Origin: Desulfobaccales bacterium
Lineage (GTDB): Bacteria; Desulfobacterota; Desulfobaccia; Desulfobaccales; 0-14-0-80-60-11
DNA: 54,645 bases
Assembly: GCA_044451265.1 (NCBI GenBank)
Contig: JBIOJX010000002.1
Location: 1-54,645, forward strand
Direction of reading: 5' to 3'
Below, piece by piece: positions 1 through 54,645 of the stretch. Below the pieces are notes generated by a model. That model was not told the origin of the DNA. It saw only the letters and a program-made list of their open reading frames with translations, and ran no database searches. The position numbers were made by a program, and so were the translations under genes. Positions within the stretch are counted from its first letter, which is position 1, and every line of letters begins with the position of its first letter.

Positions 1-2
1 AG

Positions 3-125
3 AAAGATTTACCACAGAGACACAGAGAGCCCAGAGAAACACAGAGTAGCTATAAAAAAATGGGGTGGTTTTACCACCCCATTTTTCTATCTTGGTGTCC
101 TTGGTGTCTCCGTGGTGAAATCTTT
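3..125. repeat. Imperfect inverted repeat (arms 3-23 and 104-125) enclosing an intrinsic terminator
   Basis: The left arm is aaagatttaccacagagacac. The reverse complement of the right arm is aaagatttcaccacggagacac, so the arms differ by one indel and one mismatch. CACAGAG-type motifs are reiterated inside. The left edge is cut by the window start. Confidence 0.6.
54..86. terminator. Bidirectional rho-independent terminator downstream of the phosphomannomutase gene
   Basis: An A7 run is followed by the stem atggggtgg / ccaccccat with loop tttta, then a T5 run. The structure is symmetric, so it could terminate transcription from either direction. Confidence 0.75.
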
Positions 126-1474
126 TACTTGAGCATCGCCAGGATTTCCGCGGTTTTTTCCTGCAGCAGGGTCGGGTTTTGGCGGGTCTCCACGTTGAGG
201 CGCAGGACCGGCTCGGTGTTGGAGGGCCGCAGGTTGAAGCGCCACTCGGGAAACTCCAGGCTGAGGCCATCGGTGCGATCCGAATTTTGCGCCTGAGGTC
301 CGAACCAATCTTCCACCCGCCGCAGGGCCGCTTCGGGGTCCGGGAGCTTGCGGTTGATTTCGCCGCTCACCGGAAAGCGGGCCAGGCGCTCCGCCATCAG
401 TTCCGAGAGTTTCCGACCACTGCGGCTCATCACCTCCAGCACCAGCAGCCAGGGGATCATGCCGCTGTCGCAGTAAGCGAAATCCCGGAAGTAATGGTGC
501 CCGGACATCTCCCCGCCATATAAGGCGTTTTCCGCCCGCATGCGCTCCTTGATGAAGGCGTGCCCGGTCTTGCTCATGATGGGGACGCCGCCGGCGGCCC
601 GTACCACCTCGATGGTGTTCCAGGTAAGCCGCGGGTCGTGGATGATGGCGGCCCCGGGGTGCCGCGCCAGCAGGGCCTGGGCCAGGAAGCCCACAAGGTA
701 GTACCCTTCGAGGAAGCCCCCCTGTTCATCAAAGAAGAAGCAACGGTCGAAGTCGCCGTCCCAGGCCAGGCCGACGTCGGCGCCATAATGGCGCACCGCG
801 GCGGCGGTGGCTTGCCGGTTCTCCGGCAGGAGCGGGTTGGGGACGCCATGCGGAAAAGTGGGGTCCGGCTCGTGGTGCACCTTGATGAGCCGGAAGGGTA
901 AATGTTGCTCCAGCCGGTCCAGTACCGGACCGGCGCAACCGTTGCCGGAATTAACCACCACTTTCAGGGGCTTCAGGGCGGCTAAATCTACATAACTGAG
1001 CAGGTGCGCGACGTAGGCCTCGAAGGCGTCGGTGGGTAGTAGGGCGCCGCGGTTTGGGACTACGGGCGGGAACTTCCCGGCCGCGGCCAGGGCCTCCAGG
1101 TCTCGCAGGCCGGTATCGCCGCTCACGGGGCGGGATTCCCGGCGCACCAGTTTCAGGCCGTTGTAGTCGGGAGGGTTATGGCTGGCGGTGACCATGATCC
1201 CGCCGTCGAGTTGCAGATGGCTGGTGTAGAAATAGACCTGCTCGGTGCCGCAAAGGCCCAGGTCCCAGACCTCGACGCCGCTGTCGTTGAGCCCCGCGGT
1301 CAGGGCCAGGGCCAGGGGCAGGCTGGAAGTGCGGATATCCCGGCCCAGGGCCACCTTCGCCGGGCGCAAGAAGGCGGCGTAGGCCCGGCCGATTTTGTAG
1401 GCCAGGTCTTCGTCAAGTTCCTCCGGGACCCGTCCCCGGACGTCATAAGCCTTGAAGCAGGAGAGTTTTGGCAT
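125..1474 (-). CDS. manB: Phosphomannomutase/phosphoglucomutase (alpha-D-phosphohexomutase family)
   Basis: The N-terminus [20 protein letters not shown] and the active-site loop [13 protein letters not shown] are typical of the family. The ORF-track start at 1573 adds 33 atypical residues, so I chose the internal ATG at 1474. Confidence 0.9.
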
Positions 1475-1741
1475 GGTAAAAGTATTATATTTCAAAAAGC
1501 GAATTTTATGAATTCCAAATTTTGGATAAATCCCTCCCACCATGGGGGAGATTATAAAATATCCGGGCGCCATGGCTGCCTTTTTCGCGGGCGCCGCAGA
1601 ACCGGGTTGAGGTCGGGCAGGGGTTTTGATAGGATTGAGGAGCGGCGCGCTGGCCGCCGACCGGGATTGCCTCCCTGACCACTTTCAGGGGCTCTGATCT
1701 ATTCCCCGGCACTTTAGGCGTGGAGGTGTTCCATCAGCAAC

Positions 1742-2725
1742 CTGTCATCCTTACACGGCGCTCGCGTCCTGATCACCGGGGGCGCGGGCCTGATCGGCAG
1801 CACCATTGCCCACCTGGCGGTGCACTCCGGAGCCCAGGTCACCATCCTGGACGCGATGCTGCCGGTCTACGGCGGCAACCTCTTTAATCTGGAAGGCATC
1901 TTCGGGGCCATAAAGTTTGTCCAGGGCGATATCCGCGACGGCTCGCTGGTCAAGAGACTGGTGCGGGAGGCGGACCTCATCTTCAGCCTGGCCGGACAGG
2001 TGAGTTATGTGGACAGCAACACCGACCCCTTGCTGGACCTGGACATTAACTGCAAGGGACATTTGCAAGTACTGGAGGCCTGCCGCGAGGCCAAGTCCAG
2101 GGCCAGGCTGGTTTTCGCCAGTTCCAGATTTGTCTACGGTAAAATCGATTACAATCCGGTGGATGAAGGCCATCCGTTCAATTGTTTGAGCATCTACGGC
2201 ATCCACAAGCTGGCGGGAGAGAAGTATTACCGCTTCTATCAAGAGGCCTACGGCCTGGAAACAGTGAGTGTGCGTATCGCCAACCCGTATGGTCCCCGGC
2301 AGCAGATGAAACACAGCAAATACGGCATAGTCAACTGGTTCATCCGGCTGGCCCTGGAGGGCAAACCCCTGACCATCTATGGCGAGGGTCGGCAAGGACG
2401 GGACTATATCTTCGTCGAGGACCTGGCCGAGGCCATGCTGGCCCTGGCCCAGGCGCCGGCAGTCTCCGGGGAGGTTTATAATTTAGGCTCCGCCACCAGC
2501 ACGCCGTTCATCGAAATGGCCCGCCTGGTGGCGGCAGCCGTGCCCGGCACCCAGGTGCAGCAGGTGGAGTGGCCGGCGGACCGCTACTTCGTGGAAACCG
2601 GAGATTATATCAGCGATATCGGCAAGATCACCGGGGCCATGGGCTGGCGGCCCCGGACCCCCTTGAAGGAGGGGATCGAGCGAACAGTGGCTTATTACAC
2701 GAAGTATCGGGAGAAATACTGGTGA
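1742..2725 (+). CDS. NAD-dependent epimerase/dehydratase (extended SDR, UDP-sugar 4-epimerase-like)
   Basis: The Rossmann motif VLITGGAGLIGS is encoded at 1766-1801, upstream of the ORF-track GTG start at 1820. The catalytic YGIHKLAGEK (YxxxK) motif is present. No in-frame ATG, GTG or TTG lies between the stop at 1715 and the Rossmann motif. The start is therefore uncertain (CTG 1742 or ATC 1733, downstream of GGAGGTG at 1722-1728). Confidence 0.8.
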   Translation: MSSLHGARVLITGGAGLIGSTIAHLAVHSGAQVTILDAMLPVYGGNLFNLEGIFGAIKFVQGDIRDGSLVKRLVREADLIFSLAGQVSYVDSNTDPLLDLDINCKGHLQVLEACREAKSRARLVFASSRFVYGKIDYNPVDEGHPFNCLSIYGIHKLAGEKYYRFYQEAYGLETVSVRIANPYGPRQQMKHSKYGIVNWFIRLALEGKPLTIYGEGRQGRDYIFVEDLAEAMLALAQAPAVSGEVYNLGSATSTPFIEMARLVAAAVPGTQVQQVEWPADRYFVETGDYISDIGKITGAMGWRPRTPLKEGIERTVAYYTKYREKYW

Positions 2726-3128
2726 GTTGCGAGTTTTGAGAGCACCTTCATTTAAGCAAGTGGTCGGGAAATTTAAGTAATTCTCCCAGACACCTCCAGG
2801 CCAGCCAGAATCCGACCTGCGCCTGGCTAATTTGGATTTCCCGGGATTGGTGCGGTTAAGCTTCTTAACCTGACCCAGAAGCAAGATCTTGCCTGGATTT
2901 GCCCACCTGAATTTTTTAGTCCTCGGATTCTCGGAGTTTTCGGATTACCTTGAGGTCAGTTAAGAGCGCAGATTAATGACTTTCTTACCATGCGTTCTTT
3001 ATTTAAATAAAGAATTATGTTTCCATTAGAAATCTTTCTTCGAGAGACCATGGTTTTCAAAACTTCCCATAACTTTTTCCACCTGAAAATTAAAACCTTG
3101 GCCGAGAGATACTAAGGGGGCGAGGAGC

Positions 3129-5807
3129 ATGAAAAGAATTAGTGCTTTGATACTGGGTTTGTTGCTGAGCGCGGTTTTCACTTTGCCGGCTGGGGCCGGG
3201 ACCCTGACAGGCAACAAATTTTTTTATAAGCCAAGTCTGGGAGCCCGCGGCGACACCGAGAAAAAGACCTTTGATGCCGGCCTGGATCGAATCGACGCCC
3301 GCCTGGGCAAAGAAATTTGGGTGGGAGATCCGAACTATGGCACTACCCTACAGGATGCCATTACCGCCATCGGGAGTTCCCCGGCCATCCTACGCATTCC
3401 GGTCGGCTCCTGGGCCGTGGCCAAGGGCACGGTCATCCCCTCTAATGTTACCCTGAAGTTTGAAAACGGCGGCGTGCTTGATGTTTCCGGCCTCCTGGAC
3501 GCCCCTATTGAGGCCATGACCTCGGAGACGGCCTGCAAGGTCACCGTGACCAATCACGGTTTGCAGACCGGGAATTACGTCATTTTCTACAACATCCAGC
3601 AATGCTACGTTTCCGACAACACCCATAGTGCCACCCATGCCAACGAGTGGAGTAACAACAATGAGTACCTTTATCAGGTTACGGTAGTTGACGCCAATAA
3701 CTTCACGGTCCCGATTAACTCTAGCACTTATCACGCCTACAACGCCTCCACCGATCCGGGCAGAGTCTGCACGCCGTTGCAAATTCTTGGGCATATTGAC
3801 GCCGGGAAACGAAAAATCTTTAATATCAAGGCCCCCTGTCAAGTCAAGTTTACTAATAATTATAGTTCCTATAATGTCAATGACCACAAATCACAGATGG
3901 ATGTTTACCCGGAATGGTTTGGGGCGGTAGGCGACGGCCGCACCACTGACGACCTGCTGGCCCTCGACGCCAGTTTTCACGCCCTGAAGTATTACGACCT
4001 GGCGGTGGGGACCATCCATCTGTCTAACTTTTACGGAGTATCGAACACCTGGAGCCTGAACGAGATCGCCAAATCATCCATAGGAAATTTATACGTCATC
4101 GGCAATGGCCGCAACAACTGCGGCCTCGTGGGATTGGTGCCCTCAGCCGGGACCGGCTGCGACGGCAAGCCGGTGATCGAGGCCATCGCCGCGGCTAATT
4201 TGCGCTTTAAGGGATTTGGCATCTACGGCACTTCCAAGCATACCTGGGAAACGCAACCTCCCGGTGCTCCGAGTGTCGGTTTGCTGCTGGGGGCGTCGCA
4301 GACCTCAATAAATGGGGCTGACAGCATTTTTGACGACATGTATTTCTACGGCTGGTTTAAATATGGCTGGGTAATGAACCGGGGCCATGCGCAATCTACC
4401 TTTAACAATCAAGAAGGTGAAGTCTATGCCTGGTACGATGGAGTCACCCCCACCTACGCCTTTAATTACTTCTTCGGAGCCGGAGACCGCCCCCTGATCT
4501 GGCCCGCCCTGGTGCCTACCAACGACGCCTGGAATACCTGGGCACCCAACCGTGATGTCAAAGATACGGTGTGTAATATTATTAAGACGGTTACTCATGG
4601 AACCATGGCACCGGGAAATGCCTGCATCTATCAGGATAAGGCTGGCCCACAGTTGTCAGGCATCCTTTGTGGTGCTGTCCATGATTATTTTGTTTATTGC
4701 TGCAATGGTCTTGTGGATATTGTTGAAAGTGGCGGCGATGGTCACGGGGCGATTGCTGGTGTTTATGTCTGTAGTGATAGTGGAGGTTCAGGCTATCCTC
4801 TCTGCACTTCTAAAGTAAGGATAGATACCGTTGGCAATACCGTTGCTAATGGTATCTTTTTAATGACCGATGCCTATACTACATTGATCAACTCGAAGGT
4901 CTCTTATATCTTTGGGAATAACGGCTATAAAATTCAACTTGGAGCAGGTATTAGTTATAGCAGGTTTGAAAACCTCTGGAGCAACCTAACCTCATTCACC
5001 GTAGCCGGAGAAGTGCGGGGAAGCTACATCGAAGTCCCGGAGAGTTGCGCAAACTTTAACATCGTTACAGGTGCCGACTCCGGCACTATTGTTGTGCGCC
5101 AAGGGCCTTATTACTATGGCGGCAGACAAACTACCATTGCCGGTAACTTGCACTTGGGGATGCCTGATGTCACTACCGTACCCACCTTGACCCTGACGCC
5201 TTATAAGATGACCTGGGCGGCAGCCGCGCCCACCACGGGAAGTTGGCCTCAAGGTTCGGTAATCTGGAAAATCGGGGCGGCGGCGGGCAGTTCGCCCGGA
5301 TGGTTCTGCAACCTGGACAACAGCTGCGGGACACTGAACAGCGGGGCCACCACCGGCAGTATCACCACCGGCACGAAACTATTAACCGTAACCTCTGTCA
5401 CTGGTTTGAAGATTGGCGACTTCATCGATGTCGTCGCCGATGCCGGGGGAAATGCGGTGAGCAAGGGGCGGGTGGTAAACATTGACGCCACGGGCATGGT
5501 AGTGACCCTGGCGGCTAACGCCACAGCCACCGCCACTGCCAAGGCGGTCAGTTATCATAATGAGACCACGGCGGCCGCCTTTAGTCCGATGCCCCCCACC
5601 GGGGCCCGCAACTCCGGGGTCACCGGGACCATTGCCACCGGCACGGCCGTCACTCACGGCCTGGGTGTTGCTCCGACTAAGGTCTTGCTGACCTCGGTTG
5701 ATGGTGTGCCCACCGGGATTTACCCCGGTACCTTTGGCACGTCCACCTTTGTGATCAATTTTGCCGGCGGCGGCTCCCATGCCTTCTATTGGGAAGCCAT
5801 CCAATAA
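3129..5807 (+). CDS. Secreted right-handed beta-helix protein (pectate-lyase-superfamily / tailspike-like), putative polysaccharide depolymerase
   Basis: There is a signal peptide, MKRISALILGLLLSAVFTLPAGAG. The motif YPEWFGAVGDGRTTDDLLALDASF resembles the Pectate_lyase_3 N-terminal motif. The middle is long and Gly/Asn/Thr-rich. The C-terminal GSWPQGSVIWKIGAAAGSSPGWFC motif resembles tail-fibre C-termini. A purine-rich SD (gggggcgaggag) precedes the ATG. Confidence 0.6.
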   Translation: MKRISALILGLLLSAVFTLPAGAGTLTGNKFFYKPSLGARGDTEKKTFDAGLDRIDARLGKEIWVGDPNYGTTLQDAITAIGSSPAILRIPVGSWAVAKGTVIPSNVTLKFENGGVLDVSGLLDAPIEAMTSETACKVTVTNHGLQTGNYVIFYNIQQCYVSDNTHSATHANEWSNNNEYLYQVTVVDANNFTVPINSSTYHAYNASTDPGRVCTPLQILGHIDAGKRKIFNIKAPCQVKFTNNYSSYNVNDHKSQMDVYPEWFGAVGDGRTTDDLLALDASFHALKYYDLAVGTIHLSNFYGVSNTWSLNEIAKSSIGNLYVIGNGRNNCGLVGLVPSAGTGCDGKPVIEAIAAANLRFKGFGIYGTSKHTWETQPPGAPSVGLLLGASQTSINGADSIFDDMYFYGWFKYGWVMNRGHAQSTFNNQEGEVYAWYDGVTPTYAFNYFFGAGDRPLIWPALVPTNDAWNTWAPNRDVKDTVCNIIKTVTHGTMAPGNACIYQDKAGPQLSGILCGAVHDYFVYCCNGLVDIVESGGDGHGAIAGVYVCSDSGGSGYPLCTSKVRIDTVGNTVANGIFLMTDAYTTLINSKVSYIFGNNGYKIQLGAGISYSRFENLWSNLTSFTVAGEVRGSYIEVPESCANFNIVTGADSGTIVVRQGPYYYGGRQTTIAGNLHLGMPDVTTVPTLTLTPYKMTWAAAAPTTGSWPQGSVIWKIGAAAGSSPGWFCNLDNSCGTLNSGATTGSITTGTKLLTVTSVTGLKIGDFIDVVADAGGNAVSKGRVVNIDATGMVVTLAANATATATAKAVSYHNETTAAAFSPMPPTGARNSGVTGTIATGTAVTHGLGVAPTKVLLTSVDGVPTGIYPGTFGTSTFVINFAGGGSHAFYWEAIQ

Positions 5808-5834
5808 AGGAGTCATCACTGATCAACGGGTGTG

Positions 5835-5864
5835 GTGCATTAACGGCCCAGGCCGTTAATGCAC
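5835..5864. terminator. Perfect 14-bp-arm palindrome (possible terminator or operator) downstream of the beta-helix gene
   Basis: The sequence is gtgcattaacggcc-ca-ggccgttaatgcac. No T-tract follows, so its function as an intrinsic terminator is uncertain. Confidence 0.45.
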
Positions 5865-6375
5865 TGGCGAATTTGGGCAGTCGAGGCCTGCCCTGACTGC
5901 GACGAGTAGATAGATTTTCAGGGGGAGGCTTCGGCCTGGTTCAAAACCTGAACCAAATGTTCAAGAAGTGCACCGCGCTAGTATTTACCTCGATATTCCT
6001 AGAATCTAATCCTTCGCAGTTCTGCCGGGAGCCCCAGGTCCAGGTTTGTTCGCAAGCGACCAGGCTATGGGTGGCTCTCCAACCCTCCGAGGAGGTTCCT
6101 TGCGGAATTCAGGCATCGGGTTTGCATGAGCCTCTGGCAGACGTGGGAATTTTTTTGTCCGGATTAAGGCAATAGGCTGAATGGCAGAATATGCGGGGGA
6201 GCGAAAAATTACCAGATTTAATTATGCAAAATGAGGCAAATTATTTAATCTTTGGGAACCTCTGCTGGCCGCAGTGGTGGTCAAAAAGGCGGTGCAGGTC
6301 TTGCCCTGGGGCCATAAAATTCTTTCAATGCAAATCAAATCGAGATATATTCATAGCCATCAAGGAAGCTATCCT

Positions 6376-6663
6376 ATGGCAACCGTATCTTTGACAGCAA
6401 AAATTTCTATCCCGAAGCATGTCCTGGTCCGGGTTTTTCAAAACGAATCGGTTCTCCTCAATTTGGACAGTGAATTTTATCATGGCCTGGATGACGTGGG
6501 AACCCACATGTGGCAGGCGGTCACCCAGTCCAAGACCATCCAGGATGCCTACGACTTGCTGCAGTCGGAGTTCGAAGTCGACCCCGCAACTTTGAAAAAA
6601 GATCTGAACGATTTCATCGAAAGGCTGGTGCAGCGTGGGCTGGTGGAGATCCACGAGCGCTAA
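6376..6663 (+). CDS. Lasso peptide biosynthesis B1 protein (PqqD-family RiPP recognition element)
   Basis: The sequence LLNLDSEFYHGLDDVGTHMWQAV...TIQDAYDLLQSEFEVDPATLKKDLNDFIERLVQRGLVEI matches the PqqD/RRE pattern. The ATG at 6376 is preceded by AAGGAAG. The ORF-track start at 6274 adds an unlikely extension. Confidence 0.85.
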   Translation: MATVSLTAKISIPKHVLVRVFQNESVLLNLDSEFYHGLDDVGTHMWQAVTQSKTIQDAYDLLQSEFEVDPATLKKDLNDFIERLVQRGLVEIHER

Positions 6664-7135
6664 CTGGCACAAGTTTTGGAGGCTGGCCCGGCCGGAGAAG
6701 ACTTTGCTGGCCCAAGCTTTCCTGACTCTGCCGCTGATCGCCGTGGGGCTGCTCTGGCCGGGCTTTCGACGCCTGCACGCCTGCTTGGTCAGGTGGCAGC
6801 GCCCAGCTGGCCATCCGGGACCTGAGCCGGGGGCCGGACCATGGCCGCAAGCCTGCGTCACGGCCCGCCTGGTGCGGATCGCGGCGCGCTACAGCCTGAT
6901 TCGCCTCAACTGCCTGCCCAAGTCCCTGGCCCTCTGGTGGTTGCTGCACCGCCAGGGGATCGGCTCTGACCTGCGCATCGGGGTCACTCCCAAGGAAGGT
7001 CGCCTCGAAGCGCATGCCTGGGTGGAATTTCAGGGCGTTCCGCTGAACGATCAGGACGACGTGCACGAACGCTTTGCACCTTTTCATGAAACCATAACGC
7101 CACCGGAAGCGCTGGGCCGCCTGCGCGGCCTCTAG
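6635..7135 (+). CDS. Lasso peptide biosynthesis B2 protein (transglutaminase-like Cys protease, leader peptidase)
   Basis: CLPKSLALWWLLHRQGIGSDLRIGV...LEAHAWVEFQGVPLNDQDD carries the Cys...His...Asp signature of McjB-type B2 proteins. The GTG start overlaps the end of B1 by 29 nt. Confidence 0.85.
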   Translation: MGWWRSTSANWHKFWRLARPEKTLLAQAFLTLPLIAVGLLWPGFRRLHACLVRWQRPAGHPGPEPGAGPWPQACVTARLVRIAARYSLIRLNCLPKSLALWWLLHRQGIGSDLRIGVTPKEGRLEAHAWVEFQGVPLNDQDDVHERFAPFHETITPPEALGRLRGL

Positions 7136-7181
7136 CCAGTTCTGCCCTGTTTAACCCCTGGTTTTCTTTGGTAGGCTGTAA

Positions 7182-8723
7182 ATGGAAATGCGGAAAGAAG
7201 CAGCCCCCCCTTTAGCCCCGGATAGCGGTATTTTCCTGATGGAAAATCATGACGAGGCTTATCGGGTCTGGCGTGAAGCGGGGGTACACGAAAAAATTCT
7301 GGTGCATATCGATGCCCACGATGATCTGGTCTGGAATCCAGATCAGGGCTCCATTAATATTGCCAACTTCATCTGTCCCGCCTTGAAGGAGGGCATGATC
7401 AGGGAAGTCTTTTGGGTGGTCCCTGATCGGACCTGGGAGGATGCCGCCAGCCGCAAGTCTTTGGTACGGCGTTTGCATAAATTATTGGCAAAATACCCCG
7501 GCAAGCCGCATCCCCTCAAAGTGGAAAGAGACCTGATTGCCGGGGCAATTTTGGGGAGGCCCCTGCGGGTGTGCACGTTGCAGAGCCTGCCCCTGATAAG
7601 CGAAAAAGTCCTACTCGATATCGACGTGGATTATCTGGTGATTCCCAAGGCCTGCCACTCCAGCGACCAATATCAGGGACTTCCCTGGTGCTGGCCCGAC
7701 GCCTTAGCGGCCGGGCTCAAGGCCAGGGGTATCCAGGCTGAACTGGTGACCATCGCCTATTCGGTGGAGGGCGGCTACACCCCCTTGCAGTGGAAATACC
7801 TGGGCGATGAAATGGCCCGGCGCCTGGATGGGGTTCAAGATCACGAGCCGTTTCTGCGCGGGATGGCCCTGCTGCGGGAGGGAGCCCAAGCCGAGGCTGG
7901 GGGGAATCTGACCCAGGCGGCGCAAACCTATCTTCAGGCCAGGGAGTTTCTCCCGGACAACCCTGCCCTCGACTTCCGCCTGGCAAACGCTTACGCCGAT
8001 ATGGGGAGACCAACCGACGCCCAGGAGTGCCACCGGCGGGCTCGCGAACTGGACCCCGCTTACGGTACCGCTTATGGCAGCGGCGGGATCTGGTATTACT
8101 GGGACCGGCGCTACCCCGAGGCCGAACAGGAGCACCGGCGCACCCTAATTTTGAATCCGGCAGACGCTTACGCCCATTTCGGCCTGGGACAACTGGCGGT
8201 CCGCCGCAAGCGCTGGCAAGAGGCGGAGGTCTGGCTGGGCCAGTCCTTGGAACTTGACGACCATCTGGTGGATGCCTGGCGCACGTTGGGAAAGGTTCTG
8301 GCGAAGCGAGGTCGCGGTCCGGAGGCCATTGAGGCCTACGAAAGATCGCTGCACTTGAGCCTACGGGGCTATCTGCCCATAGGGGCTCCCATCTTTTCCC
8401 ACAATGACCGCGGCCTGCTCCTGGACCCCGATCATTTCCAGGTGCATACGATTTTGGGTAGCCTTTATGCTTTACAGGGAAAGATTGATGCTGCTATAAT
8501 TTCGCTGCGTATGGGTATAGCGGCTGGCGACAATGGCTGTATGGTCCGAGTCTCCCTGGCCCGGCTTTACTTGAAAAAACGGCAGTGGAACGAGGTTGGA
8601 CCGGAACTCTGGGCCGGCATCAAAGTGATCCCTCGGGATATCGGAAACGCACTCCAGCGAGCCTGGTATCACCTTCGTCGAGCTTTTAAAGCAAAATACC
8701 GGGTGCTAAAGGGCGCAGGATGA
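7182..8723 (+). CDS. UPF0489-domain (arginase/deacetylase-fold) protein fused to C-terminal TPR repeats
   Basis: The N-terminal motifs ENHDEAY, LVHIDAHDDL, LLDIDVDYL and LVTIAYS match the UPF0489 pattern, which resembles the DAHxD and DxD metal motifs of ureohydrolases. The C-terminal half has repeated A-x-Y-x-x-A/L-E-L-D/N-P TPR-like units. The stop overlaps the cyclase start (ATGA). Confidence 0.65.
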   Translation: MEMRKEAAPPLAPDSGIFLMENHDEAYRVWREAGVHEKILVHIDAHDDLVWNPDQGSINIANFICPALKEGMIREVFWVVPDRTWEDAASRKSLVRRLHKLLAKYPGKPHPLKVERDLIAGAILGRPLRVCTLQSLPLISEKVLLDIDVDYLVIPKACHSSDQYQGLPWCWPDALAAGLKARGIQAELVTIAYSVEGGYTPLQWKYLGDEMARRLDGVQDHEPFLRGMALLREGAQAEAGGNLTQAAQTYLQAREFLPDNPALDFRLANAYADMGRPTDAQECHRRARELDPAYGTAYGSGGIWYYWDRRYPEAEQEHRRTLILNPADAYAHFGLGQLAVRRKRWQEAEVWLGQSLELDDHLVDAWRTLGKVLAKRGRGPEAIEAYERSLHLSLRGYLPIGAPIFSHNDRGLLLDPDHFQVHTILGSLYALQGKIDAAIISLRMGIAAGDNGCMVRVSLARLYLKKRQWNEVGPELWAGIKVIPRDIGNALQRAWYHLRRAFKAKYRVLKGAG

Positions 8724-10615
8724 GTGGCATCGTGGGCTTCATCAATCAGGCCGGACAGCCCGTAGAACGGGAGTTGCTGGGGCGCCTGACCACATCCCTC
8801 GCTTTCCGCGGCCCCGATGACCACGGCGTCTGGACTGAAGGCCACGTGGGCCTGGGCCACACCATGCTCCGCACCACCTTGGAGTCCGAGCGCGAGCAGC
8901 AGCCCTGCAGCCTGGACGGCAAGGTGTGGATCACCGCGGATGCCCGCATCGACGGCCGGGCCGACCTCATCCGTGAGCTGGAAGGCCGGGGCTGCACGAA
9001 CCTGAAGAATGTTCCCGATGTCGAACTTATCCTCCATGCCTACCAAGTTTGGGGGGACGATTGCGTCCAGCACCTCATCGGCGACTTCGCCTTTGCCATC
9101 TGGGACGGACCCCGGCGCCGGCTGTGGTGCGCTCGGGACCACCTGGGCGTCAAGCCCTTCTTTTATGCCGACGCGGGCCGGAGCCTGGTGTTCAGCAATA
9201 CCCTGAACTGTATCCGGCGGCATCCGGACATCTCCGACCGGCTCAACGACCTGGCCATCGCCGATTTCCTCCTTTTTGACAACAACCAGGACCCGGCTAC
9301 CACCACCTTTGCCGACATCCAGCGCCTCCCTGCCGCGCACTCCCTGACCTGGCAGCCAGGCGGCGCCGTTAAGGTGCGGCGCTACTGGAGCCTGCCTCAA
9401 GAAGGCGTCGTGCACTACCCGCGCCAGCGTGATTATGTGGAGCGTTTCCAGGAGTTGCTGCGCCAGGCCGTGGCCGACCGCTTGCGCACCGACAAGGTCG
9501 GCGTCCTCCTGAGCGGCGGGCTGGACTCTCCCATGGTAACGGCCATCGCCCGGGACCTCCTGGCCGCCCGCTCTCCGCGCTTTGACCTGCAGTGCTATAC
9601 CATGGTATTCGACCACTTGATTCCGGATGAAGAACGTTATTATGCCGGGGAGGTGGCCAGGCATCTGCATGTCCCGGTCGAGTTTCTGCCGCAGGATGAC
9701 TATGCTTTTTACGGAGGCCAAACAACCATGCGCCGGCCGGAGCCGCGCCACGACCCCCGGGGAGAGGCCAGGACCGAATTGGTAAATCTGGTCGCCAGCC
9801 GGAACCGCTTGGTGTTGACCGGCGAGGGTGGCGACGAGATTCTGTACCCCTCCAAGGCTTATATCTACCGATTGGCCAAGAGGCTGCGTTTGGCCCCTCT
9901 AGCTGCGGGAGTGGGGCGGTGCCTCTTTTTTTACGGCCATGTGCCCCAGGTCGGTTTCAAGACGGCCCTGGGGCGGTGGCGCCAGGGCCGCAGCCGACCC
10001 GGAGAAGGATTCCCGGCGTGGCTCAACCCGGGCTTTGCGGCCCGGCTGGAGCTGCCGACCCGGTGGGAGCGTTTCAATAAAGGGTCTTGGTCAGAGCACC
10101 CGGTGCGCCCCGAGGCCTGTGCCTTCCTCCGCAACCCTCTTATCCAGATGGTTTTTGAGGATTATGACCCAGGGACTTCGGGGGCGCCGGTAGAATTTCG
10201 TCATCCTCTGCTGGACGTGCGCCTGCTCAGTTATGCCCTGAGCCTGCCGCCGCTCCCCTGGTGCGTGGATAAGATCATGCTGCGGGAACTGGGCAAAGGG
10301 CGCTTGCCGGAGGTGGTCCGCCGCCGTCCCAAGGCGCCTTTGGCTGAGTATCCCGAACTGGCTATGCTTCGTCGGCCCGGTTCCCGGTGGCTGGATGACT
10401 TTGCGCCCTGCGAGCAGTTGGGCGCCTATGTCCGGCGCGCCGCGGTGCCCCCGGTGAGCGCCGAGACCGACCAGGAGCGGTTGTGGATGAACCTGCGTCC
10501 TCTCAGTCTCAATTACTGGCTGCACAATCTAAAGGCAGATTTTCCTGATATATTGTCGATAAACCCGAGTTTAACCATGTATGAAGCAACTGCAACTACA
10601 GGGGAAAGATCATGA
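8720..10615 (+). CDS. Lasso peptide isopeptide-bond-forming cyclase (asparagine synthetase-like, C protein)
   Basis: The N-terminal MSGIVGF Ntn-amidotransferase-like start and the SGGLDS PP-loop motif are present. The gene sits in an operon between B1/B2 and the precursor gene. Confidence 0.85.
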   Translation: MSGIVGFINQAGQPVERELLGRLTTSLAFRGPDDHGVWTEGHVGLGHTMLRTTLESEREQQPCSLDGKVWITADARIDGRADLIRELEGRGCTNLKNVPDVELILHAYQVWGDDCVQHLIGDFAFAIWDGPRRRLWCARDHLGVKPFFYADAGRSLVFSNTLNCIRRHPDISDRLNDLAIADFLLFDNNQDPATTTFADIQRLPAAHSLTWQPGGAVKVRRYWSLPQEGVVHYPRQRDYVERFQELLRQAVADRLRTDKVGVLLSGGLDSPMVTAIARDLLAARSPRFDLQCYTMVFDHLIPDEERYYAGEVARHLHVPVEFLPQDDYAFYGGQTTMRRPEPRHDPRGEARTELVNLVASRNRLVLTGEGGDEILYPSKAYIYRLAKRLRLAPLAAGVGRCLFFYGHVPQVGFKTALGRWRQGRSRPGEGFPAWLNPGFAARLELPTRWERFNKGSWSEHPVRPEACAFLRNPLIQMVFEDYDPGTSGAPVEFRHPLLDVRLLSYALSLPPLPWCVDKIMLRELGKGRLPEVVRRRPKAPLAEYPELAMLRRPGSRWLDDFAPCEQLGAYVRRAAVPPVSAETDQERLWMNLRPLSLNYWLHNLKADFPDILSINPSLTMYEATATTGERS

Positions 10616-10749
10616 AACCGACCAAAAAAGAACGGCAGGCTTATCACACTCCTCAGGTGATGGATTACGGCAATGTCAAACAAATCACTATGGCCATTGC
10701 GGGTAGCGGGAGCCAGGACTCTCCGGCAAGAGCCAAAACTCATGCGTAG
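10612..10749 (+). CDS. Lasso peptide precursor (45 aa): MKPTKKERQAYHTPQVMDYGNVKQITMAIAGSGSQDSPARAKTHA
   Basis: The gene is absent from the ORF track because it is shorter than 60 aa. Its ATG overlaps the cyclase stop (ATGA). The leader matches the lasso motif YxxPxLxxxGxxxxxTx, using Y11, P14, V16, G20 and T26. The predicted core is AIAGSGSQDSPARAKTHA, with an acidic acceptor at core position 9. Confidence 0.8.
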   Translation: MKPTKKERQAYHTPQVMDYGNVKQITMAIAGSGSQDSPARAKTHA

Positions 10750-10779
10750 GAATTACGAGGCCCCCGAGCAGCGCTCATA

Positions 10780-11805
10780 ATGGGTGAGTCGTGGTTTTAT
10801 GAGGCTTTCGGCTTGCGGCTCAAGTCCGACCGGGCCATTCCCGGTCTGGTGGCCCAGCCGGAGCCGGCGGCGGTTGATTTGGAGGTATGCCAGGAAGGCC
10901 TGGCGGGATGGTGGAGCCGACTTCTGGAGATGCCGCAAGAATTGTGGCATTTCGGCTTTACGGACGAAAACCGCGGCGAACCCGGCTACAGAATGTGGCT
11001 GGTGGCCGGGGGGGAATACTACCGGCTGCGATACCGAGACGGCTGCCAATTCGTCATGAACCGGGCGTGTACGCGGCTTTGGGTCTCGGGCCCCGAGGGT
11101 GCGACCCCGGAATATCTCGCCACCTACCTGTTGGGCCCGGTTTTGGGGATTCTCCTGCGTTTGCGGGGTACGCCCTGTCTGCACGGCAGCGCCGTGGCCG
11201 TGGGAGCGCAAGCCCTGGGCCTTCTTGGCCCACCGGGCGCCGGGAAATCCACCACCGCCGCGGCCTTTGCCTGTCTCGGCTATCCGGTGCTCACCGATGA
11301 TATCATCGCCCTCAAAGAAGAAGGCGGTGAGTACCTGGCCTTCCCGGGCAATCCGAGACTTTGCTTGTGGCCGCGGTCGGTTGGACTGCTGTTCAACTCC
11401 CCGGAAGCCTTGCCACTCCTGATTCCCGAGAACTCATTAGAACCAGATTGGGATAAACGTTGTCTGGACCTCACCGCGCCGGGTTACCATTATCAATCCC
11501 AGCCGCTGCCTTTGAAAGCGCTATATTTTCTAGGGGAGCGCCGCGGCGATGGCAATCCGCCGGTAACGGCGGTGACCGGCCAGAAGGCCTTGCTAAACCT
11601 AATGGCCAACGCTTATGGCAGCAACATCCTGGACCCTCCCCGGCGGGCGCAAGAATTTGAGGTTCTGGGGCGTTTGCTTACCAAAATCCGCTTGCGCCGA
11701 GTCACGCCGTGCCCCGGGGCTGACCATCTCCGCAGTCTCTGCGAAACGATCCTCTCGGACTTTCACTCCCTGACCGCGGAAATTCCTGCACGGGAGGATG
11801 CCTAA
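10780..11805 (+). CDS. HPr-kinase-related kinase (lasso-cluster kinase type)
   Basis: LHGSAVAVGAQALGLLGPPGAGKSTTAAAFACLGYPVLTDD carries a P-loop in the context typical of the HprK C-terminal domain. The N-terminal YEAFGLRLKSD pattern is seen in HprK-related kinases of RiPP loci. Confidence 0.75.
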   Translation: MGESWFYEAFGLRLKSDRAIPGLVAQPEPAAVDLEVCQEGLAGWWSRLLEMPQELWHFGFTDENRGEPGYRMWLVAGGEYYRLRYRDGCQFVMNRACTRLWVSGPEGATPEYLATYLLGPVLGILLRLRGTPCLHGSAVAVGAQALGLLGPPGAGKSTTAAAFACLGYPVLTDDIIALKEEGGEYLAFPGNPRLCLWPRSVGLLFNSPEALPLLIPENSLEPDWDKRCLDLTAPGYHYQSQPLPLKALYFLGERRGDGNPPVTAVTGQKALLNLMANAYGSNILDPPRRAQEFEVLGRLLTKIRLRRVTPCPGADHLRSLCETILSDFHSLTAEIPAREDA

Positions 11806-11816
11806 TAGGTGTACAC

Positions 11817-13019
11817 ATGCCTTTCTCTTATACTTTCAGCGGTTTTGGCAAAATAATTTTCGATGATGCTTACCGCCTGGGATACCAGCAGGCCATCCGA
11901 CAGGTCGTCATGCCTGGCGACGTGGTGCTGGATCTCGGCTGCGGCAGCGGCCTCTTAGGGCTCCTGGCCTGTAAATGCGGCGCCCGCCGGGTCTACGCCA
12001 TCGAAGTGAGTGACATCATCCATCTGGCCGAGAACTTGGCTGTCGCTAATGGTTACGCCGACCGCATCGAGTACATTAAGGCCCTGTCAACCCAGGTAAG
12101 CCTGCCGGAACGGGTTGACGTCATGATCTCTGACCTGCGCGGCGTGCTGCCTTTCTTTGGAAGACACATCCCGGCGGTCGTGGATGCCCGCAAGCGTTTT
12201 CTGGCTCCGGGAGGCCGTATGCTCCCTCAGCGGGACCTGGTGTGGGCGGCGTTATTGGAATCGCCTAAAGCTTATAATGCCTTAAGTTCACCCTGGGATG
12301 GCCATGGTTATGGGTTAGACTTGAGAGCAGCCCGTGATTTGGCGGTCAACAATTGTTATGTGGTCCGCCCCAAAGCGGGAGGGTTGCTGGCGGCACCAAG
12401 AACTTTGACGGTCCTGGATTATGATGCGGTGGAAAGCCCGGATGTACAGGGCAAATTAAGCTGGGAAGTATCGCGGGCGGGAGTCGGCCATGGATTGGTC
12501 CTGTGGTTCGATTCCATCCTGGCACCGGGGGTGGAGATTGCCAATGCCCCCGGTTCTTTTGAAGAACCGAACAGGCTGATCTATGGAAACTTTTTATGTC
12601 CCTGGCCGGAACCCGTGAACTTGGCAGCGGGGGATGTGGTATCGGTAGACCTGGCCGCCAACCTGGTGGGAGATGAATATATCTGGCGCTGGGACACCCG
12701 CATCCTGGACCAGGGCCAACCGGGGCGTCTAAAGGGTGACTTTCGACAATCCACCCTTTTGAGTGCCATCGTATCCCCAGCCAAATTGCGACGCATTGCC
12801 CACAGCCACGTGCCCGATCTGAGCCGGGACGGCCAGATCGACCGGCTCATCCTGGGGTTGATGGACGGCAACAACTCCCTGGGGGAGATTGCCCGGCAGG
12901 TGGCGGCGGAGTTCCCGGCCCGCTTTTCCGGTGAGGGCGAGGCCCTGGCCCGGGTGGGGAAGTTGTCCCTGGAGTACGGCCGTCCCCTGGATAATAAATA
13001 TTTATTAAAAGATATCTAA
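11817..13019 (+). CDS. PRMT-like class I SAM-dependent methyltransferase with a C-terminal PqqD/RRE-like domain
   Basis: Motif I is VVLDLGCGSGLLGLLACKCGARRVYAIE. VDVMISDLRG sits at the position of the PRMT double-E loop, and GHGLVLWFDS resembles the PRMT beta-barrel. The C-terminus RLILGLMDGNNSLGEIARQVAAEFPARF...ALARVGKLSLEYG resembles a winged-helix RRE. Confidence 0.6.
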   Translation: MPFSYTFSGFGKIIFDDAYRLGYQQAIRQVVMPGDVVLDLGCGSGLLGLLACKCGARRVYAIEVSDIIHLAENLAVANGYADRIEYIKALSTQVSLPERVDVMISDLRGVLPFFGRHIPAVVDARKRFLAPGGRMLPQRDLVWAALLESPKAYNALSSPWDGHGYGLDLRAARDLAVNNCYVVRPKAGGLLAAPRTLTVLDYDAVESPDVQGKLSWEVSRAGVGHGLVLWFDSILAPGVEIANAPGSFEEPNRLIYGNFLCPWPEPVNLAAGDVVSVDLAANLVGDEYIWRWDTRILDQGQPGRLKGDFRQSTLLSAIVSPAKLRRIAHSHVPDLSRDGQIDRLILGLMDGNNSLGEIARQVAAEFPARFSGEGEALARVGKLSLEYGRPLDNKYLLKDI

Positions 13020-13143
13020 ACCTCTCGGATATCCAGGCTTTCCAAACACCCGCCTCATCACCGGGGACTCGAGAGACGTCCTCAGGTTGGCCGGGGCTTT
13101 CTGTAAGTCTCCATCACTAGATCGGTTGGTTAGCCAAACAAAT

Positions 13144-14301
13144 TTACTCCGGGTTCCAGCTTGGGGCTGAGGAGAACAGCGTCCGGAGGGCTTGGCGGAG
13201 GAAGCGGGCTCGGTCAGGCTCCCCGTAGACCGCCAGCAGATACTCGGGCTGGGGCCAGAGCAAGGCTGAGACGTAAAAGACCCAATCGTGCAGGCGGCGA
13301 TGGCGGTATAGGGCCGCGAAATGCGGCGTGAAATACCCGAGAGAGTGGTTTAAAACCAGCCTTTCGGCCCAGGATGGGCGATACCCGGATAGATCGTGCA
13401 GGATTGCTCCAGGGATTAGGTGGGGAAACACTGGCGCCAGCTCCCGGAGAATAAGATAAACCGGCGCCTGACATTGGAACCGAATTAATTCCTCCTGCAG
13501 GGTGGGCCAGTGCAGGGGCAGCGTGCGCAGGGTCCGGCCCAGGTCGACGATCTGCATGGCCCCGTGAAACTCCTCAAAGGTGTGCAGGGCTGAGTGAATC
13601 AAGGCATGTTCCGGACAGAGAACTTTAACCGGTTGACCCTGATAATTCCAGGGGAGGGCCATTTCCTCCAGTCGGTGGAAGGGGAGCGTATAAAAATTAT
13701 CCACCCCGCTGAGGTGCCAATGGAGATCCACCAGTAAAAGACCACCTGGGGGCGGGTTGAAGTGTAATTCATTTCGAAAAAGTTCCCGAAATCCCGGGCG
13801 GGGATCCGTGCATTGAGACTGGAGCGTGAGGCCCAATTCCTCCAGAATCGATTTAACTCGGGAGACGTGTCCGGGAGAGATGAGCAGGTCCAGGTCGGCC
13901 ATGGGCCTGACGGCTGATTCCCCGTACAACCGTATCCGAAGATCCGCGCCCTTGAGGAGGATACTCCCGATCCCGGCCTGGTTGAGAGCCTGAAGCACGC
14001 GTAATACTTCTTGATCTTCCCGGGCGGTGGCCCTCAGGGCCACGATATAATCCTGGCGCAAATGTTCCAATAATGAGTGCTGCAGATGTTTTTCCAGGCC
14101 CTGGCGCATCACCTCCCGGTAGAGCAATGGGGTTAGCCGGTGATGGTGCAGTTGTTCCAGGGTTGGGAGGTCTAAACTGGCGAGAATAACTTCTCCATGG
14201 GGCACGTTATGGAGTTTATCTGCCAGCAGCAGGGGCCAAAAGCCTTGGATGAGGGTAATTGCCTCTTGCCAATCATAAAATTGCTTTTTCCTGAGCATCA
14301 A
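13144..14301 (-). CDS. Nucleotidyltransferase-family protein (NTP_transf_5 / PF14907-like)
   Basis: LLKGADLRIRLYGESAVRPMADLDLLISP is the family signature. This family recurs in kinase-associated lasso and other RiPP loci. The gene is convergent with the operon. Confidence 0.7.
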   Translation of the reverse strand: MMLRKKQFYDWQEAITLIQGFWPLLLADKLHNVPHGEVILASLDLPTLEQLHHHRLTPLLYREVMRQGLEKHLQHSLLEHLRQDYIVALRATAREDQEVLRVLQALNQAGIGSILLKGADLRIRLYGESAVRPMADLDLLISPGHVSRVKSILEELGLTLQSQCTDPRPGFRELFRNELHFNPPPGGLLLVDLHWHLSGVDNFYTLPFHRLEEMALPWNYQGQPVKVLCPEHALIHSALHTFEEFHGAMQIVDLGRTLRTLPLHWPTLQEELIRFQCQAPVYLILRELAPVFPHLIPGAILHDLSGYRPSWAERLVLNHSLGYFTPHFAALYRHRRLHDWVFYVSALLWPQPEYLLAVYGEPDRARFLRQALRTLFSSAPSWNPE

Positions 14302-14693
14302 GGATACCTGGTCTTTGACAACTTTCTTCGAAAGATTTCTGAAAAAATTCGATTTTTAGTTAAACATGTGCTACCATCATTTTCAAGAGAAGACCCGCGA
14401 AAAGGGGAAGGTTAATAGTAGTTGTTTCAAATAACGTTCCCGGGCCTGAACCCTCAAGGAGAGTCTGAGTGGCTTATGGAATTCCGCAAATCTGTTCTTG
14501 TTGCTGAAGCACGGTTTTTCCAAACCCCCCATTTTTTAGGAAAAGCCGGCATCCATAATCTGTATCTCCTCGATTCGTTTACGCCGACCCTCCACGACCC
14601 GGAATGGCCAATTTAATTAACATCGCGTTCCCATTTTTAAACATCTCAGCTAACTACAAGACTTTAACTGACTTATTTGTTTAGTTTATGCAT

Positions 14694-14711
14694 CTGGTAT
14701 GGCTCTTGCTA
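14694..14711 (+). promoter_or_regulatory. Candidate sigma-54 (-24/-12) promoter for the EPS export operon
   Basis: The sequence is cTGGTATGgctcTTGCTa. GG lies at 14696-14697 and GC at 14708-14709, which is the canonical 12-nt register of TGGCACG-N4-TTGCW. It sits about 165 nt upstream of the wza-like start in an AT-rich intergenic region. Confidence 0.45.
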
Positions 14712-14876
14712 TATATTTTCAAGAAAACTAATCAAATATTTAAACTTAATGTCAAGAAAACTAAAAAAATATTTAAAATGGCTAAAAGAAGTGGCAGACA
14801 CCACTTGGAGACAGACGCAGATAAGTTCTATATAACCTGAACTTTAACCAAACCTTATCTACAGGGCCAGGATATC

Positions 14877-15965
14877 ATGAATACATTATTTTTCAGAATA
14901 AAGAGACATTCTTTATTAAGGCTACCTGGGTTATGGACCATAATTTTCGTGTTGATCTTGGTGGGCGCTTGTGCCGGGCCTTCCCGGCAACCTGCTCCAG
15001 ACCAAATGGTTTCCCAGGTTCAAGCCGAGGCTCGCAAAAATAAGCTTCAAGATCAGCTCCTGACCCAGATAGGGCGCGTCACCTTGATGAGTTACCATGA
15101 CTATAAAGTAGGGCCCGAAGATTTACTGGAAATATCTTTTTTTGGGCAGGATGACCTGAGCGGGGAGGTTCGGGTCAATGGCCAGGGAAAAATCAGCATG
15201 TCTTTGGTGGGAGAAGTGCCAGTGGCTGGCCTGTCTCCCCGAGAAATTGAGGACAGATTGTCTAATTTGTACAAGGAAGGCCAATTTTTCACCAACCCTC
15301 AGATCAAGGTCCTGGTTAAGGAGTATCGGCACCAGCGGGTGGTGGTTTCCGGGGCCGTATCCAAACCGGGCGCTTATGAAATGATCGGCCCGCGTACCCT
15401 CTTGGAGGTCATCGGTCAGGCCGGGGGCCTGAGCGAGAATGCCACTGACGTAATTCACGTGATTCGCTCCCAGGATGCCTCCGAGCGTACCGCGGCTTTG
15501 AAGGTGGCTGCTAAGGGACCTGCTGCGGCCGGAGCGCAGACCATCGTCATCGACCTGCGCCGTCTGCTGATGGATGGCGCCATGGAATTGAACCTCCCCA
15601 TAAAAAATGGCGACGTAGTTTTTGTGCCTTTTGCCCAAAATGCTTACATCCTGGGAGCGGTTAGAAAGCCCGGAAACGTGCCGGTCAAAGACAAGTTGAC
15701 CGTAGCGCAAGCCATTGCCATGGCCGGCGGGCTTGACCTTAACCTGGCCTCGAACAATGTAACCGTGGTGCGCTTTGATGATAAGGGGCAGCGCATTGAC
15801 CTCAAATATAATCTGAAAAACGTCATACAGGCGGGGGGGGCCGAGGTTCTGGTAAAACAGAATGATATCATTTTTGTGGAGGAGAGCGGCATTAGAAGAG
15901 CCTTATATGATTTCAAGAACTTGTCCCCCCTTGGCCAATTTTCTGTCCCCTTAGCAACTTTTTAA
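14877..15965 (+). CDS. wza: Outer-membrane polysaccharide export protein (Wza/OPX family, Poly_export + SLBB domains)
   Basis: YKVGPEDLLEISFFGQDDLSGEVRVNGQGKISMSLVGEVPVAGLSPREIEDRL is the Poly_export signature. An N-terminal lipoprotein-like signal (LVGAC) and repeated SLBB-like segments are present. Confidence 0.85.
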   Translation: MNTLFFRIKRHSLLRLPGLWTIIFVLILVGACAGPSRQPAPDQMVSQVQAEARKNKLQDQLLTQIGRVTLMSYHDYKVGPEDLLEISFFGQDDLSGEVRVNGQGKISMSLVGEVPVAGLSPREIEDRLSNLYKEGQFFTNPQIKVLVKEYRHQRVVVSGAVSKPGAYEMIGPRTLLEVIGQAGGLSENATDVIHVIRSQDASERTAALKVAAKGPAAAGAQTIVIDLRRLLMDGAMELNLPIKNGDVVFVPFAQNAYILGAVRKPGNVPVKDKLTVAQAIAMAGGLDLNLASNNVTVVRFDDKGQRIDLKYNLKNVIQAGGAEVLVKQNDIIFVEESGIRRALYDFKNLSPLGQFSVPLATF

Positions 15966-16264
15966 CGATTAAGAAAATATGACCAAATTACCGGTTTTTT
16001 CATTAGGGCCCGGCATAGAAATTGAGATAAAGATCATTGGCCAGGTTGCAGGGGATCTTTCTTAAGGCCGCGACTGGGCCGGAGTTCGCGCTCCATCAGC
16101 CTAGTTTGCCTGGAGCGAGAGAACACCCCCAGCCCGCGGTGGCAAAGATGCTGGATAATTACCGAATCACTACACTACCGATAGGTCGTTACTGTGACAT
16201 CGTACAGGCAATTCTAGGTAATTTAGACGGAACCAACTAATATCTTTAAACTAAAGGAAAGTAT

Positions 16265-18466
16265 ATGGATAACAATCATCTTCCCAGCCTTCTGGTTTCC
16301 GATGAAAAAGGCGTTAAATCATTTAATGACCATCAAGGGTCTTATGATGAAGATGGTGATTCTTTCGAGCTGCGTAGTTATATTAGTATAGTATTAAAAC
16401 GAAAGTGGTGGATTATCACTACTGTGGCGATAGCCCTTATATTTGTTACTTATCTTAATATGAAACAAATCCCTCTCTTTAGGGGAACTTCCACCTTACA
16501 AATTATTCAGGATAACCCCTCATCGTTTGTCAGTTCAGAGCGTAGTAGAGATATTGAATCCGGATTGTTGTCTATCGATAGATTTTATGAAACTCAATAT
16601 AAGCTCTTGGGCAGCCGCGCGGTGGCGTACAGAATTATTGAAGCCATGAATTTATTGGAACATCCGGAATACAAATCCCTCCTGGGGGATTCAAAACAAT
16701 CATCTCGAGAAAAAGAAAGAACCCTGGCAGATATATTTCGCAACAGTTTGGAGATTTCCCCCATAAAAAATTCTTACTTGGTGGATATTTCCTATAAATC
16801 TGCGGATCCTGACCTGGCAATGCGAGTCCCCAATGAAATTTGCAAAGAATACCTAAAATTTTGCATGGAAACCCGCTCCCAATCCTACATCTTGATCAGG
16901 GAATGGTTGGAGATTCAATTACTGCAGCTCGCCGGGAAGGTCGAAACTTCCGAAAAGAAACTCCTGGATCACGGCAGAAAAGATGATTTTATGGGACTGG
17001 AAGGTGACGACAATGTGATTGTGAAAAAATATGTGGAATTGAACAGGGTATTAACCAGCGCCCAGGCGGATCGAATGAATAAGGAGTCGCAATACAGGCA
17101 GATCAAAGAACAAGGGGCCGATGCGCCCTTAATTGCCAATAATCCACTCATTATGGATTTGCGCCGGGAGATCATTACCGCCAAAGCCAAGGTCTCCAGC
17201 CAGAGCCCGGTCTATGGCAAGAACCACCCCCAGATGCAGGGAGATTTAGCCAAAATCGCGGAGTTGAACTCGCGCATGAATAGCGAAGTCAAGCGCACTC
17301 TGAACACGGTCAGGGCCGATTATGAAATTGCTCTCCGCACCGAAAGTTTTTTGAAGGAAGCAGCTGATTCTCAGAAGAACAAGGTAGGTAAGCTGCAAGA
17401 CGGTCTGGTTAAATATAATATTCTGAAAAGAGACATGGCAACCGGCCAGCAACTTTACGAAGCCTTGCTGGCCAGGATGAAAGAGGCCAGTGTAGCCAGC
17501 ACCATGGTCGCCAGCAACGCGGTGGCCATTGACACGGCCGAATTGCCTCTCGCCCCCTTCTCTCCCAATAAAGCCAAAAACGTTGCCTTTGCACTATTTT
17601 TCGGCCTGGCGGGGGGCATAGGCCTCGCCTTTCTGGTGGAGCACCTGGATTCCTCCATCAAGAGCGTGGCGGAATTGGAAAAAGTGTACAGAATTCCCTC
17701 TTTAGGAATTATCCCTTTAGCCGCCAAAATCCAATCGGTCATCACTGACGATAAGGAAGTGGGGTTGGAAATCATTAGTCAGCCGAAATCCATGTTGAGT
17801 GAGGCGATCCATCACATCCAGGCCTCCGTGATGCTTTCTTTGTCGGGCAGACCTCCGAAAACCCTCATGGTGTGCAGTGCCAATCCCGGCGAAGGCAAAT
17901 CTTCTTTATCGACGAGCCTGGCGGCGTCGCTGGCCATGAGAGATAACAAGGTGGTACTGATGGATATCGACCTGCGGAAACCTTCTCTCAGCAAGATCTT
18001 CCAACTGCCACAACAGCCTGGATTAAGCAATTTTCTGAGCGGCGGCGCCTCTCTTGCCGAAATCATTCATCCCACCAGTATCCCCAATTTATTCCTCATT
18101 CCCGCGGGCAACATTCCTCCTAACCCGATACCGCTCCTGGCTTCTCCAGATTTTGCCGATCTTTTAAAGGACCTCAGTCAGGACTTCCAAAATATCATCA
18201 TTGACACGCCTCCAGTGATCGGGTTTGCGGACGCCCGCATGATTGCTTCCCTGATGGACGGAGTCTTGATGGTTTTTAAGCATCACAGCACCTCTTTAGA
18301 AGCCGGAAGATTGGGCGTCCAATTGCTTAATAAGGCTAATGCCCGAATACTGGGAGGGGTATTGAATATGGTGCAACGCCGGAAACTGGGTTATGGCGGC
18401 TATTATTATGGTTATTACCGTTATTATTCCCGTTACTATAAGAGTTATAATAGTGATCAGGATTAA
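16265..18466 (+). CDS. wzc: Polysaccharide co-polymerase / tyrosine autokinase (Wzc/GumC-EpsB type)
   Basis: The protein has a Wzz-like N-terminus with a TM segment, a long coiled-coil periplasmic region and a second TM. Walker A is NPGEGKSSLS, and the C-terminal Tyr cluster is GYGGYYYGYYRYYSRYYKSY. Confidence 0.9.
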   Translation: MDNNHLPSLLVSDEKGVKSFNDHQGSYDEDGDSFELRSYISIVLKRKWWIITTVAIALIFVTYLNMKQIPLFRGTSTLQIIQDNPSSFVSSERSRDIESGLLSIDRFYETQYKLLGSRAVAYRIIEAMNLLEHPEYKSLLGDSKQSSREKERTLADIFRNSLEISPIKNSYLVDISYKSADPDLAMRVPNEICKEYLKFCMETRSQSYILIREWLEIQLLQLAGKVETSEKKLLDHGRKDDFMGLEGDDNVIVKKYVELNRVLTSAQADRMNKESQYRQIKEQGADAPLIANNPLIMDLRREIITAKAKVSSQSPVYGKNHPQMQGDLAKIAELNSRMNSEVKRTLNTVRADYEIALRTESFLKEAADSQKNKVGKLQDGLVKYNILKRDMATGQQLYEALLARMKEASVASTMVASNAVAIDTAELPLAPFSPNKAKNVAFALFFGLAGGIGLAFLVEHLDSSIKSVAELEKVYRIPSLGIIPLAAKIQSVITDDKEVGLEIISQPKSMLSEAIHHIQASVMLSLSGRPPKTLMVCSANPGEGKSSLSTSLAASLAMRDNKVVLMDIDLRKPSLSKIFQLPQQPGLSNFLSGGASLAEIIHPTSIPNLFLIPAGNIPPNPIPLLASPDFADLLKDLSQDFQNIIIDTPPVIGFADARMIASLMDGVLMVFKHHSTSLEAGRLGVQLLNKANARILGGVLNMVQRRKLGYGGYYYGYYRYYSRYYKSYNSDQD

Positions 18467-18608
18467 GAGAAGTAATAAGGCATATCAAGGTGCTTTCAAT
18501 AAAACTCTTGAATAAAGCCTGGTTAAGCAAATACAACCGGCTGCAAGCGGGTTATGTCAACATTACTTTCTCCCTGACGAGTTAGATATACTTAATAATT
18601 TCATACAA

Positions 18609-19391
18609 ATGAATCCATACAGTAATGATTTTTATGAAAATCGGGTAAAATATACTCTAGATTCTGCAAAAGAAATTATTCCAATTATTATAGGTTTAAT
18701 AAAACCAAAATCAGTGGTCGATGTTGGTTGCGGAACCGGGGAATGGCTATCCATCTTTAAACAATATGGTGTTACAACTGTATTAGGAATTGATGGAGAC
18801 TACGTTACCCCCAAGAACTTAAAAATTTCCGATCAGGAATTTCTACCTTTTGACCTTAAAAAGCCTTTACGTTTAGAGAGGGAATCAGATTTAGTAATTT
18901 CAGTGGAAGTTGCGGAACATCTTCCCCCCGAATGTGCTGAGATGTTTATTGAGTCCTTGACTCGTTTAGGGCCGATTATCCTATTTTCAGCGGCCATACC
19001 TTTTCAGAGTGGACTTCATCATTTAAACGAACAATGGCCCGATTATTGGGAAGAACTCTTTAGGAAACAAAATTACCAAGTCATTGATTGTATAAGAAAA
19101 AAGATTTGGCAGAATGCAAATGTAGCTTATTATTATGCGCAAAATATGTTGTTGTTTGTAAAAAAAGATTTAATCAATAAATATCCCCAGCTGGCCGAAG
19201 AACTCCGCCAAAATGAGTCTAATATTTTATCTATAGTCCACCCTAAGTCCTATTTGCTGAAAGCCGACATCAGAAATCACCCATCTCTAAAAATTATATT
19301 GTTGAGCCTACCCGCATTGATCATCCGATCCCTCAAGGAACGAGGAATAAGGCTGGTGAAGTGGTTTAAGAGGGCATTTTTTAATACGTAG
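18609..19391 (+). CDS. Class I SAM-dependent methyltransferase
   Basis: Motif I is VVDVGCGTGEW and post-II is LVISVEVAEHL. The gene is AT-rich relative to its flanks. Confidence 0.75.
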   Translation: MNPYSNDFYENRVKYTLDSAKEIIPIIIGLIKPKSVVDVGCGTGEWLSIFKQYGVTTVLGIDGDYVTPKNLKISDQEFLPFDLKKPLRLERESDLVISVEVAEHLPPECAEMFIESLTRLGPIILFSAAIPFQSGLHHLNEQWPDYWEELFRKQNYQVIDCIRKKIWQNANVAYYYAQNMLLFVKKDLINKYPQLAEELRQNESNILSIVHPKSYLLKADIRNHPSLKIILLSLPALIIRSLKERGIRLVKWFKRAFFNT

Positions 19392-19479
19392 GTGCAGAAC
19401 AATTTGCTGTGGTGATTACTTTCCGGATTTGAGCGATATCTAAGAGCGCATTGGCCTATCAATATCCCGAAAATTAATT

Positions 19480-21000
19480 ATGGCAAACCTGGAAAATGGA
19501 GCGCCTACAACAAATCTGGGAGTGCGTACCCTCAAGGGGTCCTTTTGGATTGTTCTAGGAAAGGGCTACCAGCAGATCCTGCTTCTGTGCAAGGTCACCA
19601 TCTTAGGCAGGCTGCTAGGCCCAGAAGAATTTGGCTTGGTAGGCATTGCGTTTTTAACTATCCAATTCATGACCACCTTTACTCATACCGGCTTTGCCTC
19701 AGCCATGATTCAGAAGCCCGACCTCCAAGATATAGAAATCAATACTGCCTGGTGGGTCCTCTTGGGACGCGGCGCTCTAATCGCCTTGATTTTATGGGTA
19801 TTGGGCCCCTGGATTGCCGCCATCTTCCATGAGCCCCGGGCTATCCCGGTCCTCCGGGCCTTTGGCGGTATCCAGATTTTGTCAGCTTTCACCAGCATCG
19901 GGGTGGTCCTGCTGTCCAAGAACCTGGATTTTCGCGCCGCATTCAAATACGACGCCTGGGGCACTGCCCTGGAACTGGTGGTGTCCGTGGCCATCGCCTT
20001 CTGGTACCGCACCGTCTGGGCTCTCGTCTGGGGGGCTTTGGCCGGGACTTTGGCAAGGCTCATTGCCTCCTACGTTATTTGTCCATATCTCCCCAGACTT
20101 GCTTTCAATGGCCGCTCCGCCCGGGAACTTTTTAAATTCGGGCAGTGGATACTTTTAGCAAACGTTATGATCTTTGTTTTTACCAGAACTACGGACGCGA
20201 TGAGCGGGATCATGTTTGGCGCCGCCGCTCTCGGGCTTTATCAAATGGCCTCCCGGTTTGGCATGATGGCAACCAACCATGTGGGGGATTTATTTCTCGT
20301 CGTCATATTTCCTGCATACAGTCTCATTCAGAATGACCCGGCGAAATTGAAACAGACATTCTTAAAGGTCTTGCAAGTTGCTTCGTTCGTCCTCTTTCCC
20401 GTGACGGTACTCATGATTTTAACCGTTGCTCCCTTGCTGCCCGTGCTGTTAGGGGCTAAATGGCAGGGAGTGGTGAGCCTGGTCCCCGGGGTGGCCCTGG
20501 GGGGACTGATCCAGGCCTTGCTGCGCACCGGGTCGCCGCTCTTCCTGGCTACCGGGAAACCGAGGTTGCAGTTTACCATGGATGCAGCCTCAGCCTTGGG
20601 CATTTTGCTCTTCATATTCCCATTTTCCAAATACTTTGGCCTGGAAGGTTTGGCCTGGTCTTATGCGGCCGGCACCGGGCTGGGGCTGCCCTTGTGGTGG
20701 TGCTTTATCAAGAGGCAAAGTAAATCTAGTACCGGGGAAATCGCCGTATCGATCCTGCCGACGATCTTAGCCAGTTCAACTTTGGGGCTCGCTATTTTTA
20801 CTATGAACAGAATATTACTAACGGAACAATTTTTTATTGGGCACCTGCTATTTGCCGTTTTGGGGCTGCTCTTATTTTTAGGAATCACTCTTTTATTGGA
20901 ACGACTCGTTCCAGGGTACAAGCCCATGGGCAGTACCTTAACCCTGATCAAAGACCATCTTCGCAGGCCTGGACAGCCGCAAATGGAGGGAGTTTGCTAA
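19480..21000 (+). CDS. wzx: Oligosaccharide flippase (Wzx / MOP-superfamily polysaccharide biosynthesis protein)
   Basis: The protein has about 12-14 predicted TM helices. The N-terminal pattern (LKGSFWIVLGKGYQQILLLCKVTILGRLLGPEEFGL) is typical of the PST family. Confidence 0.8.
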   Translation: MANLENGAPTTNLGVRTLKGSFWIVLGKGYQQILLLCKVTILGRLLGPEEFGLVGIAFLTIQFMTTFTHTGFASAMIQKPDLQDIEINTAWWVLLGRGALIALILWVLGPWIAAIFHEPRAIPVLRAFGGIQILSAFTSIGVVLLSKNLDFRAAFKYDAWGTALELVVSVAIAFWYRTVWALVWGALAGTLARLIASYVICPYLPRLAFNGRSARELFKFGQWILLANVMIFVFTRTTDAMSGIMFGAAALGLYQMASRFGMMATNHVGDLFLVVIFPAYSLIQNDPAKLKQTFLKVLQVASFVLFPVTVLMILTVAPLLPVLLGAKWQGVVSLVPGVALGGLIQALLRTGSPLFLATGKPRLQFTMDAASALGILLFIFPFSKYFGLEGLAWSYAAGTGLGLPLWWCFIKRQSKSSTGEIAVSILPTILASSTLGLAIFTMNRILLTEQFFIGHLLFAVLGLLLFLGITLLLERLVPGYKPMGSTLTLIKDHLRRPGQPQMEGVC

Positions 21001-21060
21001 CTCCAAGGGTGTGGCGGGAGCCATGAGATAGAAACCCAGGTTGATCCGGGAACCATACCG

Positions 21061-21204
21061 GCGATCCTGGCAATAGCGCTCCTGGTGAGCATCTGCATCC
21101 CGGCCTACAACGCCCACCGCTTTATAGCCGAAACCCTGGAGAGCGCCCTGGGGCAGGATTAGGCGAATTTGGAGATCGTGATCGCCGACGACGAAAAATA
21201 TTAA
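21061..21204 (+). pseudogene. Remnant of a family-2 glycosyltransferase 5' end (no start codon, internal TAG)
   Basis: It translates to ...LVSICIPAYNAHRFIAETLESALGQD*ANLEIVIADDEKY*. This parallels FPLVSICIPAYNAERYITDTLESVLRQDYANLEIIVSDD of the intact GT2 at 22037. TAG at 21160-21162 replaces the TAT codon. Confidence 0.8.
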
Positions 21205-21226
21205 GTAAATTAAAAATGGTAAATGG

Positions 21227-21982
21227 ATGATGTTTTCTCGTCTGAAGATGACTTTAATAAAGTATTTAATAGATAGGTGGTGTATGCATTTTGACGCCTA
21301 TACCTGGTATAGGCATCGCTTATTAAGACGTTTTATGATCCGAGGACCGATAAGGGTTCTCAACATTGGGACAGGAGGTGGCATCGAGACTCTTAGATTA
21401 CTACGTTACGGAAACCATGTTACCGCAACTGATAACGATGAGAAGGCGGCAATCAGAACCTTAAATCGAGTTAAGCGCAATGGTTTAGCATCACATTATA
21501 ACATGGCTGTTGGGCATGTATTAACCGTGGAGATTGAAGGAAAATTTGATGAAATTTATATGTGCGAGGTTCTTGAGCATATCGCAGACGACTTGTCGGC
21601 GTTGCAACGTATTTCTAACTGGTTGGTACCAGGAGGAAGATTAATCCTTTCCACTCCCACTGCGTCTTATGGGCAACTGAATTTTCAAGAACTTTCCCTG
21701 AAGGAAGATGGAGGCCATCTCCGGGTGGGATATGAAGGACCAGAGTTAGACAAGATGTTGGAAGCAGTCGGTATTTTTACGTTAAAGCGTATTTACAATG
21801 GAAACCATATTATTCAGCAGTATCTCAGTATTGAGACGTGGCTTTTAAATAGAAATAACATTATTATTAAATTATTGTGTGGGTGTTTATCAGTTATTAT
21901 GAGACCAGTCTTGCCGTTATTGGATATTTATTGTAACAGGCCTTATGATCAGATTACATTAGCTATAAAAAAATATTGGTGA
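21227..21982 (+). CDS. Class I SAM-dependent methyltransferase
   Basis: Motif I is VLNIGTGGGIETL, and later motifs are IYMCEVLEHI and LVPGGRLILSTP. The gene is AT-rich and lies between the GT2 remnant and the intact GT2. Confidence 0.75.
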   Translation: MMFSRLKMTLIKYLIDRWCMHFDAYTWYRHRLLRRFMIRGPIRVLNIGTGGGIETLRLLRYGNHVTATDNDEKAAIRTLNRVKRNGLASHYNMAVGHVLTVEIEGKFDEIYMCEVLEHIADDLSALQRISNWLVPGGRLILSTPTASYGQLNFQELSLKEDGGHLRVGYEGPELDKMLEAVGIFTLKRIYNGNHIIQQYLSIETWLLNRNNIIIKLLCGCLSVIMRPVLPLLDIYCNRPYDQITLAIKKYW

Positions 21983-22036
21983 GATTATGTGCTGGTTGTT
22001 TGGTATCACTTGATTACGGAGGCAACCTTATTGGTT

Positions 22037-23062
22037 ATGGAGAAATTTCCGCTGGTTAGCATCTGTATCCCGGCTTACAATGCCGAGCGCTATATCACCG
22101 ACACCCTGGAGAGCGTGCTGAGACAAGATTATGCTAACCTGGAGATCATCGTCTCCGATGATCGGAGCACCGATCACACCCCGGAAATCGTCCAGGCCTA
22201 TGAAAGGCGAGGAGTCAGGTTGATCCGCCAGGCGCAGAACCTGGGCATGACGGCCAATATGAACGCGGTCATAGCCCCCTCCCGGGGCAAGTATGTCGTC
22301 AAGCTGGATGGTGACGACCTGCTGGAGCCAAAATATGTCTCCAGCCTGGTGCCAATCATGGAATCCCATCCCCGGGTATCTTTCGCCCACTGTGCGTGCT
22401 ACTTGATGGATGGAGACGGGAAGTCTCTCGGTTATGAAAGGTCAATCCACGGCTCCTTTATCCGCTCCTGCTCCGAGGAATGGCCCCGGTATGTGTTCGG
22501 GCCCAGAGCAATTCATATCCTCATGGTGCGCCGCACCGCCTTTGAGGCGGTGGGCGGCTATGATGAATCCTTTATCCGGAGTCAGGACTGGAAGCTGATG
22601 CGGGACCTGTTGAAAGTCGGCGATATTTGCTACGATGACCGCCTTCTGGCCCGCTACCGGCACCATAGCGCCGGCAAACCAGGGTTGCAGTTGCTGCGGG
22701 CCCAGGCCCACCTGCAGCACCTGGATGATATGGAGAAAAATTGGCCCCCGGCCGTTCCGGGAAAGGCCAGGCTTCTCCACCGGGCTCGCCGCCATTTAGC
22801 CCGGTGGTTGTTAGTGCAGGCTGCGGCTCAGGCCGACCGGCAAGAAGCCCTGAAATTGCTTCATTATCTGCCGCAATATGGCAATTTTCTTGATGTAAGT
22901 ATCCTCGGGCATTTGGTAAGATCGGGCGGCTCAGGGATCATCCTCTCTTATTATCGCCAGAAAATACGACTGCGCCAGGCGGTCAAGAAACTGTTTTATA
23001 AAAGCCCGGATTTAGCCGGGCAGACGGCAATCGTCGCGGGACCAAAGAGGAAGAGCGCTTGA
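22037..23062 (+). CDS. Family-2 glycosyltransferase
   Basis: LVSICIPAYNAERYI...IIVSDDRSTDHT...KLDGDDLL are GT-A fold DxD-type motifs. I chose the internal ATG at 22037 over the ORF-track start at 21989. Confidence 0.85.
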   Translation: MEKFPLVSICIPAYNAERYITDTLESVLRQDYANLEIIVSDDRSTDHTPEIVQAYERRGVRLIRQAQNLGMTANMNAVIAPSRGKYVVKLDGDDLLEPKYVSSLVPIMESHPRVSFAHCACYLMDGDGKSLGYERSIHGSFIRSCSEEWPRYVFGPRAIHILMVRRTAFEAVGGYDESFIRSQDWKLMRDLLKVGDICYDDRLLARYRHHSAGKPGLQLLRAQAHLQHLDDMEKNWPPAVPGKARLLHRARRHLARWLLVQAAAQADRQEALKLLHYLPQYGNFLDVSILGHLVRSGGSGIILSYYRQKIRLRQAVKKLFYKSPDLAGQTAIVAGPKRKSA

Positions 23063-23191
23063 TAGCCGGGTCAGCTCCCAAGCCCCAAAACCTCGTTGGG
23101 ACAGAAATAGCTATGGATGCGGCATAATCTCGGCTAGTATGGGGCTGTTTTACTCCCGCTATCAAGTATTTTTGAGAGGGTGGCACTGATA

Positions 23192-24379
23192 ATGAAAGAA
23201 AAATATTGCATTTTCTTTTACCTTTTTTTAGATTGGGATTTGCCTTATTTTACTATGCGGGAATTTATTAAAGCAATAGCAAAAGAGGTATATCCTAATA
23301 AAGTGGTCTGCATTAACCGACCAGGTGACCTGATAGTCTGTTTACTTAAAAATAAAAACAGATTATTGACCTCTTTTTATCCTAACAATATAAGATATAT
23401 AACAGACAATTTAATTCTGTTCAGACCATTGTATTTTATCAACGATTGCCTCGGTTCTTGGTTACCTTTCGTGAACCAATGGCAAACCCTCTGGTTAAGA
23501 ATTATGCTTCGACGGATGGGCTTCCTCTCCCAGGGGGAGAAAGTTGTCACCTGGCTTTTTTCAAGCATCCATTGGCCTTTTGCCGAGTTATTTCCTTCTG
23601 CCTCTGTGGTTTACCATCCCATGGATGAAAATACTGTTTCTTTTGACGGATATCCGAATCCCAGGGCCATCGAGATCGAGAAAAAAATGATGCAGAGATG
23701 CCAGACGGTTTTCACTCTAAATGAAAGCTTGACGCAAAGAAAACGCCAAATGCACAGTAATGTTCATACCTTGGGGCTTGGAGTGGATGCGGAGCTGTTT
23801 TCCCAGGCATTGGCGCCACATAGGGAGATTCCTCTGGAAATCGAACAAATTCCCCGGCCGCGTATCGGCCTGGTGGGGAACTTGCGGAGCTGGATAGATT
23901 TTCCCCTGGTGGAAAGCATCCTTCAGAGGCACCCAGACTGGTCGGTTATTTTTATCGGTCCCCAGGATCCTTCAGCTGTAGCCTCAATGGAAATTATGGG
24001 GAGGTATAGGAATTTTTTCTGGCTTGGTCCGAAACCCTATAGTGACTTATACCTTTGGCTTAAAGGCCTGGACGTGGGAATAATTCCCTACCAGGAAACG
24101 GAGTTTACCCGGTTTGTCAATCCCTATAAGATTTATGAATACTGGGCGGCCGGATTGCCCGTAATAACCACCCGGATTGGCGGATTCGAGTCGAAGCCAA
24201 ATTGCCTGTGGGTCTCCGATGCCTCAGAAAGATTTATGGATAATATTGCCCAGGCATTGAATGATAAAGAGGCATCAGCAAAAGCTAAACGCCTGGAACT
24301 GGCAAGGGCTCACTCATGGGAGAGCATCGCCAAGCGAGCCCTGAAAATTTTGAACATCCCAAATACGGAGAATTCTTAA
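23192..24379 (+). CDS. GT-B fold glycosyltransferase (GT1/GT4-like)
   Basis: The C-terminal GIIPYQETEFTRFVNPYKIYEYWAAGLPVITT pattern resembles the EX7E region. The gene is AT-rich. The start is ambiguous (GTG 23180 or ATG 23192). Confidence 0.65.
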   Translation: MKEKYCIFFYLFLDWDLPYFTMREFIKAIAKEVYPNKVVCINRPGDLIVCLLKNKNRLLTSFYPNNIRYITDNLILFRPLYFINDCLGSWLPFVNQWQTLWLRIMLRRMGFLSQGEKVVTWLFSSIHWPFAELFPSASVVYHPMDENTVSFDGYPNPRAIEIEKKMMQRCQTVFTLNESLTQRKRQMHSNVHTLGLGVDAELFSQALAPHREIPLEIEQIPRPRIGLVGNLRSWIDFPLVESILQRHPDWSVIFIGPQDPSAVASMEIMGRYRNFFWLGPKPYSDLYLWLKGLDVGIIPYQETEFTRFVNPYKIYEYWAAGLPVITTRIGGFESKPNCLWVSDASERFMDNIAQALNDKEASAKAKRLELARAHSWESIAKRALKILNIPNTENS

Positions 24380-24383
24380 GGCG

Positions 24384-24572
24384 ATGAAGCTCTCATACAT
24401 TTCTCTGGGACTTGTAATGCATTTTCTGGTGATGGGGCCCTTGCTGATCGTGATTTTCCTCAAGCTGCGCCGGAAGGGGCTGTTTCATTGGCTGTCCGCG
24501 AGCTTCTGGGTCCTGGGGGCCATGGCGTTGTACTTTTTGATCAAACCCCTGATCCAGTATAGTACATGCTGA
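24384..24572 (+). pseudogene. 62-aa N-terminal fragment paralogous to the Wzy-like polymerase at 25877 (remnant, or a two-TM mini-protein)
   Basis: GLVMHFLVMGPLLIVIFLKLRRKGLFHWLSASFWVLGAMALYFLIKPLIQ aligns by eye with GLTIHFIVIGVLQIMVMLVLSRRHLFHYRSAGFWAWCAVSLYFLVTPAIQ, with roughly half the positions identical. It is truncated where the next GT gene begins at 24566. Confidence 0.6.
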
Positions 24573-25831
24573 CCGGCTCAGATCCTAAGCCCCAAATCAT
24601 CGTGGCGCAATTGGGGGCGCGCATGCATTACGCGGTGCCGGCGTTGCTGCACCGGGCTGGGATGCTGGCGCATTTTTACACCGATAGCTACGTGGGACGA
24701 GGCAGCGCCTGGCATGCCCTATCCATGGCGGCGGCCGTCATTCCCGTAGCCTGGCGGCCCCAAGCCCTGGAGAGACTGCTGAGCCGCCGTGAGGATGCCT
24801 TGCCCCCGGAGAAAATCACGGCGTTCAACCGGTTGGGTCTCTCTTATGCCCTGGCCCAGAGGCGGGCCAGGGATGAGGAAGAATTGCAAAATGCTTACCG
24901 GGAATATGGCCGGCGGTTTTGCGACCTCATCTGTCAGGAAAAGTTTAACGGTGCTGACGGGGTCTATGCCTTTGAAGGCGCAGCACTCCCTATCTTGCAG
25001 AAGGCGGGGAAACTCGGGATCACTAAAATACTGGAACAATTTATTGCAGCCGTGGACATTCAATATGAACTACTATCCGAAGAACACCGCCTCTGGTCTG
25101 GTTGGGAATCGCCCTATCCCAACCGGGCGGCATTTCAGGAAAGCATAGATTGTGAACGGGCGGGATGGGAAACCGCGGACGCCATTATCTGTGCTTCTGA
25201 CTTTGTTGCCGACGGGATGATTTCCTTGGGCGTACCGCCGGAGAAGTTGTATCAGGTTCCGTATGGCGTGGAGACGACAACATTGGCGGTAAGGCGAGAA
25301 CCCTGGGACGGCCGCCGCCCTTTGCGGGTGCTCTTTCTTGGGGGCGTAACTTTAAGGAAGGGCCCGCAGTATCTTTATCAGGCCCTGAAGCAATTGCGGG
25401 GCAGGTCCATCGCGGCGCGGCTGGTTGGTCCGGTAAAAATTGCAGCCCCATATTGCGGTTTGCTCAGGGAAGAAGCCGAACTGACCGGCCAGGTTTCCCG
25501 CTCAGAAGTGCGACGCCATTATGAATGGGGCGACCTTTTCGTCTTCCCCTCCATCTGCGAAGGGTCAGCCACGGTTACCTACGAAGCACTGGCAGCCGGA
25601 CTGCCGGTCATCACCACGCCCAACGCCGGTTCGGTGGTGCGCGATGGGGTGGACGGGTTTATTGTGCCCATTCGCGATGCCGAGGCCCTTGCCGCCAGGA
25701 TCGAGCTGTTTCTGGAAGATTCCGCTCTTTTACGGCGAATGTCCGAAAACGCCAGAGCGCGAGCTGAGGATTTTTCCTGGCCGAAGTACGAAGAGCGGTT
25801 AGTGGCGGCTATTCAGAAAATAGTAGAGTAA
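24566..25831 (+). CDS. Family-4 (GT-B) glycosyltransferase
   Basis: LFVFPSICEGSATVTYEALAAGLPVITTPNAGSVVRDGVDGFIVP is the EX7E motif region. Confidence 0.85.
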   Translation: MLTGSDPKPQIIVAQLGARMHYAVPALLHRAGMLAHFYTDSYVGRGSAWHALSMAAAVIPVAWRPQALERLLSRREDALPPEKITAFNRLGLSYALAQRRARDEEELQNAYREYGRRFCDLICQEKFNGADGVYAFEGAALPILQKAGKLGITKILEQFIAAVDIQYELLSEEHRLWSGWESPYPNRAAFQESIDCERAGWETADAIICASDFVADGMISLGVPPEKLYQVPYGVETTTLAVRREPWDGRRPLRVLFLGGVTLRKGPQYLYQALKQLRGRSIAARLVGPVKIAAPYCGLLREEAELTGQVSRSEVRRHYEWGDLFVFPSICEGSATVTYEALAAGLPVITTPNAGSVVRDGVDGFIVPIRDAEALAARIELFLEDSALLRRMSENARARAEDFSWPKYEERLVAAIQKIVE

Positions 25832-25876
25832 CTGCCATCTGGATTTGGAGTATGCTCCTGATAAAAGGTTAAAGCC

Positions 25877-27187
25877 ATGTATATTGCGGAAGGTTTAACA
25901 ATTCATTTCATAGTAATAGGCGTCCTCCAGATAATGGTGATGTTAGTCCTGTCCAGGCGTCATCTTTTTCATTATCGGTCCGCGGGTTTTTGGGCTTGGT
26001 GTGCCGTTTCTTTGTATTTCCTGGTAACCCCAGCCATTCAGCTTAATGGGGATTTATCTTATTTGGAAACCCGGTTGGCGCTTACCGAGGGCTTGCCGCG
26101 CATGGAATGGGTCACTCTTTGTGTAGCCATGGGTATTGCGGTTTTTTTCCTGGCCTATTTCGTAACCAAGCCCGGACACCCCAATTTCGGATTAACGCAA
26201 GAAACCTGGCCAACGGGAACCTGGATCATTATTATTCTGGCGATGCTGAGTGCGGCTTATTCCCTGATAATTTTCCGAGGGGCCTTTGGCTACGAAACTC
26301 CTGCTTATACCATCGTAAACGGCAGGTACGTCCAGGGAGATACTGGTTATGGAACAGTTATGCATACCTTTGCCCTGTTCCCCATCGTTTTGCTTTTTTC
26401 CCGCCGTTCCACCAGATTGTTGGGGGTCGCCCTGGTGGGTTTGTTTATCTGGGGACGCCTGGAGGATACGATGGATCGGGCCACCTCTGTCAGTCTGCTT
26501 CTGGCGATATCTATTGCTGACACCTACCGGCGTCGTCGCCGCTGGCCGCATTGGGCATTCATTGTCATAGCTTTGCTATTTACGCTGTTCATCCAGGCGC
26601 GGGGGCATACGGGCTTCGCTCAATTTCGAGAATCTGGAAGATCAATAGTGAGCGCGAGCGAGGAGGAAGTAGCGAGAGGTGAAGGTGCAGTCATGCTCTC
26701 TACTCTTTATCTGAAAACTTATTTGGCTGATAATGGCGGATATACTTACGGTCTGAATATTATTTCACAAAGCTTGTTTGGGGCGCTGCCCCGGAAATAC
26801 TTTCCCTGGAAGAGCTGGTTGGAAGACGAATATGGAAAAGTAGATCTATCGCAGGTTTACGGTTCGGAGTTTTTAACCGGGGCCAAACATACGGTCATCG
26901 GTGATCTTTATGGCTGCGGCAGCATCATTGCCATCATTATTGGCATGCCTATACTGGGCTTTCTAACCCGTAAGCTGGACGGCTTTCTATCGCCTCAAAG
27001 TCCCATGCTCGTGCGAACTATGGGGATTTGCTGGGCCAGCACCCTTTGGCTGAGTTTTGGCAGCGGTGTAAGCTGGGCATTTTGCCAAGTTTATCTTTAC
27101 GCCGTCCCTTTCGTGGCGATAGTCTTGCTGACGTACGTACTTTCTCCCAAGACTACTCATAGAGGAGTGCGGGTCTTGGCCAGGTAA
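25877..27187 (+). CDS. wzy: Wzy-like polysaccharide polymerase / O-antigen-ligase-like integral membrane protein
   Basis: The protein has about 10-12 TM helices, a central Arg-rich loop (DTYRRRRRW) and a larger hydrophilic loop. It sits in a Wzx/Wzc locus. I recognised no strong sequence motif. Confidence 0.6.
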   Translation: MYIAEGLTIHFIVIGVLQIMVMLVLSRRHLFHYRSAGFWAWCAVSLYFLVTPAIQLNGDLSYLETRLALTEGLPRMEWVTLCVAMGIAVFFLAYFVTKPGHPNFGLTQETWPTGTWIIIILAMLSAAYSLIIFRGAFGYETPAYTIVNGRYVQGDTGYGTVMHTFALFPIVLLFSRRSTRLLGVALVGLFIWGRLEDTMDRATSVSLLLAISIADTYRRRRRWPHWAFIVIALLFTLFIQARGHTGFAQFRESGRSIVSASEEEVARGEGAVMLSTLYLKTYLADNGGYTYGLNIISQSLFGALPRKYFPWKSWLEDEYGKVDLSQVYGSEFLTGAKHTVIGDLYGCGSIIAIIIGMPILGFLTRKLDGFLSPQSPMLVRTMGICWASTLWLSFGSGVSWAFCQVYLYAVPFVAIVLLTYVLSPKTTHRGVRVLAR

Positions 27188-27191
27188 GGCA

Positions 27192-28391
27192 ATGGTTATG
27201 CGCTTGGTAGTTTTATTCGATAATTTTGGGCCTTACCATCTGGCCAGACTAAGGGCGACCAGATCCCGGGGGCGAGCAGAAGGCGTAACTGTTTGCGGTC
27301 TGGAAGCCGTGGGCAAGTCTGAGGATTATGCCTGGAGCATCGATAGTCATGATGAGCGCGAAGGCATCTTCACCTTGTTTCCTGGGAACACGTTCCTGAA
27401 CAGAAGTGCATTGAGGATCGGGTGGCGCGCGTGGTGCACCCTAAACAGGATAAATGCCGATTTCCTGGCTATCTGCGGATATCAGGGCGCCTTTACGCTC
27501 ATGGCGCTGCTGTGGGCCAAGATGCATGGGAAAATAGCGGTCATGATGTCAGATAGCAGTTATGGCGACCAGACCCGGAGCTACTGGCGGGAGTGGGGTA
27601 AGAGGCAGATAGTGAGCCGCTTCGATGCCGCGCTGGTGGCGGGCCGGCGACAGAAGGAGTACGCAGCTTTCCTGGGGATACCCGCAAAGCGCATTTTTCT
27701 GGGCTACGATGTGGTGGACAACGAACATTTCTCCCAGGAGGCTGCGGTGGTTCGCCAGAAGGCGGAATTTTATCGGCAACAAGGAGGTCTCCCCCAGCGC
27801 TACTTTTTAACGGTGTCCCGTTTCATCGGCAAAAAGAACCTCCCTTTTCTGCTGGAAGCTTATATGCGGTACCGCCGGATGGCTGTTACTCATCATTGGG
27901 ACCTCGTCTTGTGCGGTTCGGGTCCGATGGAAGCAGGCCTTAGGGAGCAAGCCGGACAAATGCCCGGGGTCCATTTTCCGGGATTCAAACAAGCCTCGGA
28001 ATTACCCATATATTATGGACTTGCCTCGACTTTTATCATTCCCAGTTCCCATAATGAGCAATGGGGTTTGGTAGTGAACGAAGCCATGGCCTGTGGGCTG
28101 CCGGTATTGGTAAGCCGCGCCTGCGGCTGTGCCCAGGATCTGGTGCAGGAGGGAGTCAACGGCTTTACCTTCGACCCCCACGACGTCGACGCCCTGGCCC
28201 GGCTGCTGCTGAGAATATCCTCTGGCCAGATGGACCTCGCGGCCATGGGACAGGCATCCCGCAACATTATCTCCGCCTATACGCCGGAGACCTTTGCTGC
28301 CAACCTGCTCGCCGCGATCAAGAATTCCCTGGCTGCTCTAGGTAGAAAGGCCAAAAATCAGGGGAGCGAACCTTGCGATTTCTCTGTGTAA
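27192..28391 (+). CDS. Family-4 (GT-B) glycosyltransferase
   Basis: FIIPSSHNEQWGLVVNEAMACGLPVLVSRACGCAQDLVQEGVNGFTF is the EX7E motif. Confidence 0.85.
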   Translation: MVMRLVVLFDNFGPYHLARLRATRSRGRAEGVTVCGLEAVGKSEDYAWSIDSHDEREGIFTLFPGNTFLNRSALRIGWRAWCTLNRINADFLAICGYQGAFTLMALLWAKMHGKIAVMMSDSSYGDQTRSYWREWGKRQIVSRFDAALVAGRRQKEYAAFLGIPAKRIFLGYDVVDNEHFSQEAAVVRQKAEFYRQQGGLPQRYFLTVSRFIGKKNLPFLLEAYMRYRRMAVTHHWDLVLCGSGPMEAGLREQAGQMPGVHFPGFKQASELPIYYGLASTFIIPSSHNEQWGLVVNEAMACGLPVLVSRACGCAQDLVQEGVNGFTFDPHDVDALARLLLRISSGQMDLAAMGQASRNIISAYTPETFAANLLAAIKNSLAALGRKAKNQGSEPCDFSV

Positions 28392-29557
28392 GCGCCGTCT
28401 TCCCACCTGCTTTTGACTATGGCGGCATACCGCATATTGCTCAGGGGTTGGCCGAGGCCCTGATCTCCCTGGGCCACCCCTGCCAGGTAATTGCCACCAA
28501 TGCCGGGGGAGCCAAGAATCTCCAGGTGAAGCTCGAAGAGCCCACCATTTATGAGGGGGTTCCCATTCTCTATACGCAACGCTGGGGAAATAATTCCTAC
28601 TTTTATGCGCCTTATCTGAGGAAACATCTGCAGGCATTAGCTCCTGATTATGACATAGCCATGGTCCTGGGAGGCTGGGGTTATATCAACCTGGCGGCCC
28701 GACTGGCACTGCCTGGATCGGGTTTGCCCTATGTGCTCAATCCGCAGGGGCTTTTCGATCCCTGGGCCTTTCGCCACAAGTATCTCAAGAAGCTGCTCTA
28801 TTGGCGCCTGGTGGAAAAGCGTAATTACGCCAAAGCCGGCGGCATTGTGGCCCTGACTGACAGCGAGGCCGCGCAGGTGAAGGAGTATATCAACGGGGTG
28901 CCCGTCCGGGTCATCCCCAACGGCGTCAATTTGACACATTTTCAGCACAACCCGGGCAAGGCGGAACTGGAGAGATCCTTCCCGGTGCTGGCCGATTCGC
29001 CCTATGTCCTCTTCCTCTCCCGCCTCCACCCTAAAAAAGGTCTGGATCTTCTTTTCCCGGCCTTTCAGCGGCTCTTAGCTCTGTGCCGGGAAAAGGATTA
29101 TTCCACCCCCTACCTGGTGGTGGCTGGAGATGGGGAACAGAAATACAAACACGACCTGGAGAATCTGGTCCAGCGTTTGGAGATCCGGGACCGTGTCTTG
29201 TTTACCGGGCTCGTCACCGGGGAAGTGAAGCTGGCGTTATTGCACCATTGCGCATTTATGGTCCTGCCGTCCCGGGGAGAGGGCCTGCCCATGGCGGTAC
29301 TGGAGACTATGGCCTGCGGCAAGCCGGTGGTCATCACCCCGGGCTGTTACTTGCCGGAGGTGGCCAGGGCCGGCGCCGGCCTTGAGGTTGAGCTGGAGGT
29401 GGAACAATTCGCTCAGGCCATGTTGAAACTTTGGAACAACCTCGGACTCCGTTTGGAAATGGGGGAAAAAGCCTTGAAGCTGATTATCCATAAATTTACC
29501 TGGCATAAGGTGGCAGAACAAACTGTCAATTTTTGCAAACAAATCCTTCGCAGTTAG
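28373..29557 (+). CDS. Family-4 (GT-B) glycosyltransferase
   Basis: The TTG start follows a GGGGAG SD. The motifs are MRFLCVSAVFPP...GGI and VLPSRGEGLPMAVLETMACGKPVVITP. Confidence 0.85.
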   Translation: MRFLCVSAVFPPAFDYGGIPHIAQGLAEALISLGHPCQVIATNAGGAKNLQVKLEEPTIYEGVPILYTQRWGNNSYFYAPYLRKHLQALAPDYDIAMVLGGWGYINLAARLALPGSGLPYVLNPQGLFDPWAFRHKYLKKLLYWRLVEKRNYAKAGGIVALTDSEAAQVKEYINGVPVRVIPNGVNLTHFQHNPGKAELERSFPVLADSPYVLFLSRLHPKKGLDLLFPAFQRLLALCREKDYSTPYLVVAGDGEQKYKHDLENLVQRLEIRDRVLFTGLVTGEVKLALLHHCAFMVLPSRGEGLPMAVLETMACGKPVVITPGCYLPEVARAGAGLEVELEVEQFAQAMLKLWNNLGLRLEMGEKALKLIIHKFTWHKVAEQTVNFCKQILRS

Positions 29558-29601
29558 GATTGGCCCAAGGTGGTTTTGGGTAAAGTTATTCGATTCGAAA
29601 A

Positions 29602-31296
29602 ATGATGATTAAATCAATACAACAAAAAGTTAAAGATATGTGGATAGCACAAGCTAACAAGGAGAATTTATTCATCATTCTGGCATATCGCCTAATAATA
29701 TTTTCTGCAATCATAAAGCTATTTTTTATAGGGCGGCCATTAATAGGGCATTATGATAGCGAGGGGCAATTATATTCCCTGATGGCTATGAGTTTGAATA
29801 AATATGGGTTTTTCAAGCTGGCATTTATACCAGTAAACAATAGTGGGTTATTAACTAATCCACCAGATTATTATGCCCACTGGCCTCTTCTTTATCCGAA
29901 TTTCCTGGCATGGGCTTTTCATATCTTTGGACAAAAAGTTGAAATTGGAAGATTAATTACTGCCATCGCATCTACATTAAGTTATTGGCTATTATTTGAC
30001 ATTGTGAAGAGAAATTATAGTGAAAGAATGGCATTTTTTACAATTGTTTTTTTTATTATGGCCCCAATTAACCTGTATTACTCCTTTTGGATTGGGCGAA
30101 CATTTATTGCCTTAGCCTTATGGGTCGCAGCGATTCGCTCATTTCTTATTTGCATTAGATGTGAGGAGAAATATTATAGGCATCTGTTTTTTGCCTGCAT
30201 ATGGTTTGCCATGGCCACATTAATATCGTGGGAACCTATTGTAACTATTATTGGTTTAACTATTATTTATTTTATAAGCAAAGACATGTTTTCACGAAAA
30301 GCTGCTCTTGCGTGCATGGTAGCATTAGTGATTCCTTTTGTAGCCCATCATGTTTATATTATGGTTATCGCCCCGCATCTGTTAGTAGACCAGTTTAATG
30401 CTTACCTTATAAGATCTTATAGCCAGACAAGTATGCTGCCGCCACGTCCATTTTTAAATTGGCTTTTTTTAATAGCCTATAATATGTACATTTCGTTTGG
30501 GATAATAATCCTAATGAGCAGCTTTTTGGGTTTGATCCTGCTGATAAAGTCTTGGATAAAACAAAATAAATCCTCTCATAAATCCAATAAGAACAATATA
30601 TTTCATATGAAATTTGACTATTCTGATACGCATGAATTTTTATTCCTCATTATTCTTCTAATTTCCATGCCTTTGTTCTGGTTTTTAGCCGCACCAAGGC
30701 AGGGTTTCGACCATGACTATGAATGTATATTATGGATACCTTTTATATGTTTAACCGCCGCCTATTTATGGGACTATTTTTTTCAACGTCAAATGAAACC
30801 AATTATAATTATAGTAATCATTTGCATAGTGAGTCTCATAGGGACTGAATCATTTATTGGCTTTAAGAGATATTACAGAATAGATTATAGTAATGAATAT
30901 TCAAAAATTATCAATTTGAAAGATAGATTAAAAGACACTGATATATTAATCGTATCGCAGAATGACTTTTCCAAACCTACTACAGCTTTTCTCACCGGAT
31001 GCCTTATTGTAAAAGTAATTTCAAAAGAGCAGGCCTTAAGGTTTATAAAGTTGAGAACGCCTAACTTGGCAGGCAATATTTATTATATGGATTATAAGCA
31101 AAGTAATATACAAATTAATGAAAATCAGGATGACTTTTTGTATTATTTTAAGAATAAACTTATCAAATATTATAAACCATTAAAATGGAAAACATACCCA
31201 GAATTATCAGAATGGGTAAAAGATAATTTTTCTCGAGAAGAATTACCCGGCGGATTGATTCTCTACGATATGAATTCTCTTAAAGAACTTGATTAA
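29602..31296 (+). CDS. Polytopic membrane protein, GT-C fold (ArnT/PMT, GT39/GT83-like) candidate
   Basis: The protein has more than 10 TM helices, an early loop with an acidic motif (HYDSEGQ) and a soluble C-terminal domain of about 130 aa. It is the most AT-rich long gene in the window. The family assignment is tentative. Confidence 0.45.
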   Translation: MMIKSIQQKVKDMWIAQANKENLFIILAYRLIIFSAIIKLFFIGRPLIGHYDSEGQLYSLMAMSLNKYGFFKLAFIPVNNSGLLTNPPDYYAHWPLLYPNFLAWAFHIFGQKVEIGRLITAIASTLSYWLLFDIVKRNYSERMAFFTIVFFIMAPINLYYSFWIGRTFIALALWVAAIRSFLICIRCEEKYYRHLFFACIWFAMATLISWEPIVTIIGLTIIYFISKDMFSRKAALACMVALVIPFVAHHVYIMVIAPHLLVDQFNAYLIRSYSQTSMLPPRPFLNWLFLIAYNMYISFGIIILMSSFLGLILLIKSWIKQNKSSHKSNKNNIFHMKFDYSDTHEFLFLIILLISMPLFWFLAAPRQGFDHDYECILWIPFICLTAAYLWDYFFQRQMKPIIIIVIICIVSLIGTESFIGFKRYYRIDYSNEYSKIINLKDRLKDTDILIVSQNDFSKPTTAFLTGCLIVKVISKEQALRFIKLRTPNLAGNIYYMDYKQSNIQINENQDDFLYYFKNKLIKYYKPLKWKTYPELSEWVKDNFSREELPGGLILYDMNSLKELD

Positions 31297-31298
31297 AG

Positions 31299-32162
31299 AT
31301 GAAGATAGGTTCTAAAATCATGGGTTCAATTCCAATAACGGTCATCGTGCTGACCTATAACGAAGAAGCCAACATTGCCGCCTGTCTGGAAAGCTTACAG
31401 GATTTTACCGAAGAAGTCTTTGTAGTGGATTCGTTCAGCACCGACGCAACCCTGGAGATTGCCCGGAACTACACGGAGAAGATTTATCAAAACCCCTGGC
31501 ATGATTGGGCCACGCAACGCAACTGGGCCCTGGACCATCTACCCATATCGCATGAATGGATTCTTTTTCTGGACGCCGATGAGCTCTTAACCCCTGACTT
31601 TGCTGATGAACTCGAGCCGCAATTGGCGGCACCGCCGCCAGACCTGGCCGGGTTTAACGTGCATTTCAAGTTTTTTTTCCTGGGACGGCCCTTGAGATTC
31701 GGTTACGAATCACCGCCAGTGGTGCGCCTGGTCCGGCGGGGGCGGGGCCGCTGGCAAGGTGAGGGGGCCCGCGAGTATGCCCGCCTGGAAGGGAAGACCC
31801 GGGATATTAAGAGCAAGCTGGACCATTGGGATCGAAAAGGTCTGGCCGCCTGGATCGGCAAGCAGACGGGGAATGCGGTGAGAGAATTACGCCTCCAGAA
31901 GTCCGGGGCGGCGGGTATGACAAAACCCGGTGATTCTCCCGGAACTCACGAACGCCCCTGGCGCCGTTGGCTGCGAGATCAGGTCTGGCAGGGCTTGCCC
32001 CGTTTCTGGCGCACCTTTCCCTACTTTTTTTATCGCTATATCCTCAGGGGCGGAGTTTTGGACGGAAAGGCGGGGTTTGCCTACTGTTTCCTTCAGGCTC
32101 TTTGGTATCCTTTGTTAATTGATATGATGGTAGAGGAAAAATTACATGAGAAAAAAATTTAA
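31299..32162 (+). CDS. Family-2 glycosyltransferase
   Basis: ITVIVLTYNEEANIAACLESL...VFVVDSFSTDATLEIA...FLDADE are GT-A motifs. An alternative start lies at 31320. Confidence 0.8.
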   Translation: MKIGSKIMGSIPITVIVLTYNEEANIAACLESLQDFTEEVFVVDSFSTDATLEIARNYTEKIYQNPWHDWATQRNWALDHLPISHEWILFLDADELLTPDFADELEPQLAAPPPDLAGFNVHFKFFFLGRPLRFGYESPPVVRLVRRGRGRWQGEGAREYARLEGKTRDIKSKLDHWDRKGLAAWIGKQTGNAVRELRLQKSGAAGMTKPGDSPGTHERPWRRWLRDQVWQGLPRFWRTFPYFFYRYILRGGVLDGKAGFAYCFLQALWYPLLIDMMVEEKLHEKKI

Positions 32163-32811
32163 TATTGAGGCGGAGAGGAATTATTATGAGAAAAATGAGC
32201 TGCCTCAAGAATCATTTATTGTAAAGAATAATGTCGTAGAAAATATTATGCGGTTTTGTACCAAATCTTACGAATGGGATTCGCTGCTTCACGGGAAAAT
32301 AGTTCTGGAAGTAGGTGCTGGGGAATGCCCGTATGCCAGCTATACCTTCTCCAAGGCATCTCCCAAATTATATATTGCTTCAGATCTTTTTACGGATCGC
32401 ATGCTATTTGCCAGGGCGTCATTAACATTTCCACACATTGCATTTCTCGGGTCAAATGTGCTCTCCCTTCCTTTAAAAAATGGATCCGTCGATTTCTGTA
32501 TGGCACAAGGCTTGCTACATCATATCCCTAATTTGAAAGAAGCTATCAGGGAAATTGGCAGGGTCCTGAAAATCGGCGGGATGTTCCTATTTAGAGAACC
32601 ATGGGGAGGAAATCCTTTAATCTGGATAAAATACAACGTCATCGAAAAGAGCGACAACGAATTCCCCCTTACCCAGAGACAAATGAAAGATTGTTTGGCC
32701 GCGAACGGCTTTAAAGTTCTCCAAATGAACCGGTTTTGGCTCCGATTTCCCAAACTCTCACCCGGCCCCTGGTCGGTTAACATCGGCGGTTTGGCGATTA
32801 AAGAAAGATAA
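32146..32811 (+). CDS. Class I SAM-dependent methyltransferase
   Basis: The motifs are VLEVGAGECPY, GLLHHIPN and VLKIGGMFLFREP. The gene overlaps the upstream GT2 by 17 nt. Confidence 0.75.
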   Translation: MRKKFNIEAERNYYEKNELPQESFIVKNNVVENIMRFCTKSYEWDSLLHGKIVLEVGAGECPYASYTFSKASPKLYIASDLFTDRMLFARASLTFPHIAFLGSNVLSLPLKNGSVDFCMAQGLLHHIPNLKEAIREIGRVLKIGGMFLFREPWGGNPLIWIKYNVIEKSDNEFPLTQRQMKDCLAANGFKVLQMNRFWLRFPKLSPGPWSVNIGGLAIKER

Positions 32812-34986
32812 ATGAAACAGATTATCCAATCATATAAAACCGGCAAAATCACCCTGGCGGAGGTGCCGGCGCCCGGGGTCAAAAGCGGCGGCTTGTTGGT
32901 TCAGACACGAGCTTCGCTCATCAGTCCGGGAACCGAAAAGCTGATGATCGAAATGGGGCAAAAGAGCCTGCTGGGCAAGGCTCGGGCCCGGCCGGACCTG
33001 GTGCGCCAGGCCTGGGCCAAAGCTAAGAAAGAAGGCTTCCTCAGCGTCTATAGAGAAGCCCTGAACCGCCTGGATGAGCCGATCCCCCTGGGTTATAGCG
33101 CCGCCGGGGTGGTCGAGGAAGTGGGCCCCGGGGTCATAGGCTTTAAGCCTGGCGATCGAGTAGCGCTGGCCGGCGCCGGCTTCGCCTCGCATGCCGAGGT
33201 GCTGTGGGTCCCAGAGAACCTCTGCGTCCCTATTCCTCCAAATGTCGACTTTGAAGCCGCGGCGTTTGCCATGTTGGGAGCCATAGCCCTGCATGGGGTG
33301 CGCCTGGCCGGCCTCACTCTGGGGGAAACCGCGGTGGTCATTGGTTTGGGTCTCCTGGGCCTCCTCAGTGTGCAATTACTCGCGGCGCAGGGTTGCCGGG
33401 TCATTGGGGTGGACCTGGACCGGCGTAGAGGCGAGCTGGCCAGAGCCTTGGGCGCCGATCTGGCCCTCGTTCCCGGTGAGGATGAGGTCGAGGAAATGGT
33501 CGCTAATGTTACCAGGGACATGGGGGCTGACGCGGTCCTCATCACGGCGGCCAGCAAAGACGCACGGCCGCTCCAGCTTGCCGAAGCAGTGGCCCGGAAG
33601 CGGGCGCGGTTGGTATTGGTGGGAGTGGCGGAGCTGAACCTGACGCGTAAGGCCTTCTGGGAAAAGGAGCTGAGCTTCACGGTTTCTAAGGCAGGGGGCC
33701 CGGGGAGCCTGGAGCCGGCCTATGAAACCAAAGGCTTCGATTACCCTCTTTCCCTGGTGCGCTGGACCGAACGGCGGAACCTGTCCGCCTTCCTGGAACT
33801 GGTGGGCAAGGGCCAGGTGCGGGTGGAACCCTTGATCACCCACCGCTTCCCTCTTTCGCAGTCTCTCCAGGCTTATGACTTGATCTTAAAGAACCTCGAG
33901 CCCTACATCGGCGTGGTCCTCCAATATCCCCAGGAAGAGGAAGCGCCTGACCTTGGAGCCCAGGCCCATAAGGTCTATGTCAGGACTGCCCCTCCACCAA
34001 CCGGGTCTTCCTCCCCGGGCCGGGCGCTGGGATTGATCGGCGGAGGTCTGTTTACTAAGAATATTTTGCTGCCTGTTCTCCAGAAAAACCGAGTCATCAC
34101 CCTGACGGGAGTCGCCACCACCACTGGGGTCACCGCCCGGCATATTGCCGACAAGTTCGGATTTACTTACGCGGCTACCAACTACCGGGAAATCCTGAAA
34201 GATACCGCCATTGACCGCGTGCTTATCACTACCCGGCACAACTCCCATGCGGCCCTGGTGGTGGAGGCCCTGGCCGCCGGCAAACATGTCCTGGTGGAAA
34301 AGCCGCTGTGCCTTACCCCTGAAGAATTGACGGCAATCGAGGCCGCCTATGACGGCTCTCGGCTCCTGATGGTGGGGTTCAACCGGCGCTTTGCTCCGCT
34401 GGCCCAGGAGGTCAAGGCCAGGCTGACCGGCCGCATCACGCCCCTGATGATGATTTATCGGGTGAACGCCGGCTTTATTCCAGAGGACCACTGGGTGCAT
34501 GACCCGGCCGTCGGCGGGGGCCGTCTCTTGGGAGAGGTCTGCCATTTCCTCGATTTCCTGCACTACATGACGGACTCGGAGGCGGCCTCGGTCCAAGTCA
34601 CCCCCATCTCGGGAGCTTGCGGCAAGTACCGACCCGATGATAACCTGGCCATTACCCTGACCTTCAAGGATGGGTCCGTCGGTACGGTTCTTTATACCGC
34701 CAAAGGGCCAAAGTCTTATTCCCGGGAACGCTTTGAGGTTTTTTGCGAAGATTCTGTGGCAGTCATAGAAGATTTCCGCCGGTGCTCTATCGTTCAAGGA
34801 GGCCGGACGCGCAAACTCAACAAGTTCTCCATGGATATGGGCTACCTGGGCGAGATGCAGTTCTTTGCCCAAGCCCCAGGAGACCCTGCCAGTTTCCAAA
34901 AACTCTTTAACAGTTACCTGGCCTCGACTCGGGCCACCTTAAAAGCAGCCGAAGCCTTAAAGACCGGACAGACGGTGCGGGTCTAG
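32812..34986 (+). CDS. Bi-domain oxidoreductase (N-terminal MDR/zinc-type alcohol dehydrogenase-like + C-terminal Gfo/Idh/MocA)
   Basis: The N-terminal half has LVQTRASLISPGTE and GLGLLGLL Rossmann features. The C-terminal half has LGLIGGGLFTK...EKPLCLT...GFNRRFAP, typical of Gfo/Idh/MocA. Confidence 0.8.
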   Translation: MKQIIQSYKTGKITLAEVPAPGVKSGGLLVQTRASLISPGTEKLMIEMGQKSLLGKARARPDLVRQAWAKAKKEGFLSVYREALNRLDEPIPLGYSAAGVVEEVGPGVIGFKPGDRVALAGAGFASHAEVLWVPENLCVPIPPNVDFEAAAFAMLGAIALHGVRLAGLTLGETAVVIGLGLLGLLSVQLLAAQGCRVIGVDLDRRRGELARALGADLALVPGEDEVEEMVANVTRDMGADAVLITAASKDARPLQLAEAVARKRARLVLVGVAELNLTRKAFWEKELSFTVSKAGGPGSLEPAYETKGFDYPLSLVRWTERRNLSAFLELVGKGQVRVEPLITHRFPLSQSLQAYDLILKNLEPYIGVVLQYPQEEEAPDLGAQAHKVYVRTAPPPTGSSSPGRALGLIGGGLFTKNILLPVLQKNRVITLTGVATTTGVTARHIADKFGFTYAATNYREILKDTAIDRVLITTRHNSHAALVVEALAAGKHVLVEKPLCLTPEELTAIEAAYDGSRLLMVGFNRRFAPLAQEVKARLTGRITPLMMIYRVNAGFIPEDHWVHDPAVGGGRLLGEVCHFLDFLHYMTDSEAASVQVTPISGACGKYRPDDNLAITLTFKDGSVGTVLYTAKGPKSYSRERFEVFCEDSVAVIEDFRRCSIVQGGRTRKLNKFSMDMGYLGEMQFFAQAPGDPASFQKLFNSYLASTRATLKAAEALKTGQTVRV

Positions 34987-35063
34987 CCGGTAAAGAGCGC
35001 GGCGTTTGGCGGAGCATTTTCACATAATTAATCATTTAAAATAGTTATGAAATTATATTCATC

Positions 35064-36326
35064 ATGAAAATCCTGCTCATATCCGCCTTTTTCCCTCCGG
35101 AAGTGGGTTCCGCGGCGCATCTCTTTTACGAGTTGGGCCAGGCCCTGCGGCATCGTGAGCACGAGGTCACGGTGCTCACCGGGCTGCCCCGTTATCATGT
35201 GATCGGCGGCCAGAAGCACTCCCGGCAACGGCCCTTTATTCATGAGACGTATCACGGCCTAAAGGTCCTCCGGGTTTTTAATCTGGATGTTCCCTGGGCC
35301 CAGCCCATCCTGCGGGGACTCGACCAGTTGGTGTTTGCCTTTTTTGCCGCAGTGGCCGGACTCGGCCTCCCGGCATTCGACGCGGCCCTGGTGTACTCGC
35401 CGCCGCTGCCTTTGGCGCTGGCTGCCTGGGCGCTTTGCCGCTGCCGCCGCCGTCCGGTGGTAGTCAACATTCAGGACCTGTTTCCCCAGAGCGCCATCGA
35501 CCTGGGAGTGCTCAAGAATTCCCACCTGATCCGGGTTTTCAGGCGGATGGAATCCTTTTTGTACCGGCGGGCCGATCTGGTCACGGCCCATTCGGAAGGC
35601 AACCGGCGATATATCCTGAATGCCGGCGGGGACCCGAGCAGGGTCGAAGTTATCCCCAACTGGATTGACACCGAGGCCATCAAGCCCGCCCCTCGTCATC
35701 ACGGCTTGCGCTCCGGGCTCGGTCTGGACGAGAAATTCATCGTCTCTTTCGCCGGCATCATGGGGTTTTCCCAGGACCTGGAAACCGTACTGCAAAGCGC
35801 CGAACACTTAAAAGATCATCGGGATATCGCCTTCCTGCTGGTGGGGGACGGGGTTGAGAAGCCGAAATTAGCAGCCATCGCCAGAGACCGCAACCTGGAC
35901 AACGTTTATTTCCTGCCGATGCAGCCCAAGGAAAAATATCCTGACGTGCTGGCGGCCTCCGATGTTTGTCTGGCGACCTTGCGGAAAGAAGTTCGGACTC
36001 CCGTGGTGCCGTCCAAAATCTTAAGCATCATGGCCGCAGGCAGGCCGGTGCTCGCCAGTTTGCCTTTGGCTGGCGATGCGCCGCGGCTGATCGCGGCGGC
36101 CCGCTGCGGCATCTCCATTGCCCCTGGCGAGCCGCAAGCCATGGCCGAGGCCATCCTGCAACTGTACCAGAACCGGGAGCAGGGAGAGGTAATGGGCGCC
36201 AGCGGCCGGGAATTTGTGGTACGGCATTTCTCCTTGGAGCACTGCGCCAAAATTCTGGAAAACTGTCTCAAACAGGTCTGCCAGGCAGATCGCTCCCTTG
36301 TGAGGTCTGATGTTCCGGCTATTTAG
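35064..36326 (+). CDS. Family-4 glycosyltransferase (WbuB/WcaI-like)
   Basis: The sequence contains MKILLISAFFPPEVGSAAHLFYELGQAL and a C-terminal PSKILSIMAAGRPVLA segment. Confidence 0.8.
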   Translation: MKILLISAFFPPEVGSAAHLFYELGQALRHREHEVTVLTGLPRYHVIGGQKHSRQRPFIHETYHGLKVLRVFNLDVPWAQPILRGLDQLVFAFFAAVAGLGLPAFDAALVYSPPLPLALAAWALCRCRRRPVVVNIQDLFPQSAIDLGVLKNSHLIRVFRRMESFLYRRADLVTAHSEGNRRYILNAGGDPSRVEVIPNWIDTEAIKPAPRHHGLRSGLGLDEKFIVSFAGIMGFSQDLETVLQSAEHLKDHRDIAFLLVGDGVEKPKLAAIARDRNLDNVYFLPMQPKEKYPDVLAASDVCLATLRKEVRTPVVPSKILSIMAAGRPVLASLPLAGDAPRLIAAARCGISIAPGEPQAMAEAILQLYQNREQGEVMGASGREFVVRHFSLEHCAKILENCLKQVCQADRSLVRSDVPAI

Positions 36327-37794
36327 CTTACATCTTAGCAAGTGGATCCTGATCCTGCTGGGCGGAGACGTCGCCGCGTATTGCCTCGCCATCGTCCTGG
36401 GGACTTGGCTGCGGGTAGACCCGTATATGCCGCAGGTAAGTCCCGGCCCCTGGAGCTTTCTGCTGCAATATTCCACCCCGTTCACGCTTATGGGGCTGAC
36501 CTATCTATCGATCTTTTATATCGCCGACCTTTATGACTATCAGAAAGACTTTAGGAACTGGAAGAATATCGGCCAGATTGTTTTTGCCACCATGTTGGGC
36601 ACCGCGGTGGTCATTATCCTGTTCTACTTTCCCTTCGGGGTTTTTGTCGGCCGCACCTTGTTGATCCTGGAATTTTTCATCTTTATGTGCTTACTGGTCG
36701 TGTGGCGCGTCGCTTTTTCAGGTTTGGCTTTGCCAGAGCGCTTGCAAAGGCGTCTTTTGATCGTGGGCGCCGGTACCTGTGGCACCCGGCTGCTCGAGGC
36801 CGTCCGGGAGCGCCCTCTCAGTGGCATCAAGGCAATTGGCTTTGTGGACGACGACTCTGGAAAGATAGGAACAGAGATTCAGGGGTTACCCGTGCTGGGA
36901 GATTCATCCCGGTTATCCAAGCTTATCCAGGAGCAGCAGGTAAATCTGGTGGCGCTGGCCATTACCCATGATAAATCGCCGCAATTGTTGAAAGGGCTCA
37001 TGAAGATTAACTTTAACGGCTGTCAGGTCTTGGATATGCCGAGTCTTTACGAATTTCTGGCCGGGAAGATACCCATCGAACATATTTCCGATATGTGGTT
37101 TTACTTTAACAGTTCCCAAAACACTAAGTTTTATTATCGGCGGATTAAGCGCCTAGCTGATCTCTTGCTGGCAATATTCTATCTGATTATAGTGTCTCCC
37201 CTATTTTTGCTGATTCCCCTGGCCATCAAGCTGGACAGCCCCGGACCGGTATTTTTCTGTCAGCAACGCCTGGGCAAGGATGGTAAGCCCTTTTGGATTA
37301 TTAAGTTCCGAACCATGGTCGATAATGCAGAACTAGACGGCCCCCAATGGGCCAGTCAAGACGATCCCCGGATTACGCGAGTTGGCGGGATCTTGCGAAA
37401 GTTAAGATTAGACGAGCTGCCGCAATTGCTCAATATTCTCAAAGGGGAAATGAGCTTTATCGGGCCGAGACCGGAGCGGGAGATATTTGTCAGCACTTTC
37501 CAGCAACTGGTGCCGGTTTTCCGGAAAAAACATCTGGGCGCGAATGCTGCGGAAATTAAGGTTTTGGGTTACGAGGAACACCTGCCCCATTACAGTTATC
37601 GCCTCTTGGTAAAACCAGGACTTTCGGGTTGGGCGCAGGTCATGTACCCTTATGCCTCTTCCCAGGAGGAAACCCGGGAGAAGCTGAAGTACGACCTGTA
37701 CTATATCAAGAATATGGGGTTTTTCCTTGACTTGGCCATTCTCCTCAAGACGATCCGCATCGTCTTGTTTGGGCGAGATAAATTTGCACGTTGA
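36310..37794 (+). CDS. Priming polyprenyl-phosphate sugar-phosphate transferase (WbaP/EpsL-type, Bac_transf domain)
   Basis: There are four N-terminal TM helices and a central Rossmann-like segment (LLIVGAGTCG). The C-terminal motifs are KRLADLLLAIFYLIIVSPLFLLI...PVFFCQQRLGKDGKPFWIIKFRTM...DELPQLLNILKGEMSFIGPRPE. Confidence 0.9.
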   Translation: MFRLFSLHLSKWILILLGGDVAAYCLAIVLGTWLRVDPYMPQVSPGPWSFLLQYSTPFTLMGLTYLSIFYIADLYDYQKDFRNWKNIGQIVFATMLGTAVVIILFYFPFGVFVGRTLLILEFFIFMCLLVVWRVAFSGLALPERLQRRLLIVGAGTCGTRLLEAVRERPLSGIKAIGFVDDDSGKIGTEIQGLPVLGDSSRLSKLIQEQQVNLVALAITHDKSPQLLKGLMKINFNGCQVLDMPSLYEFLAGKIPIEHISDMWFYFNSSQNTKFYYRRIKRLADLLLAIFYLIIVSPLFLLIPLAIKLDSPGPVFFCQQRLGKDGKPFWIIKFRTMVDNAELDGPQWASQDDPRITRVGGILRKLRLDELPQLLNILKGEMSFIGPRPEREIFVSTFQQLVPVFRKKHLGANAAEIKVLGYEEHLPHYSYRLLVKPGLSGWAQVMYPYASSQEETREKLKYDLYYIKNMGFFLDLAILLKTIRIVLFGRDKFAR

Positions 37795-37807
37795 AGCGAG
37801 GTAAAGC

Positions 37808-38848
37808 ATGACTTCAAGTGATTACCGAGATTTTTACCGCGACAAAACGATCTTGATCACCGGCGGGGCGGGAGCGATTGGCAGCAATCTGACCCGGGCG
37901 GTGGCGGCAGCCGGGGCTAAGCTGGTTATGGTCTTGGACGACCTGTCTTCAGCGGTGCGCTGGAATGTTCCCGCGCTGGCTAACGTCATGTTTATTGAGG
38001 GTAGTATCCTCGATGAAGTGGAATTGAAACGGGTTTTTTTCGAAGGGCCGGACCTCGTTTTTCATCTGGCCGCACTGTTCGCCAACCAGAATTCCATTGA
38101 TCACCCTGAGACCGATCTCCTGGTGAACGGCTTGGGGACCTTGAAACTTCTCCAATACTCGCAACTTGTCGGCGTCCAGCGGTTTATCTACGCCTCTTCC
38201 GGCTGCTCCATCTATGGCAGCAGCGCCCCCCTGCCCCTGACCGAAGAATTCATGTCTTTGCACCTGAGTTCACCATACCAGGTCACCAAGATGCTGGGCG
38301 AGCTTTACTGTAATTTCTTCCAGCATCACTACGAGCAGGCGGTGGTTAAGGCGCGCTTCTTCAACTCCTATGGTCCCGGGGAACTGCCGGGACAGTACCG
38401 GAACGTCATCCCGAACTTCATCTACTGGGCTATGCGGGGGGAACCGCTGCCCATCACCGGGACGGGAGAGGAGACCCGGGATTTCACCTACGTCGGCGAC
38501 ATCGTGGATGGGCTGTTGCGGGCGGGCTATTTCGAGACGGCCGTGGGGCAGGAATTCAACCTGGCCTCCGGCCGGGAAACCCGCATCATCGACCTGGCGA
38601 CCATGATCAATGCCCAGGTGGGCAATAAGGCGGGCATAAGTTTTACCGAACGGCGCAAGTGGGACACCAAATCCCGCCTCCTGGCCTCTGTCGCCAGGGC
38701 CGGAGAGCTCATCGGCTACCAGCCCAACACTCCCTTTGAGGTCGGCCTGAAGAATACCATTGACTGGTTCGGGAAAAACTGGGAGCAAATCCAGGCGGCG
38801 GCTCGTTTCGGTCCCGGAATGTCGTCAGCAGTGCGGATAAGGAATTGA
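37808..38848 (+). CDS. NAD-dependent epimerase/dehydratase (extended SDR)
   Basis: The sequence contains ILITGGAGAIGSNL, the catalytic YQVTKMLGE (YxxxK) and a RDFTYVGDIV segment. Confidence 0.8.
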   Translation: MTSSDYRDFYRDKTILITGGAGAIGSNLTRAVAAAGAKLVMVLDDLSSAVRWNVPALANVMFIEGSILDEVELKRVFFEGPDLVFHLAALFANQNSIDHPETDLLVNGLGTLKLLQYSQLVGVQRFIYASSGCSIYGSSAPLPLTEEFMSLHLSSPYQVTKMLGELYCNFFQHHYEQAVVKARFFNSYGPGELPGQYRNVIPNFIYWAMRGEPLPITGTGEETRDFTYVGDIVDGLLRAGYFETAVGQEFNLASGRETRIIDLATMINAQVGNKAGISFTERRKWDTKSRLLASVARAGELIGYQPNTPFEVGLKNTIDWFGKNWEQIQAAARFGPGMSSAVRIRN

Positions 38849-39213
38849 TAAACAATATGAAAGGGCAACTTCATGAATTTAAAGAACCTTTACTCCTATA
38901 TTAGAAACGGCGATTTCCGGGGACTGCGGAAGAGATTACAATATGTTCTATAGTAAGATATATAGAAAGTTGTGATAACTTGCCATAGTTGCAATGCCAT
39001 TTTACGAACCTAATAATAATTTTTATAATCGGAATGGATTGCCAGCACCAAATAAGCATATATCAAACAAGGATATAGATCACGCTTGGATACCTTAATT
39101 GTATCAAAAATTATAAAGAGAGGAAGCCAGGTTCAATAAATACATGGCGAAGGTTCCGGAGGTTTCTAAAAAATCCAGAACCTTTATCAAACTGCTAATT
39201 GGTGGTGGCAAAA

Positions 39214-39978
39214 ATGCAATGGAATAAACAAGGCATAACCAGGATAGGTTGGAATGTGTACTATTCTTTACACCCGTTCGGGTTACTTAATATTTTGCAA
39301 AAAGTCCATGAGGCATTTGGTGTCCCGCCATTGGGCATTCAGGAGATTGATTTAAATTACCTCTTGAAAGATATTATCAAGGCCAAAGATCAAAAAAGTC
39401 ATCCAGCACCCGTACAAATCTTTCCCTTTTTCACAAGGTTTGCTTCCGTGCCGGTCACTGACCAGTTGGCCTTGAGTTCACTGGCTGCGTATTTTGAACC
39501 TATCAAAAACATTTTGGAAATCGGTACTTTTAATGGGGAAACAGCTAGGCTGTTGGCTATGAATGCACCGCAAGCCACCGTATATACAATTGATTTGCCT
39601 TTAAAAAAGAACGAAAACATCGAAAAAGAAATGACAGCAATTAATATCGAATGTACTAATTCCAGATCTACCGGGATTGCCTATCGCGGTACTGCCGAAG
39701 AGTCAAGAATTATTCAATTATTTGGAGATAGTCGAAGTTTTGATTTTAAAACTGAGTGCCCGGTTTTCGATATGGTCTTCATTGATGGATGTCATGATTT
39801 CGAATTCGTGCACAAGGATACCTTACAAGCACTAAATATAACTCGCCCCGGCGGGTTAATCGTTTGGCATGACTGTACCACCTCATTTCCTGCTGTAGTT
39901 CGGGTTGTAAAAAGTTTTATCAATAAGGGGGCCAGGAAAATAAGAAATACCCAGATTGCCTTTATGTTTAACTCTTAA
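39214..39978 (+). CDS. Class I SAM-dependent methyltransferase (Methyltransf_24-like)
   Basis: The motifs are ILEIGTFNGETARLLA, VFIDGCHDFEFV and GGLIVWHD. The gene is AT-rich and is preceded by about 360 nt of AT-rich non-coding DNA. Confidence 0.7.
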   Translation: MQWNKQGITRIGWNVYYSLHPFGLLNILQKVHEAFGVPPLGIQEIDLNYLLKDIIKAKDQKSHPAPVQIFPFFTRFASVPVTDQLALSSLAAYFEPIKNILEIGTFNGETARLLAMNAPQATVYTIDLPLKKNENIEKEMTAINIECTNSRSTGIAYRGTAEESRIIQLFGDSRSFDFKTECPVFDMVFIDGCHDFEFVHKDTLQALNITRPGGLIVWHDCTTSFPAVVRVVKSFINKGARKIRNTQIAFMFNS

Positions 39979-40022
39979 ATAATATCAAAATTATTTTTAG
40001 CATCCAGGAACTAAGGAAGGCA

Positions 40023-41270
40023 TTGAAGAAAGTTATCGCCATCTTCGGCACCCGGCCGGAAGCCATCAAGATGGCCCCGGTAGTATTAGGCCTGAAGGCC
40101 GAAGGGGCCTATCAGGTCAAGGTAGCGGTCACCGCCCAGCACCGCCAGATGCTGGATCAGGTGTTGGAGCTTTTTCGAATCAGGCCGGATCATGATCTGA
40201 ATGTCATGACCCCCAACCAGGACCTCTTTGACATTACCGTGCGGATTCTGGAAAGTCTCAAGGACGTGCTGAAACGGGAACAGCCGGACCTGATATTGGT
40301 GCACGGCGACACCACCACCACCTTTGCCGCCTCCCTGGCCGCCTATTACCTCAAGATCCCGGTGGGCCACGTCGAGGCCGGCTTGCGCACCCGGGACAAA
40401 TACCAGCCATACCCCGAAGAACTGAACCGCCGTCTGACCGGGGCGCTGGCCGACTACCACTTCGCCCCCACTCCCTGGGCCCGGGACAATCTCCTGGCCG
40501 AAGGAGTCCCGGCGGAACGGATCTGGGTGACCGGCAATACGGTGATCGATGCCTTGAAGATCACCGCCGGGAAGGTCACCCAGGAAAAAGAGTTGTGGGC
40601 CGATTATCTTCGGGAAAATTTTGGTTTAAGCCTCGACGGGCGGCGCTGCTTGCTGGTGACCGGCCATCGGCGGGAGAACTTCGGCCAATCCTTTCGAAAT
40701 ATCTGTCTGGCTTTGCGGGATCTTGCCGAGCATTATGGCGATATTCAGGTTATTTATCCGGTTCATCTCAACCCCAATGTGCAGCAGCCGGTTTATGGGA
40801 TCCTGGGAAGAGATCCCGGGGTTAGCGAGGGCAGACCTGGCGTCTCCACCGTTCAGGTCCCAGGCGGTGGGCGCATCACCCTCCTGCCCCCCTTGGACTA
40901 CGCCCCCTTTGTGTTTTTGATGAGTCAGAGCACGCTGATCTTGACCGATTCCGGGGGAATCCAGGAGGAGGCTCCAGCCCTGGGAAAACCGGTTTTAGTG
41001 ATGCGGGAGGTCACTGAACGGCCGGAAGGCCTGTGGGCCGGAACGGTTAAAATGGTGGGAACCGACCGGCAGAATATTTTTGCCGAGGTCAAGGAACTGC
41101 TGGACAACCCGGTCAGCTATCAAGCCATGGCTCAGGCCCAAAACCCCTATGGCGACGGGCAGGCTGCCCAAAGGATTGCCCATATCGTGAGGCAAATATT
41201 TTCCGACGGCAAAGCAGAGGATTTGTTCATTCCTTTCGGAATGAGCGTTCAGGCAGGAGAAAGACCGTGA
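40023..41270 (+). CDS. wecB: UDP-N-acetylglucosamine 2-epimerase (non-hydrolysing)
   Basis: The sequence contains MKKVIAIFGTRPEAIKMAPV, HVEAGLRT and LTDSGGIQEEAPALGKPVLVMR. The TTG start follows AAGGAAGG. There is an extra segment relative to the canonical family pattern (see findings). Confidence 0.9.
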   Translation: MKKVIAIFGTRPEAIKMAPVVLGLKAEGAYQVKVAVTAQHRQMLDQVLELFRIRPDHDLNVMTPNQDLFDITVRILESLKDVLKREQPDLILVHGDTTTTFAASLAAYYLKIPVGHVEAGLRTRDKYQPYPEELNRRLTGALADYHFAPTPWARDNLLAEGVPAERIWVTGNTVIDALKITAGKVTQEKELWADYLRENFGLSLDGRRCLLVTGHRRENFGQSFRNICLALRDLAEHYGDIQVIYPVHLNPNVQQPVYGILGRDPGVSEGRPGVSTVQVPGGGRITLLPPLDYAPFVFLMSQSTLILTDSGGIQEEAPALGKPVLVMREVTERPEGLWAGTVKMVGTDRQNIFAEVKELLDNPVSYQAMAQAQNPYGDGQAAQRIAHIVRQIFSDGKAEDLFIPFGMSVQAGERP

Positions 41271-41362
41271 GGGAATTCGGCAACAATTTGTCAGAATAGA
41301 CGGCGAAAACCCCAAACGGCTTCAGGGTGAATTCACGGAGAAGCAAATCTCAGACCGGTAGT

Positions 41363-41554
41363 CTAGTCCTCAATAATTATGGAAAACTGTCTCGATTTTG
41401 AGGAGGGGTTGCCAAGGTTTTTTCCCAAATCGGTGCATCCGTGCGGTTCATATTGAGTCAAACCGTGATCCTCAGGCTCGCGGATTATGAACAAGAGGCA
41501 CATTAACACCATCCCCCCTAGGCCGCCGGCTACCAGCGCTAAGAGCCAACCCAT
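41363..41554 (-). CDS. Small single-pass membrane protein (63 aa), function unknown
   Basis: A strong SD (AAGGAGA) lies 5 nt upstream of the ATG on the minus strand. The N-terminal TM helix is GWLLALVAGGLGGMVLMCLLFII. Confidence 0.45.
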   Translation of the reverse strand: MGWLLALVAGGLGGMVLMCLLFIIREPEDHGLTQYEPHGCTDLGKNLGNPSSKSRQFSIIIED

Positions 41555-41864
41555 GACACTTCTCCTTTGCAGTGTCTCATCGGCATTTGAGGGAAAGAAC
41601 TTTAAAAATTGTTCGCAATTAATTTTGGAGGGCGTTGCTGGCTACTTGGGTGAATGGCAAAGCAATCTGTACCAGGTGGGTGGGAAGTAATTATGAACTT
41701 GTTTTGAGGAGGATAGGTCTTCATCCACAGAACAGTTATTGGGCCTGGCCAATCGGTTAACGCCGACCCGTGTGAGAGCAAGTGAAACCATCAATTCAGG
41801 CAATTTCGGCAAATTAGGTTGAGGCCGAAACCGAGGTCTGGTAAAGTCAGGCGGGAAGCTATCT

Positions 41865-42860
41865 ATGGAATGGGAAGCGCAGATTAAAGATATTTCCTTC
41901 CTGGTCACCGGCAGCGCCGGGTTCATCGGGTTTCACGTGGCCCGGGAACTCCTGGCCCGGGAGGCCAGGGTGGTGGGGCTGGACAATTATAATGACTACT
42001 ATTCTCCGGCCTTAAAGCGGGCTCGGGACCAGCAGCTGCGGCAGTTCCCCAATTTCACCTCCGTTGAGGGCGACGTGGCCGACCTGGCCGGCCTGGAAAG
42101 GCTGTTTGCGGCCCACCAGCCCCGGAAGATCTGCCACCTGGCCGCCCAGGCCGGGGTGCGCTACTCCCTGATCAATCCCTTTGCCTACCAAAAGGCCAAC
42201 CTGGAAGGGTTTCTCAACCTCCTGGAACTGGCCAAAAGGTCCCAGATAGAGCGTTTCGTCTATGCCTCCAGCTCCAGCGTTTATGGGGGCTTGACTGAGA
42301 TGCCGTTTTCCGAAGAGCAGCGGGTAGATACCCCTATCAGCCTCTACGCGGCCACCAAGAAGGCCAATGAGCTGATGGCCCATGCCTATACCCACCTGTT
42401 CGGCCTGCAGACCGTCGGCCTGCGGTTTTTTACGGTGTACGGGCCCTGGGGCCGGCCGGATATGGCCATGTGGCTCTTTACCGACGCCATGCTCCAGAGC
42501 CGGCCCATCAAGGTGTTCAATTACGGGCAGATGCGCCGGGATTTTACTTATATCGACGATATCGTCCAGGGCGTCCTGGCGGCCTTGACGGTCGCCGGGC
42601 TGGAACCTTATGAGATCATCAATCTGGGCAACCACCGGGCCGAAGATTTGGGCAAGGTCATCGCCCTCCTGGAAGGTGAGCTGAACGTCAAGGCTCAGCA
42701 GGACTTCCTGCCTATGCAGCCGGGGGACGTCCCGGCCACCTTTGCCGACATTGATCGGGCCCGGAAAAAGCTGGGCTTTCAGCCGCTGACCCCCATTGAG
42801 GAAGGCGTCCCGCGCTTCATCAGCTGGTACCTGGATTACCATGGGTTGAGTCGGCGGTGA
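41865..42860 (+). CDS. NAD-dependent epimerase, UDP-glucuronate 4-epimerase-like
   Basis: FLVTGSAGFIGFHVARELL...GLDNYNDYYSPALKRAR is characteristic of the CapI/LpsL-type family. The catalytic motif is YAATKKANE. Confidence 0.8.
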   Translation: MEWEAQIKDISFLVTGSAGFIGFHVARELLAREARVVGLDNYNDYYSPALKRARDQQLRQFPNFTSVEGDVADLAGLERLFAAHQPRKICHLAAQAGVRYSLINPFAYQKANLEGFLNLLELAKRSQIERFVYASSSSVYGGLTEMPFSEEQRVDTPISLYAATKKANELMAHAYTHLFGLQTVGLRFFTVYGPWGRPDMAMWLFTDAMLQSRPIKVFNYGQMRRDFTYIDDIVQGVLAALTVAGLEPYEIINLGNHRAEDLGKVIALLEGELNVKAQQDFLPMQPGDVPATFADIDRARKKLGFQPLTPIEEGVPRFISWYLDYHGLSRR

Positions 42861-42947
42861 GTTTGATCAGGGAAATAAAAGGGACCACATTTCTTCTGCC
42901 TGAAGGGCGCCTGGCAGGAAGCATACACGCTTGCTTGGAATCGAATC

Positions 42948-44078
42948 ATGACTGAAAAACGCCTCGATTTTATCGACCTGAAGACTCAGCAGCAAAAGAT
43001 TTTACCTGCCCTGAATGAGAGAATTCAGCGAGTTTTAGGGCATGGTCAATATATTATGGGGCCTGAGGTGACGGAACTGGAGGAGCGTCTCGCCGCCTAC
43101 GTGGGCGTCAAACACGCCGTTTCCTGCTCCTCCGGCACCGATGCCCTGCTGATGCCTTTGATGGCTTATCAGGTCGGGCCCGGCGATGCCATCTTCACCA
43201 CCCCTTTTACCTTCATCGCCACGGCCGAAGTCATCCAGTTGCTGGGGGCCACCCCGGTCTTTGTGGATATCGATTCGAGAACTTTCAATATCAACCCCGC
43301 GGCCCTGGAGGAGACCATCTCCTCTTTGGCGCAAAACCCCAAGACCGCTCACCTGAGGCCCAAGGGCATCATCCCGGTGGACCTCTTCGGCCAGCCGGCG
43401 GACTACGATGCGATCAACACTCTGGCCCGGCGGCATGGTCTGTTCGTCTTGGAGGATGCGGCCCAGTCCTTCGGGGCCACCTACCAGGGCCGGCGGGCCG
43501 GCTCTCTGGCGGAGGTAGCCGCCACTTCTTTCTTTCCGGCCAAGCCTTTGGGGGGCTACGGCGACGGCGGGGCCGTCTTCACCAATGACGACGCCTTGAT
43601 GGAAACCTTGAAATCGATCCGGGTGCACGGCCAGGGGACTAATAAGTATGAGAACGTGCGTCTCGGCCTGAACGGCCGGCTGGATACGCTGCAAGCCGCC
43701 ATTTTGCTGGCCAAGCTGGAGATTTTCGACCAGGAAATCGCCGACCGGCAACAGGTAGCCCAAAGGTACAGCGCCGGGTTACGGAACCTGGTGGAAGTAC
43801 CGTATGTCGCAGCCGCCTGTACCTCGGTGTGGGCTCAATACTCGGTGCTCAGCGACCGGCGGGCCGAACTGCAGCAGAAGCTGCAAGCAGCCGGCATCCC
43901 CTCGGCGGTCTATTATCCGCTGCCGCTGCACCTGCAAGGCGCCTTTGCCCACCTCGGCCATCAACCAGGAGACTTTCCCAGCAGCGAAAAGGCCGCGGAG
44001 CGCATCTTCAGCCTGCCCATGCATCCTTATCTGACCGCAGCAGACCAGGGGCTGATCATTAAGGTGCTTTCGAGCTAA
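42948..44078 (+). CDS. DegT/DnrJ/EryC1/StrS-family PLP-dependent sugar aminotransferase (WbpE-like)
   Basis: The sequence contains GQYIMGPEVTELEERLAAYVGVKHAVSCSSGTDALLM, and FFPAKPLGGYGDGG carries the PLP lysine context. Confidence 0.85.
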   Translation: MTEKRLDFIDLKTQQQKILPALNERIQRVLGHGQYIMGPEVTELEERLAAYVGVKHAVSCSSGTDALLMPLMAYQVGPGDAIFTTPFTFIATAEVIQLLGATPVFVDIDSRTFNINPAALEETISSLAQNPKTAHLRPKGIIPVDLFGQPADYDAINTLARRHGLFVLEDAAQSFGATYQGRRAGSLAEVAATSFFPAKPLGGYGDGGAVFTNDDALMETLKSIRVHGQGTNKYENVRLGLNGRLDTLQAAILLAKLEIFDQEIADRQQVAQRYSAGLRNLVEVPYVAAACTSVWAQYSVLSDRRAELQQKLQAAGIPSAVYYPLPLHLQGAFAHLGHQPGDFPSSEKAAERIFSLPMHPYLTAADQGLIIKVLSS

Positions 44079-44149
44079 ATTTATAAGGGTTGGCAAAGAA
44101 AGAAAATTTAGGGCTTCAGACTTGAGCCCCTACGGAGCATCTCGCAACC

Positions 44150-45091
44150 ATGGATCAACTGAGTCCCAAGCCGGATCGAGCCGTTTTTGAGGAGGGGTGG
44201 AAGGGGATCGTCCTGGCCGGCGGCGCCGGAACCCGCCTCTATCCCATTACCCGGGTAGTCAGCAAACAATTGTTGCCGGTATACGACAAGCCCATGATCT
44301 ATTATTCCCTGTCCGTTCTCATGCTGGCGGGAATTCGTGATATCCTGATTATTTCCACCCCGGAGGACCTTCCCAGGTTCAGAACCCTGCTGGGCGACGG
44401 CCGGCAACTCGGCCTGCGCTTCGTCTATAAGGAGCAGCCCAATCCTGGAGGGCTCGCCCAGGCTTTCATCATTGGTAGGGAATTTATCGGAGATGATCGG
44501 GTCTGCCTGGTGTTGGGGGATAACATCTTTTACGGCCAGGGCTTCCAGGGCATACTGAAGCGCGCTCTCACTTTAAAGACCGGCGGCCTGATCTTTGGCT
44601 ATTGGGTGCGGGACCCGGAACGGTATGGGGTAGTGGAGTTTGACCAGGCGGGGAAGGTCCTGAATATCGAGGAAAAACCGCAAAAACCCAGGTCGCAGTT
44701 CGCCGTCCCGGGGCTCTATTTTTACGATAACCGGGTGGTGAAAATTGCCGCCGGACTCAAACCCTCCGCCCGGGGAGAACTGGAGATTACCGAGGTGAAT
44801 AGAGCATATTTGCGCCGGGGAGAACTCCAGGTGGAACTCTTGGGGAGAGGGTTTGCCTGGCTGGATACCGGCACCCATGAATCCCTCCTGGAGGCCTCCG
44901 CTTTCGTGGAAACCATAGAAAAACGCCAGGGGCTGAAGATTGCCTGCATCGAAGAGATCGCCTATCGCAACGGTTATATTGATGCGGATCAACTCCGGCG
45001 GCTGGCTGAGCCCATGCCGAAGAACGGTTACGGCCGGTATTTGCTGGAAATAATCAGACCATCCTTGCCCGGAGGAGACGATCATGACTAG
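44150..45091 (+). CDS. rfbA: Glucose-1-phosphate thymidylyltransferase
   Basis: The sequence contains [52 protein letters not shown] and [16 protein letters not shown]. Confidence 0.9.
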
Positions 45092-46505
45092 TGAAAACCC
45101 CACTCCCATTTCGGCCATTATCCTGGCCGGGGGCATCGGCTCCCGTTTTTGGCCCCTGAGCCGCTCCCAATATCCCAAGCAGGTGCTGCGGCTCTTGGGG
45201 TCAGAGTCCATGATCCAATCCACCATTGAGCGCCTGCTGCCCCGCATCCCCCTGGAGCGCGTCCTGGTGGTGACCAATGCCTCCCAGGCGGATGTCATCA
45301 GCCTGGAGCTGCGGCGCAAGGGCTGGCAAAACCTCCGTCTCCTTCTGGAGCCCGAGGGACGCAATACCGCGCCCGCGGTGGGGCTGGCCGCAGCTCTGCT
45401 GGGGGAGGAGAACCCCAAGAGCCTCATGGCGGTGTTCCCGGCGGATCACTTTATTCGCGATCAGGCGAGCCTCCTGGCGGCCTTGGACCGGGGAGCCAGG
45501 TGGGCCGAGGCCGGTTACCTGGTGACCTTTGGCATTCCGCCGCATCGTCCGGAAACCGGCTACGGCTATATCAAGCAGGGGGAGTCTCTGGACGCGGCGG
45601 GCAGCGGTTTTAAGGCCGCCAGGTTCATTGAAAAGCCGGATTTGGCCCGGGCCGAAGGCTTCCTGGCCGAGGGTGGCTATTACTGGAACAGCGGCATCTT
45701 CCTGTTCCGCCGGGATCTTTTGCTGGCGGCGATGGCGCGTTATTTGCCGGAATTGAGCCAGGGGCTGGCCCGGCTGGCGGAGGATGCCGGTCGGGAGGCC
45801 CTGGCCGAAATTTATCGGGAGTTTCCCGATATCTCCCTGGACCACGGCATCATGGAGCGGGCTGACAACGTGGCGGTGGTGCCGGTGGAGATGGGTTGGA
45901 ACGACGTGGGCACCTGGGGGGCTTTGCAGGAAATTTTCCCCAAGGACGGCCAGGGAAACGTCCTCCTGGGCCGGGCGCTGGACCGGAACAGTAAAGGCTG
46001 CACTTTCTACGCCCAGAATCGCCTGGTGGCCACCATCGGTCTGGAAAACATCATCGTGGTGGATACCCCTGACGCCACCCTGGTCTGCCACCGGGACCGG
46101 GTCCAGGAAGTGAAGGACCTGGTGGCGGACTTGACCCGGCAAAAAATGGTGGAGTCGATGATCCACCCCACGGTATTTCGTCCTTGGGGGTCCTATACCA
46201 TCATGGACGAGGGTCCGGGGTACAAGGTCAAGCAGATTGAGGTGACCCCGGGGAGCCGCCTCAGTCTGCAGATGCACCAACGCCGCGCTGAGCATTGGGT
46301 GGTGGTGCAGGGTACCGCCCGAGTGACCACCGGCACGGACGTCAGGCTGGTGACCAGCAATCAGAGCGTTTACATTCCTTTTAAAACTGCGCATCGGTTG
46401 GAAAATCCGACGACGGAGCCGCTGCGCATCATCGAGGTGCAGACCGGCGATTATCTCGAAGAGGACGATATCCAGCGCCTGGACGACGATTACTCCCGCT
46501 CTTAG
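45084..46505 (+). CDS. manC: Mannose-1-phosphate guanylyltransferase / mannose-6-phosphate isomerase (bifunctional type)
   Basis: The sequence contains [15 protein letters not shown] and GYGYI. The C-terminal cupin region is [43 protein letters not shown]. Confidence 0.9.
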
Positions 46506-46535
46506 CCTGGAGATTCCGGAGCGACGCCACTGCCC

Positions 46536-47708
46536 ATGAAGGCTCCCAACCTCCGGGAAATCCTCGCCTCCTTTCTGTACCTGGGAATTAGCGCCTTTGG
46601 CGGCCTGGCCATGATCGAGCCGGTGCGCCGGCGGGTGGTGGAAGAACGGGGCTGGCTGAGCCAGACGGAATTCCTGGAAGGCCTGGCCCTGTGCCAGATG
46701 GCTCCCGGGGCCACGGTGGTGCAACTGGCCGCTTACACCGGCTATCGGCTGCGGGGCCTGCCGGGGGCCTTGGCGGCGGCCGCGGGCTTCATCCTGCCCG
46801 CCTTTTTGCTGATGTCGGGCCTCTCCTTCTGCTATTTCCGCTATGGCGGCCTCGCCTGGGTCCAGGCCGTTTCCCGGGGGCTCGGCGCCCTGGTCATTGC
46901 CCTGCTGCTCCAAACCACCTGGCGGCTGGGGCGGGCCATCTGTCGACACTGGTCGGACTACCTCATCACCCTCCTGGCCCTGGCGGCCTTCTGGGGGAGA
47001 TTAAGCTACTTTCTGGTATTCCTGGCGGCGGGCATAAGCAAGTTGGTGCTGCAATGGGGCTTTTTTCCCGAAGCACCGGCGGCGGCAAAGGCCGCGCCCG
47101 GGAAAAAGTCCGGTTGGGGACGCCTGGGGTTACAGGCGGTGGCCGCTACCCTGACAATGGCCATCTTCATCCTGGCTCTGGGGCAGCAGGATGAGTTACT
47201 GGGCCGACTGGCTGGAATTTTTGCCAAGATCGGCGCCCTCAGCTTCGGCGGCGGTTATGTGATGATCCCCATCCTCCAATGGGAGGTGGTGGAGCATCTG
47301 GGCTGGCTCAACCTGCGGCAGTTCCTGGACGGCATCCTCTTGAGTTACGCCACTCCGGGGCCCCTGATTATTTTGGCGGCCTTTGTGGGCTACGCGGTTA
47401 AGGGCTTCTGGGGAGCCTTGACCGCCACGGTCAGTGTTTTTCTGCCGCCTATTATGATCATCGTCTGTCTGTTCGGCCCTTACCAAAATCTCAAAGAATC
47501 CCGTTGGCTGCGGCCGCCGCTGCAAGGGATCCTGGCGGCCCTGGTGGGCATGCTGGCGGTGGTGACCCTGCAGATGGGCCAGGCGTCCATGCAGGATGGC
47601 AAGGACCTGGCCGTGTTGGCCGGCGCTGCCGTTGCCCTGATGATCTGCAAACTGGAGCTGCCCTGGGTGGCGGCTGCCGTGGCCGGCATTTCCCTACTGA
47701 TCTTCTAA
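46536..47708 (+). CDS. chrA: Chromate transporter (CHR family, two-domain)
   Basis: Duplicated Chromate_transp-like halves are present: FLYLGISAFGGLAMI...QMAPGATVVQLAAYTGY, and IGALSFGGGYVMIP...TPGPLIILAAFVGY. Confidence 0.85.
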   Translation: MKAPNLREILASFLYLGISAFGGLAMIEPVRRRVVEERGWLSQTEFLEGLALCQMAPGATVVQLAAYTGYRLRGLPGALAAAAGFILPAFLLMSGLSFCYFRYGGLAWVQAVSRGLGALVIALLLQTTWRLGRAICRHWSDYLITLLALAAFWGRLSYFLVFLAAGISKLVLQWGFFPEAPAAAKAAPGKKSGWGRLGLQAVAATLTMAIFILALGQQDELLGRLAGIFAKIGALSFGGGYVMIPILQWEVVEHLGWLNLRQFLDGILLSYATPGPLIILAAFVGYAVKGFWGALTATVSVFLPPIMIIVCLFGPYQNLKESRWLRPPLQGILAALVGMLAVVTLQMGQASMQDGKDLAVLAGAAVALMICKLELPWVAAAVAGISLLIF

Positions 47709-47831
47709 AAATTTCCTGGACAATTTAAGAAAAAATTTGAGCCGCGCCGGATTGGGGAGTGGGCGGGGTTTTATTCAATGAAGGCCGGAACATCGGACTA
47801 AAAACTTTCAAAGGATTGAGGAGATAAGTAA

Positions 47832-48335
47832 ATGACCAAAGGTAAAAAAGTAACGCTGTGGCTGCTGGCCCTGGCCCTGGTATTAAGCTTGGGCTTCGCC
47901 GCCGCGGTCTATGCCGCCGGCCCTATGGGCATGGGGCATGGCCATGGGATGATGAAACTGACTCCCGAGCAGGCCGGGAAACTCTTTGACCTCAAGGAAA
48001 AGTTTCGCACTGACACCGCTACCCTGCGCAAGGGCCTGATGATCAAGCGGCTGGAAATGAGGGACTTATGGAAGGCTGAAAACCCGGATGAGAAGGCCAT
48101 TCTGGCAAAACAAAAGGAACTTAATGGCCTGAGAGATCAGTTGATGGAGAAGATGGTGCCCTTCCGGCTGGAAGCCAAAAAGATCGCACCCCACGCCTTC
48201 TTGGGCATGGGCATGCACCATGGCGGCGGTATGGGCATGGGCATGGGCGGGGGCTGCGGTATGGGTCACGACGCTGGCATGGGCATGGGCGCTGGCATGG
48301 CGCCTCCTGTGCCGCCTGCGCCACCGGCAAAATAG
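47832..48335 (+). CDS. Periplasmic Spy/CpxP/ZraP-family protein with Met/His/Gly-rich termini
   Basis: The protein has a signal peptide and a central helical LTPEQ...KEKF...R...L...L motif pair typical of CpxP-like proteins. The flanking segments are GPMGMGHGHGMM and GMGMHHGGGMGMGMGGGCGMGHDAGMGMGAGM. Confidence 0.65.
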   Translation: MTKGKKVTLWLLALALVLSLGFAAAVYAAGPMGMGHGHGMMKLTPEQAGKLFDLKEKFRTDTATLRKGLMIKRLEMRDLWKAENPDEKAILAKQKELNGLRDQLMEKMVPFRLEAKKIAPHAFLGMGMHHGGGMGMGMGGGCGMGHDAGMGMGAGMAPPVPPAPPAK

Positions 48336-48357
48336 TACTACTGCTTAACCCCTCCGA

Positions 48358-48387
48358 GCTGAAGGGCCCTCTCCACGGCCCTTCAGC
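48358..48387 (+). terminator. Stem-loop downstream of the Spy/ZraP-like gene
   Basis: The sequence is gctgaagggcc-ctctccac-ggcccttcagc, an 11-bp perfect stem. No immediate T-tract follows. Confidence 0.5.
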
Positions 48388-48610
48388 ACTTCTCTAAATA
48401 GTCGCTTTTTCTCGGTGGCGCCGCGTTTAACAGAGAGCCTGCCCCCGACTTTCGCATCATTCCGTGATTAACACGCCGCGCTCCCCTTATTCTTCGCAGA
48501 TCCTTCCCATAAGTTGGCCCACGACTTGCTCTGGTGCTTGAAAAATCCCCGCTTTTACCTTAAAGTTAAAATATAAACCATTTTGATGATTGCGAAGATT
48601 CATAAAGATT

Positions 48611-49120
48611 ATGGCAGTCATACCTATTCGAAAATTGCCCGATGCGGTGTTGCGGAAGCCGGCCCGGGAAGTCACCGAGATCAACGCCGAGCTGCAGCAC
48701 CTCATCGATAACATGGCGGAAACCATGTACGCCGCCCCGGGCCTGGGACTGGCCGCTCCCCAGGTGGGGGCGCTGCATCGCCTTATCGTCTTTGACGTGG
48801 CGCACCGTGACGGAGGGGCCCGGGACTTAAAGGTGATCATCAATCCCTGCATTACCCAGGCTGAAGGGGAACTCACCCACGAGGAAGGTTGCCTGTCGGT
48901 GGCGGACTTCTCCGCCGAGGTGCGACGCCACGCCCGGGTGACGGTGAAGGGCATGGACCGGAAAGGCAAGGAAATCAGCCTCACCGGGGAGGGCTTGCTG
49001 GCGGTGGTGCTCCAGCACGAAGTGGATCACCTGGACGGCATTCTCTTCATCGACCGCATCAGCCGGTTGAAGCGGGGCATCTATTTAAGGCGGCTCAAGA
49101 AGCAGGCGGCGTCCAGGTGA
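48611..49120 (+). CDS. def: Peptide deformylase
   Basis: The sequence contains MAVIPIRKLPDAVLRK, GLGLAAPQVG, EGCLSV and QHEVDHLDG. I chose the ATG at 48611 over the ORF-track start at 48590. Confidence 0.95.
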   Translation: MAVIPIRKLPDAVLRKPAREVTEINAELQHLIDNMAETMYAAPGLGLAAPQVGALHRLIVFDVAHRDGGARDLKVIINPCITQAEGELTHEEGCLSVADFSAEVRRHARVTVKGMDRKGKEISLTGEGLLAVVLQHEVDHLDGILFIDRISRLKRGIYLRRLKKQAASR

Positions 49121-50061
49121 AGCACGGACCCTGGCGCCTGATCTTCATGGGCACCCCCGGCTTTGCCCTGCCTTCCCTGGAGGCCGTGCTCGCCGGGGGA
49201 GAAGAGGTGCTGGCGGTGGTGACCCAACCGGACCGGCCCCGGGGCCGGGGACAACGGCTCAGCCCCCCGCCGGTGAAGGAACTGGCCTTCGCCTGGAATT
49301 TGCCGGTGCTCCAGCCCCAGCGTCTCAAGGATCCCGCCTTTCTGGAGCAGTTGGCGGCCCTGCGTCCGGAGTTGATCATCGTGGTGGCCTATGGACGTCT
49401 CCTGCCCCCGGGGATTTTGGCCGTGCCGTCCGTGGGACCGCTCAATGTCCACGCCTCCCTCCTGCCTAAGTATCGGGGGGCCGCACCCATCAATTGGGCC
49501 TTGATCCGGGGGGATCGGGAGACCGGGGTCACTATTCAGTGGATGGCGGCCGCACTCGATGCCGGGGCCATCTTTCTCCAGGAGCGAGTCCCCATCCTGG
49601 AGGAAGACAATTACGGCAGCCTGTATCAGAAACTGGCGGAGCAGGGCGCGGCGCTGCTGGTGCAGGCCCTGGAGAAACTGCGTCGGGGTGAGGCCATCCG
49701 GGAGCCGCAAGCCCAGGCAAACATTACCTTTGCCCCGCCCATCTCCCGGGAGATGCGCCACCTTGATTGGCGTCTCCCGGCCCGGGAAGTGGCCGGCTGG
49801 ATCCGGGGCCTGGACCCCACCCCCGGGGCCTATGCCTTGTGGCAGGACCAGGTCCTAAAATTGTTCGGGGCGCGGGTGAAAAGGTCAGAAGGCACGACGG
49901 CGGCCCCGGGCCTGGTTCTGGGAATGGTCGACCAGGGGGTGGAAATCGCCTGCGGCCAGGGCGCCATCCTGGTGCAGGAGCTGCAACTGGCCGGGCATAA
50001 GCGTTTGAAAGTCGCGGAGTTTCTGCGGGGGCACAAGTTGCTCAAACAGGTTTTAGATTGA
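49117..50061 (+). CDS. fmt: Methionyl-tRNA formyltransferase
   Basis: The sequence contains RLIFMGTPGFALPSLEAV, VVTQPDRPRGRGQ and NVHASLLPKYRGAAPINWA. The GTG start overlaps the def stop (GTGA). The upstream part of the ORF-track ORF (from 48889) is out-of-frame overlap with def. Confidence 0.9.
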   Translation: MKHGPWRLIFMGTPGFALPSLEAVLAGGEEVLAVVTQPDRPRGRGQRLSPPPVKELAFAWNLPVLQPQRLKDPAFLEQLAALRPELIIVVAYGRLLPPGILAVPSVGPLNVHASLLPKYRGAAPINWALIRGDRETGVTIQWMAAALDAGAIFLQERVPILEEDNYGSLYQKLAEQGAALLVQALEKLRRGEAIREPQAQANITFAPPISREMRHLDWRLPAREVAGWIRGLDPTPGAYALWQDQVLKLFGARVKRSEGTTAAPGLVLGMVDQGVEIACGQGAILVQELQLAGHKRLKVAEFLRGHKLLKQVLD

Positions 50062-50088
50062 AAACCCATTTATTTATAGGAGGTCAAG

Positions 50089-50279
50089 ATGGCTAATCTA
50101 TCCGGTCCACAACCAGATATTAAATATTGTCCTGTATGTAAATCAGATTAAAAAACGTTCTTAGAAATGAGATGATATCAAGAGGCTATGTTAGAAAAGA
50201 TGGATCGGTTTCTGACCATACGCATACCTATGATTGCCGAAGTTGTGGCAATAGGTTTGAAATTAACCAAGCCAGATAA
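50089..50279 (+). pseudogene. Small zinc-ribbon ORF interrupted by a frame change at an A6 run
   Basis: AGGAGG lies 5 nt upstream of the ATG at 50089. Frame 1 gives MANLSGPQPDIKYCPVCKSD*, and the -1 frame continues LKNVLRNEMISRGYVRKDGSVSDHTHTYDCRSCGNRFEINQAR*. Together these give CPxC...CxxC. Confidence 0.45.
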
Positions 50280-50358
50280 GCCTCTATTCATCGCCAATAG
50301 GAAGACGATTTTATTTTTTAACTGAAAACTGACTACTGACTACTGGCAACTGCATTTA

Positions 50359-51186
50359 ATGGATGAACCGGTAAAAATTATCAACGGCGGCAATTCGCTC
50401 CGGCCCCAGAAGCGCATCTTCCTGGGATTGCTGGCCGTTACCTGTCTGCTGTTCACCATCCTCTTGGGGGTGCTGTGGTACGTGCCCTACATCGGGCTCA
50501 CCAGCCTGCATCCCCGGATGCCCCTGATTCTGGGGGTGGTGTTCTCGGCGCTGCTGTTATCAGTTATCGGCGCCCTCGTACTGCTGGCCCTGACGGTGGT
50601 GTTGGGCCGGGATCTCTTTTTTTCCAAGAAGCTTCGGGGCGCGGTGATCAAGCTGCTGCTGCCTATGATGAGCGGGGTAGGCAAACTCTGCGGCGTCTCC
50701 AAGGACCAGGTGCGCCGCTCCTTCATCGAAATCAACAACCAGCTGGTGCTGGCCCAGCACTACCGCACCACCCCGGACAAGCTGCTGCTTCTCATGCCCC
50801 ACTGTCTCCAGTTCCATGAATGCCAATTCCGCATCACCGGCAGCACGGTGCATTGCAAACGCTGCGGCAAGTGCCCCATCAAAGGGCTGGCGGAGCTCTC
50901 GGAGAAATACGGGGTGGGGTTGGCGGTGGCCACCGGCGGCACCCTGGCCCGACGCATCATCGTGGACCGCCGGCCCCGGCTGATCATCGCCGTGGCCTGC
51001 GAACGGGACCTGAGCAGCGGCATCCAGGACAGCTACCCGCTGCCGGTTTTTGGGGTGCTCAATTCCCGGCCCCACGGCCCCTGCTACGACACCCTGGTGG
51101 ATCTGGACAAGGTGGAGGAGGCCCTGAAGACCTTTTTGCTGCCCCCTTATGCCGACCCACCCATAAATCCCGCAGCCGCCAATTAA
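50359..51186 (+). CDS. DUF116-family membrane protein
   Basis: There are N-terminal TM helices, then PHCLQ...C...CKRCGKCPI and a LIIAVACERDL pattern characteristic of DUF116. The gene occupies the position between fmt and rsmB that I recall as common for DUF116 genes. Confidence 0.8.
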   Translation: MDEPVKIINGGNSLRPQKRIFLGLLAVTCLLFTILLGVLWYVPYIGLTSLHPRMPLILGVVFSALLLSVIGALVLLALTVVLGRDLFFSKKLRGAVIKLLLPMMSGVGKLCGVSKDQVRRSFIEINNQLVLAQHYRTTPDKLLLLMPHCLQFHECQFRITGSTVHCKRCGKCPIKGLAELSEKYGVGLAVATGGTLARRIIVDRRPRLIIAVACERDLSSGIQDSYPLPVFGVLNSRPHGPCYDTLVDLDKVEEALKTFLLPPYADPPINPAAAN

Positions 51187-51211
51187 CCCCTTAGGGGGTA
51201 CTGACGAAACT

Positions 51212-52579
51212 TTGAGCAAAGCTCCCAAATCCCCTCAGGTGCGTGGCGCCCGGACCCTGGCCCTGGACATCCTGGCCGCGGCCCCGCGGCAGGGGCGGTC
51301 GGTGGAAGAACTGCTGGCGGCCACGCTGAAGCGCCAGCCCCTGCTGCGGCCGGAGCGGGCCTTTTTGCTGGAGTTGATCCAGGGGGTGAAGCGCTGGGAG
51401 CTGAAGCTGGACTACCTGATTGCCCAGGCCTCCGCCCTGCCCTTGAACAAGCTGCATCCCATGGTGCTGTTGATCCTGCGGCTGGCGGCCTTTCAACTGC
51501 TGATGCTGGACCGGGTGCCGGCCCGGGCCGCGGTACACGAGGCTGTGCTGATGGCCAAGGCCCGGCGGCTGCCGCCGGCCTACGGCGGCTTCATCAATGC
51601 GGTATTGCGCCGGTTGGCCGTCGAAGACCTGCCATCCTGGCCGGATCGGGAGACTGACCCGGTTCAGGCCCTGAGCGTAGAGCACTCCCATCCCGCCTGG
51701 CTGGTGCGGCGCTGGCTGGATCGTTGGGGGTTGCAGGAGACCGAAGCCAGGCTGGCCGCCAACAATCGCATCCCGCCGTTGACCATTCGGGTCAACACCC
51801 TGAAGACCGACCCCGAAAGCCTCCGGCTGCGATTGGTCCGGGAAGGGGTGGAAGCCGAACCTTGCCGTTTTTCCCCGGTGGGTCTACGCCTCACCGCCAT
51901 TGAGGCCGCACCGCTGGAACTCCCTTCTTATCGGAAAGGTCTGTGGCTCTTTCAGGATGAGGCGGCGCAACTGGTCACCTCGCTGCTGCCCTCGAAAACG
52001 GGCCGGCGGTGGCTGGAATTGGGCGCCGGCCGCGGAGGCAAGACCACCCACCTGGCCGCCAGGCTGGGTGGCGGGCTGCTCCTGGCAGTGGAACAGCATC
52101 AAGGGCGCCTCAAGGAATTGGCGGCCAATCTGCGGCGCTGCGGGGCGGGTGCGGTCCAACCGGTGCGGGCCGACGCCGCCGCCCTGCCGGTGCAAGCGGA
52201 GGTCATGGACGCTGCGGCCCTGGATGTTCCCTGCTCAGCGCTGGGCATTCTGCGGCGCCACCCCGAGATCAAATCCCGCCTGTCTGAGGCCGATCTTGAC
52301 ACCTTCCCGCCCCGGCAGCGGGCCATGCTGGAGGCCGCGGCGGCGGCGCTCCGCCCCGGCGGCCGACTGCTTTACATCACCTGTACCACTGAACCGGCCG
52401 AAAACGAGGAACTGATTGCTGCCTTCCTGGAGGCGCATCCGGAATTTCTGCTCGCCACCGACCCCAATCTTTTGCCGGCTGCGGCTCAAATCCTGGTGCA
52501 GGCACCCGGCTATTTCCGCACCTCACCGGCCGAACACGACCTGGACGGCTTCTTCGCCGTCCTTCTGACTAAAAAGTAA
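51212..52579 (+). CDS. rsmB: 16S rRNA (cytosine-C5)-methyltransferase RsmB/Sun
   Basis: There is an N-terminal NusB-like region, then LELGAGRGGKTTHLA, DVPCSALGILRRHPE and LLYITCT. The TTG start is uncertain. Confidence 0.85.
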   Translation: MSKAPKSPQVRGARTLALDILAAAPRQGRSVEELLAATLKRQPLLRPERAFLLELIQGVKRWELKLDYLIAQASALPLNKLHPMVLLILRLAAFQLLMLDRVPARAAVHEAVLMAKARRLPPAYGGFINAVLRRLAVEDLPSWPDRETDPVQALSVEHSHPAWLVRRWLDRWGLQETEARLAANNRIPPLTIRVNTLKTDPESLRLRLVREGVEAEPCRFSPVGLRLTAIEAAPLELPSYRKGLWLFQDEAAQLVTSLLPSKTGRRWLELGAGRGGKTTHLAARLGGGLLLAVEQHQGRLKELAANLRRCGAGAVQPVRADAAALPVQAEVMDAAALDVPCSALGILRRHPEIKSRLSEADLDTFPPRQRAMLEAAAAALRPGGRLLYITCTTEPAENEELIAAFLEAHPEFLLATDPNLLPAAAQILVQAPGYFRTSPAEHDLDGFFAVLLTKK

Positions 52580-52675
52580 TCAAACAGATTTTCAATGGCG
52601 GGGCATCATAGGTCTTTCTCTCCGGCCGGCCTTGAGGTATATTTGCATCAATAAGCAGCGCTTATCGGGAGGCGT

Positions 52676-54645
52676 ATGGCGGTTCGACTGGAGATCGGCT
52701 GGCGTCCGGAGCTGACGGATGCGGAAGGGGAGGGGGTGCGCCGCCAGGCCCGGGAGTATTTCGCCCTGGAGATCGAGCGGGTCCGGGTGCTGCGGGTCCT
52801 AATGCTGGACCTGGAGCTGTCGCCTGAGGAATTGGAGGCGGTGCGCACCGAAGTCTTCACTCACCCCACCACGCAGATTTCCGGCTTCCGGCCCCTGGCC
52901 CAGGCCTTCGATTTCGATTGGGCCGTGTGGGTCGGCTTCAAACCCGGGGTGCGGGACAACGCCGGGGCCGTGGCCCGGGAGGCCATCGCGGCTTACCTGG
53001 GCCGCGAGCTGCCGCCGGCGGCCGCGGTCTATACTTCCAAGCTCTTCCTCTTTTCCGGGGACCACCTGGCCGGCGACCAGATGGCCCTGTTGGCCCGGGA
53101 ACTCCTGGCCAACGATATGGTGCAGCAATCCCGGGTCTATTCCCGCCCAGAATGGGACCATGACCACGGCATCGGCCTTATTCTCCCCCGGGTGCAATTG
53201 GAGCACACCCCCGAGGTGGCCGTTTTTGACCTCAGTTCCCTGGAGAGCCTGCGGGAATTGAGTCGCCAACGCAACCTGGCCCTGCGGGACGCGGACCTGC
53301 CCATCATTCGGGACTATTTCCGGCGGCTGGAAGTCCTGGCCCGCCGGGCCGAAGTGGGCCTGGGGCCGCCCACCGACGTGGAGCTGGAATACCTGGCCCA
53401 GGCCCGGAGCGACCACTGCAACCACAACACCTTCCGGGGCCTGTTCCATTACCGGGATCTGGGCAACGGCGAGCACCTGCTGGTGGATAACCTCTTCAAG
53501 ACCTGCATTGAGGCGCCCACCCGGGAGATCGCCTGGAAGAAGCCCTGGGTGGTCTCGGTGCTGTGGGACAACGCCGGGGTGGGGCAGTTCGACGACGAGT
53601 CGTCCTACGTCATCAAGGGCGAGACCCACAACTCGCCCTCCAACCTGGAGGCCTACGGCGGCTCGCTCACGGGCATCGTGGGGGTCTACCGGGACCCCAT
53701 GGGCACTGGCAAAGGGGCCCGGCTCATCGGCGGGATTTACGGCTTCTGCGTGGGCCCCCGGGATTATGCCGGGCCGTTGCAACCGCGGCTGCATCCCCGG
53801 CGGTTGTTGGACGGGGTCATCGAAGGGGTCAAGGACGGCGGCAACAAAAGCGGCATTCCCACCCTCAACGGCGCCCTTTATTTCGATCAGGGTTACCTGG
53901 GCAAATGCCTGGTGTTCGTGGGGGCGCTGGGTTTGCTGCCCAAAGAGGTCAAAGGGGAGCCCGCCGCCAAGAAGGCGGCCCATCCCGGCGACCTCATCTT
54001 TACGTGCGGCGGCCAGGTGGGTAAAGACGGCATTCACGGGGTCACGGCCTCTTCGGAGGTCGCCTCCCCGGGCACGCCCGCCGGCCACGTGCAGATCGGC
54101 GACCCTTACACCCAGAAGAACATGCAGGATTTCTTGCAGGAGGCGCGGGACCTGGGGTTCATCAATTTCATCACCGACTGCGGCGGGGGCGGCCTGTCCT
54201 CGGCGGTGGGCGAATCCGCCATGCTGGCCGGGGGCTGCGAGGTGGACCTGTCCCGGGTGCCGTTGAAATACCAGGGTCTGGATCCTTGGGAGATCTGGAT
54301 CTCCGAGTCCCAGGAGCGCATGGTGGTGGCGGTGCACCCGGGAAACGAGGCTGCCTTCAAGGCCCTGGCCCGCAAACACGCGGTGGAGGCCACCGTGATC
54401 GGGGCCTATAACGACCGGGGGGTCCTGGAGGTAAAGCACCAGGGCCGCACTTGCGCCTACATGGATTTCTCCCTGCTGGAGGAGGAGTTCCCGCCCTGGG
54501 AGTTCGACTGCGAATGGCTGCCGCCGGAAAGCCGACTGAGTGAGCCGGTGCTGGGGGAGCCCGCGGATCATGGGGAACTGCTGCTGGCCATGCTGGGGCG
54601 TCCCAATCTTTGCGCCCGGGAGTGGATCACCCGCCAGTATGACCA
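52676..54645 (+). CDS. purL: Phosphoribosylformylglycinamidine synthase, PurL-type with a PurS-like N-terminus (3' partial, runs off the window)
   Basis: The frame is open from ATG 52676 (GGGAGG SD) to the window end and is not listed in the ORF track. The sequence contains SDHCNHNTF, GETHNSPSNLEAYGGSLTGIVGVYRDPMGTG, TDCGGGGLSSAVGE and ESQERMVV. Confidence 0.85.
   Translation, partial: MAVRLEIGWRPELTDAEGEGVRRQAREYFALEIERVRVLRVLMLDLELSPEELEAVRTEVFTHPTTQISGFRPLAQAFDFDWAVWVGFKPGVRDNAGAVAREAIAAYLGRELPPAAAVYTSKLFLFSGDHLAGDQMALLARELLANDMVQQSRVYSRPEWDHDHGIGLILPRVQLEHTPEVAVFDLSSLESLRELSRQRNLALRDADLPIIRDYFRRLEVLARRAEVGLGPPTDVELEYLAQARSDHCNHNTFRGLFHYRDLGNGEHLLVDNLFKTCIEAPTREIAWKKPWVVSVLWDNAGVGQFDDESSYVIKGETHNSPSNLEAYGGSLTGIVGVYRDPMGTGKGARLIGGIYGFCVGPRDYAGPLQPRLHPRRLLDGVIEGVKDGGNKSGIPTLNGALYFDQGYLGKCLVFVGALGLLPKEVKGEPAAKKAAHPGDLIFTCGGQVGKDGIHGVTASSEVASPGTPAGHVQIGDPYTQKNMQDFLQEARDLGFINFITDCGGGGLSSAVGESAMLAGGCEVDLSRVPLKYQGLDPWEIWISESQERMVVAVHPGNEAAFKALARKHAVEATVIGAYNDRGVLEVKHQGRTCAYMDFSLLEEEFPPWEFDCEWLPPESRLSEPVLGEPADHGELLLAMLGRPNLCAREWITRQYD

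Follow-up and report, generated by a model that had tools for sequence, protein, structure and literature searches.

A split-B lasso peptide gene cluster with a predicted peptide arginase and a PRMT-fold methyltransferase in a Desulfobaccales bacterium

Gene content and lasso core genes

The window, a stretch of 54,645 nucleotides of Desulfobaccales DNA, contains eight open reading frames (ORFs) between positions 6376 and 14301, all present where they had been called before (Table 1). The functions of all genes were assigned by homology. B1 and B2 overlap by 29 nt, ATGA overlaps join the arginase-TPR gene to C at 8720 and C to the precursor gene at 10612, and gaps of 30 nt and 11 nt separate the precursor from the kinase gene and the kinase from the methyltransferase (MT) gene, verifying the tight operon packing described in the earlier note; that description did not mention the 46 nt separating B2 from the arginase-TPR gene. 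All eight ORFs are intact, full length relative to their homologues and tightly coupled, with catalytic motifs kept.

Table 1. Predicted genes of the lasso peptide cluster in the window.
Gene	Position	Strand	Assignment
B1	6376..6663	+	PqqD-type RRE, leader-peptide binding protein, 95 aa
B2	6635..7135	+	Transglutaminase-like leader peptidase, 166 aa
Peptide arginase-TPR	7182..8723	+	PF12640/OspR family (residues ~1-225); TPR domain (residues ~226-513)
C	8720..10615	+	Asn-synthetase-like lasso cyclase (isopeptide bond formation), 631 aa
A (precursor)	10612..10749	+	Precursor peptide, 45 aa, start in ATGA overlap with C stop
K	10780..11805	+	HprK-related peptide kinase, 341 aa
MT	11817..13019	+	SAM-dependent, type I PRMT fold (1 to ~315) and C-terminal three-helix domain (337-393)
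N	13144..14301	-	PF14907 nucleotidyltransferase (PsmN-like), 385 aa, convergent on operon

The earlier assignments of B1, B2 and C are all significant in profile searches. B1 matches Pfam PqqD (E = 3.2e-16) and NCBIfam lasso_PqqD_Bac (E = 1.8e-12), and its ATG at 6376 agrees with the N-termini of homologues. B2 matches Transglut_core3 (E = 1.6e-21) and lasso_biosyn_B2 (85.4 bits, cut-off 33), with candidate catalytic residues in Cys (NCLPKS), His (AHAWVE) and an Asp. C matches Asn_synthase (E = 7e-32), GATase_7 and GATase_6, and carries an SGGLDS PP-loop; its top NCBIfam match is the lasso isopeptide cyclase family lass_lactam_cya (E = 2e-107), at 360 bits and below the cut-off of 525 bits.

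The precursor reads MKPTKKERQAYHTPQVMDYGNVKQITM followed by AIAGSGSQDSPARAKTHA, with a YxxP motif and a Thr at -2 in the leader, and Ala1 and Asp9 in the core as the putative ring residues. It has a sub-threshold match to NF033528 lasso_cyano (E = 3e-5). The leader is near-identical in two related loci (L003 and L120) with differing cores, and its pattern recurs in approximately 40 precursors of related loci, mostly with Asp or Glu at core position 8-9. Following standard lasso logic and family membership, B1 would bind the YxxP leader, B2 would cleave after Thr(-2)-Met(-1), and C would close a ring between the amine of Ala1 and the side chain of Asp9, with the tail threaded through it. These matches confirm 6376-14301, at the level of sequence, as a split-B lasso-peptide gene cluster. 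The reading of the whole locus as a biosynthetic cluster for a class II-type (disulfide-free) lasso peptide with an 18-residue core and four predicted tailoring steps is held with moderate confidence, and the predicted product is a knotted peptide with modifications, belonging to a so far uncharacterised type.

The putative peptide arginase

The gene following B2 had been called a UPF0489-TPR protein. Its Pfam UPF0489 match falls below threshold (19.7 bits, gathering score 27), however the family assignment holds: the protein matches NCBIfam pept_arginase (FlmR/OhkR; E = 1.9e-14, 54 bits, far below the cut-off of 350 bits), and the sole significant PDB match of its N-domain is 8BRP, the peptide arginase OspR (E = 6.6e-9 by single sequence, 1.8e-18 by profile). 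Pfam detects TPR repeats in the product, and 8BRP is the only significant non-TPR PDB match for the whole protein. Three signature motifs, ENH23DEAY, D44-A-H46-D-D48 and LLD146-I-D148-V-D150-Y, align with the OspR metal ligands His12, Asp39, His41, Asp43, Asp165 and Asp167, so that all six Mn ligands are present, while the equivalent of OspR Glu11 is Asn22. D44, H46, D48, D146, D148 and D150 are invariant in two sequence sets (A1 and A3), in which H23 is at least 90% conserved; in a set that adds N-terminally incomplete sequences (A4), only D146, D148 and D150 are invariant. The AF2 model has a pLDDT of 92 and a pTM of 0.89. By its profile matches and motifs, the gene product belongs to the OspR-family peptide arginases, which turn Arg into Orn, and carries TPR repeats as a fused domain. 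Since the binuclear-Mn ligands are intact and the enzyme is homologous to OspR, it is predicted to hydrolyse Arg13 of the core at its guanidino group, yielding ornithine and urea, with the TPR domain probably holding the precursor or lasso.

The enzyme shares its three motifs and six Mn-binding His/Asp residues with the PF12640 peptide arginases (OspR of landornamide, FlmR, OhkR and PbsE), and likewise lies inside a RiPP cluster with an Arg-containing core. Known associations of peptide arginases are with NHLP, Nif11, SCIFF and three orphan precursor types and with biphenomycins, whereas the partner here is a lasso precursor. OspR is a 309-aa protein with its own dimerisation domain; the window enzyme is instead fused to a TPR domain of ~290 residues, and also differs in the Asn replacing Glu11 and in its family score.

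Of the 26 contigs that are at least 4 kb long and carry a close homologue of the arginase-TPR protein (at least 44% identity), 22 have lasso genes adjoining the arginase, and the same is true of L120 and L121. Arg occurs in 10/11 cores of arginase-positive loci (frequency 9.4%), compared with 9/22 cores of arginase-negative lasso loci (2.8%; one-sided Fisher p = 0.007, for loci that are not phylogenetically independent); the core of L121 also has Arg, bringing the former count to 11/12. The correlation is partial, because those nine arginase-free loci also have a core Arg. The detected core of one arginase-positive locus (L014) has none. Distantly related proteins sharing this architecture form a clade that lies in a second RiPP context beside PqqD and radical SAM genes, which argues for a role in peptide tailoring.

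It is unlikely, though conceivable, that the lasso is made and left unmodified by this protein, which would then serve B and C as a TPR scaffold or chaperone without catalysis of its own, or would be a ureohydrolase with a different guanidino substrate (free arginine, agmatine or an EPS component, for example). The scores below both family cut-offs, Asn22, the Arg-free core of L014, a 49%-identical homologue located away from lasso genes (L122) and the EPS locus bordering the cluster are all compatible with such a role. However, retention of six Mn ligands across the clade is unexpected for a pure scaffold, the gene sits between B2 and C with a start overlapping the latter, and the Arg enrichment, the second RiPP context and the activity on peptides of all PF12640 enzymes named in the searched literature favor a peptide arginase.

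Methyltransferase, kinase and nucleotidyltransferase

The last gene of the operon had been described as an RRE-bearing PRMT-like methyltransferase, of which the PRMT portion stands and the RRE is not borne out. The MT profile matches PRMT2, PRMT8, PRMT1, PRMT6 and CARM1 in the PDB (E = 1e-46 to 1e-40), and the top 50 Foldseek matches of its AF2 model (pLDDT 83) are all type I PRMTs (E ~1e-25, target TM-score 0.71-0.85). In the C-terminus, PqqD is a sub-threshold top match for only two of five C-terminal domains, hhalign of the domain against the B1 profile was negative, and the modelled domain consists of three helices with no sheet. Together, profile and model indicate a true PRMT fold, sharing the Rossmann domain, beta-barrel architecture and SAM motifs of type I PRMTs. 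Unlike these enzymes, MT has an extra C-terminal helical domain, and is bacterial and encoded in lasso clusters, often with Arg-free cores. Hallmark residues for arginine binding are missing: Gly115 stands in place of the second double-E-loop Glu, at a position variable in the family, and L-I-Y takes the place of the THW loop.

Arginine is probably not the target of MT, because 13 of 22 arginase-free loci containing MT have Arg-free cores; one MT locus (L110) has cores lacking both Lys and Arg. MT would add methyl groups to another acceptor, candidates being Lys15, the new ornithine amine, the phosphate added by the kinase or a carboxylate. Little credence is given to the alternative of a genuine peptidyl-arginine methyltransferase acting on Arg13, in competition or in sequence with the arginase. 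The nearest relatives of MT in fold and sequence are type I PRMTs, the JGI annotation of MT homologues (more than 1151, at 47-59% identity) is PRMT1, and the window core holds one Arg, however the Arg-free cores and the altered double-E and THW loops speak against it. As SAM-dependent tailoring enzymes of lasso clusters, the C-terminal O-methyltransferases StspM/LasF and the PIMT-type aspartimide formers TceM/LihM are comparable to MT, but the former are mitomycin-OMT-like and the latter PIMT-like, unrelated to the PRMT fold; MT has no match to an isoaspartyl methyltransferase family in Pfam or NCBIfam.

The kinase had been identified as HprK-like. It has no match to Pfam Hpr_kinase_C, but its likeness to HPr kinases holds at the profile level: NCBIfam HprK_rel_A is matched at E = 5e-7, and the best PDB matches of a profile of 20 homologues are HPr kinases (3tqf, 2.8e-6; 1jb1, 1e-5; 1ko7, 3e-5). 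H135, K156, D173 and D174 together make up the lasso-kinase motif His-Lys-Asp-Asp (PMC9266682); position 173 is Asp or Glu, and the other three are invariant. Because the last residue of the precursor is Ala and not Ser, the phospho-acceptor differs from that of paeninodin. A [K/R/M]-T motif lies 1-4 residues before the C-terminus in almost all related cores, and the likely acceptor is this conserved Thr (Thr16 of the core, ...AKTHA) rather than a C-terminal Ser, phosphorylated by analogy with PadeK, ThcoK and PsmK.

The convergent gene N, as previously proposed, encodes a PF14907 (NTP_transf_5) nucleotidyltransferase (E = 2e-42) with an ADLDLL (DxD) motif. In the syntenic locus L003 its homologue lies upstream of B1 and is divergent, and in L005 a homologue follows MT in the same direction. 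PsmN modifies the phosphoserine of pseudomycoidin with hexoses (PMC6993621), and N is predicted to decorate the Thr16 phosphate similarly, with a hexose or nucleotide.

Export, recurrence and relation to known clusters

A tblastn search with a lasso-cluster exporter query found no ABC exporter in the whole 54.6-kb window, and a Pfam scan of the flanks, covering 30 ORFs with a length of 180 aa or more, returned only sugar/EPS and housekeeping genes, bearing out the exporter absence remarked upon earlier. Lasso clusters without an exporter are known. With no export function encoded in the window, the product may stay cell-associated or use a transporter encoded elsewhere. The absence of both an exporter and an immunity gene would be consistent with a silent cluster. 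A decaying or silent locus that yields no product in its host is nevertheless judged very improbable. An ABC exporter is present in related loci L005, L097, L103 and L120, the close relative L120 is fragmented with in-frame stops in its precursor, and transposases occur in L002 and L121, all of which would fit decay; against this, the window's eight ORFs retain their length, motifs and coupling, and L003, on a 1.68-Mb contig, likewise lacks an adjacent ABC gene while its cluster is intact.

Homologous loci keep both additional genes beside lasso genes, as seen in the close arginase clade described above and in the MT loci: cyclase and kinase genes lie beside MT in 24 of 34 genome loci, and MT directly follows the kinase in 24 of 34, across at least eight lineages. 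Neither the arginase-TPR nor the MT gene is a chance neighbour, and their combination is not unique to the window but recurs as a cluster subtype in metagenomes; the same enzyme set recurs in many uncultured bacteria. The searched literature, including a June 2026 review and a 2025 peptide-arginase survey, contains no lasso locus with a PF12640 or PRMT-fold enzyme, in agreement with the earlier note, which knew of no characterised lasso locus with this combination. Its core reading, a packed kinase/nucleotidyltransferase-type lasso operon with two added tailoring genes and no exporter, is upheld.

[quoted passage not shown] Characterised lasso kinases use a C-terminal Ser, in contrast to the ...KTHA end of the window core with its conserved Thr 1-4 residues from the end, and the window differs further in the absent D exporter and the added peptide arginase-TPR and PRMT-fold MT. 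Paeninodin/pseudomycoidin-type clusters belong to Firmicutes, whereas the hosts of window-type loci are uncultured Desulfobacterota, Acidobacteriota and others.

Organization of the lasso peptide gene cluster

The cluster comprises eight ORFs, seven co-directional and one convergent, at precisely the coordinates at which the earlier note had placed them (ORF listing; see table). The 29-nt overlap, the two ATGA overlaps and the gaps of 30 and 11 nt described there were recovered, however a 46-nt gap separating B2 from the arginase-TPR gene had been omitted and is evident from the ORF coordinates. HMM searches with PqqD, Transglut_core3, Asn_synthase and PF14907 all return significant matches. 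In addition, B2 scores 85.4 bits against NF033537 lasso_biosyn_B2 in an NCBIfam scan (cut-off 33), and C scores highest in NCBIfam with the lasso isopeptide cyclase model (360 bits, under the strict 525-bit cut-off). Candidate catalytic Cys, His and Asp residues are readable in the B2 sequence, as are an SGGLDS PP-loop in C and an ADLDLL motif in the nucleotidyltransferase (NTase). With B1, B2 and C reaching HMM significance and the marks of a precursor present, the lasso operon reading is essentially right, and the locus is, from its sequence, a split-B type lasso peptide gene cluster whose threaded product is predicted from these genes.

Features of the cluster and its surroundings, with polysaccharide (EPS) genes adjoining related loci
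Feature	Coordinates	Strand	Basis
Phosphomannomutase and epimerase	upstream of cluster		Pfam
892-aa protein, directly upstream of cluster	3129-5807	+	signal-peptide-like N-terminus
B1, PqqD-type RRE	6376-6663	+	PF05402 E=3.2e-16, 59.8 bits vs cut-off 23.4
B2, transglutaminase-like leader peptidase	6635-7135	+	PF13471 Transglut_core3 E=1.6e-21
Putative peptide arginase-TPR, 513 aa	7182-8723	+	ORF listing; NCBIfam and PDB matches
C, Asn-synthetase-like ATP-dependent cyclase	8720-10615	+	PF00733 Asn_synthase E=7e-32
A, precursor, 45 aa	10612-10749	+	leader/core marks
K, HprK-like kinase, 341 aa	10780-11805	+	profile match to HPr kinases
MT, PRMT-fold methyltransferase, 400 aa	11817-13019	+	profile and predicted structure
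NTase, 385 aa, convergent	13144-14301	-	PF14907 E=2e-42, 145.9 bits vs cut-off 31.2
Polysaccharide locus: Wza, Wzz/BY-kinase, flippase, many glycosyltransferases, sugar-nucleotide genes	14877 to ~46500		Pfam
Chromate transporter, fmt, rsmB	beyond polysaccharide locus		Pfam
EPS genes adjoining cluster, window	14877-46505
EPS genes adjoining cluster, L003	12214-21188
EPS genes adjoining cluster, L120	16594-19637
EPS genes adjoining cluster, L005	1-5512
EPS genes adjoining cluster, L002	1-9963

The precursor consists of the leader MKPTKKERQAYHTPQVMDYGNVKQITM followed by the core AIAGSGSQDSPARAKTHA, and matches the NCBIfam lasso-precursor model below threshold (E=3e-5). The leader carries a YxxP motif (Y11-H-T-P14) and T26 at position -2, while the core begins with Ala1, has Asp at position 9 and a single Arg (Arg13), and ends in ...AKTHA. 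Precursors of related loci from other genomes and metagenomes (L-numbers) were extracted with a regular expression for the leader motif; across L003 and L120 the leader is conserved and the core is variable. The closest relative, L120, is syntenic with the window and encodes an 88%-identical arginase, with C in three pieces and MT in two. Its precursor (L120:12123-12300) has a leader ending ...QITM and a core reading SVGAS*GDGW*TKGKNRT, with two in-frame TAG codons; these stops and the fragmentation likely reflect assembly error or pseudogenisation. The precursor of L002 (L002:14129-14281) has a canonical leader, with the first acidic residue of its core, TTKRTGPPAVSDPTYSVNRTR, at position 12 rather than 7-9. 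This locus also holds transposases, and the precursor may represent an unusual ring size or a defective cluster.

The best sigma-70-like match of the region (8471-8500, + strand; 11/12, TTTACA-18-TATAAT with an extended TG) lies within the arginase-TPR gene, about 220 nt ahead of the C start, and may either drive C-A-K-MT from within the operon or have arisen by chance. The promoter scan gave seven matches, barely higher than the shuffle expectation of 4.4. Terminator matches were fewer than expected from shuffles, with no convincing terminator inside the operon.

The description of K as HprK-like is borne out at the profile level, where a profile of 20 homologues finds HPr kinases in the PDB (best matches 3tqf at 2.8e-6, 1jb1 at 1e-5 and 1ko7 at 3.4e-5), but not by Pfam Hpr_kinase_C, which gives no match at E<=0.01. 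The single sequence retrieves P-loop noise only, with an HPr kinase at E=0.39. Residues H135, K156 and D174 show no variation and position 173 holds either Asp or Glu, matching the His-Lys-Asp-Asp motif reported for lasso kinases (PMC9266682). Characterised lasso kinases phosphorylate a C-terminal Ser (PMC9266682). The AKTHA end of the window core lacks this acceptor, and in nearly every related core a [K/R/M]-T motif lies 1-4 residues before the C-terminus. Together these features point to Thr16 as the residue that the kinase would phosphorylate. PsmN, the pseudomycoidin nucleotidyltransferase, adds one or two hexoses onto the pseudomycoidin phosphoserine (PMC6993621), and the PF14907 enzyme of the window is of the PsmN type. 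A kinase and a PF14907 NTase assign the window cluster to the paeninodin/pseudomycoidin subtype, the paeninodin type being the one named in the earlier note, although the acceptor residue differs and the window has no D gene.

A putative TPR-fused peptide arginase

The arginase-TPR protein, formerly described as a UPF0489 arginase-fold protein, matches the NCBIfam "peptide arginase, FlmR/OhkR family" (E=1.9e-14), and its N-terminal 220 residues have a single significant relative in the PDB, the peptide arginase OspR (8BRP; E=6.6e-9, or 1.8e-18 with the homologue profile). The arginase part of the description therefore stands, with the matches to NCBIfam and 8BRP and the Mn ligands in its favour, but Pfam UPF0489 itself is sub-threshold (19.7 bits vs 27). 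The NCBIfam model NF052474 likewise misses its threshold (53.8 bits vs 350), and the protein differs from the OspR/FlmR/OhkR family in falling far beneath the curated cut-offs.

Peptide arginases are defined in the OspR papers by the motifs EEH(N/H)EAF, DXHXD and LDIDLDYFSC, with OspR His12, Asp39, His41, Asp43, Asp165 and Asp167 as ligands of two Mn ions. The window motifs ENH23DEAY, D44-A-H46-D-D48 and LLD146-I-D148-V-D150-Y align in register with these motifs and with all six ligands. Two alignments of homologues (A1 and A3) show no variation at the Asp and His residues of the second and third motifs, with H23 at least 90% conserved; in a third (A4), extended with sequences that lack part of the N-terminus, invariance is limited to D146, D148 and D150. 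In contrast to OspR, the Glu11 position is Asn22, and residues ~226-513 are TPR repeats. The AF2 model is confident (pLDDT 92, pTM 0.89), and the top 50 Foldseek matches of the full model against the PDB are all TPR proteins, indicating that the arginase domain is masked in this search and that the family call rests on the sequence and profile matches to 8BRP. These matches place the protein in a putative divergent subfamily of peptide arginases, predicted to convert peptidyl-Arg into Orn and urea in an Mn-dependent manner.

A protein search with arginase-TPR retrieved 72 proteins at E<=0.001, mostly homologues of the N-terminal domain, and a metagenome scan identified 152 relatives, from which 80 loci were taken and queried by tblastn with the window proteins. 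Among contigs of at least 4 kb, B2, C, K or MT is present in 22 of 26 from the close clade (>=44% identity), usually ~0.3-4 kb from the arginase gene, as compared to 4 of 29 from the distant clade (<40% identity). The Desulfobaccales MAG locus L003 encodes an 81%-identical arginase in the same gene order as the window, and gene tables show the same arginase-beside-lasso pattern at L121, L002, L001 and the locus of the homologous protein P0010. An exception is L122:3731-5152, where a 49%-identical arginase and TPR pair lies amid ruvAB, fabH and queA and has no lasso genes in its neighbourhood. The lasso-linked clade of TPR-peptide arginases is rare. The distant clade is mostly without B2 and C, with a PqqD match at many loci; in L042:7603-16175 the arginase-TPR gene (9786-11429) is flanked by PqqD, three radical SAM genes and an ABC-2 transporter, and looks like a second, non-lasso RiPP family using the same architecture.

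An additional gene encoding a TPR-GT41 (O-GlcNAc-transferase-like) protein is located between C and A in L003 (6735-8579) and just upstream of the arginase gene in L002 (8230-9963), suggesting a further glycosylation variant. Unlike these two arginase-positive loci, the window cluster has no TPR-GT41 gene.

Arginine is found in 10 of 11 cores of arginase-positive loci (frequency 9.4%) and in 9 of 22 cores of arginase-negative lasso loci (2.8%), a difference with a one-sided Fisher p of 0.007 among loci that are not phylogenetically independent. The L121 core, SSGIAQRESRGGSRVD, is a further Arg-bearing example from an arginase-positive locus, for a total of 11/12. Arg is found at position 4 or 7 of the ring or in the tail, a variation that fits the positional tolerance reported for OspR (2025 peptide-arginase paper). 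Given the kinship of the loci and the occurrence of Arg where no arginase is encoded, the correlation is supportive rather than decisive.

A PRMT-fold methyltransferase

The label "PRMT-like" given to MT is confirmed by both profile and predicted structure, which identify a Rossmann SAM domain and a PRMT beta-barrel. The MT profile matches PRMT2, PRMT8, PRMT1, PRMT6 and CARM1 in the PDB at E-values of about 1e-46 to 1e-40, with 4e-46 given for the fold as a whole, and the top 50 Foldseek matches of the AF2 model (pLDDT 83) are all type I PRMTs (E ~1e-25, target TM-scores 0.71-0.85). However, MT is without two hallmark arginine-binding features of type I PRMTs: in the double-E loop the first acidic residue is Asp106, while the second Glu is replaced by Gly115 at a site that varies across the family, and the THW loop aligns to L-I-Y. 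The active site no longer looks arginine-specific. Signs of the RRE that the earlier note attributed to MT are faint. In the AF2 model the C-terminal domain (residues 337-393) has three helices and no beta-sheet; when such domains were searched against Pfam with E-values up to 10, PqqD was the top match in two of five, at a sub-threshold E of 0.09-0.14, and hhalign of the domain against the B1 profile gave a probability of 0.3%. A reading of the accessory proteins as a defence system was discarded, the only PADLOC match being the generic methyltransferase-domain mad2.

The MT family includes more than 1151 proteins at 47-59% identity. Neighbourhoods were compared at 34 loci taken solely from species-representative MAGs, mostly of Acidobacteriota, with others from Binatia, Deltaproteobacteria, Gemmatimonadota, Cyanobacteriota, Chromatiaceae, Burkholderiaceae, Heliobacteriaceae and Trueperaceae. 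C and K are directly upstream of MT in 24 of these loci. Genes are usually arranged B1-B2-C-A-K-MT, in some cases with an NTase and an ABC exporter after MT, and none of the 34 loci encodes the arginase. A 400-aa ORF of L002 was examined as a possible MT homologue and is not one. The K-MT lasso module is widespread and apparently uncharacterised. Co-occurrence analysis, proposed in the earlier note, finds both the arginase and MT kept beside lasso genes in homologous loci, ruling out chance adjacency.

No detected core contains Arg in 13 of the 22 MT-containing, arginase-free lasso loci, making arginine an unlikely acceptor for MT. These Arg-free cores, along with the loss of the second double-E Glu and the THW loop, disfavour a true arginine methyltransferase. 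Since almost all cores hold a basic residue, the amines of Lys or Orn are candidate acceptors, with phosphate or carboxylate as alternatives. The exception is L110, a Burkholderiaceae MAG locus with two precursors in an MT/K lasso cluster (L110:8456-8950). Their cores, TGSMAGMEDNNLNSMCNLAQINMTFNMC and SGSMIAMEDGFQNGFCFFANMTGNMC, contain neither Lys nor Arg and carry an NMT motif near the C-terminus, ending in ...NMC, which argues against a basic side chain as the acceptor in every case.

Predicted product and genomic surroundings

From the chemistry that we infer for these enzymes, the product is most likely a lasso peptide with a 9-residue ring, its Arg13 converted to Orn, its Thr16 phosphorylated and possibly further decorated, and another residue methylated by a PRMT-fold enzyme for which arginine is probably no longer the target. 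Known lasso methylation is described in reviews as C-terminal O-methyl ester formation (StspM/LasF) and PIMT-type aspartimide formation (PMC9266682), from which the PRMT-fold MT differs. The lasso modifications covered by the reviews searched are phosphorylation, glycosylation, O-methylation, aspartimide formation, citrullination, acetylation, hydroxylation, epimerisation and prenylation; ornithine is not among them, and a June 2026 review of interlocked peptides mentions neither "ornithine" nor "arginase". The precursor contexts in the 2025 peptide-arginase paper are NHLP, Nif11, SCIFF, three orphan types and biphenomycins, with lasso absent. A full-text literature search, in which subscription papers were incompletely covered, returned no paper placing a peptide arginase or a PRMT-fold enzyme in a lasso cluster, in agreement with the earlier statement that no characterised lasso locus is known to have such a combination.

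A broader reading, to which slightly less than an even chance is given, is a lasso family in which a TPR-fused arginase generates ribosomally derived ornithine and a PRMT scaffold has been repurposed for another acceptor (a Lys or Orn amine, phospho-Thr or a carboxylate would be candidates), the methyltransferase extending to more than 1000 lasso clusters from uncultured members of Acidobacteriota, Desulfobacterota and further phyla. On this reading, peptide arginases would reach into the lasso class and the repurposed PRMT scaffold would represent new lasso tailoring chemistry. Lasso peptides are very stable scaffolds valued for antibiotics and peptide engineering, and each new tailoring enzyme broadens what they can carry. 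A lasso-dedicated arginase with its own predicted TPR substrate-binding module would be a tool for introducing a non-proteinogenic cationic residue into threaded peptides, while the PRMT-fold enzyme, part of a conserved B1-B2-C-A-K-MT module that many uncultured phyla share, is the more widespread of the two. The cluster is a testable lead for RiPP enzymology rather than a categorically new system.

The reported lack of an ABC exporter was corroborated by tblastn with the L005 exporter, which finds nothing in the whole window, and by a Pfam scan of 30 further ORFs, each 180 aa or longer, in which no ABC domain was found; the same ORFs show no S9-type peptidase domain. L120 encodes an ABC_membrane and ABC_tran exporter (L120:2365-4002) 3.9 kb upstream of B1, where the window instead has the 892-aa protein, without a match in Pfam, NCBIfam or PADLOC, and sugar genes. 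The presence of an exporter thus varies even between closely related loci; L003 has none nearby. The EPS locus noted beside the operon is evident in Pfam as a long run of polysaccharide genes, and this placement, together with the missing exporter, raises the question of the role of the peptides for their producers. EPS genes (Wza/Poly_export, Wzz/BY-kinase, flippase and glycosyltransferases) repeatedly adjoin lasso kinase/MT clusters, which could be a functional link, for example through sugar donors or the cell surface, or coincidence; synteny relates the window to L003 and L120, and L005 and L002 are more distant.

Follow-up and report, generated by a model that had tools for sequence, protein, structure and literature searches.

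In a Desulfobaccales bacterium, the open reading frame flanked by the genes for the lasso B2 peptidase and the cyclase probably encodes a Mn-dependent peptide arginase of the PF12640 (OspR/PbsE) kind, a lasso tailoring enzyme that converts Arg13 of the core peptide to ornithine. This assignment is based on homology, fold, conserved ligands, a conserved gene neighborhood and co-variation with core arginine; the reaction itself, the metal used, what the TPR domain does and when the enzyme acts are inferred from these. The protein was named ArgTPR, for a PF12640-type peptide-arginase domain fused to a TPR solenoid. The whole stretch of DNA analyzed, 54,645 nucleotides, is referred to as the window.

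The surrounding genes form a lasso peptide cluster with a B1 RiPP recognition element (RRE), a B2 peptidase, an Asn-synthetase-like cyclase and a precursor carrying Thr at position -2 and Asp at core position 9.

6376..6663, + strand: lasso B1, PqqD-family RiPP recognition element (leader-binding chaperone; Pfam PqqD, E 3e-16; NCBIfam lasso_PqqD_Bac, E 2e-12)
6635..7135, + strand: lasso B2, transglutaminase-like leader peptidase (Pfam Transglut_core3, E 2e-21; NF033537 lasso_biosyn_B2)
7182..8723, + strand: ArgTPR, arginase domain and TPR fusion, 513 aa, ATG start (NCBIfam, Pfam and PDB matches, AF2 model)
8720..10615, + strand: lasso cyclase, Asn-synthetase-like (NF033535, 360 bits, E 2e-107; Pfam Asn_synthase and GATase_7)
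10612..10749, + strand: precursor peptide, 27-aa leader and 18-aa core AIAGSGSQDSPARAKTHA (weak lasso_cyano match, 23.9 bits)
10729..10731, + strand: AGA codon for core Arg13, the predicted substrate residue (read from sequence)
10780..11805, + strand: HprK-related P-loop kinase of the lasso peptide kinase type (TIGR04352, E 5e-7)
11817..13019, + strand: PRMT-fold methyltransferase, optional tailoring gene (PDB CARM1, E 5e-26, also PRMT1/2/6/7)
13144..14301, - strand: NTP_transf_5 nucleotidyltransferase (Pfam PF14907, E 2e-42)

Translation of the reading frame 7182..8723 returned the motifs ENHDEA, HIDAHDD and DIDVDY exactly as quoted in the preliminary description. Its placement of the gene between B2 and cyclase was borne out by the NF033537 match of B2 (85.4 bits against a cut-off of 33) and the NF033535 match of the cyclase. 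The proposed ATGA coupling was found as well, with the ArgTPR stop codon TGA (8721-8723) overlapping the cyclase ATG (8720-8722); the same overlap exists at the cyclase/precursor junction (10612-10615). A homolog of the kinase occurs in all lasso-linked loci of ArgTPR homologs except four, and the NTP_transf_5 gene is a frequent companion of such lasso clusters. Occurrence of the PRMT-fold methyltransferase is independent of ArgTPR, as the gene is present in many lasso clusters devoid of it.

The precursor consists of the leader MKPTKKERQAYHTPQVMDYGNVKQITM followed by the core AIAGSGSQDSPARAKTHA. As noted earlier, the core contains a single Arg, at position 13. From the sequence, a ring between Ala1 and Asp9 is predicted. 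The two nearest relatives, L006 and L155, have the same leader and keep Asp9, and a YxxP...T(-2) leader is common to 50 related precursors. Few residues of the tail are bulky enough to plug the nine-residue ring sterically, and Arg13 is one of them. Shortening of this side chain by conversion to ornithine could weaken the lasso, which counts against the preferred reading.

Six features were assigned within ArgTPR.

7230..7829, + strand: ureohydrolase-fold catalytic domain, residues ~17-216 (AF2 model, Foldseek, clade profile against PDB)
7242..7259, + strand: motif 1, ENHDEA, residues 21-26, family consensus EEH(N/H)EAF (alignment to 8BRP)
7305..7325, + strand: motif 2, HIDAHDD (DxHxD), residues 42-48 (alignment to 8BRP)
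7617..7634, + strand: motif 3, DIDVDY, residues 146-151, consensus LDIDLDYFSC (alignment to 8BRP)
7761..7784, + strand: conserved SVEGGYTP loop (single-sequence alignment to 8BRP)
7836..8714, + strand: TPR solenoid of ~14 helices, residues ~219-511 (Pfam TPR_1/2/11/16/19; helices from the AF2 model)

Sequence comparison and structural model place the N-terminal ~215 residues in the peptide-arginase family PF12640/UPF0489, as a divergent member. The Pfam profile gave 19.7 bits with the whole protein and 23.4 bits with the N-domain, both below the gathering score of 27. This low score is offset by significant homology in three other comparisons. The best NCBIfam match was the peptide arginase model NF052474 (E 1.9e-14), whose score of 53.8 bits is below the cut-off of 350 and whose aligned profile positions, 4-163, cover only the first half of the model. 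A single-sequence search of the PDB returned OspR (8BRP) as best match (E 2e-10), and 8BRP was the only match of the clade profile (E 3.2e-17). Furthermore, PF12640 is matched by 23 of 29 clade members, and the relatives L052 (27.7 bits) and L040 (29.4 bits) reach its gathering score. PF00491, the conventional arginase/agmatinase family, did not match ArgTPR and matched 2 of 29 relatives weakly (E 0.003); of its motifs GGDHS, DAHxD and SxDxDxxDP, ArgTPR matches the second alone, as DAHDD. The kinship of the N-domain to UPF0489 and the ureohydrolases suggested previously is thus supported by HMM, PDB sequence search and Foldseek. The statement that UPF0489 is a family of unknown function is outdated, since OspR is a member and at least nine peptide arginases have been shown to be active (PMC12703449, PMC10028609).

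AF2 modeled full-length ArgTPR with a pLDDT of 91.9 and a pTM of 0.89, and the N-domain with a pLDDT of 91.6. In a Foldseek search with the N-domain, OspR (8BRP) ranked first (E 1.4e-7), followed by agmatinase, arginase, formiminoglutamase, guanidinase and metformin hydrolase. The top matches had a probability of 1.00 and TM scores of 0.45-0.55 and share the three-layer alpha/beta/alpha ureohydrolase fold. All structural neighbors cleave guanidino or amidino C-N bonds. HDAC-type deacetylases were absent from the top 50 matches, all of which were ureohydrolases. A deacetylase or deacylase was rejected on this ground and because the full binuclear ligand set is present: six ligands were found in place of the single Zn site and deacetylase similarity expected of an HDAC. 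Of the three reactions suggested at the outset, Arg to Orn conversion stood, the activity being deduced from homology, fold, ligands and core Arg; deacylation and deimination gained no support, the top 50 folds being ureohydrolases throughout.

The six Mn ligands of OspR and the roles of its active-site residues have been described (PMC10028609). All six positions are retained in ArgTPR (H23, D44, H46, D48, D148 and D150), in line with the resemblance to ureohydrolase metal-binding motifs noted in the preliminary description, and they are conserved across the clade. Conservation was counted over 85 homologs of 32-88% identity. His23 in motif 1 (extended: ENHDEAY) corresponds to the OspR ligand His12 and is conserved in 80 of 81 homologs. 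Asp44, His46 and Asp48 in motif 2 correspond to OspR Asp39, His41 and Asp43 (83/83, 83/83 and 82/83), a triple mutant of which is inactive (PMC10028609). Asp148 and Asp150 in motif 3 match OspR Asp165 and Asp167, each in 85 of 85 homologs. The same full conservation was found for Ser194, which aligned to OspR Ser264. OspR Glu11, proposed to stabilize the guanidinium group (PMC10028609), is replaced by Asn22 in ArgTPR. This position is Asn in 29 of 33 lasso-linked homologs and Asp in 30 of 48 distant ones. Glu196, conserved in 30 of 35 lasso-linked homologs, is a candidate guanidinium-binding acid in the place of arginase-1 Glu277, and either Asp24 or Glu196 may compensate for Asn22. An OspR-type dimerization domain (8BRP chain ~179-243, Ser170-Ser234 in the numbering of the paper) has no counterpart in ArgTPR, where motif 3 and the last conserved block are only about 20 residues apart. 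As this domain forms the cleft of OspR, substrate binding by ArgTPR must differ. Both departures from OspR, at Glu11 and in the dimerization domain, weigh against the preferred reading, as do the scores below the curated cut-offs of the two family models.

Pfam TPR families matched residues ~229-450 with E values down to 3e-18, in agreement with the fused TPR array described before. We propose that the solenoid is a docking module for the leader, for B1 or for the peptide. In the mechanism we favor, the N-terminal ureohydrolase domain would hold a binuclear metal center formed by the six residues named above, which would activate a water molecule. This water would attack a peptidyl arginine at its guanidinium carbon, so that urea leaves and ornithine remains. 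For this cluster the predicted target is Arg13 of AIAGSGSQDSPARAKTHA, and the mass of the lasso peptide (1705.85 Da) would be expected to change by -42.02 Da. The C-terminal TPR solenoid, packed rigidly against the catalytic domain in this scheme, would replace the dimerization insert that gives OspR its peptide-binding cleft and would probably dock the precursor, either directly or via the adjacently encoded PqqD-type B1. Such docking implies that the enzyme would most likely act on the linear precursor with its leader still attached, ahead of cyclization or at about the same time.

TPR domains are typical protein-protein adaptors, and ArgTPR could instead be a non-catalytic scaffold or chaperone, with a degenerate arginase domain that, like the solenoid, serves only to hold the Arg-rich peptide or to bring B1, B2 and C together in a complex. 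Low scores against the curated arginase models fit this idea, as does the presence among the Foldseek matches of a Trypanosoma brucei arginase-like protein, which we take to be an arginase fold lacking the usual metal center. However, near-invariance of the six metal ligands across 85 sequences, at identities down to 32%, is unexpected for a domain that only binds, so that we regard a scaffold as quite improbable.

The arginase-TPR fusion recurs in about 30 lasso clusters of uncultured Acidobacteriota, 'delta proteobacteria', Nitrospira and Binatia, and in these independent clusters the fused gene lies inside or adjoins the B1-B2-C operon. PqqD directly adjoins 14 of 34 ArgTPR copies, and ~10 more have just B2 in between. 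In L033 and L040, UPF0489, TPR and PqqD are encoded in a single reading frame free of internal stops. A more distant clade resides in radical-SAM/PqqD cassettes, and its genes are likewise associated with PqqD genes. An exhaustive search of representative sequences gave 364,395 matches at E<=1e-3, a count inflated by TPR proteins because the profile kept its TPR columns; the top list alone was therefore used. It contained more than 130 representative clusters (50% identity) with the fused ~500-550 aa architecture. Nearly all members of the fused clade come from uncultured phyla of soil and groundwater. A single reading frame of at least 450 aa was found in 76 of 80 GTDB homologs; the arginase/TPR gene split at L002-L004 looks like frameshifts in long-read assemblies and was not accepted as genuine.

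A large EPS locus lies downstream in the window, and TPR proteins are common in PEP-CTERM/EPS systems, one example being a weak PrsT match. The gene could accordingly belong to the neighboring polysaccharide locus or to general metabolism and have no part in the lasso pathway. This is strongly disfavored and carries only a marginal probability, as ArgTPR sits within the B1-B2-C operon, where its stop codon overlaps the next start codon, its placement is conserved across phyla, and the distant clade is again linked to PqqD genes. The role in the pathway, argued at first from the ATGA overlap, now also draws on the place kept in about 30 lasso clusters and on the tracking with Arg-rich cores.

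Precursors and cleavage sites for this comparison were predicted by pattern. Cores from clusters with ArgTPR contained 11.9% Arg, and 28 of 28 had at least one; in clusters of the same lasso family without ArgTPR these values were 2.6% and 11 of 22 (Fisher p 1.9e-5; Mann-Whitney p 5e-6). The positives were GTDB-derived and the negatives metagenome-derived, and arginase genes may be encoded elsewhere in the genome; these points and the pattern-based prediction weaken the comparison. Core Lys was equal between the two cluster types and leader Arg did not differ (6.2 versus 6.5%, p 0.82), so that base composition, such as a high GC content of the genomes, was rejected as the cause of the enrichment. 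On the cyclase NJ tree the two cluster types are intermingled, with at least six sister contrasts, which weakens inheritance from a single clade as the source of the link. Cores of ArgTPR clusters are almost devoid of aromatic residues.

ArgTPR might be an active ureohydrolase-fold hydrolase with a reaction other than plain Arg to Orn conversion on the precursor. It might accept only pre-modified Arg (methylated or near a phosphorylated residue), hydrolyze a different group of the amidine or guanidine type, or act as a deacylase. With Asn or Asp at the OspR Glu11 position and the dimerization insert missing, the substrate pocket of the ArgTPR clade differs from that of OspR; moreover, the cluster has kinase and PRMT-fold methyltransferase genes, and PbsE takes only a pre-modified substrate (PMC12257519). 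However, the fold neighbors point to guanidino or amidino C-N bonds and not to deacetylases, and the presence of ArgTPR tracks specifically with core Arg. The methyltransferase is found in ~13 of ~31 ArgTPR clusters and is common where ArgTPR is missing, so that methyl-Arg cannot be the general substrate. We consider a different reaction unlikely. In a metagenome scan, many complete B1-B2-C-A-kinase clusters without ArgTPR contained the methyltransferase, and half of their cores lacked any Arg; methylation of ArgTPR-made ornithine by this enzyme was therefore rejected as a general rule.

Arginase-TPR fusions have already been characterized in biphenomycin biosynthesis. PbsE (Peribacillus simplex) and BipC (Streptomyces griseorubiginosus, P. 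simplex) are TPR-containing UPF0489 peptide arginases whose Arg to Orn conversion with Mn2+ was demonstrated in vitro, and biphenomycin-type clusters with Arg-less precursors also lack the arginase gene (PMC12257519, PMC12707348). Compared by published descriptions and not by aligned sequences, ArgTPR shares with them the N-terminal PF12640 domain with H/D/H/D/D/D ligands (in PbsE His10, Asp31, His33, Asp35, Asp165 and Asp167), the TPR repeats and the location in a RiPP cluster. The spacing from His to the first Asp is 21 residues in both PbsE and ArgTPR (H23-D44), whereas motifs 2 and 3 are 130 residues apart in PbsE and 100 in ArgTPR, and BipC has an EEHxE motif in contrast to ENHDE. Unlike ArgTPR, PbsE and BipC modify an FRF motif in concert with MNIO and B12-rSAM enzymes, in non-lasso pathways of Bacillota and Actinomycetota. 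OspR of the landornamide pathway shares the three motifs and six Mn ligands with ArgTPR, and is its top fold match and only significant relative in the PDB. It acts on a leader-bearing RiPP precursor (PMC10028609), but is a 305-aa homodimer devoid of TPR repeats whose cleft-forming domain ArgTPR lacks, and its precursor is of the proteusin/NHLP type and not a lasso precursor. The FlmR/OhkR family, to which NF052474 belongs, converts Arg to Orn (PMC12703449); in contrast to ArgTPR, its members have DD(I/V)LF-type precursors and no TPR domain. As expected of the family of OspR, PbsE/BipC and FlmR/OhkR, ArgTPR is encoded in a RiPP cluster whose core contains Arg. The enteropeptin arginase KgrD (PF00491) performs Mn-dependent Arg to Orn conversion in a RiPP pathway, after which a methyltransferase acts (PMC12703449); it differs from ArgTPR in belonging to the conventional arginase family and in needing a thiomorpholine-modified substrate. 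Among lasso peptides, enzymatic alteration of an Arg side chain has been reported only for citrulassin, by a peptidyl arginine deiminase (PMC9266682), an enzyme of different fold and chemistry (Arg to citrulline, +0.98 Da), encoded far from its cluster and unrelated in sequence to ArgTPR.

In the literature searched, to which the 2020 Angewandte paper, reportedly the first survey of peptide arginases, did not belong, no earlier connection of lasso peptides with arginase, ornithine, UPF0489 or TPR was found. Ornithine occurs in several RiPP classes, namely landornamide, selidamides, enteropeptins and biphenomycins, and to our knowledge has so far not been found in lasso peptides. The new element looks to be the lasso context, the enzyme type being known from other peptide pathways. 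If the assignment is correct, the products would be the first ornithine-containing lasso peptides, and this family would gain a new tailoring reaction, performed by an arginase encoded in the cluster. The ornithine would place a reactive primary amine, useful for derivatization, on a threaded scaffold, and ArgTPR would offer a compact TPR-guided arginase for peptide engineering, unlike the dimeric OspR. In a broader and more tentative view, to which we give slightly less than even chances, ArgTPR represents a lineage of peptide arginases in its own right, TPR-guided and probably monomeric, a portable PqqD-partnered module that yields the first ornithine lasso peptides and has also been recruited into radical-SAM/SPASM cassettes. 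The hosts of such lasso products would be uncultured Acidobacteriota, Desulfobacterota-like bacteria, Nitrospira and Binatia, and the radical-SAM/SPASM peptide cassettes would be those of Omnitrophota, Elusimicrobia and Planctomycetes.

The lasso peptide operon in the window is compact and lies entirely on one strand. It comprises the following genes and is followed by one gene in opposite orientation.

6376..6663, + strand: B1, PqqD-type recognition element (Pfam/NCBIfam)
6635..7135, + strand: B2, transglutaminase-like leader peptidase (Pfam/NCBIfam)
7182..8723, + strand: ArgTPR, 513 aa, peptide arginase-like domain fused to a TPR solenoid
8720..10615, + strand: asparagine synthetase-like cyclase, C (Pfam/NCBIfam)
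10612..10749, + strand: precursor, A, 45 aa
10780..11805, + strand: HprK-related kinase
11817..13019, + strand: PRMT-fold methyltransferase
13144..14301, - strand (opposite to the operon): NTP_transf_5 nucleotidyltransferase

The ArgTPR stop codon shares an ATGA with the cyclase start, and the cyclase stop likewise overlaps the precursor start. The precursor consists of the leader MKPTKKERQAYHTPQVMDYGNVKQITM and the core AIAGSGSQDSPARAKTHA, with Thr at position -2 and a ring predicted between Ala1 and Asp9; the sole arginine of the core is at position 13. The preliminary description was correct in all these points concerning the ArgTPR reading frame, its neighbours, the ATGA overlap and the single Arg13.

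Pfam searches gave a strong TPR signal at residues ~229-450 of ArgTPR and a UPF0489 match below threshold (19.7 bits; gathering score 27). The protein matched the NCBIfam entry 'peptide arginase, FlmR/OhkR family' with an E value of 1.9e-14, and its best PDB sequence match was the landornamide peptide arginase OspR (8BRP; E 2e-10, four collinear blocks). OspR was also the only match when a profile of 29 N-domains of the clade was compared with the whole PDB (E 3.2e-17), and 23 of these 29 domains matched PF12640 individually. The preliminary description regarded UPF0489 as a family of unknown function, yet OspR, cited there as an analogy, is itself a member of UPF0489/PF12640.

The structure comparison and the inspection of metal ligands proposed in that description were both carried out. 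An AlphaFold2 model of residues 1-235 (pLDDT 91.6, pTM 0.89) displayed a ureohydrolase fold. Foldseek ranked OspR chains first, followed by agmatinases, plant arginases, formiminoglutamase, proclavaminate amidinohydrolase, guanidinases and metformin hydrolase, all of which are ureohydrolases; no deacetylase occurred among the best 50 matches. The six manganese ligands of OspR (His12, Asp39, His41, Asp43, Asp165 and Asp167; PMC10028609) align, in that order, with His23, Asp44, His46, Asp48, Asp148 and Asp150 of ArgTPR. Counted over 85 homologs with 32-88% identity, these residues are nearly invariant (80/81, 83/83, 83/83, 82/83, 85/85 and 85/85, respectively). By sequence, fold and active site, the N-terminal domain is a true relative of peptide arginases. 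The invariance of the six ligands argues against a non-catalytic scaffold, which we consider improbable.

ArgTPR differs from OspR in two respects. It lacks the 65-residue dimerisation domain (Ser170-Ser234) that builds the peptide cleft of OspR, and Glu11, the proposed guanidinium holder of OspR, corresponds to Asn22. The role of this glutamate could fall to Asp24 or to Glu196; the latter belongs to a conserved loop, SVEGGYTP. The full-length model forms one confident body (pLDDT 91.9, pTM 0.89) with ~14 TPR-type helices C-terminal to the catalytic domain. This solenoid might replace the missing dimer cleft and hold the leader-bearing peptide or a B1-leader complex. Activity is established for at least nine peptide arginases (PMC10028609, PMC12703449). 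The biphenomycin enzymes PbsE and BipC, for which conversion of Arg to Orn has been demonstrated, belong to UPF0489 and contain TPRs (PMC12257519, PMC12707348), and the arginase-TPR fusion as such is not new; their likeness to ArgTPR is drawn from published descriptions.

Relatives of ArgTPR in a large protein collection were all metagenomic. Scanning GTDB, with each species represented by one genome, yielded 80 ArgTPR loci, the six-frame ORFs of which were searched with the proteins of the window cluster. Fusion of both domains is the rule: 76 of the 80 homologs have reading frames of 450 aa or more, and more than 130 of the best 150 representative clusters (50% identity) measure 480-550 aa with both domains matched. 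In three ENA long-read assemblies (L002 8001..9568, L003 8001..9384 and L004 8678..10179; L numbers denote compared homologous loci) arginase and TPR were called as separate overlapping genes, and in L004 the cyclase as well. These are probably frameshift errors, and such gene calls therefore under-report the fusion.

The closer relatives (44-88% identity, ~31 loci) reside in Acidobacteriota, among them Terriglobia, in 'uncultured delta proteobacterium' MAGs (L006 being nearest, at 79% identity), in Nitrospira and Binatia, and in one Melainabacteria MAG. All those with a long enough flank sit in lasso clusters that include cyclase, B2 and PqqD, usually in the order B1-B2-Arg-C or B1-Arg-B2-C. 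An HprK-like kinase was found at all but four of these loci and the PRMT-fold methyltransferase at ~13. That the ArgTPR gene is foreign to the lasso pathway is very unlikely. PqqD is directly adjacent in 14 of 34 copies, and B2 alone intervenes in ~10 more.

The distant relatives (32-41% identity, ~49 loci) from Omnitrophota, Elusimicrobia, Planctomycetes and Nitrospirae share the fused architecture of ~520 aa. The six-frame search detected neither cyclase nor B2 at these loci. Flanking them are PqqD, in one or two copies, and several radical-SAM/SPASM genes, which HprK-like and NTP_transf_5 genes join in some cases. In L039-L085 the order is PqqD-ArgTPR-PqqD followed by radical-SAM/SPASM genes, three each in L052 (5792..16073) and L047 (9616..17868); the NTP_transf_5 domain of L052 is fused to GNAT and signal peptidase-like domains. 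Since none of the radical-SAM proteins reaches a curated NCBIfam cut-off, these cassettes look like an undescribed RiPP-like system. One stop-free frame spans UPF0489, TPR and PqqD in L033 (6275..8215) and L040 (8483..11455), which are candidate fusions. In L040 a B12-binding radical-SAM domain precedes them in the same frame, an arrangement recalling the B12-rSAM and TPR-arginase pairing of biphenomycin. The family therefore comprises RiPP tailoring enzymes that go with PqqD-type recognition proteins, lasso clusters being one of at least two contexts.

A metagenome-contig scan with the methyltransferase of the cluster unexpectedly provided many control clusters, which belong to the same lasso family (B1-B2-C-A-kinase-methyltransferase) and lack ArgTPR. 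Precursors of both sets were located by their shared leader pattern. Based on predicted precursors and cleavage sites, in sets drawn from different collections and by a test blind to arginases encoded elsewhere, arginine made up 11.9% of core residues with ArgTPR (60/506) versus 2.6% without (11/422; Mann-Whitney p 5e-6). All 28 cores with ArgTPR contained arginine versus 11 of 22 without (Fisher p 1.9e-5). In contrast, core lysine (6.3% versus 7.3%) did not differ, nor did leader arginine (6.2% versus 6.5%; p 0.82). In a neighbour-joining tree of the cyclases both cluster types are intermixed, with six or more points of contact; one of them places window/L006/L007 beside L087/L088/L091/L124. 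The link between ArgTPR and core arginine is therefore not one inherited accident. By the same logic, biphenomycin-type clusters are reported to have lost the arginase gene where the precursor contains no arginine (PMC12257519).

Homology and fold, conservation of the metal ligands, synteny and co-variation with Arg are observed here, and we infer the reaction, the metal, the role of the TPR solenoid and the timing. ArgTPR is probably a Mn2+-dependent peptide arginase that, like OspR and PbsE, would convert core Arg13 to ornithine with release of urea. A hydrolase acting on a different or pre-modified substrate is a rather unlikely alternative. The hydrolytic modification suggested in the preliminary description, such as Arg to Orn, survives all available computational tests and is better founded than was apparent at that stage. 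Because aromatic residues are almost absent from the cores of this lasso family, arginine may serve as steric plug of the threaded structure. Shortening this plug could affect threading; speculatively, phosphorylation or nucleotidyltransferase modification near the conserved (K/R)-T just before the C-terminus might compensate for it.

The precursor types recorded for the peptide arginase family are NHLP, Nif11, SCIFF, SCCRRSCN, DD(I/V)LF, MGXRRSSE and FHAFRF, and a 2022 review of lasso tailoring includes citrullination and not ornithine (PMC9266682). The literature searched contained no link of peptide arginases or ornithine with lasso peptides, although a prior mention is possible. The ArgTPR clade represents divergent, TPR-fused peptide arginases without dimer insert that were recruited into lasso clusters of uncultured bacteria, and it predicts ornithine lasso peptides. 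Novelty lies in the RiPP class, the clade and the Arg-rich cores, all accessible to direct test, whereas enzyme chemistry and fusion were known.

The methyltransferase (11817..13019, + strand) is clearly homologous to the protein arginine methyltransferases of eukaryotes (CARM1, E 5e-26; PRMT1/2/6/7/8 as well) and has an altered double-E loop (SDL...FFGRH); by eye, its last ~85 residues resemble a winged-helix/RRE domain. Many lasso clusters hold relatives of it, and since half of those cores contain no arginine, its substrate is probably not arginine. Almost every cluster of this family has an HprK-like kinase (10780..11805, + strand, in the window). Near the end of many cores, two to four residues from the C-terminus, a basic residue precedes Thr (KTHA, KTAA, KTGG, RTA, NRT), which may be a phosphorylation site distinct from those known so far, C-terminal Ser or Ser3 (PMC10368454). 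A large subgroup of predicted cores in this kinase/methyltransferase lasso family shares a conserved C-terminal motif, ending in Cys-Leu (GCL, PCL, ACL, TCL, SCL, KCL; L055, L073, L130, L132, L133, L137, L138, L141, L142, L144-L146, L154, L157, L162 and L163). In the ArgTPR clusters L010, L014 and L023 the Thr(-2) rule gives cores with Arg1 and Asp7 (RGRTGGD, RAGTRAD and RGMSGLD); arginine as first residue of a lasso ring is unusual.

Directly upstream of the operon, 3129..5807 (+ strand) encodes an 892-aa protein with a signal peptide-like N-terminus and no Pfam match. Downstream, a long one-strand exopolysaccharide locus (14877..~52600), the GC content of which swings between 0.41 and 0.66, encodes a Wzc-like tyrosine kinase, flippase, glycosyltransferases, sugar transferase, UDP-GlcNAc 2-epimerase and ManC. 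Ahead of these lies a gene probably for Wza-type polysaccharide export (14877..15965), assigned through the export-protein Pfam matches of the syntenic L004 gene. Polysaccharide genes also adjoin the related lasso loci L002, L004 and L005.
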